A DNA stretch of 64,000 nucleotides, taken from Octopus vulgaris. Its lineage: Eukaryota. A model generated the notes under the pieces. It was not told the origin of the DNA. It did not search any database and worked only from the letters and a program-made list of their open reading frames with translations. Below, in pieces: positions 1 to 64,000 of this stretch. Numbering within the stretch: the stretch's first letter is position 1; every line of letters starts with the position of its first letter. The stretch lies in the NCBI GenBank assembly GCA_951406725.2, contig OX597816.1, positions 136,276,001 through 136,340,000 of the forward strand, read 5' to 3'. A program made the translations under genes and the position numbers.

Positions 1-317
1 GCTCCACATGCTCAGCTATTCTAGAAACAGCTGTAATAGACTTTACGCATTATTTCTTAATCTCTTAATCCCTTATTTACTGTAACTACTTTGCAGTTAT
101 GTTTGAATTATAACTTAGATATTCTATAGTGACACCACATGTTTTGCTTGTTCGTTTTCTCTCTGTAATATATCTACCCGCTCAATGATGAGCCACTTAT
201 ATCCGTCTTTGATACGCAGCTTCAACACCACGTTTGTTTCAGCTGAGGTTCAAGCCGAAGTTTTAGTGGTAAATCAACCCGAGCACTTACAGTAAATACA
301 TCATGTCATTAGACGGA

Positions 318-376
<59 letters not shown>

Positions 377-407
377 TGAAGTTTCTCTAAAAACAAAGGA
401 ATCAATA

Positions 408-833
408 TTCTTTTCTACCTTAGGCCCAAAATTTTGGGGGAGTGGGCCAGTCAATTAGATCGACCCCAGTACGCAACTGGTACTTAATTTATCGACCCGA
501 ACGAATGAAAGGCAAAGTCGACCTTGGCGGAATTTGAACTCAAAACGTAAAGACAGACGAAATACTGCTAATCATTTCGCCCGGCGTGCTAACGTTTCTT
601 ATAGCTTTACTGTCCAGAAGGGGCTACACACAGAGGGGACAAAAAAGGACAGACAAACTGATCAAGTCAATTATAACGACCTCAGTGCGTAACTGGTACT
701 TATTTAATCGATCCCGAAAGGATGAAAGGCAAAGTCGACCTCGGTGAAATTTGAACTCAGAACGTAGCGGTAGACGAAATATCGCTAAACATTTCACCCG
801 ATGTTCTAACGTTTCTGCCAGCTCGTCGCCTTA
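408..833 (-). mobile_element. Two joined tRNA-derived SINE-A copies (tail-B copy followed by a 5'-truncated tail-A copy)
   Basis: Minus strand reads AAGGCGACGAGCTGGCAGAAACGTTAG (A-box region), GAGTTCAAATT (B box) and the central GCCTTTCATCCTTTCGGGATCGAT domain; the same sequence recurs about 20 times in the window. Confidence 0.85.
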
Positions 834-3323
834 CAAATGAATCAATATTGATAGCATTTTCTTTTTAAAAAAGGAAAATGATTTATGACTTCGGTGGCGG
901 CGGCGACGACAACGGCGATAGTAACTGCTTCTTTACAATAAAAAGTTACAGAATATGGGTTTTTATAATATGGGACAGATATAAAAATGAAAAGCCAAAG
1001 TAGGACTGTTGAACATTATACGAGGGACGGATTAGAAAATTAATAACGCATAAAATAATTATTTCTATTCCAGACACAAGGCCTTGAGAATTTTTGGCGG
1101 GAAGGGGGCTAGTCGATTACATCGACCCCAGTGCGTAAGTGGTACATATTTCATCGACCCCGGCATGCTAACGATTCTGCAAGCTCACCGCCTTAAATTA
1201 GTATAAAATAGTATAAAATAATAATTAAAGCAAGATGTTATCTAAATTAGAGAAAAACAGAACCCCATGGAACATGTTTATGGTTTACCTACACTTAAAC
1301 GAGTAGAAACGTACTGGGTTGGTTGTCACGGAGTACCCACAACTCTTTACTTCCGTTCTTTCTCGTACTGAATTCTGGCACACCCAAAGGCACCTATTGA
1401 CATGTTCTGGTGTTGGGTTGATTTGGAAATTTTCAATGTGCTCTCGGGTTCATAATCTTTCAAGTATTCATTAAATGCTACTTCGCACCTTATTAATATT
1501 CCGTCTTCCGCATATTTATAATTCTCATCTTCTAAAAGTCTCTCTGGCGAATATTTCAGCGACAAACGAATTACAAGGCGTCTTATGCATTGCGTACGTT
1601 TCTATTACCTCTGTGCTATTCACCCGCTCTATGAATAACCCTAACACTAACACCTAACACTTTTTTGACGATTGTTGGGGTTAACTTCTATTTTATGAGG
1701 TCTTCTTTTTTAACTCTTGCACCCTCCCAGGCCCGTCTCCAGACTTTGGTGTTTAGGGGTGCTTCAGAGTATTCTGGGTGGGTACTAATTTGTATTATGA
1801 GACGATTTTTGTAAACTGTATTTTCTAAATGTAAGGGTGCACCATTGAATAGTGAGGGTGCAGTGCCTTCCAGTGCACCTCCTTAGCGATGGGCATGTTA
1901 GTAGACTTGAAGAAATGTATTGCTGGGAGATTTCTGTAAACTGTATTTTTCAAGTCTGAGGGTACAGTGCCATCCAGTGTCACTTAGTGACGGGCATGGT
2001 ACTCTCAGTGGTTGTTTCTTCTTGCTTCTCCATAATTTCTTTTTGTTCATCTCAAGACGATACAGTGGCGTCGTTGATTAGTCTACGGTCGGTTGATGGG
2101 ATGCCTGGTTGCTTGTTTTGAAGACTAGGCACGAAGTAGCTACCTCGACAGTCTCCGTCATTTCTGCGACCTTGATGAATGATACTGTGGAAACTTTAGC
2201 CTCCTACTGTGGCTACTTTTCAGCTTTTAGGGCAAAAATCCCGCTCATGCTCTTTGTTTCATCGCCGTTACTCCGGTCACAGCGCCGGTCGATTTTGTGG
2301 TTTTCGCAAGTCATCAGGACTTCCACGTCCATCCTAACCCCTCTCAACCATATGTGACTTCTGGTTACCACATGCACTGACCTCTCGTTCGTACTATGAG
2401 ACAAAGGTGATAAGTCGCGAACCAGCATTGTTGTCAGTGTCGCTGGCCTTCACTTTGTATTTCTCTACGTCAAAACTGTCACACAAGTTTCACGATTTTA
2501 GTCTTAAAAACACAGCAGATAGTTCAGTAAATTTTACTCTCGATCAATTGAGATAACTTTTGGTATTTCATTGAGCGCTTCTTCCACTTACTGTTTCAAG
2601 AATAACTGGAAGTTTCCATTGTTCTTAAAAACACACAAATAAATTAGTTTATATTTCTCCGTTGTTATATGTATTTTTCGGATAGAATAACTCCGTTTCG
2701 CGTGACATAGTTTTCCTCACATCCCTTTTTCAAAGAAATTTCCCATATCTAAGGTCCCCGCCTAGTTTGTCACGCGGACAAAACGGATCCTATTTGTAAT
2801 GGTCTTAAAATTTTGTGTGGCGCCACAAATGTGTGTGCGAAAGTTGTTGACAAAATAGATTTTTAGTAATATTACTAGCGGTGCTCTCAAATGAATCGTC
2901 ATTAATAATCTCTTCCTTTTTTTTTTTTTTGTAAGGTGTGTGTCTTTGTGTACAATGTTTTCTTGTTCTATATTGTGTATGTTCTGTATACGACATTCTT
3001 AGTTCTGCATTTTTTCTAAGGGCGCGGTTCGGAATTTTCGTAGCCATTTTGACTTTTGTATGTAGGTAGCGTGAAAAAAAGAAATAAAATTTGCCTTGAA
3101 AAGAAACCTTATTGTTCTACTTTGTCTAAACCCTGTATGGATAAACCCCACTCTTTCAGAAGCTATGTACTCATAGATTCAATATAACTAACTACTTAAT
3201 TTACTAAAAAAATTATTTCGAGGTGCTCTTTGATAGATAGACAATATTTTAGGGGGACTGATGCAGTTATATTTACTAGTTCCCCTCTCATGCACACAAA
3301 AGTGCCCTCTCTTTCCCTGTTCC

Positions 3324-3413
<90 letters not shown>

Positions 3414-3749
3414 TCTTTCACGCAAGTCTTACTCTTCTCTGAAATACTCTCATATATCTTTTTCCTATCTCAGCCCTCTAGACTACACTTCGCTTTGCAA
3501 GGTGTTCCAATTTATATAGCTCCCAAACACTCGTCTCTTTTAGTCTAAATATCAGCAACAAAGACTTCTAGTTACTCTCTCTCAAATTCTCTCTTCACCA
3601 TTTATATAAGTCCATCTGCTGTCTCCACTGTTGTCCAACTTTCTGCGGTTGTTTGATGTCTCTTCTTTTGTATTCAAGACATTTCTTCTCCCCCCTCCTC
3701 TCTTTCTTTGAGAACTAGATTTATTGGACATTTACACTCTACCTATTTT

Positions 3750-3963
3750 ACTCTTTACTATTTTACTTGTTTCAGTCATTTGACTGTGGCCATGCTGGAA
3801 CACCGCCTTTAGTCGAACAAATCGACCCCAGGACATATTCTTTGTAAGCCTAGTACTTATTCTATCGGTCTCTTTTGTCGAACCGCTAAGTTACGGGGAC
3901 GTAAACACACTAGCATCGGTTGTCAAGCGATGTTGTGGGGACAAACACAGACACGCAAACATA

Positions 3964-4017
<54 letters not shown>

Positions 4018-4187
4018 CATATATACGACGGGCTTCTTTCAGTTTCCGTCTACCAAATCCACTCACAAGGCTTTGGTCAGCCCGAGGCTATAGTAGAAGA
4101 CACTTGCCCAAGGTGCCACGCAGTGGGACTGAACCCGGAACCATGAGGTTGGTAAGCAAGCTACTTACCACACAGCCACTCCTACGC
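3750..4187 (-). mobile_element. tRNA-derived SINE-B (CORE-like) with a central (TA)n(TG)n microsatellite
   Basis: Minus strand GGCGTAGGAGTGGCTGTGTGGTAAG (A box), GGGTTCAGTCCC (B box), CORE-like GCACCTTGGGCAAGTG and tail ...CCAGCATGGCCACAGTCAAATGACTGAAACAAGTAAAA; multi-copy in the window. Confidence 0.85.
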
Positions 4188-4414
4188 CTTATATATTTTT
4201 TCAGAACTTCTACGAAGGCAATACTGGCGTCGTTGACATCAATAGTCTTTGAATTGTCTCCAGCAAATGCACCTTCTCGTAAAGTTACCCACCTCTGTCC
4301 CGACCCGTTTTTCATCTCATGGGTCAGAGTTTCCTGTTGGCCGATCAATTATAACGTGTGCTGATATGATTCTCATCGATTTTAATATGCCCAAGACTCA
4401 GAAAGTATCAGCAG

Positions 4415-4890
4415 GCATTGGACTGCGGCCATGCTGGAGCACCGCCTTAAAGGGAATTAGTTGACCAAATCAACCCAGTACATATTTTTTCTTTACGTCT
4501 GGTACTTATTCTATCGGTCTCATTTGCCGAACTACTAGGTTACAGGGACATAAATAAACCAACACCAGTTTTCAAGTGGTGTTAGGGGACACAGATAAAC
4601 ACATAGACTCACATATTTATTATTCTTATACAAGAATAATAAATTTGTACTTTACAAAAGTATAGAGTAACTCAACAGATTAATGTAAAGTTGTTTTTAT
4701 AACTGAACATAAACGCGCGCGCGTGCACACACACACGACGGCCTTCTTTTGGGTTTCCGTTAAACAAATCCACTCACAAGCCTTTGATCGGCACGTAGCT
4801 ATAGTACAAGACACCTACCCATGATGCCACGCAGTGGGACTGAACCAGAAATCATGTGATTGGGAAGAAAACTTCTTGCCACGCAGGCAC
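4415..4890 (-). mobile_element. Diverged SINE-B copy
   Basis: Same head and tail blocks as 3750-4187. Confidence 0.7.
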
Positions 4891-5056
4891 GAAAACTTTT
4901 CTGACTTTACTGGGTTTAGGAAACTCTCTATCCAGCAGTATCAAAGGTAGTTATTTTTCAATTTCAATACCTTGCATTGTTAACATATCGCGAATATCAA
5001 TTAATTCCGATTAAACTGAAATATCTGCGTCCCCTGCTTGTTACTATTACTAAACC

Positions 5057-5479
5057 TGGATCTTTTCGGTTTGAACGGCAGTTTTTAACATAATTTCTAG
5101 GTAACTAAAAAATTTTTAACTTTGTATACTGGTAGAATGTGTTTATAAAACATCTTTTTCTCTTGGCTTTATTGAGAAAATTCTATAGTTTGTAAGATAT
5201 TTGTTGTTTTTTTCTTCAATTTCTGCAATTTCAATCAATCACTGACGTCCATTGAGGTAAAAAAAAAAACATTCTGTGCCGTATGAATATGTCCCTCGTT
5301 TAAGAAACAGATTGGGTTTATTTACATTTGTGAAGAAAAAAAGATACCCTTCCCCCCACTCCTAACCCTAACCCTAAAATAGATTGAAATGCAATAGATC
5401 GATACTAGGGTCATAATTATGGGTTACAATTTCATATGACACCGCTAGAAAAAACTGCCGTTCAAACCGAAAAGATCCC
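5057..5479. mobile_element. MITE with (G)GGATCTTTTCG termini, 6-bp TSD and internal CCCTAA repeats
   Basis: About 29-bp TIRs GGATCTTTTCGGTTTGAACGGCAGTTTTT / AAAAACTGCCGTTCAAACCGAAAAGATCC; flanked by TAAACC on both sides. Confidence 0.85.
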
Positions 5480-5979
5480 TAAACCTTAAGGTACTACACT
5501 AAGTTCTAATTACTTCAGTGAGTTTTAAAAAGTACGAGTCTTTGAATAATATTTAGAACTATACCAAAAATGTATGTAATCTCTCTATTTACGGTCTTCA
5601 TATAATTGAGACAGTGCAGGAGTTAAAGCTTTACTGTTTTTTTTTAAATGACGGACAATTACCAATGATGCAATACAATAAATTCAATACTAACGGCTAC
5701 ACTGTTACATCAAACTACGAATCCTATACGATGTTGGACTGATTGCTGAAAGTAAACCGCCACTCTCTGTTTTATTTGCTGTTAATTTAATGTTGTTACA
5801 CATATATTATTGTATTTAGAAGGAATTTTAGCGATTAACTTAAAAAACGTATTGTAAGTCAGAAAGTACAAGTGACTTCAAATACAAATTCTTAAAATTC
5901 TTTCCAGTTATGTAAACAACTATGTATGTTATGTATGTATGTGTGTTGTGTGTGAGTTGTGTGTTGTGTGTGTTGTGTG

Positions 5980-6032
<53 letters not shown>

Positions 6033-6166
6033 AGAGCGTATATATATATATAAAACTATATATCGAACACTGACTTTTTGTGTTCCGAACTATTACAGTA
6101 TTAAAAAAATATAAATAGAAAGACCACAATATATATGTGTGTGTGCGCGTGTATGTGTACGTGCGC

Positions 6167-6225
<59 letters not shown>

Positions 6226-6297
6226 GTTCGAATGTACAGAAAACAGAAGACAGGGACAGGCTGGTGTATCAGTTTGACGCTCGGAGAAAAATGGAAA

Positions 6298-6336
6298 AGT
6301 CTCTGATATTTCAAGCCTACGCTCTTCGACAGAAAG
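6298..6336 (-). ncRNA. Degenerate minimal hammerhead ribozyme motif (PLE-type)
   Basis: Minus strand cttt CTGTCGA a GAGC gtag GCTT GAAA ta TC agag; the core has one change (CTGTCGA versus CUGANGA); about 75 bp from a (TG)n tract. Confidence 0.45.
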
Positions 6337-6688
6337 GGAGGAGAGGGGTAAAAATGGAGGGAGGGAGAGAAAAAAACCCGAAAGAGACAAAAATGTGTTG
6401 AGATTAGTGATGGTAAAGGGAGGTATCAAAGGTCCGAGAAGGTAGGAGAGATGAGGGTCCAAGAGAGGAGGGAATTCAGTCAGGCAGGATCAAACTATAT
6501 TTACGCTGTTTTGGTACTTCGATGCGGGAAAAACTCGCAACCTTCTGCGCCAATAAACCACTATTGTTCCTGAAAGTTGTGATTTTTTACATCTTCTTCA
6601 GATTGCTAGTAGCTCACTAACTTCCTAAACCTTGATCCTTGGATCTTAACTTTACATACCAACACACACACACACACACACACACATA

Positions 6689-6732
<44 letters not shown>

Positions 6733-6756
6733 CACACACACATACATATAAATTTT

Positions 6757-8175
6757 TTTCTCTCAGTTTTTAGTCTAAGAACTGCGGCCATGCTGGGGCA
6801 CCACCGTTTACACTAAACCTCTTTTGATATATGACAGTTGGCGGATGAAGGAGTTTGACGTCGCTGCCCTCATCTGTGTTTCTTGCCCAGAGTAGGTTCA
6901 TCCGGAACTCTTGACAGAAGGAGATCTACTTTTGTTTTGAAAACGCCTACATCCACGCCATGCAGGTCTCTCAGGCTTTGTGGGAGGATATTGAAAACCA
7001 AGCTGTTGCAGTAACTGGTCTTGTATCGTGATGGCAATGTTGGGACCTTTGGTACCATGCAGTAGCGCCCTATCTGGCAGATTGCCTGAGTGACAATGCC
7101 ATAGTTTGGAACAAGTTTTTGTAGGATTTTCCAGATGTATATTTCTGCATATCTTTCCCGCCTTCGCTCCAGGGAGTAAAGTTTTAACTCTTTTAGTCTC
7201 TCCCTGTAGCTGATATGTTGCATTGTATCGATCTTCCTTGTGTAGCTTCGCCTCGAGTTCCGTCGTTAATTTTACGTTGTTTGGTGACCACAGTTGGGAG
7301 CAGTAATCCAGAGGGCTAAGAACAAAAGTCCTCCAGAGGACCATCATGGTTTCCTTTTCTCTTTTTTAAAAGTTCGAAGGATCCACCCGGCCAAACGTCT
7401 GCATTTTATTGCCAGCTTGGAAATGTGCACCTGTAAAGATGCACCATTATTCATGTCGATGCCCAGGTCACGCACTGATTTTGATTCGGGGATTGGAATC
7501 ACTCCTGGGACAATGTATCCTATCTGCTTTTCATTGAGGTTACTGTGTTGGTTGCGCGGGGCTTGGAATTTGACAGCATTTAAACTGCATGTTAGTTTCT
7601 TTAGCCCACCTGTATACTGCGTCCCACTCACGTTGCAGATACACAATGTCTCCAGAGTTTCGATCCTTTGAGATACTTTTGTATTATCAGCATAGCTAGC
7701 AAGAGTAGCTACTTCAGCAGCTGAGGGTATGTCAGAGAGGACTACTATGAATAGCAGTGGCCCAGGACAGTGCTCCGTGGAACACCACTCATTATTTGTT
7801 TCCTTGGAGGTGGCCAGGTGACTCCATTGACCACCACTACCTAACTTCTATCTTTTAGAAAGTCATGTAGCCATTCTCCAAGTTTTCCAAATATGCCAAG
7901 ATTTGGGAGACTGACAAATCATACCATTTGTCAAAGGCTTCTGAAAAGTCGACGTATATCACATCCAAATTTGAGTTGTTGAGCAACTGCTTTAGCACCA
8001 GTCGTAATGCTGTAAGAGCTGTGCCAGGCAGCTCCTAACTTGTCGAAAACCATGTTGGGTGTCAGTCAGCAAGTCGTTCTCTTCAAGGAATACAATTAAT
8101 TTCCTTCGGACTATTCGTTCCATGACTTTGCTGGTGCGTGAGGGCAGAGAGATAGGCCTATATTTTTTAGCACGC
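6757..8175 (-). mobile_element. CR1-group LINE, 3' RT portion and 3' UTR (frameshifted)
   Basis: ORF fragments [54 protein letters not shown]; homologous to 61205-62360. Confidence 0.9.
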
Positions 8176-8314
8176 ATGTATAATACATAACTTAGAAGCA
8201 ACGCTAGGGATTTACCAGCACACACGAGATTGAGACATGGCCGACCTCACGCACTTCCGAAAACGAAAAAATAAAAGCCGTTGGAAAACCGATTATAGCA
8301 GTGACTCCATTTAA

Positions 8315-8352
8315 GAATAACTGAAGAAGGAATTTTATTCCGAAATATTATC
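8315..8352 (+). ncRNA. Degenerate minimal hammerhead ribozyme motif
   Basis: ataa CTGAAGA a GGAAT ttt ATTCC GAAA tat tatc: intact core and perfect 5-bp stem II; stem III and the cleavage site are damaged. Confidence 0.5.
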
Positions 8353-8444
8353 AGACTATGGATGACTAAATTACAACAGGTATATAGCCCATTGTTTGTA
8401 TTATAGTGCATTATTGTATCATTCAAAAACTTTTTATTCTTTAT

Positions 8445-9616
8445 TTATTAATTGTTATAATGTGAATATTTAATATTTAGTAGACATGCCCTTTGCATTT
8501 TTCAATGCAAAGACCCTATTAAACATGTTACTGATCAGATGAATATTCTCTTCCGGAATTTCTTGCCAAGTTTCATACAGTAATCTCAAAAGATCTGGCT
8601 TTGAAGATGCTTTCTTGTTCTTTTTATGAAGTGTCCTGTCCATTATGCCCCAGAGGTGATCAATAGGGTTCATATCTGGTGATTGGCTTGCCTATGGAAG
8701 CTTTTTAACGTCATTCTCATCCAACAAATCTTGGGTCATTTTAGCCGTGTGACAAAGAACCCCATCTTCCACAAATAAATAGTCTTCTTTAATCATTTCA
8801 CTACTGGAAAATATTGGAAGGAATCCTTTCTGCAACATGGACATATATTTATCTGAATTTATGTTTCCCTCACACTCTACCAGCTCTGATTGACCATTGC
8901 TCCAAATTTCTCCCCAGACCGTCACAGAAAAGCTGCCATGTTTCATTGTTGGCTGCAATCTTTTCACGTCAAATTCTTGATCACAGAGTTTCCAAGCCCA
9001 CACTCGACCACTGTCAGAAAATACAGCAAATCTGGACTCACTGGAGAATATGACAGTGTTCCAAAATATTAGTGGCCTCTCCACCATCTCACTGGCCCAA
9101 TCTTTTCTCCGCTTGATAATGGCTGGTCAAAGAAGTGGTTTCCTTCTTGCTGTCCTGCCATAGTAACCAAGTTTGTGGAGATACTTGACAGCTGTTCTGG
9201 GACTGACATCAACGTGTTCTGCTATGTCAGATGCCTTGCAACGAGAATTATCCTTCACTATTCTCTTAACAAAGAGAAAGGTCATGTCAGAGGGCCCTGG
9301 TTGATCTGGGAAAGGTAATGTGGACTCCTTCCCCTCTTTAGTGAATTGCACAATCACTCTGCTAACTGTAGAAAGTGGGATCCCAAGGTTTTCTGCGATT
9401 TTACGCTGACTGTGTCTACCTTCAGTTTGATACAATATGGCCTCTTTGAAATTCAGACAATTCCAAGGCATCTATTGTACATGGCATGATTAAACAGTCA
9501 CATATAGAACCTGAAACATAAAAATGTCAATTAATACAAAAAATATAAACCTTTACACGTTAGAATAAACATAAAATGATGTTTTATGGGGTATCTATTA
9601 ATTTCTGTCATGTCTG
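8445..9616 (-). mobile_element. Tc1-like DNA transposon, decayed transposase, one TIR retained
   Basis: Paired-HTH ORF ([27 protein letters not shown]), catalytic motifs IFSSESRF, VEDGVLCH, SPDMNPIDHLW; right end ...CATGTCTG followed by TA. Confidence 0.9.
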
Positions 9617-9646
9617 TATAACACCCCCCCCACACACACACACACA

Positions 9647-9760
9647 CCGTATATACTCGTGTAAAAGTCGAATTTTTTATACCATTTTTTAAGGTCAAAT
9701 TTATGGGGTCGACTATTACACGGATACCACTTTTGAGGAGCTGAAATTCAAGCTAGAATC
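9647..9760. mobile_element. Possible Tc2/pogo-type transposon terminus
   Basis: CCGTATATACTCGTGTAAAAGTCGA...GTCGACTATTACACG subterminal inverted motif; no partner end found. Confidence 0.3.
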
Positions 9761-10165
9761 CGAAGTGCCGTATTGACAGCAGGAGCCCAACTGGTCTCTA
9801 AGGGAATAAAAACATAAACACAATTAATTACAGTAATATTGCCAATTCTATGCATCAAAACACACGTCCTAGTAAATAACAAAACCCATAAACAAAACCG
9901 CGTAACTCTTATAAATATTTAAACTTTCTCTTTTATTTGTCTCCATCAAACATAACAGACTAGCTGAGTGAAATCAGTTTATATCTCATAATTATATCTC
10001 CCTAATATCTTGTCCCCCACAAAATTGAAAGAAAAAAGTTACAGGATGTCTTGTGCAGTTACCAATAAATGTCCACAATATGGTGTAGAGTTGTTAATCT
10101 GGAGCAAGGATTTCCAAAGTATGTTCTGCAAACCCCAGGGTTCCCTGAAAGTTGTCAGGGGTTCC

Positions 10166-10403
10166 ACGTTTTTAAAAATAATGTCGAAGGATTCCGCAGC
10201 AAAAAAAGTTTGGGAACAACTGATCTAGCGATTAACTAAATGTTTTTTAGGCCTACCGAATTTACGCCTCTTTACGAATTCATACGTTTTTAAAAATAAT
10301 GTCGAAGGATTCCGCAGCAAAAAAAGTTTGGGAACAACTGATCTAGCGATTAACTAAATGTTTTTTAGGCCTACCGAATTTACGCCTCTTTACGAATTCA
10401 TAC
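10166..10403. repeat. 118-bp tandem duplication
   Basis: ACGTTTTTAAAAATAATGTCGAAGG...GAATTCAT at 10166 and 10284; no differences seen. Confidence 0.9.
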
Positions 10404-10699
10404 AGTGATGTTTACTGTTGTTCGCCGATAGTGCTGTCTGTGAAACGCGTTTCTCATCATGTAAACTGACGAGCATATGACGCATGTATTTATTGTATTT
10501 GGAAATGAAGAAAATACGAAGGTCGCATTGATCTAGCATTTGAATGTTTTTAGGCCTACCAAAGTCATGCCTTTATAAGAATTCAGACAGTGGCCTTTGC
10601 CAGTGTTCGCCAAATAAAGCTGTCCGTTAAGCACGTTTCTCACCATGTAAACGACGAGTGTATGATTCACCGCCTTCGGATAAGATGCTTCACTTGAGC

Positions 10700-11489
10700 C
10701 TACTTCAGGCTTTAAAAAATCCAACATTCACTATTCCAGGTCTTTGGCTCTAGACCTTCTAAGGTCTAGTCACTGACCACCGAATTGCTCAGCCGTGTTC
10801 CAGTACCAGCGACAGACGGCCAGCCAGCCAGCCAGCCATGCTCCTGCTTCAGCCATGACGACGCTAATGTACACCAGCAACATAGGACGTTCTCCATCTC
10901 CGTCGACTTCAGCAATACGTACACATCAATATCGACCAGGTTTAACTCCACGCTGTTTGTGAATATTTCACCGAGGTAAAATAGTTGCAGTCTACCTGAA
11001 AGAACTTTCTGTATCAAGAGACTCGGCACGGCATTGAAACCCCAACTGCGGCACGACATGTGCCCAACCGGCCTTTGCCTGTGTCCACAACATCTTGTTA
11101 TAGAATTTGCTTTCGTGTACCTCACTTACGAACCGGTAAACAAATTCCATCTTAACTCAATATGCTGAGAGACTTATCTTATGCTCTGTATTTCTGTTTT
11201 ATATGCAGACACCTTTATGTGTACCTTCTGTCGCACATACGAACACACAGACACCAACACTTGCCGCACGCATCCAGACATTACACTTTGCTAGCACCCA
11301 TACTTTATCGTCGTACACTTTGTAAATAAAGTCTTCTCCTCTCTCAAACAGTAGAACGGTTGTCGTCCTTCATTCATTCCTTTTGGCACTGTATTTTATA
11401 TCATGTATTTGGCTTCTTATTTTGTTAGGGGCAACCATGCGGTGTTCAAAAGGAGACCTTTGTCACCAACTCCTTACGTATTCCCTACA
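10700..11489 (+). mobile_element. Partial LTR (U5 end) related to the solo LTR at 47875-48868
   Basis: AATAAA followed by ...CGGTTGTCGTCCTTC...TGCGGTGTTCAAAAGGAG...GTCACC...CTCCTT...CTACA, aligning by eye with the reverse complement of 47875-48030; 5' boundary not identified. Confidence 0.55.
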
Positions 11490-12470
11490 CCTCTATTTCC
11501 AACCCCTCCTCTTCAGCAGGCTGTTCTTGTTGTTCCTCTACTTCACTTTCCTGCTGAGGCACCCTGCTTTCATGTGTCCCTCTTATTCGCATAGAAAACA
11601 TGTTGGAGGTCTTCCCTCCACCACCACTCTCAACGTAATGTCCTCCACTAAAAGGATCTCTTCCACAATTCCATATAGGTCTTTTAGCCCAAGTTGAATT
11701 GTGATTTCTAGGTCGTAGCCCCACCAATTGACTTCCCTCGTTCTGGTTATCGTCAGAATCTTTGCATCCTCCTCTATTCCGTGCATGACTGCTGCCATCA
11801 GCCATGCCTCTTCGATCTCGGGTGTGGGGGTCACTCTGCCTACTCTCACTCTAGCAACATGTTTGCCACAGTACATCGGTAGCAGCGCCCACTCCTGTGT
11901 TCCCATTGGCTCAGTGGAGTGGTTAATAACGTCCTCCTCGCTGGAGAACCCAACCTCCACTGTGCCGTACTTCCTCCCACGTATATAAAAAGTGGTTAGT
12001 CCTTTCACGTCACCTAGACATTCCTCAGTTGCCCCTATTGGAGCAATCTCTATTTTTTGGGTAGAAGTTGATAGTGTCCTGTACATTACCGTCCTCCTTG
12101 CTACACTCTTCGTCACTTCTTCTGGTGGGGTCAGCTTTAAGCCGGCCCCTTTCCTTTGTAACAATTTGTACCCCTTTCTCCAGTCCTCTGTGTCCATTTC
12201 CATCTCGCGAACTTCAAGGGTGCTGGTCGCAATACCTTTTGTAGTTGCGGATGTACAACTTGCGACACGTTCCATTTCTCCTCCTTTCCCACAACTTGCG
12301 ACACGTTCCATTTCTCCTCCTTTCCCACAACTTGCAACACGTTCCATTTCTCCTCCTTTCCACATAATAGGGAAGAAACAATTTTCAAAAACAAGCACAC
12401 ACAACGAAAGAAATTCAATAATTTAAAATTCTAACTGATCCTGGTTCACCCGCGCCGGGAAACTTACAAC
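11490..12470 (-). mobile_element. Tx1/L1-like LINE ORF1 (gag-like) fragment
   Basis: ORF 11583-12404 ending VVVEGRPPTCFLCE (zinc-knuckle start); similar to ORF1 at 42028-43100 (RRYATV, LPIYMGR, NWRG) and at 35120-35700; three 36-bp internal repeats at about 12256-12362. Confidence 0.75.
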
Positions 12471-12820
12471 AATATATAAAAACAGTGTGTAACAATTTAA
12501 CTCACGTTCTAAAGAAATCAACACCAACACGCAAAAATTGCAGGGCGACTTTCTCTCAAGATGTGTTGCTTCTGAATAGTGTTTGAAGCTTGCCCTATAT
12601 TTATAGAGAGTTCATGGGTCAAATTAGTATATGTTTTGAATAGGATTTGATTGGTAGAAGATAGTCATATGACTGGACTTGGAATTTTTTGTAGGTTCCC
12701 CGCTGCATCCGTGTGTTAGTATCAAGTGACAATGTTTGGCGTCGTAAGCTAAGGCTGACACGGTTGACTGAACATGTCCAAACAATCAATGCTCTGAATG
12801 TTATCTATATATATATGGAT

Positions 12821-12876
<56 letters not shown>

Positions 12877-13508
12877 CTGTTAAATATTGCTTTCGAATTT
12901 TTGCACAAGGCCAACAATTTCGGGGGAGTAGGCAAGTCGATTACATCGACCCAAGCGCTCAACAGGTACTTATTTTATCGACTCCGAAAGGGATGAAAGG
13001 CAAAGTCCACCTCGGCAAAATTTGAACTCAGAGAGTGCAGACAGACGAAACTCTAGCTGTTAAATATAACAAAGAAAATGTTTTCAACCATTACCAAACA
13101 AATAAATATTAGAAAGCCTCCATATCAGGAACAGGCAATCTTCTTCGAGAAGCGGACATGACTCTGCATCAGGCGGCTGCACTACTTAGAAAGAAAAAAA
13201 TCCAAGGTAAATTTTCGTTAAGGGTACCATTCAGAAAGTTTTGCGGGCTGCAGTTTGCCTTTGACTTCTCTATATGCTCGACCACTCTGCCTGAAATAGC
13301 AACTAAATATCCTCCAGCTCCACACTGTTGTCTAAAATAGACAATGTAAGATAATGTAGTCGTAGATTCATTATACTTGATCAAATGATAGGATTGTCAC
13401 GACTGTAACATCTTTGATCATAGATATGTTGTATTAAGGGTGACCTGGGGTTAAACAACAATAGCATATTAACATAACGGAAGCAGGTATTAAATCAGAA
13501 TGCACATA

Positions 13509-13548
<40 letters not shown>

Positions 13549-13553
<5 letters not shown>

Positions 13554-13765
13554 ATATTTCGGAATGGTCATTTTGCCAGTTTAGCCAATAAAAACACACG
13601 CACTATATATTTGGTGTTATTTTGCTTCAGTGTTATTTATTTTTTACATTAATCTTAATCTTATTTCGGCCAAAGTTCTTTCGTCACACTCCTGTGACCG
13701 CATCAGTGGTCCTTTGTTTTCTTCTTTCTTATTTGTGTCTCTCCTTACTAACCGTCAGCCATTTT
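13549..13765 (-). mobile_element. Short (TA)n-flanked element carrying a minimal hammerhead motif (13668-13712)
   Basis: Minus strand GGACCA CTGATG CG GTCACA ggag TGTGAC GAAA gaac TT TGGCC; its terminal ~40 bp recur inverted at about 55685-55723, also beside (TA)n. Confidence 0.6.
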
Positions 13766-13943
13766 GTATATATATATAGGCGCAAGAGTGGCTGTGTGGT
13801 AAGTAGCTTGCTAACCAACCACATGGTTCCAGGTTCAGTCCCACTGCGTGGCATCTTGGGCAAGTGTCTTCTGCTATAGCCCTGGACCGACCAATGCCTT
13901 GTGAGTGGATTTGGTAGACGGAAACTGAAAGAAGCCTGTCGTA

Positions 13944-13994
<51 letters not shown>

Positions 13995-14356
13995 GAGATA
14001 GGGGTTGAAAATTCAACCCACCATGGGATAATATATATCCAATATACTGCTAGATAGGTACCCAACAAAATTAATACATAGATGTTAAAAATTGTCAAGC
14101 AATCAGTTCATCTATTGTATTAAATGGGTAAAGGTAATAATATTACCGTAAATTAATACTACAAAATTAGAGAATGGAGAAACATACTTAAATCAGTAAA
14201 ACATCAACTATCCGATGATACTCAATCCATACTTTAATACACCATTACATATGAGTAAAGGCAATATATAAAATGAAATGAGATATACAGTAATAGTAAA
14301 AGTAAAAAGATAAAGAGATATAAGTAAAAAAATTTCAAATATAATATGCAAATAAA

Positions 14357-14476
14357 TCAAAACTGACAGCTGTTTCGGCAGTGAGGACAGTCATACCTCA
14401 TTTAACCTATAAGCCATAAAGGCAGGTATAAATGAGGCATTAACAAGGATGCCCCACGGCCTCTTCAGAGAATTAA
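14357..14476 (-). ncRNA. Type-I hammerhead ribozyme (left-arm copy)
   Basis: Reverse complement of the motif at 15426-15545. Confidence 0.7.
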
Positions 14477-14818
14477 ATTAAATTTGTTATAATAGTGAAA
14501 AATATTATATAATCATATACATATAAATATAAAAATATAAAAATGTAAAATATAAAAACTTATACATCATAATGCTACACTTATATAATATAATACACAT
14601 TTGTACAAAAAGGAAGGTAAACAGAACAAAATAAAACAAAATATATAACAGTGTATATATTAATATTAATAAGTACCGATATTATACATATTTGGCTAAT
14701 AGTTTTTTTTTATAAAAAAAAAAAAAAAGGGCTAACACATATGGAGATGAAAAATAATAATTAAATCCGTGGTACAGTTCATAAAATTCTAAAGCTATAA
14801 AAGTTAATAAAAATTACT

Positions 14819-14868
<50 letters not shown>

Positions 14869-15023
14869 TAATAATAATAAAAAAATACTAAAAATAGATA
14901 CAGTTAAGTAAGCACCAAGTCTATCCTTTCAAGATCGAAATAACATAGTTATTTCGATCTTGAAAGGATGGACTTGGTGCTTACTTAACTGTATCTATTT
15001 TTAGTATTTTTTTATTATTATTA

Positions 15024-15088
<65 letters not shown>

Positions 15089-15425
15089 AGTAATTTTTAT
15101 TAACTTTTATAGCTTTAGAATTTTATGAACTGTACCACGGATTTAATTATTATTTTTCATCTCCATATGTGTTAGCCCTTTTTTTTTTTATAAAAAAAAC
15201 TATTAGCCAAATATGTATAATATCGGTACTTATTAATATTAATATATACACTGTTATATATTTTGTTTTATTTTGTTCTGTTTACCTTCCTTTTTGTACA
15301 AATGTGTATTATATTATATAAGTGTAGCATTATGATGTATAAGTTTTTATATTTTACATTTTTATATTTTTATATTTATATGTATATGATTATATAATAT
15401 TTTTCACTATTATAACAAATTTAAT

Positions 15426-15545
15426 TTAATTCTCTGAAGAGGCCGTGGGGCATCCTTGTTAATGCCTCATTTATACCTGCCTTTATGGCTTATAGGTTAA
15501 ATGAGGTATGACTGTCCTCACTGCCGAAACAGCTGTCAGTTTTGA
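15426..15545 (+). ncRNA. Type-I hammerhead ribozyme with extended stem II and palindromic stem III
   Basis: CTGAAGA (15434-15440), GGCCGTGGGGCA...TGTCCTCACTGCC, GAAA (15526-15529), CAGCTG TC; GUC cleavage triplet ends at 15537; ACAGCTGT is self-complementary; stem I is imperfect. Confidence 0.7.
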
Positions 15546-15745
15546 TTTATTTGCATATTATATTTGAAATTTTTTTACTTATATCTCTTTATCTTTTTAC
15601 TTTTACTATTACTGTATATCTCATTTCATTTTATATATTGCCTTTACTCATATGTAATGGTGTATTAAAGTATGGATTGAGTATCACCGGATAGTTGATG
15701 TTTTACTGATTTAAGTATGTTTCTCCATTCTCTAATTTTGTAGTG

Positions 15746-15795
<50 letters not shown>

Positions 15796-16509
15796 TTGTG
15801 TGTGTGTGTTTGTGTGTGTGTGTGTTTGTCCCCCTAGCTGGTGTGTTTACGTCCCCGTCACTTAGCGGTTCGGCAAAAAGAGACCGATAGAATAAGTACT
15901 GGGCTTACAAAGAATAAGTCCCAGCGGTCGAGTTGCTCGACTAAAGGCGGTGCTCCAGCATGGCCGCAGTCAACTGACTGAAACAAGTAAAAGAGTAAAG
16001 AGTATATAAATTTCAGAAGAATGTTTGATAAATCAGATATTTGATATGATGACAGGATATCACAGAAGCTTAAGATATCTTGTCATTGCCATAACACTTT
16101 GTCAATGGGAATAGGTTTATTATGGAGATGTGTGATATCATTTTCCATCAATGACAACATAAGTATTTAAGTTATTTTACAGCAAATGTTACCGCCTTTA
16201 TTTGTCTGCACGTCCGAATGTGAATGACTATAACATTTTAATTTATTACTTTGAAAGATAAGTAAAAATAAAAACAAAAAGTTTACATAAGACAGGCGTA
16301 CAAACCATTACAAACATACTGATTTATTTAGATATGCTTCAGGTCACACCCCGTAAATTATAACTCTGAACTACCTATTGTTTGTCAGCATAAAATTAAT
16401 ATTAACCGGAAAATAATATACAACCATATACACATGAACTGGCATTAAATTATTATTTTTTTTATCTCCCTCCCGCATTCCTTTTTAACCTTCTTACAGA
16501 AAATTTATA

Positions 16510-16733
16510 TTCCTTTCTACTAAAGGCACAAAGCCTGAAATTTTGAGGAAGTGGGTAGGTCGATTACATCGCCTCCAGTATAGAACTGGTACTTACTTTA
16601 TCGACCCCCTAATGGAAGAAAGGCAAAGTCGATCTCGGCGGAATTTAAACACACACACAAAAAAAATAAAGACGGATGAAATGCCGCTAAGCAATTTGTC
16701 CGGCGCGCTAACGATTCTACCAGCTCGCCGCCT
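16510..16733 (-). mobile_element. SINE-A (tail A)
   Basis: Full head to tail, similar to the other copies. Confidence 0.75.
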
Positions 16734-17131
16734 AACTTTTAGATTGAAAAAGATAGAGAAAAATATTAACAGTGTACAGCCGAACTTTTCTTTATTTTAT
16801 GTCCCTCTTAATGACGTCCGTTTTTAGCGGGAGTGTGTGACAGTGTATTCGTGAGTAACCGAGACGGTTTGTGCATACGTCTGTGTGTTGCGTTGGTAAT
16901 GCTACTGGGTATTAGAGGTATATAATATTGTTATGAGAGAAGTATAATCTCATTCCTGCGTGACACTTCAACTGTTGACAAGCGTCACGGTTGGTTGGCG
17001 ATTTTGCTCTCTGCTGTATCATGTCAACTCACTCACTGCATGTTGGCACAGATCGTCGACAGTCGATTACAATTGACGTCAGTTACTGGGCTGGTACTAA
17101 ATTTTTAATCATCCTCAGAAAGATGAATGCC

Positions 17132-17172
<41 letters not shown>

Positions 17173-17632
17173 TTCTACGGGATTTGAACTCACCAGAACA
17201 AATGCAGTAAAGCAGTAAATTTTTGTACGAAACCTAATGATTTTGTAAATCTGTCACCATTGTATATTCCTAAGCTAGTCACAAGTTATTGTCTGCCCGT
17301 CTTTCTCTCTCTCCCTTCATACACACACACACACACACACAAATAAATATAGGTAATCAATAAAAAGGAGGAAAGATGACCTATGAATGATGCTGCATTG
17401 AGAGGACTGATGATTGAAGTGAGTAACAACGGTCGGCGGTGTAGGTGAGCTGTCCAGAGATGACTAATAATGGTGCGGCAAGGGTGACTCATGACAATAA
17501 TCTCGACTGTCGACATTTGTGACAAACCCAGTTTTCCGTATGAAACTTTTCCAAAGAGACGCATCTAACATTTTTAAAACTACAGTTGATTATTTAGCAT
17601 GCTAGAAGGAAGTCATATATATGTATGTGTGC

Positions 17633-17685
<53 letters not shown>

Positions 17686-17709
17686 TACATACATACATAC
17701 ATACATACA

Positions 17710-17742
<33 letters not shown>

Positions 17743-17807
17743 GTGTCTGCGTTTATTTTGTTGCCACGTGGTGTATACTGATTCTACAGCATTTTTGCTC
17801 CTTTTTA

Positions 17808-17857
<50 letters not shown>

Positions 17858-18444
17858 ACTTATACATACATACAAATACACACGTTTGTGTATGATTGCA
17901 TATATATTCAATGATATTTATTAGACGTGTGTTAAAAATTCGTCTCTGTTGGTATTGCTAGTAACACTTTCGAATAAGGAGAAATAATCTCGAATCATGT
18001 CTTTTTCATTCGCAAAATGAGCCCCCTTTAATTTTGCTCAGATTGCTTTCAATTTTGGTGTATCGAATCAACTCTGAATTTTGATTGCGACCAACCAATC
18101 ACTTTATCTCGTAAATTAAAGAATCTGATGTTATTTGGAATTAAAGTTGGGAAATTTGGGTAATTTTAGCCAATCAACAGATAGCAAGGCATTAACAGTT
18201 TGTAACCATCACAACCGCACATTGTGTTGTGTTCCACCCGCGTGTTGTATTGATTCTTCACACCATGAGATTTACTTTATCCGCGTATTTTGTTTTAATA
18301 AAAATTTATATTTATCAATTAGAATTTTATTATAGATATTTTTCGTCAGTTGTCTTAATATTTTACATATTTTTCATATATAGCGATGTTTATATAATTT
18401 CTTGGAATTATGAAGGTGAATGGAATATGTGAACTTAGTACAGA

Positions 18445-18935
18445 TTTAAAAAATAATTTTTTGTAACTAAACACTTTCAAACTCCGAACACTGGTAGAAT
18501 GTGTCATATAAAACATCTTTTACTCTTAGCGTTTTTGAGAAAAGCTTATATTAGGAAGTTATTTCACGTCAAAGTTGTCGTATTTCGGTAATTTCAACCA
18601 ATCAATGACGTGTATTGAGCTGAATGAAATTACTGCCGTTGTTTCTCAACAACAACTATCGGCGGTGTATTTTTCGTTTGTCATTGTTATTTATGACATC
18701 GTTCGTGCGTTTGTACAGTTTTTAGCTTTAAGGTTTTAGGGTTAGGGTTAGGGTTTTAGCGTTAGGGTGTTAGGGTTAGGATTTTAGGGTTAAGGTTTTA
18801 GGGTTAGGGTTAGGGCTGTCATAAATAACAGTGACAAATGAGATATACACTGCCGGGAGTTCTTGTTGACAAGCAACAGCAGTAACTTTATTCAGCTTAA
18901 TACACGTCATTGATTGGTTGAAATTACCGAAATAC
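18445..18935. mobile_element. Truncated member of the GGGATC-MITE family with internal inverted arms around (TTAGGG)n
   Basis: Matches the 5' parts of the elements at 5057 and 51571; inverted repeat about 18580-18698 / 18817-18935; telomere-like repeats at 18720-18815. Confidence 0.7.
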
Positions 18936-19029
18936 CTTCACGAGGTTTCGTGGCGTATATATTCCCCACCTGGACAGGACGCTGGTCCATTGAAGGATTA
19001 CTCATTTTTGCCTGCTAAGTGGACTGGAG

Positions 19030-19145
19030 TAACATGAAATGGAGTGTTTTGCTCAAGAACACAACGCGTCGCTCAATCCAGGAATCGAAATCACAATCTT
19101 ACGATCATGAGTTCAAACCCTAACCACTAAGTCACCCACCTCCAC
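19030..19145 (-). mobile_element. tRNA-derived SINE-C (third family)
   Basis: Minus strand TAGTGGTTAGGG...GATTTCGATTCC...TTGTGTTCTTGAGCAAAACAC; related copies at about 39170-39275 (-), 40870-41100 (+), 52740-52910 (-) and 54540-54630 (+). Confidence 0.65.
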
Positions 19146-19204
19146 TTAGCGACGCATTTGTGCCATTACTGAATCCAATTCTTGAATCCTCTTTGAAAAA
19201 GTTC

Positions 19205-21032
19205 AATGCCTCCCAACCACATGGTTCCGGGGTTCACTCCTACTGTGTCGCACCTTGGGTAAGTGTCTTCTATTATAGCCTTGTGAGTGGATTTGGTAGA
19301 CGGAAACTGAAAGAAGACCGTTGTATACATATGTGTGTGTGTGTTTGTGTGAGAGAGAAAGAGGGAGAGAGATAATGTGTGTGTATGTGTGTGCGCGCGC
19401 GCCTTTGTGTCCCTGTTTTGCCCCTCCTCCACCGCTGGACAACCGGTGTTGGCGTGTTTACGTCCCCGTAAGTTAGCGATTCGGCAACAGAGACCAATAG
19501 AATAAGTACCAGGTTAAAAAAAAATGAGTACTAAGGATCGATTCATTCAACTGAGAAAAAGCGGTGCCCCAGCATGGCCGCAGTCTAATTACTGAAGCAA
19601 GTAAAAGGTCTGTACTGTCATGCCCAACTCTTTCACAGCTACTTCTATCTTGTCTGTATCAGCAATCAAATCGTTGACCCTGAAGAATGTCATACATTAA
19701 ACCAAACACACGAAAGCGGCCATACTGGTCCAAGTTAAAATTTTCATTGAAAAACATATGCGTAGCAGGTGCTAAAACAAGAAAAAGAAAAAAAAAACGA
19801 AAAATTTACACAGTTCAAGAACAAAACTATTTCATCTCTGTAGCTTTCAAGTGCAAAAGTCTAACATCTTGACAGCTAAATCTACTCTTTTTCTTCTTTA
19901 CCGAAGAATTTTTAGAAATTCGTGTCTAGATTGGAGTCAGTTCTTCTATTTGAACTGCGGGTGCTTTTCAATATATAGCAAAAAAACATTGAAAAACATT
20001 GCCATGGGCCATCTTCATGTGGTTCGTTTCACCGAATAGTACCTAATCAGCTGGTCACGTGTACCAACTCTTCTTTTTGTAGAATTGTAGTGCATAATTA
20101 TTTCATCCCCGGTAGTTTGGATCATGTTCAATGCTTCAAGAGAATTCATATTTGTTTTTGCAATTCCAGAATCACAAAAAATTTCAATTTTTTTCAAAAA
20201 AAAAAAAATCTGTATATATGGGCGCAGTTATGGCTGTGTAGTAAGACGCTTGCTTTCCAACATGGTTCCAGGTTCAGTCCCAGTGCGTGGAACCTTGGCC
20301 AATTGTCTTCTATTATAGCCTCGGGCCGACCAAAGCCTTGTAAGTGGATTTGGCAGACGAAAACTGAAAAAAGCCTGTCGTATATATATATGCATGTATG
20401 TGTGTGTGTGCGTGTCACGTCCGCTTGATAACCGGTGTTGGTCTGTTTACCTCCCCCGTAACTTAGCGGTTCGGCAATAGATATCAACAGAATAAGTACC
20501 AGGCTTTAAAGAAAATAAGTACTGGCGCCGATTCATTCAACTGAGAATTCTTTAAGGTGGTGGCCCAGCATAACTGCAGTCCAATGATTGAAACAAGTAA
20601 AAGATAAAAGATATATAGGGGAAAAGAAAATTCTAGAAGACTCGAGAAGTTCCCGCACACTAATGAAAACTCGAAAATATGTTTCTTGATTCGAATTTAT
20701 TATTTTTATCTTCTAAATAAGACACACTATCGACAGGGCCACAGTGGTCCACTCTTTGTTTTCATGAAACTTTTTTAAAATTCAAAGCCCAAACTGAAAA
20801 GGAAAAGATTTTTTTTCCTCCAAAAGATTTTGAACGAGAATTTCAAGATATAGTGTTAATGTACAACATCATTGGTTTAAATTAAGTAATGTTTTATATA
20901 GGCACAGGTATGGTGGTGTGGTAAGAAGCTTGCTTCCCAACTAGATGGTTCCAGGTGCAGTCCCACTATAGCCTCGGGCCGACCAAAGCCTTGTGAATGG
21001 ATTTGGTATACGGAAACTGGAAAAAGCCCGAC

Positions 21033-21111
<79 letters not shown>

Positions 21112-21310
21112 CATGAGTGTGTTTGTGCCTAAGTTTGTCCAAACCACCGCTTGACAACCGGTGTTGTGTTTACGTCTCCGTAACTTAGCGGTCCGGCAAA
21201 AGTGATTGAATAAGTATAATGCTTTAAAAAATAACTTCTGAGGTCGATTCGTTCGACTAAAATTCTTCAAGCCTGTGTCCCAGCATGGCTGCAGTCTGAT
21301 GACTGAAAGA
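19205..21310 (+). mobile_element. Cluster of three SINE-B copies (about 19205-19607, 20221-20612, 20900-21310)
   Basis: Head, central (TG)n/(TA)n and tail blocks are recognisable in each copy. Confidence 0.75.
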
Positions 21311-21329
21311 AAACACACACACACACACA

Positions 21330-21391
<62 letters not shown>

Positions 21392-21972
21392 GTACACAAA
21401 GTACCTTTACAATCTGAAAAATACAAGAGAAAAAAAAAAGGAGTAACTCAGCAGGTTGCATGCTACCAATGGCGCCCACGTGGAAGTGTTTTGATGTTGC
21501 TTGTGAAAGTTTATTTGTTTGCCTATGTTTTCCATCACTATTTTTTCCCTGAATTTTTCAAATTGTAAAGGTAATTGATGTATATATATATATATATATG
21601 TATATGTAATAAGTAGTTGGGGGTAAATCCCAGCTGTTTCTTCTTGAAGCACATCAACTTATTCCATTATTACAATCCAGGATGTAATCTGAGTTGCTTC
21701 TGTAAATTACTTTGTTTATATATATATTTGTTCGACGGGTTTCTTTCAGTTTCCGTCTATCACATTCACCCAGAAGGCCTAGGGCTATAGTAAAAAGCAC
21801 TTGCCCAAACTACCACGCAGTGGGACTGAACCCGAAATCACGTGATTGCAGAGCGAGTTTCTTAACCACACAGTCATACGTGCGACTATGAACCATGCCT
21901 AATTTGAATATTAAAAAAAGAGAGAATTTTTTGTAACTAATTAAAAAAATTTTTTTTTGATACGCATATACC

Positions 21973-22130
21973 TATTTCTATTTCTTTATTACCCACAAGG
22001 GGCTAAACACAGAGGGGATAAACAAGGACAGACATAGGTATTAAGTCGATTACATCGACCCCAGTGCGTAACTGGTACTTAATTTATCGACCCCGAAAGG
22101 ATGAAAAGCAAAGTCGACCTCGGCGGAATT
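21973..22130 (-). mobile_element. 5'-truncated SINE-A tail-B copy with a 17-bp TSD
   Basis: TTTGATACGCATATACC at 21956-21972 and 22131-22147. Confidence 0.85.
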
Positions 22131-22598
22131 TTTGATACGCATATACCGGTTACAGTTGATATATGATCTGTTTGTAGCTCTATTAATGACCAACTGCTCA
22201 TTTGCTACTATGGAAACTTACTCCATCTACTCTGTTTACCTGAGAATTCGTGCATGAAAGAATGACTTAGTGATGTTGTTATTGATTAGTTTTTAATTAG
22301 ATTTATCTAGTGATATTATCAAATATTCCACACTTCGTAATGTGTTATGTGCCAGTTTGTTCTAGTGTTCTGCTCTGATTGTTTTTTGACTCACTGAAAT
22401 AAAGAAAAACAGTCACGTTCGTTGCCTCGATTACTATTTGAATACTTTACCAGCAAAGTATGAATATTACAGGTGCAACATATAATTAGTAACAAATCCT
22501 TTAGTTTTAGCCTTCGTTATAATAAGATCACTTGTGTTTTTTGTGCTTTTTTTTTTTTCTAAACAGACCGGACCACTGTAAGATAATTTTAGTTTATA

Positions 22599-23111
22599 TA
22601 GTACCGGACCTTTTATCCGTCTACCATAAATCCGTAATTTCCAGAAATCCGGGAATGCTGTTCAACACCTGCCAATATATTGTATCCTATACTGAGTAAA
22701 CATGTTTTAAAAGTTTGTTACTTTGTATACGATGTGTGAAAAATATTTGAGTTCTTTACTTTTATTGCGTTGATTAATAGGAATTAGACCTACTCTGCTT
22801 CAGAATTGTATTAATTTGTACCTATCTGTTAAATAAAATCATGTTCTTTACTTTTCTTCTTTTAATTTTCATCCTATAAACATTATATCTTGATATATTT
22901 CAAGAATTTTAAGCAGATTAATACATATCAAACAGATTCTGCTTTAGAAATGTATTAATTTGAATCTTTTTCACACAATTTAGTTCTTTACTTTTCATAA
23001 TTTATTTTATATTTTAAGTATATTTTTTTAGACCGTCTCTAGAAAACCGGAAAATCCATAAATCTTGAGCGTTTCCAGTCACAAGCTTGTCGGATCATTG
23101 GTCCAGTACTG
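22599..23111. mobile_element. Tc1/mariner-superfamily (pogo/Tigger-like) MITE
   Basis: TA|TAGTACCGGACC ... GGTCCAGTACTG|TA termini; subterminal AAATCC motifs. Confidence 0.6.
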
Positions 23112-23534
23112 TATTCCCCTCTGTCTAATAAGCCCCGTCTGAATTGCCCTCCCGAGATAAAGAACGTTTACAGAGTCGTTCATAAGTCACACATGATGTA
23201 TGTGTTTGTCCCCTCATCACCGCTTGACAACCGGTGTTGGTGTGTTTACGACCCCGTAACTTAGCGGTCCAGTTAAAGAAACCGATAGAATAAGTACTAA
23301 GCTTACAAGGAATAAGTCCTGGGATCGATTTGTTCGACTAAAATCCTTCAAGGTGGTACTCCAGCATGGCCGCAGTCAAATGATTTTCCAGTTTAGTTTC
23401 GGATTTATAAGTTTTATAATTTTTTTTATATAGTATTCCTCCTCTTTTATATTTAATCAATTACATCTTATATTTTTAGAAATATTGCATTTCTAAATCT
23501 CTCAGTTGTTGCCAACGTAATATGGTAGTCCCAG

Positions 23535-23833
23535 GAAAGGGAAGAATGCTACTGCTATTTAGCCTCAGGAAACGCCATTTCCAGTTGGTTATGTAACACA
23601 AGCGTACTATGTCCTTATGTTATCAAACAGGGATAAGCACCTCAATCCAGCAAAGCCAGCATCCCGAGACTAGTTTCAGAGTCATTGCTCTTCATCAGTG
23701 TGGAGTAGCTTGGCTTGCTAGCTGTCGATGCTTATTCACCTTTGAAAACATATAGAATTTCAAGTGATAACTGGAAATTTCAACGGGAAACGATGTTTCC
23801 TGGGGCTAAATATCAGTAACATTCTTCCCTTTC
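23535..23833. repeat. About 300-bp imperfect fold-back element with a hammerhead at its apex
   Basis: GAAAGGGAAGAATGCTACTGCTATTTAGCCTCAGGAAAC pairs with GTTTCCTGGGGCTAAATATCAGTAACATTCTTCCCTTTC, and pairing continues inward. Confidence 0.75.
23661..23705 (-). ncRNA. Minimal hammerhead ribozyme
   Basis: Minus strand ccaca CTGATGA AGAG caatga CTCT GAAA CTAG TC tcggg: perfect core, palindromic stem III ACTAGT and GUC site; stem I mismatched next to the core. Confidence 0.65.
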
Positions 23834-23879
23834 GTTTTTAATAGTTAATGACTTTTAAAAATCCTATAACTATATACAT

Positions 23880-24350
23880 CCAAAGTAGCCATCCTCAATT
23901 TCCAGCCCGGCCTCAAGACTGCTCCGAAACCTGGTGTATGCATTCCTCACTGTGTCCCTGGGAAAATATGCGATCACCTTGATATTGGCCACCAGCTTTG
24001 CCGTGGTGTTGTTGACTGGGCGGTTGGTGCCTTTTTCAACGGAGCCTCACAATAGCAATCCTTGGAATTACAATCGGGGGATTAGGAGGCCAGATATTGG
24101 GGCTGGTGAAGTCGTAGAAATTCTCCGACAACTACTTCTGGCTCTTTCCTGAGGTATGGCAATGAACCGAATCCTGTTGGAATACATATGTCCTTCAAGC
24201 AGTAACCTTCTTTGACCAGGGATTGACCACAGTCTCCAGCAGCTTCACATAGCCGTCTAAATTGCGCCTAAAGCCCTGTTCAAAGATGTGGGGCGGCATG
24301 ACTTCACTGGAGACGCACCCAAACACCATCACAGTTTGGGGGAACTTTCA
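23880..24350 (-). pseudogene. DD37D/maT-like transposase fragment
   Basis: Manual translation across frameshifts: KFPQTVMVFGCVSSE, MPPHIFEQG, YVFQQDSVHCHTS, NIWPPN. Confidence 0.65.
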
Positions 24351-25229
24351 TGATGTCGTCCATGTTACATTTTACAGCCTTTACATTGTTCTCAGAGCAT
24401 TGATTACTAGTCGGCATTTTGATACCCGGCATGAATTGTCATGATACAGGTAATTCTTTTCCAAAATATGGGTGGCTTCTAATCCTCCATGTCTGCTAAC
24501 TTTTTCTCAACTAAAATTTTAATCTTTATGCTCTCCAACGCCGTCGACTGTTCACCAATACATCAAGTTGTTCTTGAAATAAGGAGACATTAAAAAAATC
24601 GTCAAATTTAGCCCAAACACCTTATTTATACACGACGGTTTTTTTTTCAGTTTCCGTCTACCAAATCCACTCACGAGGCTTTGGTCGACCGGGGGTGAAA
24701 GTAGAAGATACTTGCTCAAGGTGCCATGCAGTAGAACTGAAACCGTAACCATGTGGATGGGAAGCAAACTTCTCGCCACATAACCATAACTGTGCGTAAT
24801 CGTATTAGAATCAATTCATGCAAACATTAAAATTATTTAATTATGAAAAAAAAAAGCGTTCGGGGTTGCGGACATGGTAGTGCCAGACTAAACGGCAAGT
24901 CGTATTTACTTGCCTCTCTTTATATGCATAGCTCAAATCTTACCGAGCTTGACTCTGCCTTTCATCTCAGAGATCAATAAAATAGATAGCATTAATGTAC
25001 TGTGGATCAAATCAATCAATTATATTTCTTCTCTTTAAATTTTTGGTCGTGTGCTGAAGTTAGAAATCAATAAATGTTTATGTGACTTTCATCCTATTAT
25101 AAATTATGTTTATTATAGTCAGTATCAGGCAATCTCATTAGTCATATCTTAATTTCTAATGAGAGACAGCTATTCTTTGTTAAACTGGACATTTTTCTTG
25201 TTGGCGTTTATGGTGTACCTAATTAATCC

Positions 25230-25866
25230 CTTCTACTATAGTTACAAAATCTGAGATTTTGGAGAAGGTAGGTAGTAGATTGCATCGACTCCAGTGCTCA
25301 ATTGGATAAAAGGATGAAAGATAAAGTTGACCTCAGTGGAATTTGAACTGAGAACGTAAAGCCGGAAAAAATGTCGCTAAGCATTTGGTTCGTCATGCTA
25401 AAGATTCTGCTAGCTTGCCGTCTTAACAACAACAACAACAACGATAATCATTTCTGTTATAGGCACAAGGCCTGAAATTTTGGGGGAAAGGGCTATCCGA
25501 TTACTTCGATTCTAGTGTTGTATTGATATCTATTTTGTTGATCCTGAAAGGATGAAAGACAAAGTCGACCTCAGCGGAATTGGAACTCATAACGTATAGA
25601 CGAATGAAATGCTGCTAAGCATTTTGCCCGGCGTGCTAACCATTCTGGTAGCTCACCGCTTTTAATAGTAATCTTTTCTATTATAGGCACAAGGCCTGAA
25701 ATTTACATCGACCCCCAATGTTCCACTTGTAATTATCTCACCGCCCCTGAAAGGATGAAAGACAAAGTCGACCTCGGCGGAATTCGAAGTGAGAACGTAA
25801 AGCCAAGAGAAATGCCATTAAGCATTTTGTCCGACGCACTAACCATTCTGCTAGCTCGCCGTCCTT
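25230..25866 (-). mobile_element. Three head-to-tail SINE-A (tail A) copies
   Basis: Units at about 25230-25425, 25450-25660 and 25672-25866, separated by (AAC)n/(AAT)n remnants. Confidence 0.8.
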
Positions 25867-26130
25867 AAGGTGCATTTAATGGTGGGAGAGAGTAGCAGAT
25901 TAGTAGAATGGCTAGAAAGTCGAATAAATACCCTACAGTGTTGCAGACTTTTATGTACGGAGTTCAAATCTTGCCAAGGTCGATTTTCTCTTTCATCCTT
26001 CCGTAACATATAAGATAAGTATCAATTGAATATTTGGATCGATACCGTCACTGTTTCCTTCCCCAATCAATATAATTGATCATCAGTTAATGGGGACGCA
26101 TGATCATAGAAAGATCTAATCAACAATTGG

Positions 26131-26634
26131 TGATGCCACTTAGCGTGCGGTCTACCAAGCCATTTATACTTTAGCGTGCAGTGTAAGCCTAATGCTGAAA
26201 AATAACCCTAGATCCTAATCCTATACGCTATTCCTAACTCTAGACCAGTGATTCTCACTTGGGTCCATATAAAATTTTGTTTTTAAAATTTATGTGCAAT
26301 AAATTGCTTATACATCCATAATACAAAAATATTTTAATTTTTTGTACAATTCCTAATAATATTTAATGATAAAAATACATGAAGATTTTTTTATGTATAC
26401 ATCGAATGGCTATGGAGATCCAGTAGAGTTGAAATAAGAATCAAAAGGGTCCATAGGCACTAGTTGAGAACCACTACCCTAGACCCTAAACACAAACCTT
26501 ATTCTTAAACTCTAACACTGACTTAATCGTAGGTCCAAACTCTATCCCTAAGCCTTAGCCTCCTAACCCACATCAGGTATTTCACAGTGTAGACTACGGA
26601 TACTGCGGTAAGACTGCACGCTAATGTAGCTCCT
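26131..26634. mobile_element. MITE-like element with CCCTAA-like interior and a nested hAT MITE
   Basis: Inverted CTTAGCGTGCGGTCT / AGACTGCACGCTAATG; flanked by AATTGG on both sides. Confidence 0.45.
26246..26476. mobile_element. hAT-like MITE
   Basis: CAGTGATTCTCA...TGAGAACCACTA termini; near-8-bp TSD CTCTAGAC/CCCTAGAC. Confidence 0.65.
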
Positions 26635-26673
26635 AATTGGCTCTGTCCGCACTAATGCGAGGAAAACTAAGTA

Positions 26674-27242
26674 CGAGGGTGAGTCAAAAAGTAATGCCAT
26701 TTTGTTTAGGACAGGTATAATTACCAGCACAGGAACCATGCATTATACACCAAAATGAAGCTGGTCCTCCGTGGATCACATCCCTACTTCTCAACATAGT
26801 CACCGTTTCTCTCAATAGCAATATTCCACCTTCGAATGAGAGCATGTATCCCTGCCCCGTAAAATTATGTTGACTGTTCTTTGAGCCACTTCTTCACTAC
26901 AGTTTGCACTCCTCGTCACTGGAATAATTTAGCGCTTTCAGACTATCATCTCTTCAGCCTCATGAAAGAGGGTTTGAGAGACAAACATTATTCCAGTGAC
27001 GAAGAAGTGAAAACTGTAATGAAGATAGTGGCTCAAAGAACAGTCAACAGAATTTTACAGGGCAGGGATGCATGCTCTCATTCGAAGGTGGAACATTGCT
27101 ATTGAGAGGAACGATGACCATGTTGAGAAGTAGGGATGCGATCCACAGAGGACCAGCTTCATTTTGATGCATGATACACGTTCCTGTGTTGGTAATTATG
27201 CCTGTCCTAAACAAAATGGCATTACTTTTTGACTCACCCTCG
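26674..27242 (+). mobile_element. Internally deleted mariner element with long inverted arms
   Basis: TA|CGAGGGTGAGTCAAAAAGTAATGCC...GGCATTACTTTTTGACTCACCCTCG|TA; remnant LALSDYHLF...SSDEEVK (mariner YSPDLAPSDYHLF motif). Confidence 0.9.
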
Positions 27243-28907
27243 TAGTTTAAAAAGTGGCGAAAGGAGAAGAGAAAACATGAAACATCAAATATTGTAAGTA
27301 TACTTCAAGTACATATAAGTAGATTTCTAACAATCTGATACAATGTGAATACTTTAACCAACATTACTCTGTTGATATGAGAGGGCTCGGTGGAATGTAG
27401 TCTCAATCCCATTTATGTGATATTTGCCATTGTCGAGAGAATGAAAATGTTTATACTAATATATACTATTACATAGTATCCACGTAATAGTATATATTAG
27501 TGTTGTGGAAAAGAGGGCTTATGTTATGGAGACAAACAATAGAAATTTTAAGATTTTGACTTCATAATAAAACCCTGAAAGAAAGTAATACGAAAATAGT
27601 TTCTTGTTTTTAAAACCATATCGATGACTCAATCGAATGCACGCCGGAAATGACTATCCTGTCGAGTTTTTAGATAAATTGTATTTAAAACTATATTATT
27701 CAATGTGTTTCTCCTTTTTAAAAATAGGAAGGTGTAATTTTAGGAAGATTTGGCTGCTATTTTGGCGAGTCAAGCAATTACATGGAGACTTTCTCATTAG
27801 TTCAAATAAGACAAGTACAAACAATAGACCAAATATTTTACACGAAGAAAGAAACGTGAATATATTATTGCTTATGGTTAGGAAGTAAATACGTTCATAA
27901 ATACCAGATATTTAAGGAAGAGTTAGAATCACTGTTGACAAAATCAGAAGTTTTGAGTGGAATTTTAAAAATAAACTTTTCTTCAATAAATATATGTATC
28001 AAATTGACGGGCGTAGGCGTGGTTTAGCGACATTTTTTTCCGGTTTTACGTTCCCAGTTCAAATTCCACTGAGGTCAACTTTATCTTTCATCCTTTCGCG
28101 GTCGGTAAAATAAGTACCAATTGAGCACTGGAGTCGATGCAAACTACTACCTGCCTATATATATATAGGACGGGGTTCTTTCAGATTCCGTTTATCAAAT
28201 CCACTCACAAAGCTTTGACCGGCCCGAGGCTATTGTAGAAGACATGCTCAAGTTGCCACGCAGTAGAACTGAACTCGGAACCATGTGGTTGGATAACAAA
28301 CTTTTTAACATACAACCACTCCTAAAATCTTTCTGTTCACAAAAGAGTTTCCAGTGTCACTTACTAATTCTTAACTGTATCGTTAACCAATACAAATATT
28401 ATGAAACTAGAACCATTAATCCATTATCAATTCAGCTACATGTTAATTTCAAAATTATGAAATAAGCTTTTCTAATATTCATGTCTATTTTCGTTTATTT
28501 TCCCACGTTTAGACACTTTTTCTTTATTTCTCCGCATCGCACGTCATGACTAAACGTAAACTATCGTTTTACATCGTTATTATCCTGCATTTTAAAATGA
28601 CACAAAGGAATGACGAAAAAACAAAAAAGAAGACTTTATATAGAATTCAAAATATGATTTCAAATGAAATAATAAAACCAAAGAATTCGCCCAGAAACTT
28701 ACGACGTAATAACTTTGACCGTGACCTACTATAAAATATGACTTCACAAATACGATCATTGTTGTGGTCTTGTGTAAAGCGGCGAGCTGGCAGAATCGTT
28801 AGCACCCTAGGCGAAATGCTTAGTGGTTAAGGCTAAACAACTGGCAAGCAAATCTGTGGTATTGAGCAGAATGTATGCTATAACGATATTTCTGTTTCAG
28901 CAACTCA

Positions 28908-29266
28908 GTGCTGAAATGTAATGGAAAATAGGTCAGTTTCAAAACATTGATGTTTAGGTCACAAAAGCAAAGTTTGAAGGGAATAGTAGTCATTTCCTTT
29001 GATTTTTAGATAGAAGCAAATAGGAAATAACACTTACTGACGAAAGAGAAAAATAAATAACTAAAAATTTTGTTACATTAGTGTAACGGTGCTGAAATGT
29101 AATGGAAAATAGGTCAGTTTTAAAACATTGATGTTTAGGTCACAAAAGCAAAGTTTGAAGGGAATAGTAGTCATTTCCTTTGATTTTTAGATAGAAGCAA
29201 ATAGGAAATAACACTTACTGACCAAAGAGAAAAATAAATAAATAAAAATTTTGTTACATTAGTGTA
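28908..29266. repeat. 181-bp tandem duplication
   Basis: GTGCTGAAATGTAATGGAAAATAGG...GTTACATTAGTGTA at 28908 and 29089, with few mismatches. Confidence 0.9.
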
Positions 29267-29397
29267 CGAATCAAACATTCATTAAAATTCCTTATTTGGT
29301 CTTCGTTTCAAAGTGTTTGTTTATTTCAATCCAATCTCAACCAAACAGTACTTGTTGAAACATTTCTCTATATAATATTAATATTTGACCATAATAA

Positions 29398-30045
29398 TGG
29401 CTTCAGATTTCGGTATAAGCCCAGCAATTTCGGGGGAGTGAGGTAAGTCAATCATATCGATCCCAGTACTTGACCGAAACTTATTTTCTAGACCCTTGGA
29501 AGGACGAAATGCGGAATTTGAACTCAGATCGTAAAGTGTTAGAAGAAATACTCCACGACATTTTGTCCGACGATCTAACCAATTTTCAGGCTCTTCACCA
29601 TTTTAATAATAATGGTTTCAAATTTTGGCACAAGGCCTATAATTTCAGGGGCGGGGTAAGTCGATTATATCGGCCCCAAAGCTCGACTCGTACTACTTTT
29701 ATCGATCTCGAAGGAGTGACAGGCAAGATCGAACTCGGCAGAATTTGAACTCAGAACGTAAAGACGGACTAAATGCCGCTAAGCATTTTGCCTGGCATGC
29801 TAACGATACTGTCAGCTCGCTGTCTTCCTAATAATAATAACGGTTTCAAATTTTTGTACAAGGCCAGCAATTTCGGGGGAGGGTTTATTTGATTACTTTG
29901 ACCCAGTGCTCAGCTTGTGCTTGTTTTATCGACCTCGAAAGGGAGAAAGGCAAAGTCAACCTCAGCAGAATTTGAACTCAAAATGTATAGATGGACGAAA
30001 TGCCGTTAAGCATTTTGACAGGCGTCTTAACGATTCTGCTCGCTC
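29398..30045 (-). mobile_element. Three head-to-tail SINE-A copies
   Basis: Units at about 29398-29600, 29612-29825 and 29841-30045, separated by (AAT)n. Confidence 0.75.
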
Positions 30046-30914
30046 GAATCATTTACCGCTGGTATTTAATTTCCTGTCAGGGAACATAATCCGAAATTTC
30101 AACCAGCCTAGACCTGATTCAGTGCATTGTTACTAGATCTTTTAAAAGCAGTTATTTATTAATCTTATAAGTTGATAGCTTCAGATAGAAGTGAGCAGCT
30201 ATAATTGTCCCTCAAAAGTGAAAGCCTACTGGTATTGTTTCAATTTCTTCTAGTACGTCAACTGCCAAATCTTTTTATAACAACAGAGTTGAAATAATAC
30301 ATAAAGCCAACAGCGAGAACAAATAAGTGAAAATGAACTTCAAAATACAATCACTGTAATGGCAATTTCATGAAAGAAAGAAAGACAGAAAAAAAGAACC
30401 GGCTTGATTTGTTTCCATTGTTTTAATGTTGGGCACTAAATACATAAAACCTAAATTTAGTGCACAAGTGAAGGCCAGTAATGTATTCTGCAGCGATAAA
30501 AATCTCCTACTCTTTAGTAGTATCTTGTATTTATATAGCGACTTGTCATGACTTGATATTTTGTACAATTTTTATAGTGAATACCTGCTTGTAAAAGTAC
30601 TGGGAACAGTTATGGTTCGAGGTGGTCTTTGCTACTTCAGATAAAGCTGTCATCTTGTAATTCTTTGTGATTTACTAATAGTAAACGTTGTTACGGTCAA
30701 CTTATGAAGAATACTGATTTCCATTTCTCCTTTTTCTTTTTTCTTTCTTTTTGTTTACTTTCACATGTAAGAGACTCTCGGGATATATTTTAATGTCATA
30801 TTAAATCTTCTGGGCGTTGTAAACGATTGAAATGCAAGTATAATTAAAAGAAATTAAAAGAGATTCTAAAGAAAAAGAAAAAAAAGAATACATAATAGCA
30901 ATAACAACAATAAC

Positions 30915-31532
30915 TGTTTCAAATGTTGGCACAAGGCCAACAATTTTAGGGAGAAGGAGTTAGTCATTACATCGACTCTCTGTACTTAATCGGAATTTAT
31001 TTTGTCGAGTCTGAAAGGACAAAACTCAAAATTCGCCTTGGCGGAATTTGCACTCGGAACGTAGTGTGTCTGAAGAAATACTGCAAGGCATCTTGTCCGA
31101 TGTTCTAACCCTATTTTTCGGCTCACCGCAGTAACAATAATAATAATCTTTTCTACTATTGGTACGAGGCCTGAAATTTGGGTGAATACCTTACATCGAC
31201 CCCAGTGTTTCACTGGTACTTAATTTATCGACCCCGAAAGGATGAAAGGCAAAGTCGACCTCGGCTGAATTTGAACTCAGAACGTAGCGGCAGACAAAAT
31301 ACCTATTTCTTTACTGCCCACAAGGGGCTAAACACAGAGGAGACAAACAAGGACAGAGAAACGAATTAAGTCGATTACATCGACCCCAGTTACTGGTACT
31401 TGTTTAATCGATCCCGAAAGGATGAAAGGCAAAGTCGACCTCGGCGGAATTTGAACTCAGAACGTAAAGGCAGACGAAATACCATTAAGCATTTCGTCCA
31501 GCACGCTAAGGATTCTGCCAGCTCACCGCCTT
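30915..31532 (-). mobile_element. SINE-A array including a tail-B/tail-A composite
   Basis: Units at about 30915-31130, 31147-31303 and 31304-31532. Confidence 0.8.
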
Positions 31533-31551
31533 GATGATGATGATGATGATT

Positions 31552-34500
31552 CTTTCTTTATTGGCAACCAGGGCTGAACACAAAACATAGAAGACGATAC
31601 ACAGACGAGAGATAGTGAGGTTAAACGTGTAAGCAGCCAACAAACACAACTATTAACAAAGCGATTAAATCAACAATATGATTCCCCAACAGTAGGGAGT
31701 TCCACCGTAAATAGACCTCACGCATTTTCGACCCATTAACACCGACGGCTCTTCAGGAAGCACCCTCTCTTCCCCCTTCCATCCGGCCTACAGGCACACA
31801 CATAGAGTAGGCACATTCACGCAGGCCATTCTTACCACATTCACCCACCTTTCAACGAACTTAGTGGGTACAGTACCTCCCTCCTCAGTCTCACTTTCCT
31901 TTTCAGGTGGGACCTGAAAAAGTTAATGAAGCCTTGACCAAAGAGAAAGGTACCCGTCTTCAACCCTTTCAATCACGTCCACCACACACCCTCTTTTGTC
32001 ATAACCACGAGACAGAGAAAATTGCCTTCCCTTCTCGGCCAAGAAAGGAAGTGGGGCGATCTTCAAAATGGACTCGAACGATAGCCGGATCCGTCCTACA
32101 TGTGACAATAACTGTTCAACAAATCTCCACAACTCAGCAATGTGCGGACACTGTACGAGAGCAAGCAGAATGGTTTCATCGCTCCGCGTGCATCTTGGAC
32201 AAGCCCGTCTGACTGCACACCCGTGCCTGTAGAGCTTATCTCGAACCGGCAGCGGCCCCCGGTAGCACTGGAAGTTATCCATAGTTCCCGGCTCGAAAGT
32301 CCTGCGAAAGAGACCAGCGAATTGATTCCCCTCAATGCGCAGGATCTCTCCGAGTATGTCGTCGCTCTTATCCTCCGTGTATGTCATCGCTCAAGCCCCT
32401 ACAGAATTTCAAGGTGGAACTTCTACCGACCGCATTGTCCGACTGGCCGAGGGCTGTGAGCGCGTGGAGACACCCTAGGTGTCAAGCGCCCTGCATCGGT
32501 CTACGCCTGATCCAGGACTGTAGCTCCATCAAGGAGACGAGTTGCGGAAAAGCGCGTTCAACAAACGGCCACCACACCTGCTCACTGCTCACCGTTAAAG
32601 TATCGCTGGAGATGTCGGAGCCTCAGTGCATGTCTGCACATCCTCAGCCACGGCATGCCCAGTCCTCCACGCAACGGGTGATAACAGCAAGTGAACCAAC
32701 TGACAAGCGGTACCTGTCCTTTCCTCCGGAAGTAGAAGAGCAAATGCACCAGCTCGTTCAGCCACGAAGCGGGGCAAGGGACGACAGTCAGGCGATAGTA
32801 TATGACGGATGCGATGTACGCATTCGCCACCTCCGCCCGACATTTCAGAGGGAGATTCCTCTCGGCCAATTTCTGGGTGAGACTGACCACCCTGTCTGTC
32901 ACCTCGCCCCAGTTCTTGTCCACTTGGAGATCCAGACCGAACCAGACCCCGAGCAACTTAACAAGTCTTTCTGTCCAGCGTCCCACCACGCTGTCGGTTG
33001 GCATGGACCTGCCTCTCCAGGGGCCGAACTGCAGTCCCATTGACTTCTCCTGGTTGATAATTGCTCCTGTCACCGCTTCATGTTCCCTTAGGATAGTGCC
33101 GACCATCTCGATTTCCTAGGTGTCCGACACTATCACGGTGACCTCGTCCGCATACGCTGACACGAACCTTTCATATCCGGGTTCACGCGGGATGCCCCTC
33201 GAAGCCTCCAGCTTCCGCAGTAATGGCTCGAGTGCCAGTACGTAGAGAAGGGGTGAGAGTGGGCATCCTTGACGGACCGAAGGTGCGATACTAAACGATT
33301 CCATGAGGTGGCCATTTACTTTGACCTCCGAACAGATGTCATTGTACATTGCTGCGATCCAGGTTTTGAGAACGGGACCGAAATAAGCCGTCTTGATGAC
33401 AACCTCCAAGTACAGATGGTCGGCCCTATCAAAAGCTTTCGATTGATCCAAATGGATCAGGGCTCCATTCTTAGCAAGTTCTTTACCAGCCCTCTCTACG
33501 ATGTATCGCGTTAGGTGGAGGTTGTCGTGTATAGTTCTGCTGGGGTAGCGCAAGTCTGAGCATCACCCACCAGTCTGTCAACGATAACCGCCAACCTCTT
33601 TGCTAACACCTTGGCCAAAAAGTTGTAAATTGTACTGAGCAGAGTTATCGGCCTAAAGTTGTCAACAATACTCCCCTTGTTCGGATCCTTTCTCAGTAGC
33701 GTCACAACACATCTCGGCTCACAGATCCGGGTATTCTCCCATTCTGCTGCCAGTTGCAGTAGACGTCTACTAAAAGCTCACCAAACAAGTCTGGCATCCA
33801 TATGCCAGACTTGTTTGGCATATAAAACTCGAAAGGCAGAGCATCCAATCTCGGAGACCTCTCCCTCGTGCAACTAGCCAGCGTGTCAGGTATATCTTAA
33901 GCTGTTATCAGCATTTCGCAGAACTCCACGTCCCTGGCCGAAAGCTGCGGCATACCATCAAAGTAGGAAGTGAAGTTCACCTTCGCATCCGGGTCACTGC
34001 ACGCCCTGTATAGTTCAGCAAAATGCTGCTGAAATTCCGCACATATCTGCTTTGATTCGTGTAGCATGCGCCCGTCCCGACCCCCGAAAGACCAAATTGT
34101 AGTTTTGTTACCACGTTGCGCCTCGGCCACCCGGCCCATTGAACTGCTTTCGTTCCCTCCTGCTTTAGAGCACGCGCCCAAGCTCTGACAATGCAACCGT
34201 CAAGAATTGGTTCAGAATCAATCTCACTGCCAGCACGTCGGTCGCTATGCTTCTACTGAGTGTCTCTTCTAATTTCCTAACTAGGTTTCCCTCTACTCTA
34301 GTCTTCTTTATCGCTTGTTCTCTTCTAAATTCTACAGCTTCTAATCTAATCGCCCGTTTTAGGCCCCTCCCCTACCATCGGTTCTTGACGACTGCACCCG
34401 TCAACTTTCGATGGAGTAACTTGCTAAGCCGGTCTCTGAAAGCTTGACGCGACGGGAAGGACGCGTTCAGTTTCCAGTATCCGAGTCCTTGCCTATGGAG

Positions 34501-35862
34501 CCTATCTAGGTCAACCGTACAGATCACAAATTTTTGGACTGTGTAGTTGACGAATTCAAATTGTGGACACCCTATGCTATTCCTATCTGCTGGCTTGCGC
34601 ACCCCACTTTCCTATCTGCTAGATTCACATGTGTATCCAAAATGGCGTTCCAATCGCCCACTAACTAAAGAGCGAGACGTCCCTAGAAAGGCCTCCAGGC
34701 GTCTGAAGAACTCCGGCTGCCCCACTCCAGTCGGTGCGTACACTGTGACCAGTCTAAAAGCACTGCCTTCGTTATCGTTCACGTCCAGGACCATCGACTT
34801 AGCTTCAGGGTCCAGGAAAACCGAACGTATCTCGAGATCCAATCCTTTCCTGAACTACACTGCCACCCCACCCACATGCCCGGTCGACAAAGAGATACAA
34901 AAATCTCAAAGTCATTGAATATGGGAGCTAAGGCCCGTGTGTCCGCGATCTTGGTCTCACTGACGGCTATTACATCCAGACTTAGCCACTTGAAGTCGTA
35001 GCACAAGTATCCTTGCTTCCTCAACGACCCCAGGTCACGTACATTTATACAACCTACTTTAAGAACCGCCATGCTGGCCAGGAAGTAAGGAAAGGAAAAA
35101 GGGAGTGTCACTTACCTCCTGGAGCTGTTTGTGGTCGAGTGGTTCTCGTACACTGTCTGATTTGTTGGGGGTTCCTGGGAGATATACTGCTCTGGCTTCA
35201 CGTAGAAAAACCTCAAAGGTAGTCCCGACCCAAATCTCCTTCCTCGATCTTTTAACCTCCAGGAAATTCTTCCCGTCGTCCATACAAATACAGGCGACAA
35301 TTCACCATAAATCCAAGCATAGTGGGACTCCAGGTACCGCCCTTCTTCCCATGTACGTTACGAAGAGGGCGATTTCCTCGATGCGATACGTGGTCACCGA
35401 GTTCTGTATCGTCTGCTCCTCGGTCTTAAAAAGGACCTCTACTCCGCCGTACAGCCTCGCTCTCGCAATGTGGTGAATATCCTGCCATATGTCTTTTCAA
35501 GGCTTTTTCCACCTGGTCGCGTTTAGCATTTTCGAGTTTTCTTATCTTTGTGCTCACGAACCTGTTGACAACTGTCCGTTTGGCTGTTGCTTCAAGCACG
35601 TCGCTTGGAAGCGTCAATTCTGCCCTTCTTCCATTCATTTTCATCTGTTTTGCTGCCTTGTTTAGTTTTTCTAGTTTGTTCTCCAATGAGATGTTAACCT
35701 ATTCCTTAGCTGTCGTGATATTTGCAAAGGTTTCTTTCCCACCGCTAACTCCATTTTTGTTAGATTCTTCACCGCAATTGCTTTCAAAATTGTTTTGCGT
35801 GCTACTACGATTTCTACGTAGTGAGGAAGACCTTCTTCTTCTTCTTCTTCTTCTTCTTCTTC

Positions 35863-35894
<32 letters not shown>

Positions 35895-36240
35895 CTTCTT
35901 CTTCTTCTTCTTCTTCTTCTTCTTCTTCTTCTTCTTCCTGCTGTCTACTGCCAATCATGGTGGGGATGACGGGGAAGCCGTACCAATTTCGTTCCTCACT
36001 CCCGCTTTTCGTCACCATCTTCAATGTTTACTTTATTCGAAGCAAAGTTTCAAAAAAATTTGAATACAAAAAGGTTTGTATCACCCCCAAGGTGGGGCAA
36101 TAATAAAACAAAATGTCAGCCTCCAGAAGGGCAACTGGCTTGCAAAACGATTTAATTAACAAAATACAGTATAGAACCTTTTAAAACAAATGAATTAAAC
36201 ATAAACTTACAGCGCTCCAAAAACACATCTCCAGCTACGG
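31552..36240 (-). mobile_element. Near full-length Tx1/L1-like non-LTR retrotransposon (frameshifted)
   Basis: ORF1 about 36020-35120 with a poly-Glu (GAA)n; ORF2 from MAVLKVGCINVR: APE motifs AVSETK, VYAP, YWKLN; RT motifs NFRPITLL, LDQSKAFDR, VRQGCPLSPLLY, SAYADE; C-terminal CPRC zinc motif; 3' end CCAATAAAGAAAGAA. Confidence 0.92.
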
Positions 36241-36556
36241 TGACAACAACAATAATAATTATAATAATAATAATAATAATAATAATCCTTTCTACAGGGC
36301 CTGAAATTTAGGTTGGCCAATTACATCAACTCCTGTACTCCTGTAAGCTTTGCGCGCCGGCGAAGACCCATTCAGTTTCCAGTGATCAAGTATTTGCTTA
36401 AGTTAGATAACGGCAATGGACAGGCATGAAGCTATTTGTTCATGCTTTTAGTTCAGATACCGTCGGGTCATCTTTGCTCTCATTCTTCTGGAATCGACTG
36501 GACCCTTTTGCCAAAATTTTAGGCCTTGTGCCTATAGTAGAAAGAATTATTAACCA

Positions 36557-36968
36557 GGTGGCGAGTTGGCAGAATTGTTTGCACGCCGAATAAAATGTTT
36601 AGCTGTATTTCGTCTATTGTTAGGCTCTGAGTTCAAATTCCGCCGAGGTTGACTTCACCTTTCATCCTTTCGGGGTCGATAAATTAAGTACCAGTTACGC
36701 ACTGGGGTCGATGTAATCGACTTAATCCGTTTGTCTGTCTTTGTTTGTCCTCTCTGTGTTTAGCCCCTGTGTGTAGTAAAGAAATAGGTATTTCGTCCGT
36801 CTTTACGTTCTGAGTTCAAATTCTACCGAGGTCAACTTTGCCTTTTATCCTTTCGGGGTCGGTAAAATAAGTACCAATTGAGTACTAGGGTCGATGTAAT
36901 CGACTGGCCCCCTCCTCCAAAATTTCAGACCTTGTGCCTATAGTAGAAGGGATTATTATTATTATTAT
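36557..36968 (+). mobile_element. SINE-A composite (tail-B copy followed by a 5'-truncated tail-A copy)
   Basis: Junction ...AGTAAAGAAATA|GGTATTTCGTCC at 36787; ends in (ATT)n. Confidence 0.85.
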
Positions 36969-39356
36969 TGGCTTATATCCACCTACCATTTCAAGACCCC
37001 TCAAAACTAGAGAATTCTGTAATAAACTGACAATGTTCAGTGATGAAACATATTTAAAAATAACCCAAGTAAATGAACTTATTCCATCGTCTCTGAAACT
37101 ATTCGCATCATTTTTCTGAGACCGGTTCTAGATGACTAACATTATTAATAATTGTTTCCTAATTCGTTTTTAAATAATTCATCACATGAACAACACAACT
37201 AGCTGTTAGTAATATATTACTAACAGTTTGTAATTAACAATTTTATATATAGTTGATATTTATTACTAACAAGACGGTCTGATTAACACGGGGCGATGAT
37301 TTAATTAGTAGATGCCATGGTGTAGTGCGAAGTTCCTGGCGAAACGCCAACACATGTCTGATACTTGGCTCATGTACAGGATGATCCAAAAGTCCCTTTA
37401 TCATTAATGTAACCCAGCTAACAACTGAGGTCGGTCGAGGTCTCTATACCTCTTTCACAGCTCACCCCTCCTCACCACAGCCTTCATCTACTTTCCCTGC
37501 ATTCATTAAACACCGGACCCCACTTTTCCTGTTGAATGCTACGGCTTGGGAATTCTGGGATAGCTGTTTACACTGCCAGCCAGCTTGACCACCGCTGAAT
37601 GTTGAGCTAGGTGTGCCCAGAAAATTGAATAGTATCACCGTTATTATATAGCGCCATTTTGGGGACAATGAATATTTATTTCCTCATCTTTTAATAATGA
37701 GATTTTTCTAAAACTTATGGTTTCAAACTTCGGCAATTTCAGGGGACGAGTCGATTTGGTCAACATCAATGCTCAATTAGTACATATTTTACTGGCCCCG
37801 AAAGGATGAAAAGCAAAGTTAACCTCGGCGGAATTTGAATTCAGAACTCAGCCATTTAAACAGCTCTTAGGAAACAATGCACTCACAAGTGCATTGTTTT
37901 GTATAGCAGAAACAGCTGTAAGCTAATAAAAGTGATTACGTAACTCATTCTTTTGTCATTCATTCATAGATAGACACACATCCCGTTCTCCTCATGTTTC
38001 TCGCTCTGAATATTGGATTTTTCACTCAGAAGTTACAGTTACTACATCGTTTCGGATATAACTATTTTAAGCTACATTCATTTTTTTCTTCTAGTCGATA
38101 CTCGTAAATTGATAATTTTCATCTATCTATTATTTATCTTGCATTGAAGCAATTAATTAGCATCTGACAAACATGTTTACTATAATTGGTTCAGCAGAGC
38201 AACCAAGTTATGCAAAGATTTGCAATAAAATCACAATGCTCTCTTTTGATATTTGATTACAATCAATATAAACCTAACCAGACGGCATCTCCGTGATTTT
38301 CCACCTCTCAGTCATTCTAATCCGACAAACACCGACTCACTTTATTTTAAAATTTTGTGTGTGGTTAAGAAGCTCGCTTTGCAATCATTTGGCTTCGAGT
38401 TCAGTCCCACTATGCTGTACCATGAGCAAGTGTCTTCTGCTATGGCCCCGGGTCGACCAAAGCTTTCTTAGTCAGCTACAGTGGAATTTGAACTCATAAA
38501 GCGAAGACGAACGAGATGCCGCTAAGCATTACGCCCGGTGTGCTAACGTTTCTGCCAGGTCGCTGCCTTATCCTTTTTATACATATTGCAGTTTATGTTT
38601 CTCTACTACAAATTAATGCTTTGTGCGCATGATCACACAAACAGGTCCCTGCACTTAGATACGAATGATTTATATATTTGAACTTTAAGTATATTATCAT
38701 ACAATGTATATAGTTAATTAAATTCACATGAAGACTTGAATTACTAAACTATTCACATTTTCTTATAGTTGTTCAAATATATAGTCCATATCGATACAAT
38801 TGGCAGTGTATATCCATATCTCCTCATCTCTCTAAGTTTGTCCATTCTACTGACATGTTCAAAGATAATTACTATCGAAGACACTTTCATTGTGCCTTTT
38901 ATATTTCGTTGACACACTGACAGGGCGCTTAGCCAAATACAGAGTATAAATGTACATTCTAAGTTAAACTGTCCATTAAAAAAAACTATGTATGTGTGAT
39001 GGACTCTCCAGTCGAAGAAGACGTATGAGCGTTCACTTTTGCCGAACGGCCTGAAGAAATAATTTGTAGTGTACGTGCTGCACATTAGCTCACTTTCTCC
39101 AACAAATCAACGTTTCCTGAACAGGTGCACTGTGTACCACGCGTCAGGTGTCGAAATGGTAGCAGGGCAACGGGAATTGAAGCGTTTTGCTCAAAAACAC
39201 AACACACTAACCGATCTAGGAATTGAAACGACGATCTCGCGATCGTGAGTGCAACACCTTAACCGTTTGGCCCTACACACACACATATATGCATGTATGT
39301 AAGGAGATGGGGATATGAATTGTATATAATTTATGTGTATGTATGCGTTTATCATC

Positions 39357-39425
<69 letters not shown>

Positions 39426-41139
39426 ATCATTCATCAAATGATAAAGAGGAGCAAGTAATCATTTAATCTCTTTAAATACGCTTTACCACAAGTAATTAAC
39501 AATAAAACCAAGCGCTCGTGGATTTTCCACGAGTAACCACTTTTAAACTTATAATTATGGGAGTTAGTCTGTCAATTCTATTTGCGTCTCAACTAACTCT
39601 CTGTTCCAAGGGCAGAGAATGAGATGCAGTGTTCATGCCTTTACAATAGGCATTAACAGCTAAAAAAGAAAAACAAAACTGGCTTCCTGCCCAATAAAAA
39701 TTCCTTCTCACTTTAACTACATAAACGCTTTTCTTATGTTTGCCTTTTTTTTTTTTAATTTTAACAATTATTTTGAAGTTTATCACGTTTGCTAATAACT
39801 AAAGCCATAATTAAGTCTGTTGACAAATGATACATTTCCTGATGTTATACACTCGCAATTTTGCCCCTGATAAGAAAATAAATTTCTACATATTTATGAA
39901 TCAAAGGAATGAAACAACTAGGTCAGAAAACAGTATTCATTTGTTTGAAATAAATAAAAGCACAAAAAGGTAACAGTCTCCTACGTTTGGTTTTGTGTCG
40001 TGTAGATTACATTGAATCTATGTCACTCACAGCATTTAAGTTGAAGAAGAGACAGACAGAAAACGAATACTGTAATAAAACGAAGCTTCTGTTGTATCCG
40101 CCCAACCAATCTCGTCAAATTACAACTGTTAAATAGGTGAGATGTTTTGTTAGAAGAGGGATGGCTGGAGTGTATTCATACGGACCCCATTGGCTTCGTT
40201 ATATAGGGTGAGGTGATAGGTGAGGTTATTTTCGTTTATATTTATTTTGAAGTGTTGTCGTAGGTTAGAAACTCCGTTCACTACTGACCCGAAATTATGA
40301 TGTAGGAAGAGTAAAAAAAAAAAATACTATTTTCTTTAATTTTATATTACACTGAACCATTAAATACGAGCCAACGAGGGACTTTCTACGTGGTTGCTTG
40401 ATCTACTTACCAGCCGAATCTCACTAAAATCGCACCCTACTGTCTTGAAAGGGGCAAGTACACGTCATATGGTGTAGTCGAGGGTACAGCGAAAGAAAGG
40501 GCGAGAGGAAAGGAGAGAAGTGAGATGAATGGAATGCTTTTGATCATACTTCAGTCAATCAGCCCCAACTTGCGGCTAAACATCAACTAGCTTCAATAAT
40601 ACTGATTTTCTTGAAGTTTACTGTTCATAGACTTTTGTTTGGTTCCTAACATTAATGATTTTAAGGCCTTCTTACATCCTCTGGTTGTTTACTAGTTTTA
40701 ACAGTTATTTGTTAAAGTTTTATACATTATATGACATTCTTATCAATTGGGAAGCAACTATAAGCTCAGTATCTTGCAAACTCTTCTCAAATTACTCCAC
40801 CACAAAGCTGGAAGTGGGATTTAAAATTTAGATTTTATATATTCCTCTTAATTACTCGTTTGTTTGAACGAAGGTGTGTGGGTTAGAGTGTTGCACTCAT
40901 GATCGCAAGATTGTGGTTTCGATTCGCGGACCATGTAGTATGTTGTGTTCTTTTGTAAAACACTTCATTTCACGTTGCCCCAGTTCACTCAGCTGTAACT
41001 GAGTGACCCTGCGACTAACTGGCGTTCCGTTCAGGGTGACTGTTGTGAGCTCAGTCACTTATGCGCCGTTGAAACCGGGTAACCGTTCCTATGAGTCAGT
41101 GATATCCAGTGCTACAATGTTTTAATATACTACGGCTTA

Positions 41140-41357
41140 GAAGGCGGCGAGCTGGCAGAAGCGTTACAGCGCCAGGAAAAAATTGTTGGTGGCATTTCGT
41201 CCGTCTTTACGTTCTGAGTTCAAATTGCACCAAGGTCGACTTTGCCTTTCACCCTTCTGGGGTCGATAAAATAAGTACCAGTTGAGCACTGGGGTCGATG
41301 TAACTGACTTGCTCCCTCCCCCGAGCTTGCTGGCCTTATACCAAAATTTGAAACCAA
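41140..41357 (+). mobile_element. SINE-A
   Basis: AAGGCGGCGAGCTGGCAGAA head, B box and central domain. Confidence 0.8.
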
Positions 41358-41464
41358 TATGCTGCGGGTTAATGAGGAGACAGCTTGGAACATTGAACAT
41401 TTTACTGAATTGATTCATCATGTAAGAATCGCATCACTGTAAGATTCTTGTGATATATATAAAC

Positions 41465-41504
<40 letters not shown>

Positions 41505-41624
41505 AAGAGTAATGTATATATATATCAATACGGAGCAAATAATTCACGAGAAAATAATTGACTATTATTATCTAGTGTAACAATTTTAAAATGATAATAA
41601 CAGAATTAATAATATAGGCGATTA

Positions 41625-41849
41625 AGGCGGCGAGCTGGCAGAAATGTTAGCAGACTGGGCGAAATGCTTAGCGGTCTGCCTCTACGTTCTGAGTTCAAAT
41701 TCCACCGAGGTCGACTTTGCCTTTCTTCCTTTCGGGGGCGATAAATTAAGTACCAGTTACGTATTGGGGTCAATGTAATCGACTTAATCTCTTTGTCTAT
41801 CCTTGATTATCCTCTCTATGTTTAGCCCCTTGTGGGCAATAAAAAAAAA
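41625..41849 (+). mobile_element. SINE-A tail-B copy
   Basis: Full head; ends TTTAGCCCCTTGTGGGCAATAAAAAAAAA. Confidence 0.85.
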
Positions 41850-41899
41850 CGTTTTGGTTAGTAATTGTTATTATTATTTATTGTTATTGTTGCCATTTA

Positions 41900-44800
41900 T
41901 TGTTACATTTTGAATTTTTGTTATTGTTCTACGTTCTGTTTTAACAGACGTAGTGGACTGTTGTTCGCCTCCGTAAGGTGGGGAAAATAAATTTTGAAAA
42001 AAAATATTTTGGAAAATATTTATTTTTGTGAAAATGAATTCGGAGGACAAGGCTTCTAACACTGACCAAGCTAACCAAAGAGCAACTGTAAAACAAGACA
42101 AAATGAACGAAAATGTGAACGAAAGCCACATAAATGCAGTAAACGGAAAAAGGAACCAAGAAGGGAAAATAAATGCTGAAAACGATGAAATGAATAACGG
42201 AAAAGTAAACCCAACAGAAGACAACCAAAAGAAGATTAATTTTGCCACCGCAGTCGGCGTGAGAAAAGATAAATTGAACATAGAACTAGATTCACTGCGG
42301 CAACACAGAGGTATATTCGAAAGGGAAGGTTTTGATGTTAAATCCACGCTTCCTAACGAACTCATCGAAGAAACAAAGAGGAAAATAATAACATATAAGA
42401 CAATGATAATAAAAGACAAGAAAATAACAAGGCATCCAAAGGACAATTCGAGAAGTGTCTACAACCCATCAGGCAAAACATCGAGTTCTTGGCCAAAGCG
42501 AGAAGATACGCCACAGTAATGGTGTACTTCAAAAATGAGGAAAAGGCTATAAAACACTCGCTCCAACCGATAAAAACCAATGAAGTCATTTTATTACCAA
42601 TTTATATGGGTAGGAGAACATCCAAAATAGTTATTGAGGAAATTCCACCAGAAATAAATGCCATCTGGATTATCTCAGCTCTTCTGATGGGGCTTGAGGA
42701 TAAAATCAAGATCATCGAAGCTTCCAGAATACAACAACAGAATTGGCGGGGCCAAGGGCTATAGATCGTAATCCAAGCAGCTCCCCAGACATTAGAAGAA
42801 TTTGCTGAGAGCATTCACATCGCAGAAGAAACTACCTTGCGGGTAATGGCAGGAAACCCAGATGCTACGAATGTGGTGAAAAAGACCACATTCGGGTATA
42901 ATGCTTCACCCGCAAGGAGAAAGAAGAAGAAGAAAAAAAGAACAAAACCAAAATACCGACCAGCAGAACCCCGGCACTGATGGTGTTCAACAAACCGGGG
43001 AAAAAGACGGCTGGTCGGTAGTAAAACCCAAGAAAAAGGGAAAATAATAACGACAACCAACCCAACCCCACAACAACCAAAAGAAAAACTCAGGACACTC
43101 AAAGAAAAATGACCCCACCCCACCACTATTCCCCCAAAAGTCAACAATATCATATTTCTCCCCATCCTATTCCTCACTCGGTGATGAGTCCCCCCTTACC
43201 CTTCTAGTTCGGATTTCCCCTCTCTCCCGGACATCACCCCTCACCCGCCAAGCCCATACAATCTGTCCCCGATATCAAGTCCAAGAAAATCTAACGAATA
43301 TAAGGAAATACTGACTGCAATAAACAATGATAACGAACAATAAAAAAAAAAGGTTAAAGCAAATACCAACGGAGTTAATTTACAAACATCACCATAAAAC
43401 TCCAGAAAATATTGCCATTTATAAAATAGATAAAATGAATTATAGCATCTTAAAAAAAACTACCACCCAACTGACATGGGTCCTCCAAGACTTGACTTTA
43501 ACAAGTCGATGTACGAGGACCTATGTCAGAATATTACCCCACGAATAAGTGAAAAAGAAAGTACCACTGACTAAGGTAAGTCCATGTCAAGCATTCACGT
43601 CGGGTGTATAAATGTGCGTGGCCTGACGTCTAGTTGGAAGCAAGGACGCCTCCTAAATGACGTCAGGTCACGGGATTTAGATGTTGCTACAGAAACCCGG
43701 TTGAAGGGGCCAAGAGATCTGCTACCTCTGTTTGACGGTTACGAAAGTTTCATCTCTCCGTGCTATCCCCATAGCGGGAGTGGGGTGTTGGTCCTATTAA
43801 AAAGAAACCGCGTTTCTGGGAAAAGGTTGATTTTTGCAGATACAGAAGGTAGGCTGGTCGTCATTGACTTGACGTTCAGCCGTTGTAAGACTATCAGACT
43901 GGTTGCAATTTATGTGCCTCAAGATACGGGGCAAAGTGAGTATTATCAGAACCTAGAGAAGTTTCATGGTACATCACATCCCTTAGTTGTGCTAGGAGAC
44001 TATAACACAACATGCAATGCACGCGTAGATTATATTGGCTCATGTGTTAATAGGAGAAGTAATGCTTGCTTCCAGGATCTACTAAGACATTTTGAGCTGG
44101 TAGATCCATACAGACTGGAATTTCCGAAGGTTCCATTGTGGACATGGGCAAATAGCGATGGACCTTCCAGGTCTTATCTAGATAGAGTATTAATTAGAAA
44201 AGTAGGTAAGAAGATAGCTAGGTGTCCACAGTTTCACATGGTCAGCTACAGTAATCACAAGATGGTCATCTGTAAACTCGACATAGATAAGTTATATAGA
44301 GGTCCCGGCTACTGGAAACTTAACACGTCTCTTTTGGCGATTAAAGAGTATATAGACGAACCTGAGGAGATGTGTGAGGTCTTTTAGGACCACTTCGCCC
44401 AGCTTTTCGGGGGTGGGGAGGTGGGATGGAGTGTAGGAAGGACGTAACGGACTTCCTCGCCGGGCTGCTGCGCCTCTCGAGGCAGGATGCGAGGTGTAGT
44501 GAGGGACCGAACACACCTGAGGAGGTAAAAGAGGCCATGGCGGACTACGGCGCGAGTAAGGCGCCAGGGCTGGATGGTCTACCCTACGAGCTGTATAAGA
44601 GCATGCCGAACTTGTTCGGGCCCCTATTGGCGAGTGTCTACGCGAACTGGCAACAGAATGGGCTCATCCTCAGATCTGTACGCCGGGGAGTGGTGACGCT
44701 CGTCAAAAAGGACCCGAAAAAGGGGTGTCATTGATAATTTTAGGCCCATCACTCTGCTCAACGCAGAGCTGAAGATTTTGACCAAAGCGTTATCGAAAAG

Positions 44801-46690
44801 GTAGGCGTGTGTCGCGGATGGGATGGTCGGGGGGGGGCACAGACATGTGCCATCCCCGGCAGATCCATTCAGGATAATCACTATCTTATACGATACACTA
44901 TAGAGGGAATTTATAACGATTCCGGCAAGGGAGGGGCAGTGGTCCATTTAGACTAATCAAAAGCTTTTGATAGGGTTGACCATCACTACCTGTGTCCGTT
45001 CTGGCCCAGTTCGACCTGGATCTTGGCTTCCTCAGGTGGATTATTCAAATGTATGACAACATTGACTCGGTAGTTCGGGTGAACGGCTGTCTTTCTAAGT
45101 CGTTCCACGTCTAATGGTCGGTTCGTCAAGAATATCCGCTCTCCTCGCCTTTGTATGTGATGGCTCTTGAGCCATTGCTGCGAAAGCTGAGCGGCATTCC
45201 GAGACAGCCAGGTTGTGAGATGTCGGTTTCAGCCTACGCGGATGACATCACCATCATCGTGACCAAAATGACTCACCTACAGAGAGTAGGCAAGGCCATT
45301 GAGGAATACGAGACGGTAATTGAGGAGCAAAAGTTAATCGTGAAAAATAAGTCGGCTTGCAGCTCGGTACCTGGAGAGGCAAGTCGATACCTCCTGGCAG
45401 CGTCGTGGAACGTTGGACGGAGGGTCCGATTAAGTTGCTAGGGGTTTGGTTCGGACCAGACCTCTAAAGAGAGAAGAATTGGGCCGAGGTATCGAGCAGG
45501 GTGACCCACATTGCCAAGACCTGGTCTTGGCGGTGGCTTTTCCTGAAAGGGAAGGCGGAGGTGGCCAATGTATTTATCGCATCGGTCATCACATACCGCC
45601 TAACCGTCGTGCCTTGTCCTGATTCATGGTTGATCAAGCTGGAAAGACAGCTCTTGCACTTCTTGTGGCAGGTCTTGCAAGACGCTCTGTTTGCTGTTAA
45701 AGGGTGGGCTAGGGATGCATTGGCTATTGATGCGCTGATGCTGAGGCACCTGTGGCTCTACGTGGATGGTGAACGAGTGTGGTTTTCGCTGGCGAAACAG
45801 ATGTTTCCCAGGTTCACTAGTTTCGGTGGACGGGAAACCTGTTTCAATCGTAGATTGAAGTTGGGTACATGGTATACGGAGTGTCGCAAGGCACTCCTGC
45901 TTTTCCGTCGCTTGGGCAATGCCTGTGGTAGTGGTTCCACCGCTGTCTTTTATAGAGGGTTTGTAGAGGCGGAATGCGATGATACATTGGGGGGAACCCT
46001 AGGTTTTGACGATAATCAGCTGGCCAGTCTGTTCCAACGTACATTCGGGCCGAAGACCCTGGATAATTTTCAGAAGTCTTTGGCATGGCAGTGTTACCGT
46101 GGAGCCTTACCTGTCCGGTGGCCGAGACACTCCGATCTGTCCAAGATGTGGGCGGGACAAAGAAACTGCCCCGCACGCTATTGTTCAGTGCCCGGATGTG
46201 TCTGACGTGTGGGTTTATGCCGAACAACTATAGTGAAAATTAACCCACCGGATTTCTTAACGAAAGAAAGAATTGTTTTCTCTCTGCAGTATGGAGGACA
46301 AGAATGAAAGGAATAAGGTCAGACACCTTCATCTCTGGCCCTAATCTGGTGAATTTTTTCATCTTCCACCTAAAAAGGCAAATAGGGCTGGAGAGATGTT
46401 TGACTGAAGATATGTTTGGAAAAAGATGGAAGAATGTCGCACGAATATTGGGCATGAAAGGCTCCGCGTTAATGCGATATGGTTTTAAAACCCAGGTCAG
46501 TGGTAAGGCGGGGTTCGTGAGGTCCATTGTAAACCCACCTCCACGCCATCTGTTGTGTCTTATTGTGTCCTATGATCATCTGTATTATATATAATGTATT
46601 TAGAATGGACCCCAATCGCATTTCATGTAAAATCATTCTATTTCATTGTGCAGTCCCTTCTATGTATGTCCTTATGGGTAATAAAAAAAT
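41900..46690 (+). mobile_element. Near full-length Tx1/L1-like non-LTR retrotransposon (disrupted, with an internal deletion near 44350)
   Basis: ORF1 42028 to about 43100; ORF2 from 43584 with GCINVRGL, ATETR, VLGDYN, SYLDRVL, YWKLN, KAPGLDGLPYELY, SAYADDI, CPRC..ETAPHAIVQC; 3' end GGGTAATAAAAAAA. Confidence 0.92.
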
Positions 46691-46693
46691 TAA

Positions 46694-46895
46694 GAGACGT
46701 TAGCACGCCGGGCGGAATGCTTAGCGGTATTTCGTCTGTCTTTACGTTCTGAGTTCAAATTCCGCCGAGGTCGACTTTGCCTTTCATCCTTTCGGGGTCG
46801 ATAAATTAAGTAGGAGCTGTGTATTGGGGTCGATTTAATCGACTAGCCCCCTCCCTCAAAATTTCGACTCGTGTGCCTAGAGTAGAAAAGAATAA
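46694..46895 (+). mobile_element. 5'-truncated SINE-A joined directly to the Tx1 3' end
   Basis: Begins GAGACGTTAGCACGCCGGGC, about nt 17 of the SINE head. Confidence 0.8.
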
Positions 46896-47076
46896 TATAG
46901 GTGATTGCAGCCCCCCCCCCCCCAAACCATCAAATAGCTGGAGGATTAAAATTAATCAAAGGACATATTAAGCATGTCTACCTGCTAGAAATAACTGTCA
47001 AAAATCTTATTTAAATCGTCAAAATACACTGATAATAACTACAGAAATCAACCGTCCGAAGGCAAACAGGCTAAGA

Positions 47077-47301
47077 CAGGGGTGGGCAAACTTTTTTGAT
47101 CGCGGGCCGCACAGTGCGTCTTTGGAACCTTGGCGGGCCTCATTTATAAAAATCAAGTGAAAATATTTTTAAAGGCGGTTATAGACCTATAAACACACAA
47201 TTGATTGAAAGGAAATTTTGTGAAATATTCCTCTCGGCGGGCCGCATGAAAACCTCGGGCGGGCCGCATGCGGCCCGCGGGCCGTAGTTTGCCCACCCCT
47301 G
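47077..47301. mobile_element. hAT (Charlie-like) MITE
   Basis: CAGGGGTGGGCAAAC...GTTTGCCCACCCCTG TIRs; perfect 8-bp TSD GGCTAAGA; GCGGGCCG subterminal repeats. Confidence 0.93.
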
Positions 47302-47666
47302 GGCTAAGACAATCTTTCAGCATACATTCAAGTATTTGGATTCACGTGGACCGGTTTCTTCGTATTGAAATTATTTTCACACTGGTAGCTGCCATGATCC
47401 GGCGCAAAACGAATCAGCTGCAGCGCAGACTTCAACGTGATGGGTTGGGGCTTTCCATCATGGTAACGCGTGCTGAGGAAGGTGAGGCTATTATGCCAGT
47501 CCTTTTTTCTGTTACAGGAGTGTATATCCCCTGATAGATTATTTTCTGTAGTCAATATACAGTGGTCCACAAAGGTAGTACTGGGGGTCCGTGAGCTAAA
47601 TTCACAATTTCATGTATGTATGTATGTATGTATGTATGTATGTATGTATGTATGTATATATATATA

Positions 47667-47710
<44 letters not shown>

Positions 47711-47874
47711 GATTATTAAATGGGGTTCGTGGGGAAAACTCATGGAAATACTTCCTTCCCACCTCATTTTCTCGCAAATCATTTTTTTTAAATGTTGCCC
47801 CCCCCCCCCCGCCCCATTAATCCCCCACACTTTCTTAAGTTTTCAATTTTTTCCGTAACCCTAACCCTAACTCT

Positions 47875-48810
47875 TGTAGAACGATTGTACGAAGGAGAGG
47901 TGACGAATGAATGGCTCCTTTAATACACCGCACAGTCGCTTACAATAAAAGCAAAGTGGATAAATGAGTATGAGTGCCAGAAGGAAAGGAAAGACGACAC
48001 AACCGAAAAATGTTTAAGAGAAAGTTTTATTTAGGTGTTAGCAGAGTGTGTCTGTGTGCGACACAAGTACATATATGATAACAACAATAATAGACAAGCC
48101 GTCATGCATACATAAAGTGTATGTGTGTACAAACAAGGGTGTATGCGTGTGAGATAAAATACAGAGAATAGAAAGAGACTATAACAGGACACTAGAAGTT
48201 CAGACACAATGAAGATAAATACCAGTTCGTAATAAGGTACACAATAGTTGAAGTCTGTAACAAGAAGTTGTGGCTACAATGCAGAGCCGGTTGAAGCACG
48301 TGTCGTGTAAGCGGTTGTGGCTACAATACAGAGCCGGTTACTTGATACAGGAAGATCTCGCAGGTAGTATTTGTTGTTAACCACGGTGAAGCGATTCACA
48401 AACAGTAAGGAGTTAAACCTGAGTGATGGTTGCTGTGTACATAGAGATGGTGTTAGCGACGTTAAGATGAATGCAACAGAGATGGAGGTCCTGAATGCTG
48501 CTGGTGTTTGTCGCTGGAACTGGCTGTGTGCTCTGTGGTCAGTGGTTAGACCTTAGACGGTAAAGAACCAAAGACGAAATACGATGAATCGCTGAAGTTT
48601 TATAGCAAATTATCGGCTCAAACGAAGCTTTAGAAAAACTGTGTCACGGGACCTTATCAGAAGGTTGCGATTGGTTGGGTTGCATATTGGCGCGTAATAG
48701 AGCAAGAGACAAATTGCGCCAATACCAACCAATCAGAGTAGTGGACACAACAGGGTCCAAACCGCTGAAGGCTAGCTGTTATCTGCTACGTCCGTATTTA
48801 TGTTATATAT

Positions 48811-48849
<39 letters not shown>

Positions 48850-48868
48850 TCACAAAGCGTCCGCTACA
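47875..48868 (-). mobile_element. Solo LTR (Gypsy/Ty3-like)
   Basis: TGTAG...CTACA termini and 4-bp TSD CTCT; minus-strand TATA-like CTATAAAA (about 48600) and AATAAA (about 48030); inserted into a CCCTAA tract. Confidence 0.85.
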
Positions 48869-51267
48869 CTCTAAAACCCCAACCCTAACCCTATCCTAAA
48901 CCTAAAACCGTAACCCTAACCTAAACCCTAAGTAGAAAAATGTTTGGAAATTTGTTTCAGAATCATAATCTCCGTATTTTTCTGCATATTTTGAAAAAAA
49001 TAAAATTCTTAAAAAAGTTAAAAATGAATTTTTTTTTTTTTTTTTTTTGGTGGGGGTGTTATTTCAAAATGCCGATGTTTGCCATTTTTTTATTGCAGAT
49101 TCGTATTCTCCGTCGCCGAAAACGGGGGTTTGTGTAGAAAAAAAAAAATTAAATAAAAAAAAGGGTTGTTTGTGGGGTGGGTACAAAAGGAAGTCTTACC
49201 TAACACATTTAATAGTAAAAAGGTTGGAAACCATACACAATATACGGCCTGTTGACAAATACGCTTATGAGTGTTATAGCGGTTATTAAATAGCTGAAGG
49301 AACTTTAAAAATTTCACTAAAGAGATAATCATTCAGAAATTGTTGTTTCTCGGCTAGTAAAATTAGAATTGAGCCATCAGTTTTGATAGGTTAGGTAAAA
49401 AAAAAAAACTTCATTTAGTTTCCTAACTGTCGTAAACTAAATTTATATCAAGTTCTGACATTGTAACAACCGGTTGTTGACAAATCATGGTCCTCGCTAC
49501 ATCTTATGTAGCAGTCATTTATATACGTTCTGGTCTAGATAATCTTCAACGAACCAAAACTTGATTCATACAATATGGAAATAGGGTCAGCCCATCTACA
49601 TTGGCATTTCTTTTATTTTTTTCTAGTCTTAAGTTGTTTTACTTTTCGTTTGTTTTTCTTTTTCTGTGTTTTCTTCATATGAAGAGAACATTTTCAATAG
49701 TTTCCTTTCCTGTTTGTCAAGCAGACTTGTGTTAGTGGTGGTTATTAATATAAAACTTTTAACATTTGATATCGTTTTATTACTCACCTCCTAAGTTTCA
49801 AATTGTTCTCTCATCGGTAATAATACATTAGTGCACACTTTTTTTTAATAATGTGTACACGTCTTTAATAAATGTTAGTATTATTTTTTTATTTGTAATA
49901 CTTATATAAACACTGTTTAACGTATTTGGGGTTAACAAGAGAATTTACAGGCTGCATTCAAATCTGGGAAAAATGTTTACGTGGCTTATGTAAAGTTAAA
50001 AGGACATGGGAAAATGTAGATTATCTGTTTTGCACTTATAGAAAAGATGAAAAGCGTTTGTTTCACAAAAAGTAGACTCAGAAGATATTTATTGCTTTTA
50101 TTTATTTTCTTTTTGAGCTTGTTTATTATTATATCGGCTCCAATGTGTTTTATTATAGACAGGGAATACATTTTCTGAGCACGGCCGTAATCATAGAAAT
50201 GTATTATAAGGTCTAGAATAATTATGTTAGATAAGCAGTAGTGGTTTGTAAGAACCATTAAAGCGAACATCTATGAATAATTGAACAGAATATTTATATT
50301 TTAATCCAATGAAATAATAAATTTATTTCCCATATAAGAAATTTCACAAATGTCGTAGGTGTTGTGAAAGATGTGAAAAAAGTCAATACATTTATCTTTA
50401 AAGGTTGAAGACAAGTGTTGAATTCAAGGTGATCATTTCTACGTATTTTTCTAAACGGGTTTGACGCTCATGTAGAAGTATTTCATTAATAAGAACTTTG
50501 AAAACATAGACATTGAGAAAAATAAAGCACTTTGAAGTAATTTTACATTCCAGAGAATTTTCTAAAAACATTCTAACAAAATTTTATGGCATTTATTCAG
50601 TTTCGTAAAGTTTAATTCTGCGTTTTGAAAATTATTCTCACGAGAAAACCACAAAACTAGTTTCGATTTATTTTTAAATATTTGTATTTTGAACGGGAAA
50701 AACTAAGCTTTTCTTTGGTTGCTTGAACAAGTTATACTTACAAATTAAACATAGAACAAAAAAATTTCACTTGTAGTACTTTACTTCTTACTATCGAGCA
50801 ATTAAATAATTAACCACCATTGAATTGTGTGGGTTTCTTTTTTTGTTTCTTTTTCTGAAGGATGACAGGATGGGAAAAAAATGCAGAATATTTAAAATAC
50901 GGTTCGACAATGAAACAAAAGATTGACAAACGCTGAAAATCTGCTTTCTTTTTTCTTTATTTTCCTTTAGAAAATGCAAACGCCTGCTGCATGTGTGACT
51001 TTTCCTCACATTTTCTTTTACTAGTTTAAGCCATTGGATTGCAGTCATGCAGGGACACTGCCTTCAAGGCATATCAACTCCTGACTTCTTTTTGTCGGAC
51101 CACCATGTCATAAGACGTTGACCACCATATACATAAATATGTTAATATTGGTTTCAAATTATATAAGAAAAAAACAACCAATATTAATGGGGGTTTTGTG
51201 TTATAATAAAAAAATTACATTAAAATTGGAGGATTACTCAATACATTTAGTAGAGTACAACTATACC

Positions 51268-51369
51268 ATTCTTTAGCATGAAGAGTATTGATTGTGACTT
51301 CAAAGTTTCGGCCAGATAAGCCATCATCGGACTTCGAAGTCACTGTCAATACCATTCTTGTTAAAGAAT
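51268..51369 (-). ncRNA. About 100-nt hairpin with a hammerhead-like core at its apex
   Basis: Minus strand GTATTGACAGTGACTTCGAAGT CCGATGA t GGC ttatctg GCC GAAA CTTTGAAGTC ACAATCAATAC. Confidence 0.45.
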
Positions 51370-51570
51370 AATATATATACATATAATCCTTTACTTGTTT
51401 CAGTCATTGGACTACGGCCTTGCTGGGACATCGCCCTGAATGATTTAGTTGAGCGAATCGCTCCCAGTACTCACTGAAATTTATTCTATCGGTCTCTTTT
51501 GCCGGCCCACTAAGTTACGGGAGGTAAACAAACCAACACCGGTTGGTGGGGGAGGGGCAAACACAGACAC

Positions 51571-52496
51571 GGGATCTTTTCGCTTTGGCCAGCAGATTTT
51601 TAAAATAATTTCTTTGTAACTAAATACTTTTAAACTTCGTAAACTGGTAGAATGTGCTTATAAAACATTTTTTTCTCTTGGCTTTCTTGAGAAAATTCTG
51701 TAGTTTGTAAGCTATTTGTTGTTTAATTTCTTGCATTTCGGCAATTTCAACCAATCAATGACGTCTATTGAGGTGAATACAATATCTCTGGATCTTTGTC
51801 AACAACAATTATTTGCAGTGTCATATGAATCTGTCACTGTTATTTATGAGAAAAAAGATACCCTGTGACCATAAACTAAGGGGTCTCTCGTAAACAGAGC
51901 TGGATAACAAAACCATTCCCTCTTTAGTGTCCACCCATAATTATGACCCTAGTATCGATCTATTGCATTTCAATCTGTTTTAGGGTTAGGGTTGGGTTAG
52001 AGTTAAGGTTAGGGTTAGTGGGTATCTTTTTTTCTTCAGAAATGTAAATAACCCCAATCTCTTTCTTAAACAAATATATAATATGTAATGTGTGTATCTG
52101 TGCAACAGAAAGGGAAATTAAAACTGCATATGTTGTGAGCTTAGAATATATGTTTATTAATAAAAGTTTAATAACGATAATCTTTTATTCATACAAACGT
52201 AACTGATATGAAATATGTCATAGATAACAATGACAGATTCATATGACACCGCAAATAATTGTTGTTGACAAAGATCCGGAGATATTGTAATCACCTCAAT
52301 AGACGTCATTGATTGGTTGAAATTGCCGAAATGCAAGAAATTAAACAACAAATAGCTTACAAACTACAGAATTTTCTCAAGAAAGCCAAGAGAAAAACAT
52401 GTTTTATAAACACATTCTACCAGTTTACGAAGTTTAAAAGTTTTTAGTTACAAAGAAATTGTTTTAAAAATCTGCCGGTCAAAGCAAAAAGATCCC
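51571..52496. mobile_element. GGGATC-family fold-back MITE with a 6-bp TSD, inserted in a SINE-B
   Basis: AGACAC|GGGATCTTTTCGC...GCAAAAAGATCCC|AGACAC; inverted arms of about 260 bp; internal (TTAGGG)n near 51980-52020. Confidence 0.88.
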
Positions 52497-52511
52497 AGAC
52501 ACATGCATGTG

Positions 52512-52560
<49 letters not shown>

Positions 52561-52572
52561 ACAGATATATAT

Positions 52573-52606
<34 letters not shown>

Positions 52607-53220
52607 GTATCACTGTGATCACCGTGACCGACCAGGATATCAGATGTTGGTACACATCACTGGTCACAATGCGCTTTGCATTGTTTTAGCCTTCAAATGT
52701 CACCACTCTGCTGGCTAAACGAGTAGGCCAACAGAAGAAAGAGTGAGAGAAATTTGTGACAAAAGAGTACTGCAGGGATCACCCCCCCGCCGGAGCCATG
52801 TGGAGCTTTAGGTGTTTTCGCTCAATAAACACACACAACGCCTAGTCTGGGAATCGAAACCACGATGATACAAGCTCGAGTCTGCTGCCCTAACCACTGG
52901 GCCATTGCATCTCCCCATATATATATATATACCCCCAAGAAAGTTAGGGGTTGTGGGTCCAACCCACTGAAGGATAATATCTATCCAATATACTGTTGGT
53001 ATAGTACCCAATTATTAATACACAAGTGTTTTTTATTGCATTGCAATTAACTTACCTAGTGTATTAAATGGGTGTTGCTGTATATATATATATATGAAAT
53101 TTAAATACTGAGGGTGATAAATTGAATATTAATTTAATTAATATCAATTTAAAGCCAGTAGCCTAGCATATAGAATAAACTCAGAAAATTCAGAAAAATT
53201 GTAATACGCATGTATACGCT

Positions 53221-53260
<40 letters not shown>

Positions 53261-53865
53261 TGTAATTATATTTTTTGCTAAGCCCAGTACTTATTCTATC
53301 GAGCTCTTTTGCTAGTTGTCAAAATGTGGTGGTGGGCAAACATACACACACACACATGTATGTATATATATATATATATACGATGGGCTTCTTCCAGTTT
53401 CCACTTGCAAATTCATTCACTCTACTTCAGTAGAAATCACTTGCCCAAGGTGCCATGCAGTGGGACTGAACCTGGAACCTTGTCCTTAGGTAGCAAGCTT
53501 TTTACCACATATCCACACCTGTGCCTATGCAAAAATATATGCTTTTATAGTTAACAAAAATAAATGTCGAAAATGCGAACAAGAAAGAAATGTTTACTCC
53601 AAGATAGTTCGAAGTTGTTGTTGTTGGACCAGGTAATGGTCGTCATGGTCTAGAGAGAGCAGTTGGGATCTTTTCTGTTTGGTTTTCACTGTTCAAATTC
53701 TTTAATTTTGTTCCAATTGATTTCAGATTTAGTGTATTGGTGTACTTTTGTATGTTAATTTTGGAAATGAAATTCATTTTTGTCATATTGTTACGAATCA
53801 ATAAATAGATAGTTAATAGCTTTTAAAGTTTCCAAGCGTGAAAAATTACATCCATATACCAAATT

Positions 53866-54415
53866 TACGTGGTACCTTGGGCAAATGTCTTCTACTTTAG
53901 CCTCGGGCCGACCAAAGCCATGTGAGTGGATTTAGTAGATGGAAACTAAAAGAAGCCCGCTGTATATATGTGTGTGTGTGTGTTTGTCCCCCCACCAATG
54001 CTTGACAACCTATGCTGGTGTGTTTATGTCCCCCATAACTTAGCGGGTCGGCAAAAGAGACTGATAGAATAAGTACTAGGCTTACAGAGAATAAGTCCTG
54101 GGGTCGATTTGCTCAACTAAAGGCGGTGCTCCAGCATGGCCACAGTCAAATGACTGAAACAAGTAGAAGAGTAAAGAGAGTCTAAATTACTTTCTCCTCT
54201 AAGCCACATCAAGGTGAGTAAATTATCGACAATAAGATTGGGTAAATTAGAACCTCCATACATACATATTCTTTTCTACTCTAAGCACAAGGCCTGAAAT
54301 TTTGGCAGGAGGGGGTCAGTCGATTAGATCGACCACAGTACGCAACTGGTACTTAATTTATCAACCCCGAAAGGATTAAAGACAAAGTCGACTTCGGTGG
54401 AATTTGAACTCAAAA
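53866..54415. mobile_element. SINE-B (+, 53866-54180) and SINE-A (-, about 54268-54415)
   Basis: Match to the family sequences elsewhere in the window. Confidence 0.75.
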
Positions 54416-55353
54416 CACAATTGGAATACGTATGTACACAAATACCGTCTGAAATGTGTACACACATATGCACACACACCACACATACATACAAGCACAC
54501 TCACTCATGCAATCATGCATAAACACAGCCACATATGTGAAGGCGTGTGGCCTAGTGGTTAGGATGTTTTATTCACGATCGCAAGAACCTGGTTTCTATT
54601 CCTGGATCGGGTGGTGAGTTGTGCTCTTGAAGCAATACACTTTTACAATCACATCGGCTTTTGATGTGTGACACACCGTGCTCCTGTACAGACAATGTCG
54701 ATTGCTGGACATAAACAATCTATAACTATTTCAGTTGCGGAACCCTCATCTGTTGTTTATGATAAGAGTCCATTATGTATGTATTGCATGCATGCATCTA
54801 TGTATGCATGTATGTATGGATGTATGTATGTATGTCTGTATATATGCATGTATGAAGTATGCATGTATATATGCATGTAGGCATTTGTATGTACATATGT
54901 ATGTATGCACTTATACATATGTATGCATGCATGTAACTATGTATATAAGTATGTCTGTAGGTATGCATGCATGTATTTATGTATCTATGTATTGTTTACA
55001 TTACAATAACAGAAAATTTGGAAGACGTGAATTATATAGATTTTAACAGTTAAACTCAAAGTACATAAAGTTATAAAGAATGGCGTGTAAATACTGAATT
55101 TGAAAAACCTTTTGACAAAAAACAATTTGAAGGCCACTCATGGTATGCAAACGCACAGCTTCTATAAATATAACAGATGTTCTACCAATATACCAAAGCA
55201 ACCCTTCAAATTGCTTCATCCATTTTTGAAGCTTCTTTGCTTACCAGAGATGTTGTTTACTTCATAAGAATTTAAAAACTTAGGGACAACGTGAAATAAA
55301 TCATTTTTTAACAGCAGAACCCTAATTCTACTGTTAAAAATGATACATACATA

Positions 55354-55403
<50 letters not shown>

Positions 55404-55859
55404 CGAAACGTAGAGTAGATGAAACCATGGCGACTGAAGAAGGGGTTTTTTCTTTGTGTTAAATGTCCTGTACTCTATTTTTTTGTTGTTTAAAAAAATG
55501 TCCAGTTCCTTGTGTCTATGCTTTCGTTTCTCATTGTGTTCGATGTTTTTTTGGTGTCCTGTACTCATATATGTGTGTATATATACATGTAGAGGTAGGT
55601 ACGTACATATATGTATATATATATGCATATGTTTTTATTTATTAATATATATATATATATATATATATACGTCTAAATATTTGTTGGCTAAACTGGCAAT
55701 ATGACCATTCCGAAATATAACAATATATATATATATATATATACATACATCAGTCCACTTGTGTGTACCTTTTCCTTCTTTGGACACTAAACTCTGCTTG
55801 CGAAGACCTGTTGAGGCAAGTGAAATCGAAATCAAAATCAAAGTGAAATTTGATGACGA

Positions 55860-56130
55860 GCACGAGCACCATACGAGCGTGAACATTGACAGAGCGGCTA
55901 ACCGGCTTCCGTGCCAGTGTCACATAAAAGGCACCATTTGAGTGTGATCGTTGCCAGCTTCACCTTACTGGCACTTGTGCCCCATGCTAGTAGGGTGCGA
56001 AGAGCACCATCCGAGCGTGATCGTTGCCAGAGCAGCTAACTGGCTTCCGTGCCGTTGGCGTGTAGGAGGCACCATTCGAGTGAGATCGTTACCAGCATCG
56101 CCTTACTGGCACCTGTGCTGTTGGCATGTG
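55860..56130. repeat. Degenerate tandem repeat with alternating subunits of about 60-80 bp
   Basis: GCACCAT.CGAG.GTGATCGTTGCCAG occurs four times; alternate units carry GGCTTCCGTGCC or CCTTACTGGCAC. Confidence 0.7.
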
Positions 56131-56259
56131 TAAAAGAATTCAAGCGAGGTCGAATATAAAACTGAGAATGTGTGTCTGTCTGTGTGTTTCCTTAAAACTT
56201 GAGAACTACACAACCAATTTCATTCAAATTTTACACATGCCTTACTTAGGGTACTATTT

Positions 56260-56452
56260 TAGTTGTTTCAGTCATTTGACTGTAGCCATGCTGGAGCACC
56301 ACCTTTAGTCGAGCAAATCAACCCCATGACTTATTCTTTGTAAGCCTAGTACTTATTCTATCGGTCTCTTTTGCCAGACCACTAAGTTACGGGGATGTAA
56401 ACCCACCAGCATCGGTTGTCAAGCGGTGTTGGGGGGACAAACACAGACACAC

Positions 56453-56513
<61 letters not shown>

Positions 56514-56677
56514 TACGATGGCCTTTTTTCAGTTTCTGTCTACCAAATCCACTCACAAGGCTTTGGTCGGCCTGAGGCTATAGTAGAAGACACTTGTCCA
56601 AGGTGCCACGTAATGGGACTGAACTCAGAACCATGTGGTTAGTAAGCAAGCTACTTACCACACAGCCACTCCTATGC

Positions 56678-56680
<3 letters not shown>
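56260..56680 (-). mobile_element. SINE-B
   Basis: Full head and tail with central (TA)n. Confidence 0.85.
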
Positions 56681-56713
<33 letters not shown>

Positions 56714-57041
56714 TATATATATATATATTGGAATACTTACATATAAACTAGAATACCTGAATGCATGCATTCATACTGGAACTCTTACATGTACATTTAT
56801 CTGGACAATTTGTAGCATTATTTGTTCCAGGGAATATAGTATCAGAGAGAGAGAGAGAGAAAGAGAGTGATAGACAGACACACAAACAGAGAGGTGGGAG
56901 GGGGAACATTTTAAAATTGGTTTTCAAAAGGTTTCCAAGGTTATAGGTACAATTAATTCTCAAAGAAACTATTATACTAACTATAAATAATTCATGCTGG
57001 CTATAAAAAGATTTAGCTAGCGGAATATTCAACTGTTCTTT

Positions 57042-57153
<112 letters not shown>

Positions 57154-57529
57154 TTTGATTCTTCCTTTCTTTGTTCTTTTGTTGTTTTCTGTCATAAATA
57201 TATGGCAGTGTTAGATACCCCCTTTTTTTTTACTTTTTAGTCTATCATAGCCTTCCGGCTTCACATGATTGCTTAAATATATAAAGAATCACAGGCTAGA
57301 ACATTTAGATACACACATAACTGGAATATTTTCTTATACACATTGTTGACGTTATAAAAATTTAGAGAGTTCGAGCAAACGTGAAATAATTCTGTTGTGG
57401 AACAGTGGAACTCCAAGCAGATAAAACTATAAATAATTGTTAATAGATTTTGCTTTTTGTCCTTTTGTGGCCAATAAAATAAGTATCAACTAGCTTCCTC
57501 CTCCGTAACATCAGGTCTTGTGCCTATGT

Positions 57530-57732
57530 TCTTTTATTTGTTTCAGTCATTTGACTGCAGCCATGCTGGAGCACCGCCTTTAGTCGAGCAAATCAACCCC
57601 AGGACTTATTCTTTGTAAGCCTGGTACTTATTCTATCGGTTTCTCTTGCCGAACCGCTAAGTGACGGGGACGTAAACACACCAGCATCGGTCATCAAGCG
57701 ATGCTGGGGGACAAACACAGACACTCAAACAT

Positions 57733-57785
<53 letters not shown>

Positions 57786-57940
57786 TGGCTTCTTTCAGTT
57801 TCTGTCTACCAAATCCACTCACAAGGCTTTGGTCGGCCCGAGGCTATAGTAGAAGACACTTGCCCAAGGTGCCACACAGTGGGACTGAACCCAGAACCAT
57901 GTGGTTGGTAAGCAAGCTACTTACCACACAGCCACTCCTG
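57530..57940 (-). mobile_element. SINE-B
   Basis: Full head and tail with central (TA)n. Confidence 0.85.
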
Positions 57941-58409
57941 CAGTAGAAAGAAGAAAAGTAAATGTTCGGTGAAATGTACTAAATTAGTTTTCCACAAAAT
58001 ATACCTGTAAAATAGAAGTGCATCTTATGTGAAAATGTGACTTATACGGCAAATATGCTAATTTGTTTTAATGGTGTTAGTTTGTTGTATCTGATATAAT
58101 GAATGTTTCATAATCTGTTTTGTTTTTTGTCTTATTATTTTATATATTGTCTTTTGTAATGACTACCAAATAACCAACCTTTTGTATAGTCTGTTATAAT
58201 AGCTATTGTGTTGCCTATTGTGGCGGTCCTTTTTTTTCTTTTTTCCTTTTCCTTTTTGCACCACGGACTGGTTTCAAGCAAGACAATTTTTCCACCAAGC
58301 AGAGAATCTCACGCAAATCAAAATAAAATGCATAATATATAGTTTAATTATTACACACACACACATATTCGTGTGCACATGCACATACACATACATACTT
58401 ACTTTGCTT

Positions 58410-59035
58410 ATGATAGTCCATCAAAGGTGATGGCAGCGTCAATCTAAGACATCTTCCTCCCCCTCAAGTATATTGTTTCTTATGGAAGCAAATATGACTG
58501 ACAAGACCGATACGAGGTAGACAGATCCTGCGGCACTGAGAGGAGTGAAAGTGACACCGAACATAAGCTGCAAAGGGTTGATGACGACGTCTATTCTTCT
58601 CTTCGTGTAGTCTGCTGCATTCGGTTTCAAAGCGTTCTACTCCAGCAACACACATGGACCTACATACCTTCTGATTAACAGCCAGGGGCTCTGACCAGTT
58701 GTGAAGGACACCACATAAAATGAAAAATCACTTGAGATGATCATGTAGATGAAGTTTTAGACATCCACGAGGCCTACTTCCACCCTTGATTTTGCAGATG
58801 ATCATCTTTGAGAGCCTGAATCACATAGGAAACCCAGCAAAGAAAACTATGAAGGATGCAGGTTTCAACGCTGTAGATCTCAGCCCTCAAGAGGATTTCA
58901 GTATGAGGTTCATTGTCCTTCCACATGAGACCGAGGATACTTTGGTACGATCTTATTTAGAACGCTTTGAGTTGTCTGATCTGGCCCCTATAAAAGGTCT
59001 AGTACTCAGACCCTTGCAAGAGGGTTGGTACACAT
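58410..59035 (-). mobile_element. RTE-clade LINE 3' fragment
   Basis: ORF 58464-58655 GVERFE...EEKNRRR...CRRICLPRIGLVSH matches the RTE/BovB C-terminal C..C.R...RIGL.SH motif; upstream SRPRGC motif. Confidence 0.7.
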
Positions 59036-59448
59036 TACATGTGTGTGTGTGTGTGTGTGTAAAGGTAAGGAGCAAGGTGTAAGGAAGTAGTAAGTTTCAA
59101 GCAGGCCATAGAAGGCATAAAAAACAACATCCAGGAACAATAGTGGTTTCTTGAAGTGGAAAGTTGTAAATTTTTCCCATATCGAAATTTGATTACCTGA
59201 AAAAGTTGCTTTGTAACTTACAGTTAGCAGCAGGGTTCACTGTGTATGCAAATACAAATCCAAGTTAGGGAATGAACTAGCAGGAACTCAGAAGTAGTAA
59301 CTATCCAAACTATGGGGTAATCTGCTAGCTACTCATCAGGACAAAATATCTTAATCAAAAGAAGTTAACATTGTTGTCAAGGGATCTCGTGTTGATTTAC
59401 AGGAGATTCGATCAAATCGACTCTCCTATTTATATATAAATATATATA

Positions 59449-60670
59449 CAGATAGATATGAAAGAAGTAAATAGACACTCTTATAATCATTAAAATTTAT
59501 TTAAATCTGAAATTATACATTCAAATTATTTGTTAGTTGTTATGTGAACATTTAATATTTAGTAGACATGCTCTTTGCATTTTTCAATGCAAAGGCCCTA
59601 TTAGGCATGTTACTGATCAGATGGTGAATATTCTCTTGCAGAATTTCTTGCTAAGTTTCAAGCAACAATCTCAAAAGGTCTGACTTTGAAGATGCTTTCT
59701 TGTTCTGTTTATGAAATGTCCTGTCCATTATGCCTCAGAGGTGTTCTATAGGGCTCATATCTGGTGACTGGCTTGGCTATGGACGCTTTCTAATGCCATT
59801 CTTTTCCAAAAAATCTTGGGTCATTTTAACCATGTGACAAGGAAACCCATCTTCCATAAATAGAGAGTCTTCTTTAATCATTTCACCACTGGAGAAGTTT
59901 GGATGGAGTCCTTTCTGCAATATGGACACATATTTATTTGAGTTTATCTTTCCCTCACACTCCATTAGCTCTGATCAACCATTGCTCCAAATTGTTTCCC
60001 AGACCATCACAGAATAGCTGGTGTGTTTCATTGCTGGTTGCAATCTTTATTTTAAACGCAGTCTTCAGACCCACACTCAACCACTGTTAGGAAATACAGC
60101 AAATCTGGACTCATCAGAGAATATGACAGTGTCCCAAAATGCTAATGGCCTTTCCACCATCTCACTGGCCCAATCTTTACTCCGCTTCATATTGGCTAGT
60201 CAAAGATGTAGCTTCCTTCTTGCTGCTCTGCCACAGTAATCAAGTTTGTGGAGATACCTGACAGTTGTTCTGGGACTGACATCAACTTGCTCTGCTATGT
60301 CAGAGGTCTTGCAATGAGGATTATCCCCCACACTTCTCTTAGCAAAGAGAAGGGTCCTGGTTGATCTGGACAAGGGGTTGTAGACTCCTTCCCCTCTCTG
60401 GTTAATTGCACAATCACTCTATTAACTGTAGAATGAGGGATCCCAAGGTTTTCTGTGATTTTACGCTGACTATGCCCACCTTCAGAATGCTGCACAATAT
60501 GGCCTCTTTGAAATTCAGACAGTTCTAAGGCTTCTTTTGTACATGGCATGATTAAACAGTTACATATAGAATCTGAAACATAAAAATGTCAATTAATAAG
60601 AAATATAAACCTTTACAAGTTAGAATAAACAGAAAATGATGTTTTGTGGGGTGTCTATTTACTTCTAACA

Positions 60671-60676
<6 letters not shown>
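59449..60676 (-). mobile_element. Tc1-like transposon with both TIRs, decayed
   Basis: Collinear with 8445-9616; [64 protein letters not shown]; imperfect TIRs share AGAAGTAAATAGACAC. Confidence 0.9.
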
Positions 60677-61190
<514 letters not shown>

Positions 61191-61204
61191 ATTTTTTTTT
61201 ATCC

Positions 61205-62360
61205 TGATATTCACGACTTTCTGAAGGATAGAAGTCAGGTGGTAGTAGCCAATGGGGCCGACTCCAATGACACGCAAATAGTGAGCGGTGTTCTGCAAGG
61301 CACTGTTTTGGGACCACTACTGTTCATAATGGCCCTCTCAGACATGCCCTCAGCCACACAGAGAGCCACAATCACAAGTTATGCAGATGATACAAAAGTT
61401 TCACAGGTAATACAGAACCCTGAAGACACTATGCACCTGCAATGTGAGCTGGATGAAATATACAAGTGGGCTGAAAAGAATAGCATACAGTTTAATGCTG
61501 AAAAGTTTCAAGCTTTGTGCTATCAGCATGCAAAACTAAATGCAATACCCAATAAATACAATGGATCTGGAGGGATTGCAATCCCAGAGACACAATCAGT
61601 GCGAGACCTGGACATTTACATGAGTAATGATGCAACCTTCCATGTGCATGTTGCTAAATTGGCAATGAAATGTAGGCGGCTGACCGGATGGATTCTTAGA
61701 ACTTTTAGAACAAGAGGCCAGGAAATCATGATGGTCCTCTGGAGGACACTTGTCCTAAGCCACTTTGACTATTGCTCTCAGCTATGGTCACCAACCAGTG
61801 CCAAATTAATCTCAGAACTTGAGGCAATCCAACGAAGCTACACAAAGAAGATAGCCTCTATGCAGCATATAAGCTATTGGGAAAGATTCAAGAGATTAAG
61901 ACTCTATTCATTAGAGCGTAGGCGAGAAAGACATGCCATAATATACATCTGGAAGGACTTGTCCCAAACTTTGGCATCGAGAGTTACACAAATACTAGAA
62001 CTGGGTGCCACTGCATAATGCCAAGGACTCCAAATTTTCCATCAAGATGTAGGACAAGATACTGAAATAGCCTGGGTTTCAGAGGTCCACAGCTCTTCAA
62101 TATCCTCCCGAAGGACCTGAGAGACCTGCATGGAGTGGATGTAGGTGTCTTGAAAATAAAGCTGGACCTCTTCCTGTCAGGTGTCCCAGATGAACCAACT
62201 TCGCGGCAGGAGGTGTAGATGAGGGCAGCTGCATCAAACTCTCTCATGCACCAAATGTCAATTGCTAAAAAGCATTCATAAAGTAAAATTATATTGCAAC
62301 TCCAAATGGCAGTGCCCCAGCATAGCCACAGCTCATGAGCTGAAACTAGATGAAATAAAT
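61205..62360 (+). mobile_element. CR1-group LINE 3' RT portion and 3' UTR
   Basis: [47 protein letters not shown]; downstream GPQLFNILP and VPDEP. Confidence 0.92.
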
Positions 62361-62920
62361 ATATATATATATATATATTGATAAAACGGTAAGATAACAA
62401 AAGAAAGAAAGAGACCTCAATATTATGTAAATAGAGGAAATTTATCTATACAATATGTTACATTACTCGGTAGTCAAGATAAAACTCTGAGTTTCAGATG
62501 CCGAAGTGGAAATCCACAACACCATCTCTTCGGTTATCTGGCTATTTGAAAACGTTATGAAAAAATACCGTTAAAAATGAAGGGAAATTACTCTGTTATA
62601 ACTCTGCTTTGCCTGCGTACTTATACATCGCTCGCATTTTTCGTCATAAAAATTATATAAAAATACATAAAAAATATATAAAAATATATAAAAATATATA
62701 AAATCTTCTTGGGACATAACACAGAAAGCATGTTCTATCCGTTTTCTTTAGGGGACCAAAAACGTAACAGAAATTTAGTCACATGTGGGCATGATCCGAA
62801 AAGTTCTGTCCTTGTATTTAGACATGTGGTAGGGTCTAAGCTGCTTTTCCAGATAAGCCATCTCTCCATGTCGCATAAACCGCACCTTCCGCTGCCGTTA
62901 GTATAGGGCTTACATCTGGC

Positions 62921-63121
62921 CAATGGAAGATTTTGGCCAGATGTAAGCCCTATACTAATGGCAGCGGAAGGTGCGGTTTATGCGACATGGAGAGATGGCT
63001 TATCTGGAAAAGCAGCTTAGACCCTACCACATGTCTAAATACAAGGACAGAACTTTTCGGATCATGCCCACATGTGACTAAATTTCTGTTACGTTTTTGG
63101 TCCCCTAAAGAAAACGGATAG
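62921..63121 (+). pseudogene. Penelope-like element GIY-YIG endonuclease C-terminus (mirror copy at 62735-62923 on the minus strand)
   Basis: QWKILARCKPYTNGSGRCGLCDMERWLI...CLNTRTELFGSCPH..KFLL fits the PLE C-terminal pattern W.IL...Y....C.LC..E...LN.R.E....C.H. Confidence 0.75.
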
Positions 63122-63316
63122 AACATGCTTTCTGTGTTATGTCCCAAGAAGATTTTATATATTTTTATATATTTTTATATATTTTTTATGTATTTTTATA
63201 TAATTTTTATGACGAAAAATGCGAGCGATGTATAAGTACGCAGGCAAAGCAGAGTTATAACAGAGTAATTTCCCTTCATTTTTAACGGTATTTTTTCATA
63301 ACGTTTTCAAATAGCC

Positions 63317-63379
63317 AGATAACCGAAGAGATGGTGTTGTGGATTTCCACTTCGGCATCTGAAACTCAGAGTTTTATCT
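63317..63379 (+). ncRNA. Type-I minimal hammerhead ribozyme variant (mirror copy at 62477-62539 on the minus strand)
   Basis: AGATAA CCGAAGA GATG..GTGGA tt TCCAC..CATC t GAAA CTC a GAG TT TTATCT: 6-bp stem I and near-palindromic stem III; core U4-to-C change and GUU site. Confidence 0.6.
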
Positions 63380-63408
63380 TGACTACCGAGTAATGTAACA
63401 TATTGTAT

Positions 63409-63468
<60 letters not shown>

Positions 63469-64000
63469 ATTAAATAAAAAGAAGACAACAAATGGAAAAT
63501 ATGACATACCTATATATATATATGTATATATATAATTCACAAAAACTTGTGTGATAAACAAACATATACTAAATACAGAGGCGAATAGAAAGCACAAGGT
63601 AACCAACTCCTTACCAGAGTGGCAAACGCAATTTTGGCCATTATTGGTATTGTAGTCTGCAACAAAAGTTGTGTGGTCATTTATAACGTCTGTTATGAGA
63701 AGTGGTCTACAATTTGTTGCTATGTCTGTTACACCGATTCTTCTTTTTTGTGATAACTGTTTTGAATTGTATATTGTAACGTCTGTTATCATGATTGATG
63801 TTTCCGACGGTTGTAATGACCATTGTCATTGTATTGTCTGTTGTGAAAACTTGCAACGGCTGTTGTATGTTTTAGTTGTATAGTCTGTTATAAGGTTTTA
63901 AAAAAAAATTTTTTGTTTTTACATTCACCTAATGTAATGACTATAGAACATGCACTTATATCTCATATTACTAGAATAGAATGAAATATTGATTTCTGTT

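Follow-up and report, generated by a model that had tools for sequence, protein, structure and literature searches.

The palindrome at 62,379-63,413 of the window (the whole 64,000-nucleotide stretch of Octopus vulgaris contig OX597816.1 that was analysed) is a non-coding insertion in (TA)n, in which two 5'-truncated copies of a young Penelope-like element (PLE), a retrotransposon of the Hydra clade, are joined head to head. It was probably made when both cut strands of the target primed reverse transcription (RT) on one RNA and the resulting ends were joined. Taken alone the locus is ordinary, as the young family to which it belongs has at least 1,270 exact tail ends, and its value is that of a sample, since the youth of the family, its intact ORFs and its two sharp ends allow rules to be counted among the sisters: the pairing of a tail end with a short end, the freedom of either arm to be the longer one, the single haplotype of the two arms and the hot spot at unit position 2422.

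A palindrome with 481-bp arms, a 9-nt spacer and (TA)n flanks had been described in the earlier note, and a repeat finder run on the window recovered it, with arms at 62440-62923 and 62933-63416 that lie 9 nt apart and measure 484 nt with three nucleotides of TA counted and 481 nt without them (Table 1). The only internal difference between the arms is a CpG C>T change at 62959 in the right arm. The left arm had correctly been seen to be longer at its 3' end, the excess being 64 nt instead of about 65 bp. (TA)n adjoins both outer ends, and the flanks are different unique sequence on each side; the duplicated part includes no flank sequence, and the arm that is shorter at its 5' end is the one that is longer at its 3' end. 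The plus-strand frame does continue through the spacer as QWKIL, up to a stop at 63121, and the peptide that starts at 62921 was found as described, with a length of 66 aa and not 67. The arms turn near-symmetrically, their 5' ends being offset by 12 nt, at a 3-nt microhomology (CAA). Because the left arm has no mismatch to the reference unit and the right arm a single one, the insertion is very young. The junction of the window occurs only once in the whole genome (2.8 Gb), and an amplified ready-made palindrome or MITE was rejected on this ground. As for the surroundings, a 5'-truncated LINE-type RT fragment at about 61200-62350 (Pfam RVT_1, E 1.8e-9) has a long (TA)n tract on one side and, on the other, the (TA)n in which the PLE is inserted; an inverted repeat at 51571-52496, with 279-nt arms (96%) and 368 nt between them that hold TTAGGG-like repeats, resembles a non-autonomous DNA transposon.

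Table 1. Features of the palindrome and of the comparison element, in window positions; unit positions are those of the reference, one natural tandem unit of 2,590 bp (L033:3910-6499).
Feature	Position	Strand	Compared with
Comparison element: head-to-head insertion, second Hydra-type family; 3-nt spacer, 1-nt microhomology, tail on left arm	13991..15748	.	
(TA)n target, left side	62360..62378	.	sequence
Left arm, 5'-truncated, unit 2046-2590, long (tail) end, 0 mismatches in 545 nt	62379..62923	-	L033:3910-6499
One-sided tail, 64 nt, between both fixed 3' ends, unit 2527-2590	62379..62442	-	
Left-arm hammerhead-type motif, predicted cut after 62483	62477..62539	-	layout of Hydra HHR table
Left-arm ORF remnant: C-terminal end of nuclease domain with stop codon	62735..62923	-	
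Head-to-head junction: CAA 62921-62923, spacer 62924-62932, TTG 62933-62935	62921..62935	.	
Right arm, 5'-truncated, unit 2034-2526, short end, 1 mismatch in 493 nt (62959)	62921..63413	+	
ORF remnant: residues 643-708 (last 66 aa) of 708-aa RT-GIY-YIG protein; CxxC, conserved E and N, CxH	62921..63121	+	
Type I hammerhead-type motif, Hydra format, CCGA core variant, predicted cut after 63373	63317..63379	+	
(TA)n target, right side	63414..63465	.	

The PLE origin proposed in the earlier note is borne out by full-length sisters and by the folds of their protein. Searching the animal's own genome (2.8 Gb) gave 1,142 candidates (40 scored), many at 100% identity, and among twenty fetched loci the full-length sisters are 99-100% identical and form tandem units of 2,590 bp, several of which can lie complete within one insertion (L032, L033, L034, L046 and L078). 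Sisters carry intact ORFs of 708 aa, counted from the first Met, whose C-terminal end is the peptide of the window; at the same five loci a single array can hold intact together with frameshifted ORFs. In the predicted structure of the 708-aa protein (pLDDT 87.5), the best structural match of the RT part was telomerase (Z 16.7, rmsd 4.0, 335 aligned). For the model of the C-terminal 159 aa (pLDDT 93.2), the top four of 48,161 chains were I-TevI (Z 8.6, rmsd 2.4, 90 aligned), T4 EndoII, UvrC and a 5hmC restriction nuclease, which are all GIY-YIG nucleases. Foldseek gave a weak match for this domain (E 0.1), and Pfam reported for the full ORF GIY-YIG alone, below cut-off (E 0.013). No RVT_1 score was obtained from Pfam on the 708-aa protein and no Pfam family on the 66-aa window peptide, and alignment A2 had no match (0) among the sequences of solved structures. 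The peptide had been called a GIY-YIG tail, which holds insofar as it is the C-terminus of the nuclease, but the window has only its last 66 aa and the GIY-YIG motif itself is absent from it.

The protein further contains RWK (KRMRWK) and, in place of DKG, DKT (SDKTKN), both of which are kept in alignment A1. The CxCX5C linker before the nuclease reads CSCRNKELC, with C8, C10 and C16 invariant in 57 sequences, and within the nuclease CxxC and CxH flank the invariant E and N, without CCHH. The combination of RWK, DKT, CxCX5C, CxxC and CxH around E and N, and no CCHH is how the Hydra clade is defined in the parts of PMC8557442 covered here. The unit length (2,590 bp, below 3 kb) and the (TA)n target are likewise those of the clade, and the TA target suggested earlier recurs among the sisters, 64 of 66 loci being TA-rich on both sides; the tandem or inverted pLTR with a one-sided tail is the organisation of EN+ PLEs. 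As every Hydra motif tested is present, the element is, on the evidence of its sequence, a Hydra-clade PLE. Naiad, Neptune and Poseidon identities were ruled out by the C-terminal EN, the presence of DKT and the absence of CCHH. The homologue search returned 484 proteins, with 41-52% identity among the 120 listed. The family RT (L031:5798-7924) has YKDD and GAGIC where 29 of 29 aligned relatives have YRD and either GA-E or SA-D, and the family with this variant is nonetheless very young and abundant.

The hammerhead-type (HHR) motif, placed about 200 bp past the ORF end in the earlier note, starts at 63317, 196 nt past the stop codon. It was recognised on comparing it by eye with the Hydra HHRs tabulated in the PMC8557442 supplement, and by its letters it matches the Hydra HHR format and is a putative ribozyme. 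Among 157 matches the core was CCGAAGAG in 146, CCGATGAG in 9 and CCAAAGAG in 2, and 155 of the 157 have the CCGA core variant, whereas each of the 26 Hydra rows tabulated, as far as PMC8557442 was covered, has CTGA; in the same by-eye comparison the family matched no HHR row, Hydra-1_oBim included. No hammerhead was found among 93 Rfam matches at E<=1, and the RNA of the HHR region folded no better than shuffles (z -0.5 and -1.0). Those Rfam matches were AT-repeat microRNA noise, and a microRNA hairpin was rejected (mir-3473, 39 bits against a cut-off of 71.8). Should a read-through transcript be made, its 480-bp hairpin would be likely to sequester the predicted hammerhead.

Useful constraints on the origin of the palindrome come from its sisters. 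Exact end patterns joined to (TA)n were counted in the whole genome, giving 554 short ends and at least 1,270 tail ends, and the census sample consisted of 100 tail ends, all on contig C1, together with 41 short ends in the same span, which gave 111 regions. Loci L031-L050, chosen for long matches and partly duplicating C1 loci, were excluded from the census and from the haplotype and insert counts. A head-to-head junction was present in 75 of the 111 regions and a second arm was absent from 36. Both outer ends were in view at 74 junctions, of which 66 paired a tail end with a short end and 8 a tail end with another one (2 with other short ends, 6 with internal breaks), while neither two tail ends (0) nor two short ends (0) were ever combined. 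In 29 of the 66 loci the short arm reached further 5', in 30 the tail arm did, and 7 were ties. Turning points vary among the sisters and outer ends are fixed, which is the pattern that the earlier note had proposed to look for in genomic copies.

Twenty of the 66 turns fell in a hot spot at unit 2395-2475, the limits of which were set after inspecting the data, and 10 arm ends lay exactly at 2422, 8 nt 5' of the hammerhead; insertions of the hot spot are tiny palindromic stubs. Our guess is that 2422 marks the 5' end of the RNA, or the transcript start. Outside the hot spot, near-symmetric turns were enriched about fivefold: of 46 loci, 4 turned within 15 nt, where 0.72 would be expected (P 0.006), and 9 within 50 nt, where the expectation is 2.37 (P 0.0003), and in the other 37 of 46 loci the 5' ends of the arms were more than 50 nt apart. 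Junctions carry 2-4-nt microhomology or inserted bases, the latter in 29 of 66, and 7 of 16 inserts of at least 5 nt copy nearby sequence. At insertion-free junctions outside the hot spot, microhomology of at least 2 nt was found in 16 of 27, compared with 17.6% expected (P 1.6e-6). Microhomology together with templated inserts is the signature of end-joining of the polymerase-theta type. Where the arms are truncated more than 50 nt apart (43 loci), they agreed at 78 of 82 variant calls, a discordance of 4.9% against 59% in 2,000 permutations. Shared private variants numbered 15 in 10.8 kb of near-symmetric loci versus 12 in 29.4 kb of distant ones, a density comparison for which L031-L050 were pooled after removal of 5 duplicates.

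The second palindrome of the window belongs to another family, with 1,527 candidates in the genome, a unit of about 5.6 kb and a tail of about 165 nt. Its protein carries RWR, DKT and CxCX5C and has 39% identity to that of the 708-aa family over 507 aa (N-terminal part and RT) and 35% over 129 aa (nuclease). The lack of obvious similarity between the two palindromes that had been noted was confirmed by blastn, which gave no match at E<=1, and so was the shared architecture, as tail and short end were paired in 10 of 10 head-to-head loci of the second family (9 of 12 fetched and the window). Both palindromes look Hydra-type and seem to follow the same pairing rule. The second family also has a hammerhead-type motif with a long stem II and a folding z of -4.0, and its ORF is broken into pieces in the fetched copies.

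For the insertion in the window, we consider it likely that each cut target strand primed a cDNA from one and the same source RNA, the starts being two fixed sites some 64 nt from each other, one per strand, and that the 3' ends of the two cDNAs were likely joined at the 3-nt microhomology CAA, by host end-joining that would be of the polymerase-theta type. Strict pairing and 50:50 polarity would both follow from two cDNAs primed at two fixed sites, one per strand, and the split of 29 against 30 in the longer arm is what two separately truncated cDNAs would be expected to give. Truncation cannot be fully independent, because near-symmetric turns are enriched; the one in the window might reflect a brief snap-back of one cDNA that is handed to the other, or a trailing RT catching the leading RT. 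Snap-back may thus be a contributing step, also at the window locus, which falls in the near-symmetric class. The shared arm haplotype points to one RNA or one source copy, although a single active master copy or gene conversion could also lead to such agreement, and the denser shared private variants of the near-symmetric loci fit gene conversion, or an arm that was copied from its partner.

The earlier note had offered hairpin self-priming or template switching as the origin, and the latter wording fits the data better: in the window the arm that would serve as template is without a tail, among the sisters the short arm may be the one that reaches further 5' (29/66), and outside the hot spot the truncation points of most arm pairs are far from each other. 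The left arm cannot be the product of a plain snap-back, because a folded cDNA copies only what it holds and the loop belongs to the arm that has no tail. The tail would need a further step, and such a scheme, in which a self-primed cDNA folds back into a hairpin on a tandem RNA and its open end is then resolved by the nuclease in a staggered cut, so that one arm keeps the tail, seems unlikely to us but deserves serious consideration. The excess of near-symmetric turns and the identical haplotypes of the arms agree with it, as does the CAA/TTG stem with a 9-nt loop that can be drawn at the window junction, and 'EN-mediated resolution' is the origin given for the tail by Craig et al. (PMC8557442, in the parts covered). 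However, the stagger would have to run in either direction about equally often (29 vs 30) and the loops would have to exceed 50 nt in 37 of 46 loci outside the hot spot. The hairpin, when forced at the window junction with its 3-bp stem, is unstable (+0.6 kcal/mol), and CAA is not diagnostic of a hairpin since short microhomology is common where arms are far apart. Both ends, moreover, match the two RT start sites of the only in vitro system found (PMC11167929, in the passages covered).

Self-priming on an antisense transcript, by which the inverted junction would be formed already at the RNA stage as for rotifer Penelope elements, has been put forward for PLE junctions of the head-to-head type that contain palindromes (PMC3846280, as far as covered), and read-through of arrays with inverted arms would be expected to yield antisense RNA. 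Alone it leaves the strict pairing of tail and short end (66/74, none alike) unexplained, and no pre-formed palindromic template has been amplified, as the window junction is unique and those of the sisters differ; we regard it as very improbable. Still less credit can be given to a later inverted duplication of one insertion by DNA repair or replication slippage: near-identical arms and repair-type microhomology are what it predicts, but in 66 of 74 sisters the duplication would have stopped where the element has its own ends, and in the window it would have taken in no flank sequence and given the arm with less 5' sequence more at its 3' end; the fixed, unequal outer ends largely refute it. 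That the palindrome is an assembly artefact, a chimeric fold-back long read, is extremely unlikely. No junction-spanning read was seen in the public data, where contigs from four read runs were short in this high-copy repeat, but those contigs show many short fold-back joints of the element family, the flanks are unlike and unique, the ends are unequal and family-specific, the arms differ by one substitution, and 75 sister loci as well as the second family share the anatomy.

Both the architecture and the idea of self-priming are already in print (PMC8557442, PMC3846280), and what is new here is a family member of a known clade with the published layout, the sister census of which adds constraints on mechanism. 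According to the parts of PMC8557442 covered, PLEs in general insert at microsatellites and come with a tail of 30-40 bp on one side and a 5'-truncated copy in inverted orientation, and Penelope-13_HM of the Hydra clade is listed with a 5'-truncated inverted copy; the covered parts of PMC3846280 and PMC4209133 hold, respectively, the 2013 proposal of self-priming from junction palindromes in rotifer PLEs and hammerheads in PLE repeats, including opposite-strand pairs. Our family resembles the Hydra clade of Craig et al. 2021 (PMC8557442) in its single ORF, unit below 3 kb, RWK, DKT, CxCX5C, (TA)n target and HHR format, and differs in tail length, 64 nt here and 165 nt in the second family versus the 30-40 bp stated for PLEs. 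With EN+ PLEs such as Pen2a_Av it shares head-to-head arms, a one-sided tail and a junction palindrome, but the tail is optional there (PMC8557442, PMC3846280, parts covered), whereas here 66 of 74 junctions combine tail and short end, none has like ends and either arm may extend further 5'. No statement of this strict pairing rule was found in the literature searched, which took in a minority of the subscription journals, and the covered parts of PMC9977147 and bioRxiv 10.64898/2026.07.22.740005 held nothing further on junctions.

The closest experimental parallel is the Poseidon PLE PAc (Frangieh et al. 2024, PMC11167929), for which the covered passages describe in vitro cutting and extension of both target strands, an AT-rich target and two RT starts that bound a tail. 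PAc belongs to another clade, its RT starts lie within the ORF while those here are in the 3' pLTR, and they are reported as non-homologous, whereas the ends in our family are on TA-like letters able to pair with the target; the head-to-head junction is not modelled in the passages covered. PLE second-strand synthesis and the formation of inverted repeats are named as open in the covered parts of PMC8557442 and PMC11167929. Any mechanism of PLE integration must meet the rules of the census, and these are open to in vitro test. On balance, we slightly favour the view that double priming is the default of Hydra-type PLEs, with a dimeric enzyme, two fixed sites and one RNA giving one cDNA per cut strand, and end joining in place of second-strand synthesis. 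If this is true, every two-armed insertion would necessarily bear the tail, which would then not be an optional extension, and the strict pairing, the polarity and the common haplotype of more than a thousand young ends would amount to population-scale evidence on the missing step in which PLE transposition makes its second strand. In LINE-1 twin priming, both target strands also prime cDNA and microhomology joins the cDNAs into an inverted structure, the second priming being internal so that the two parts barely overlap. In contrast, both cDNAs would here start near the same 3' end, and the arms therefore overlap and form a palindrome.
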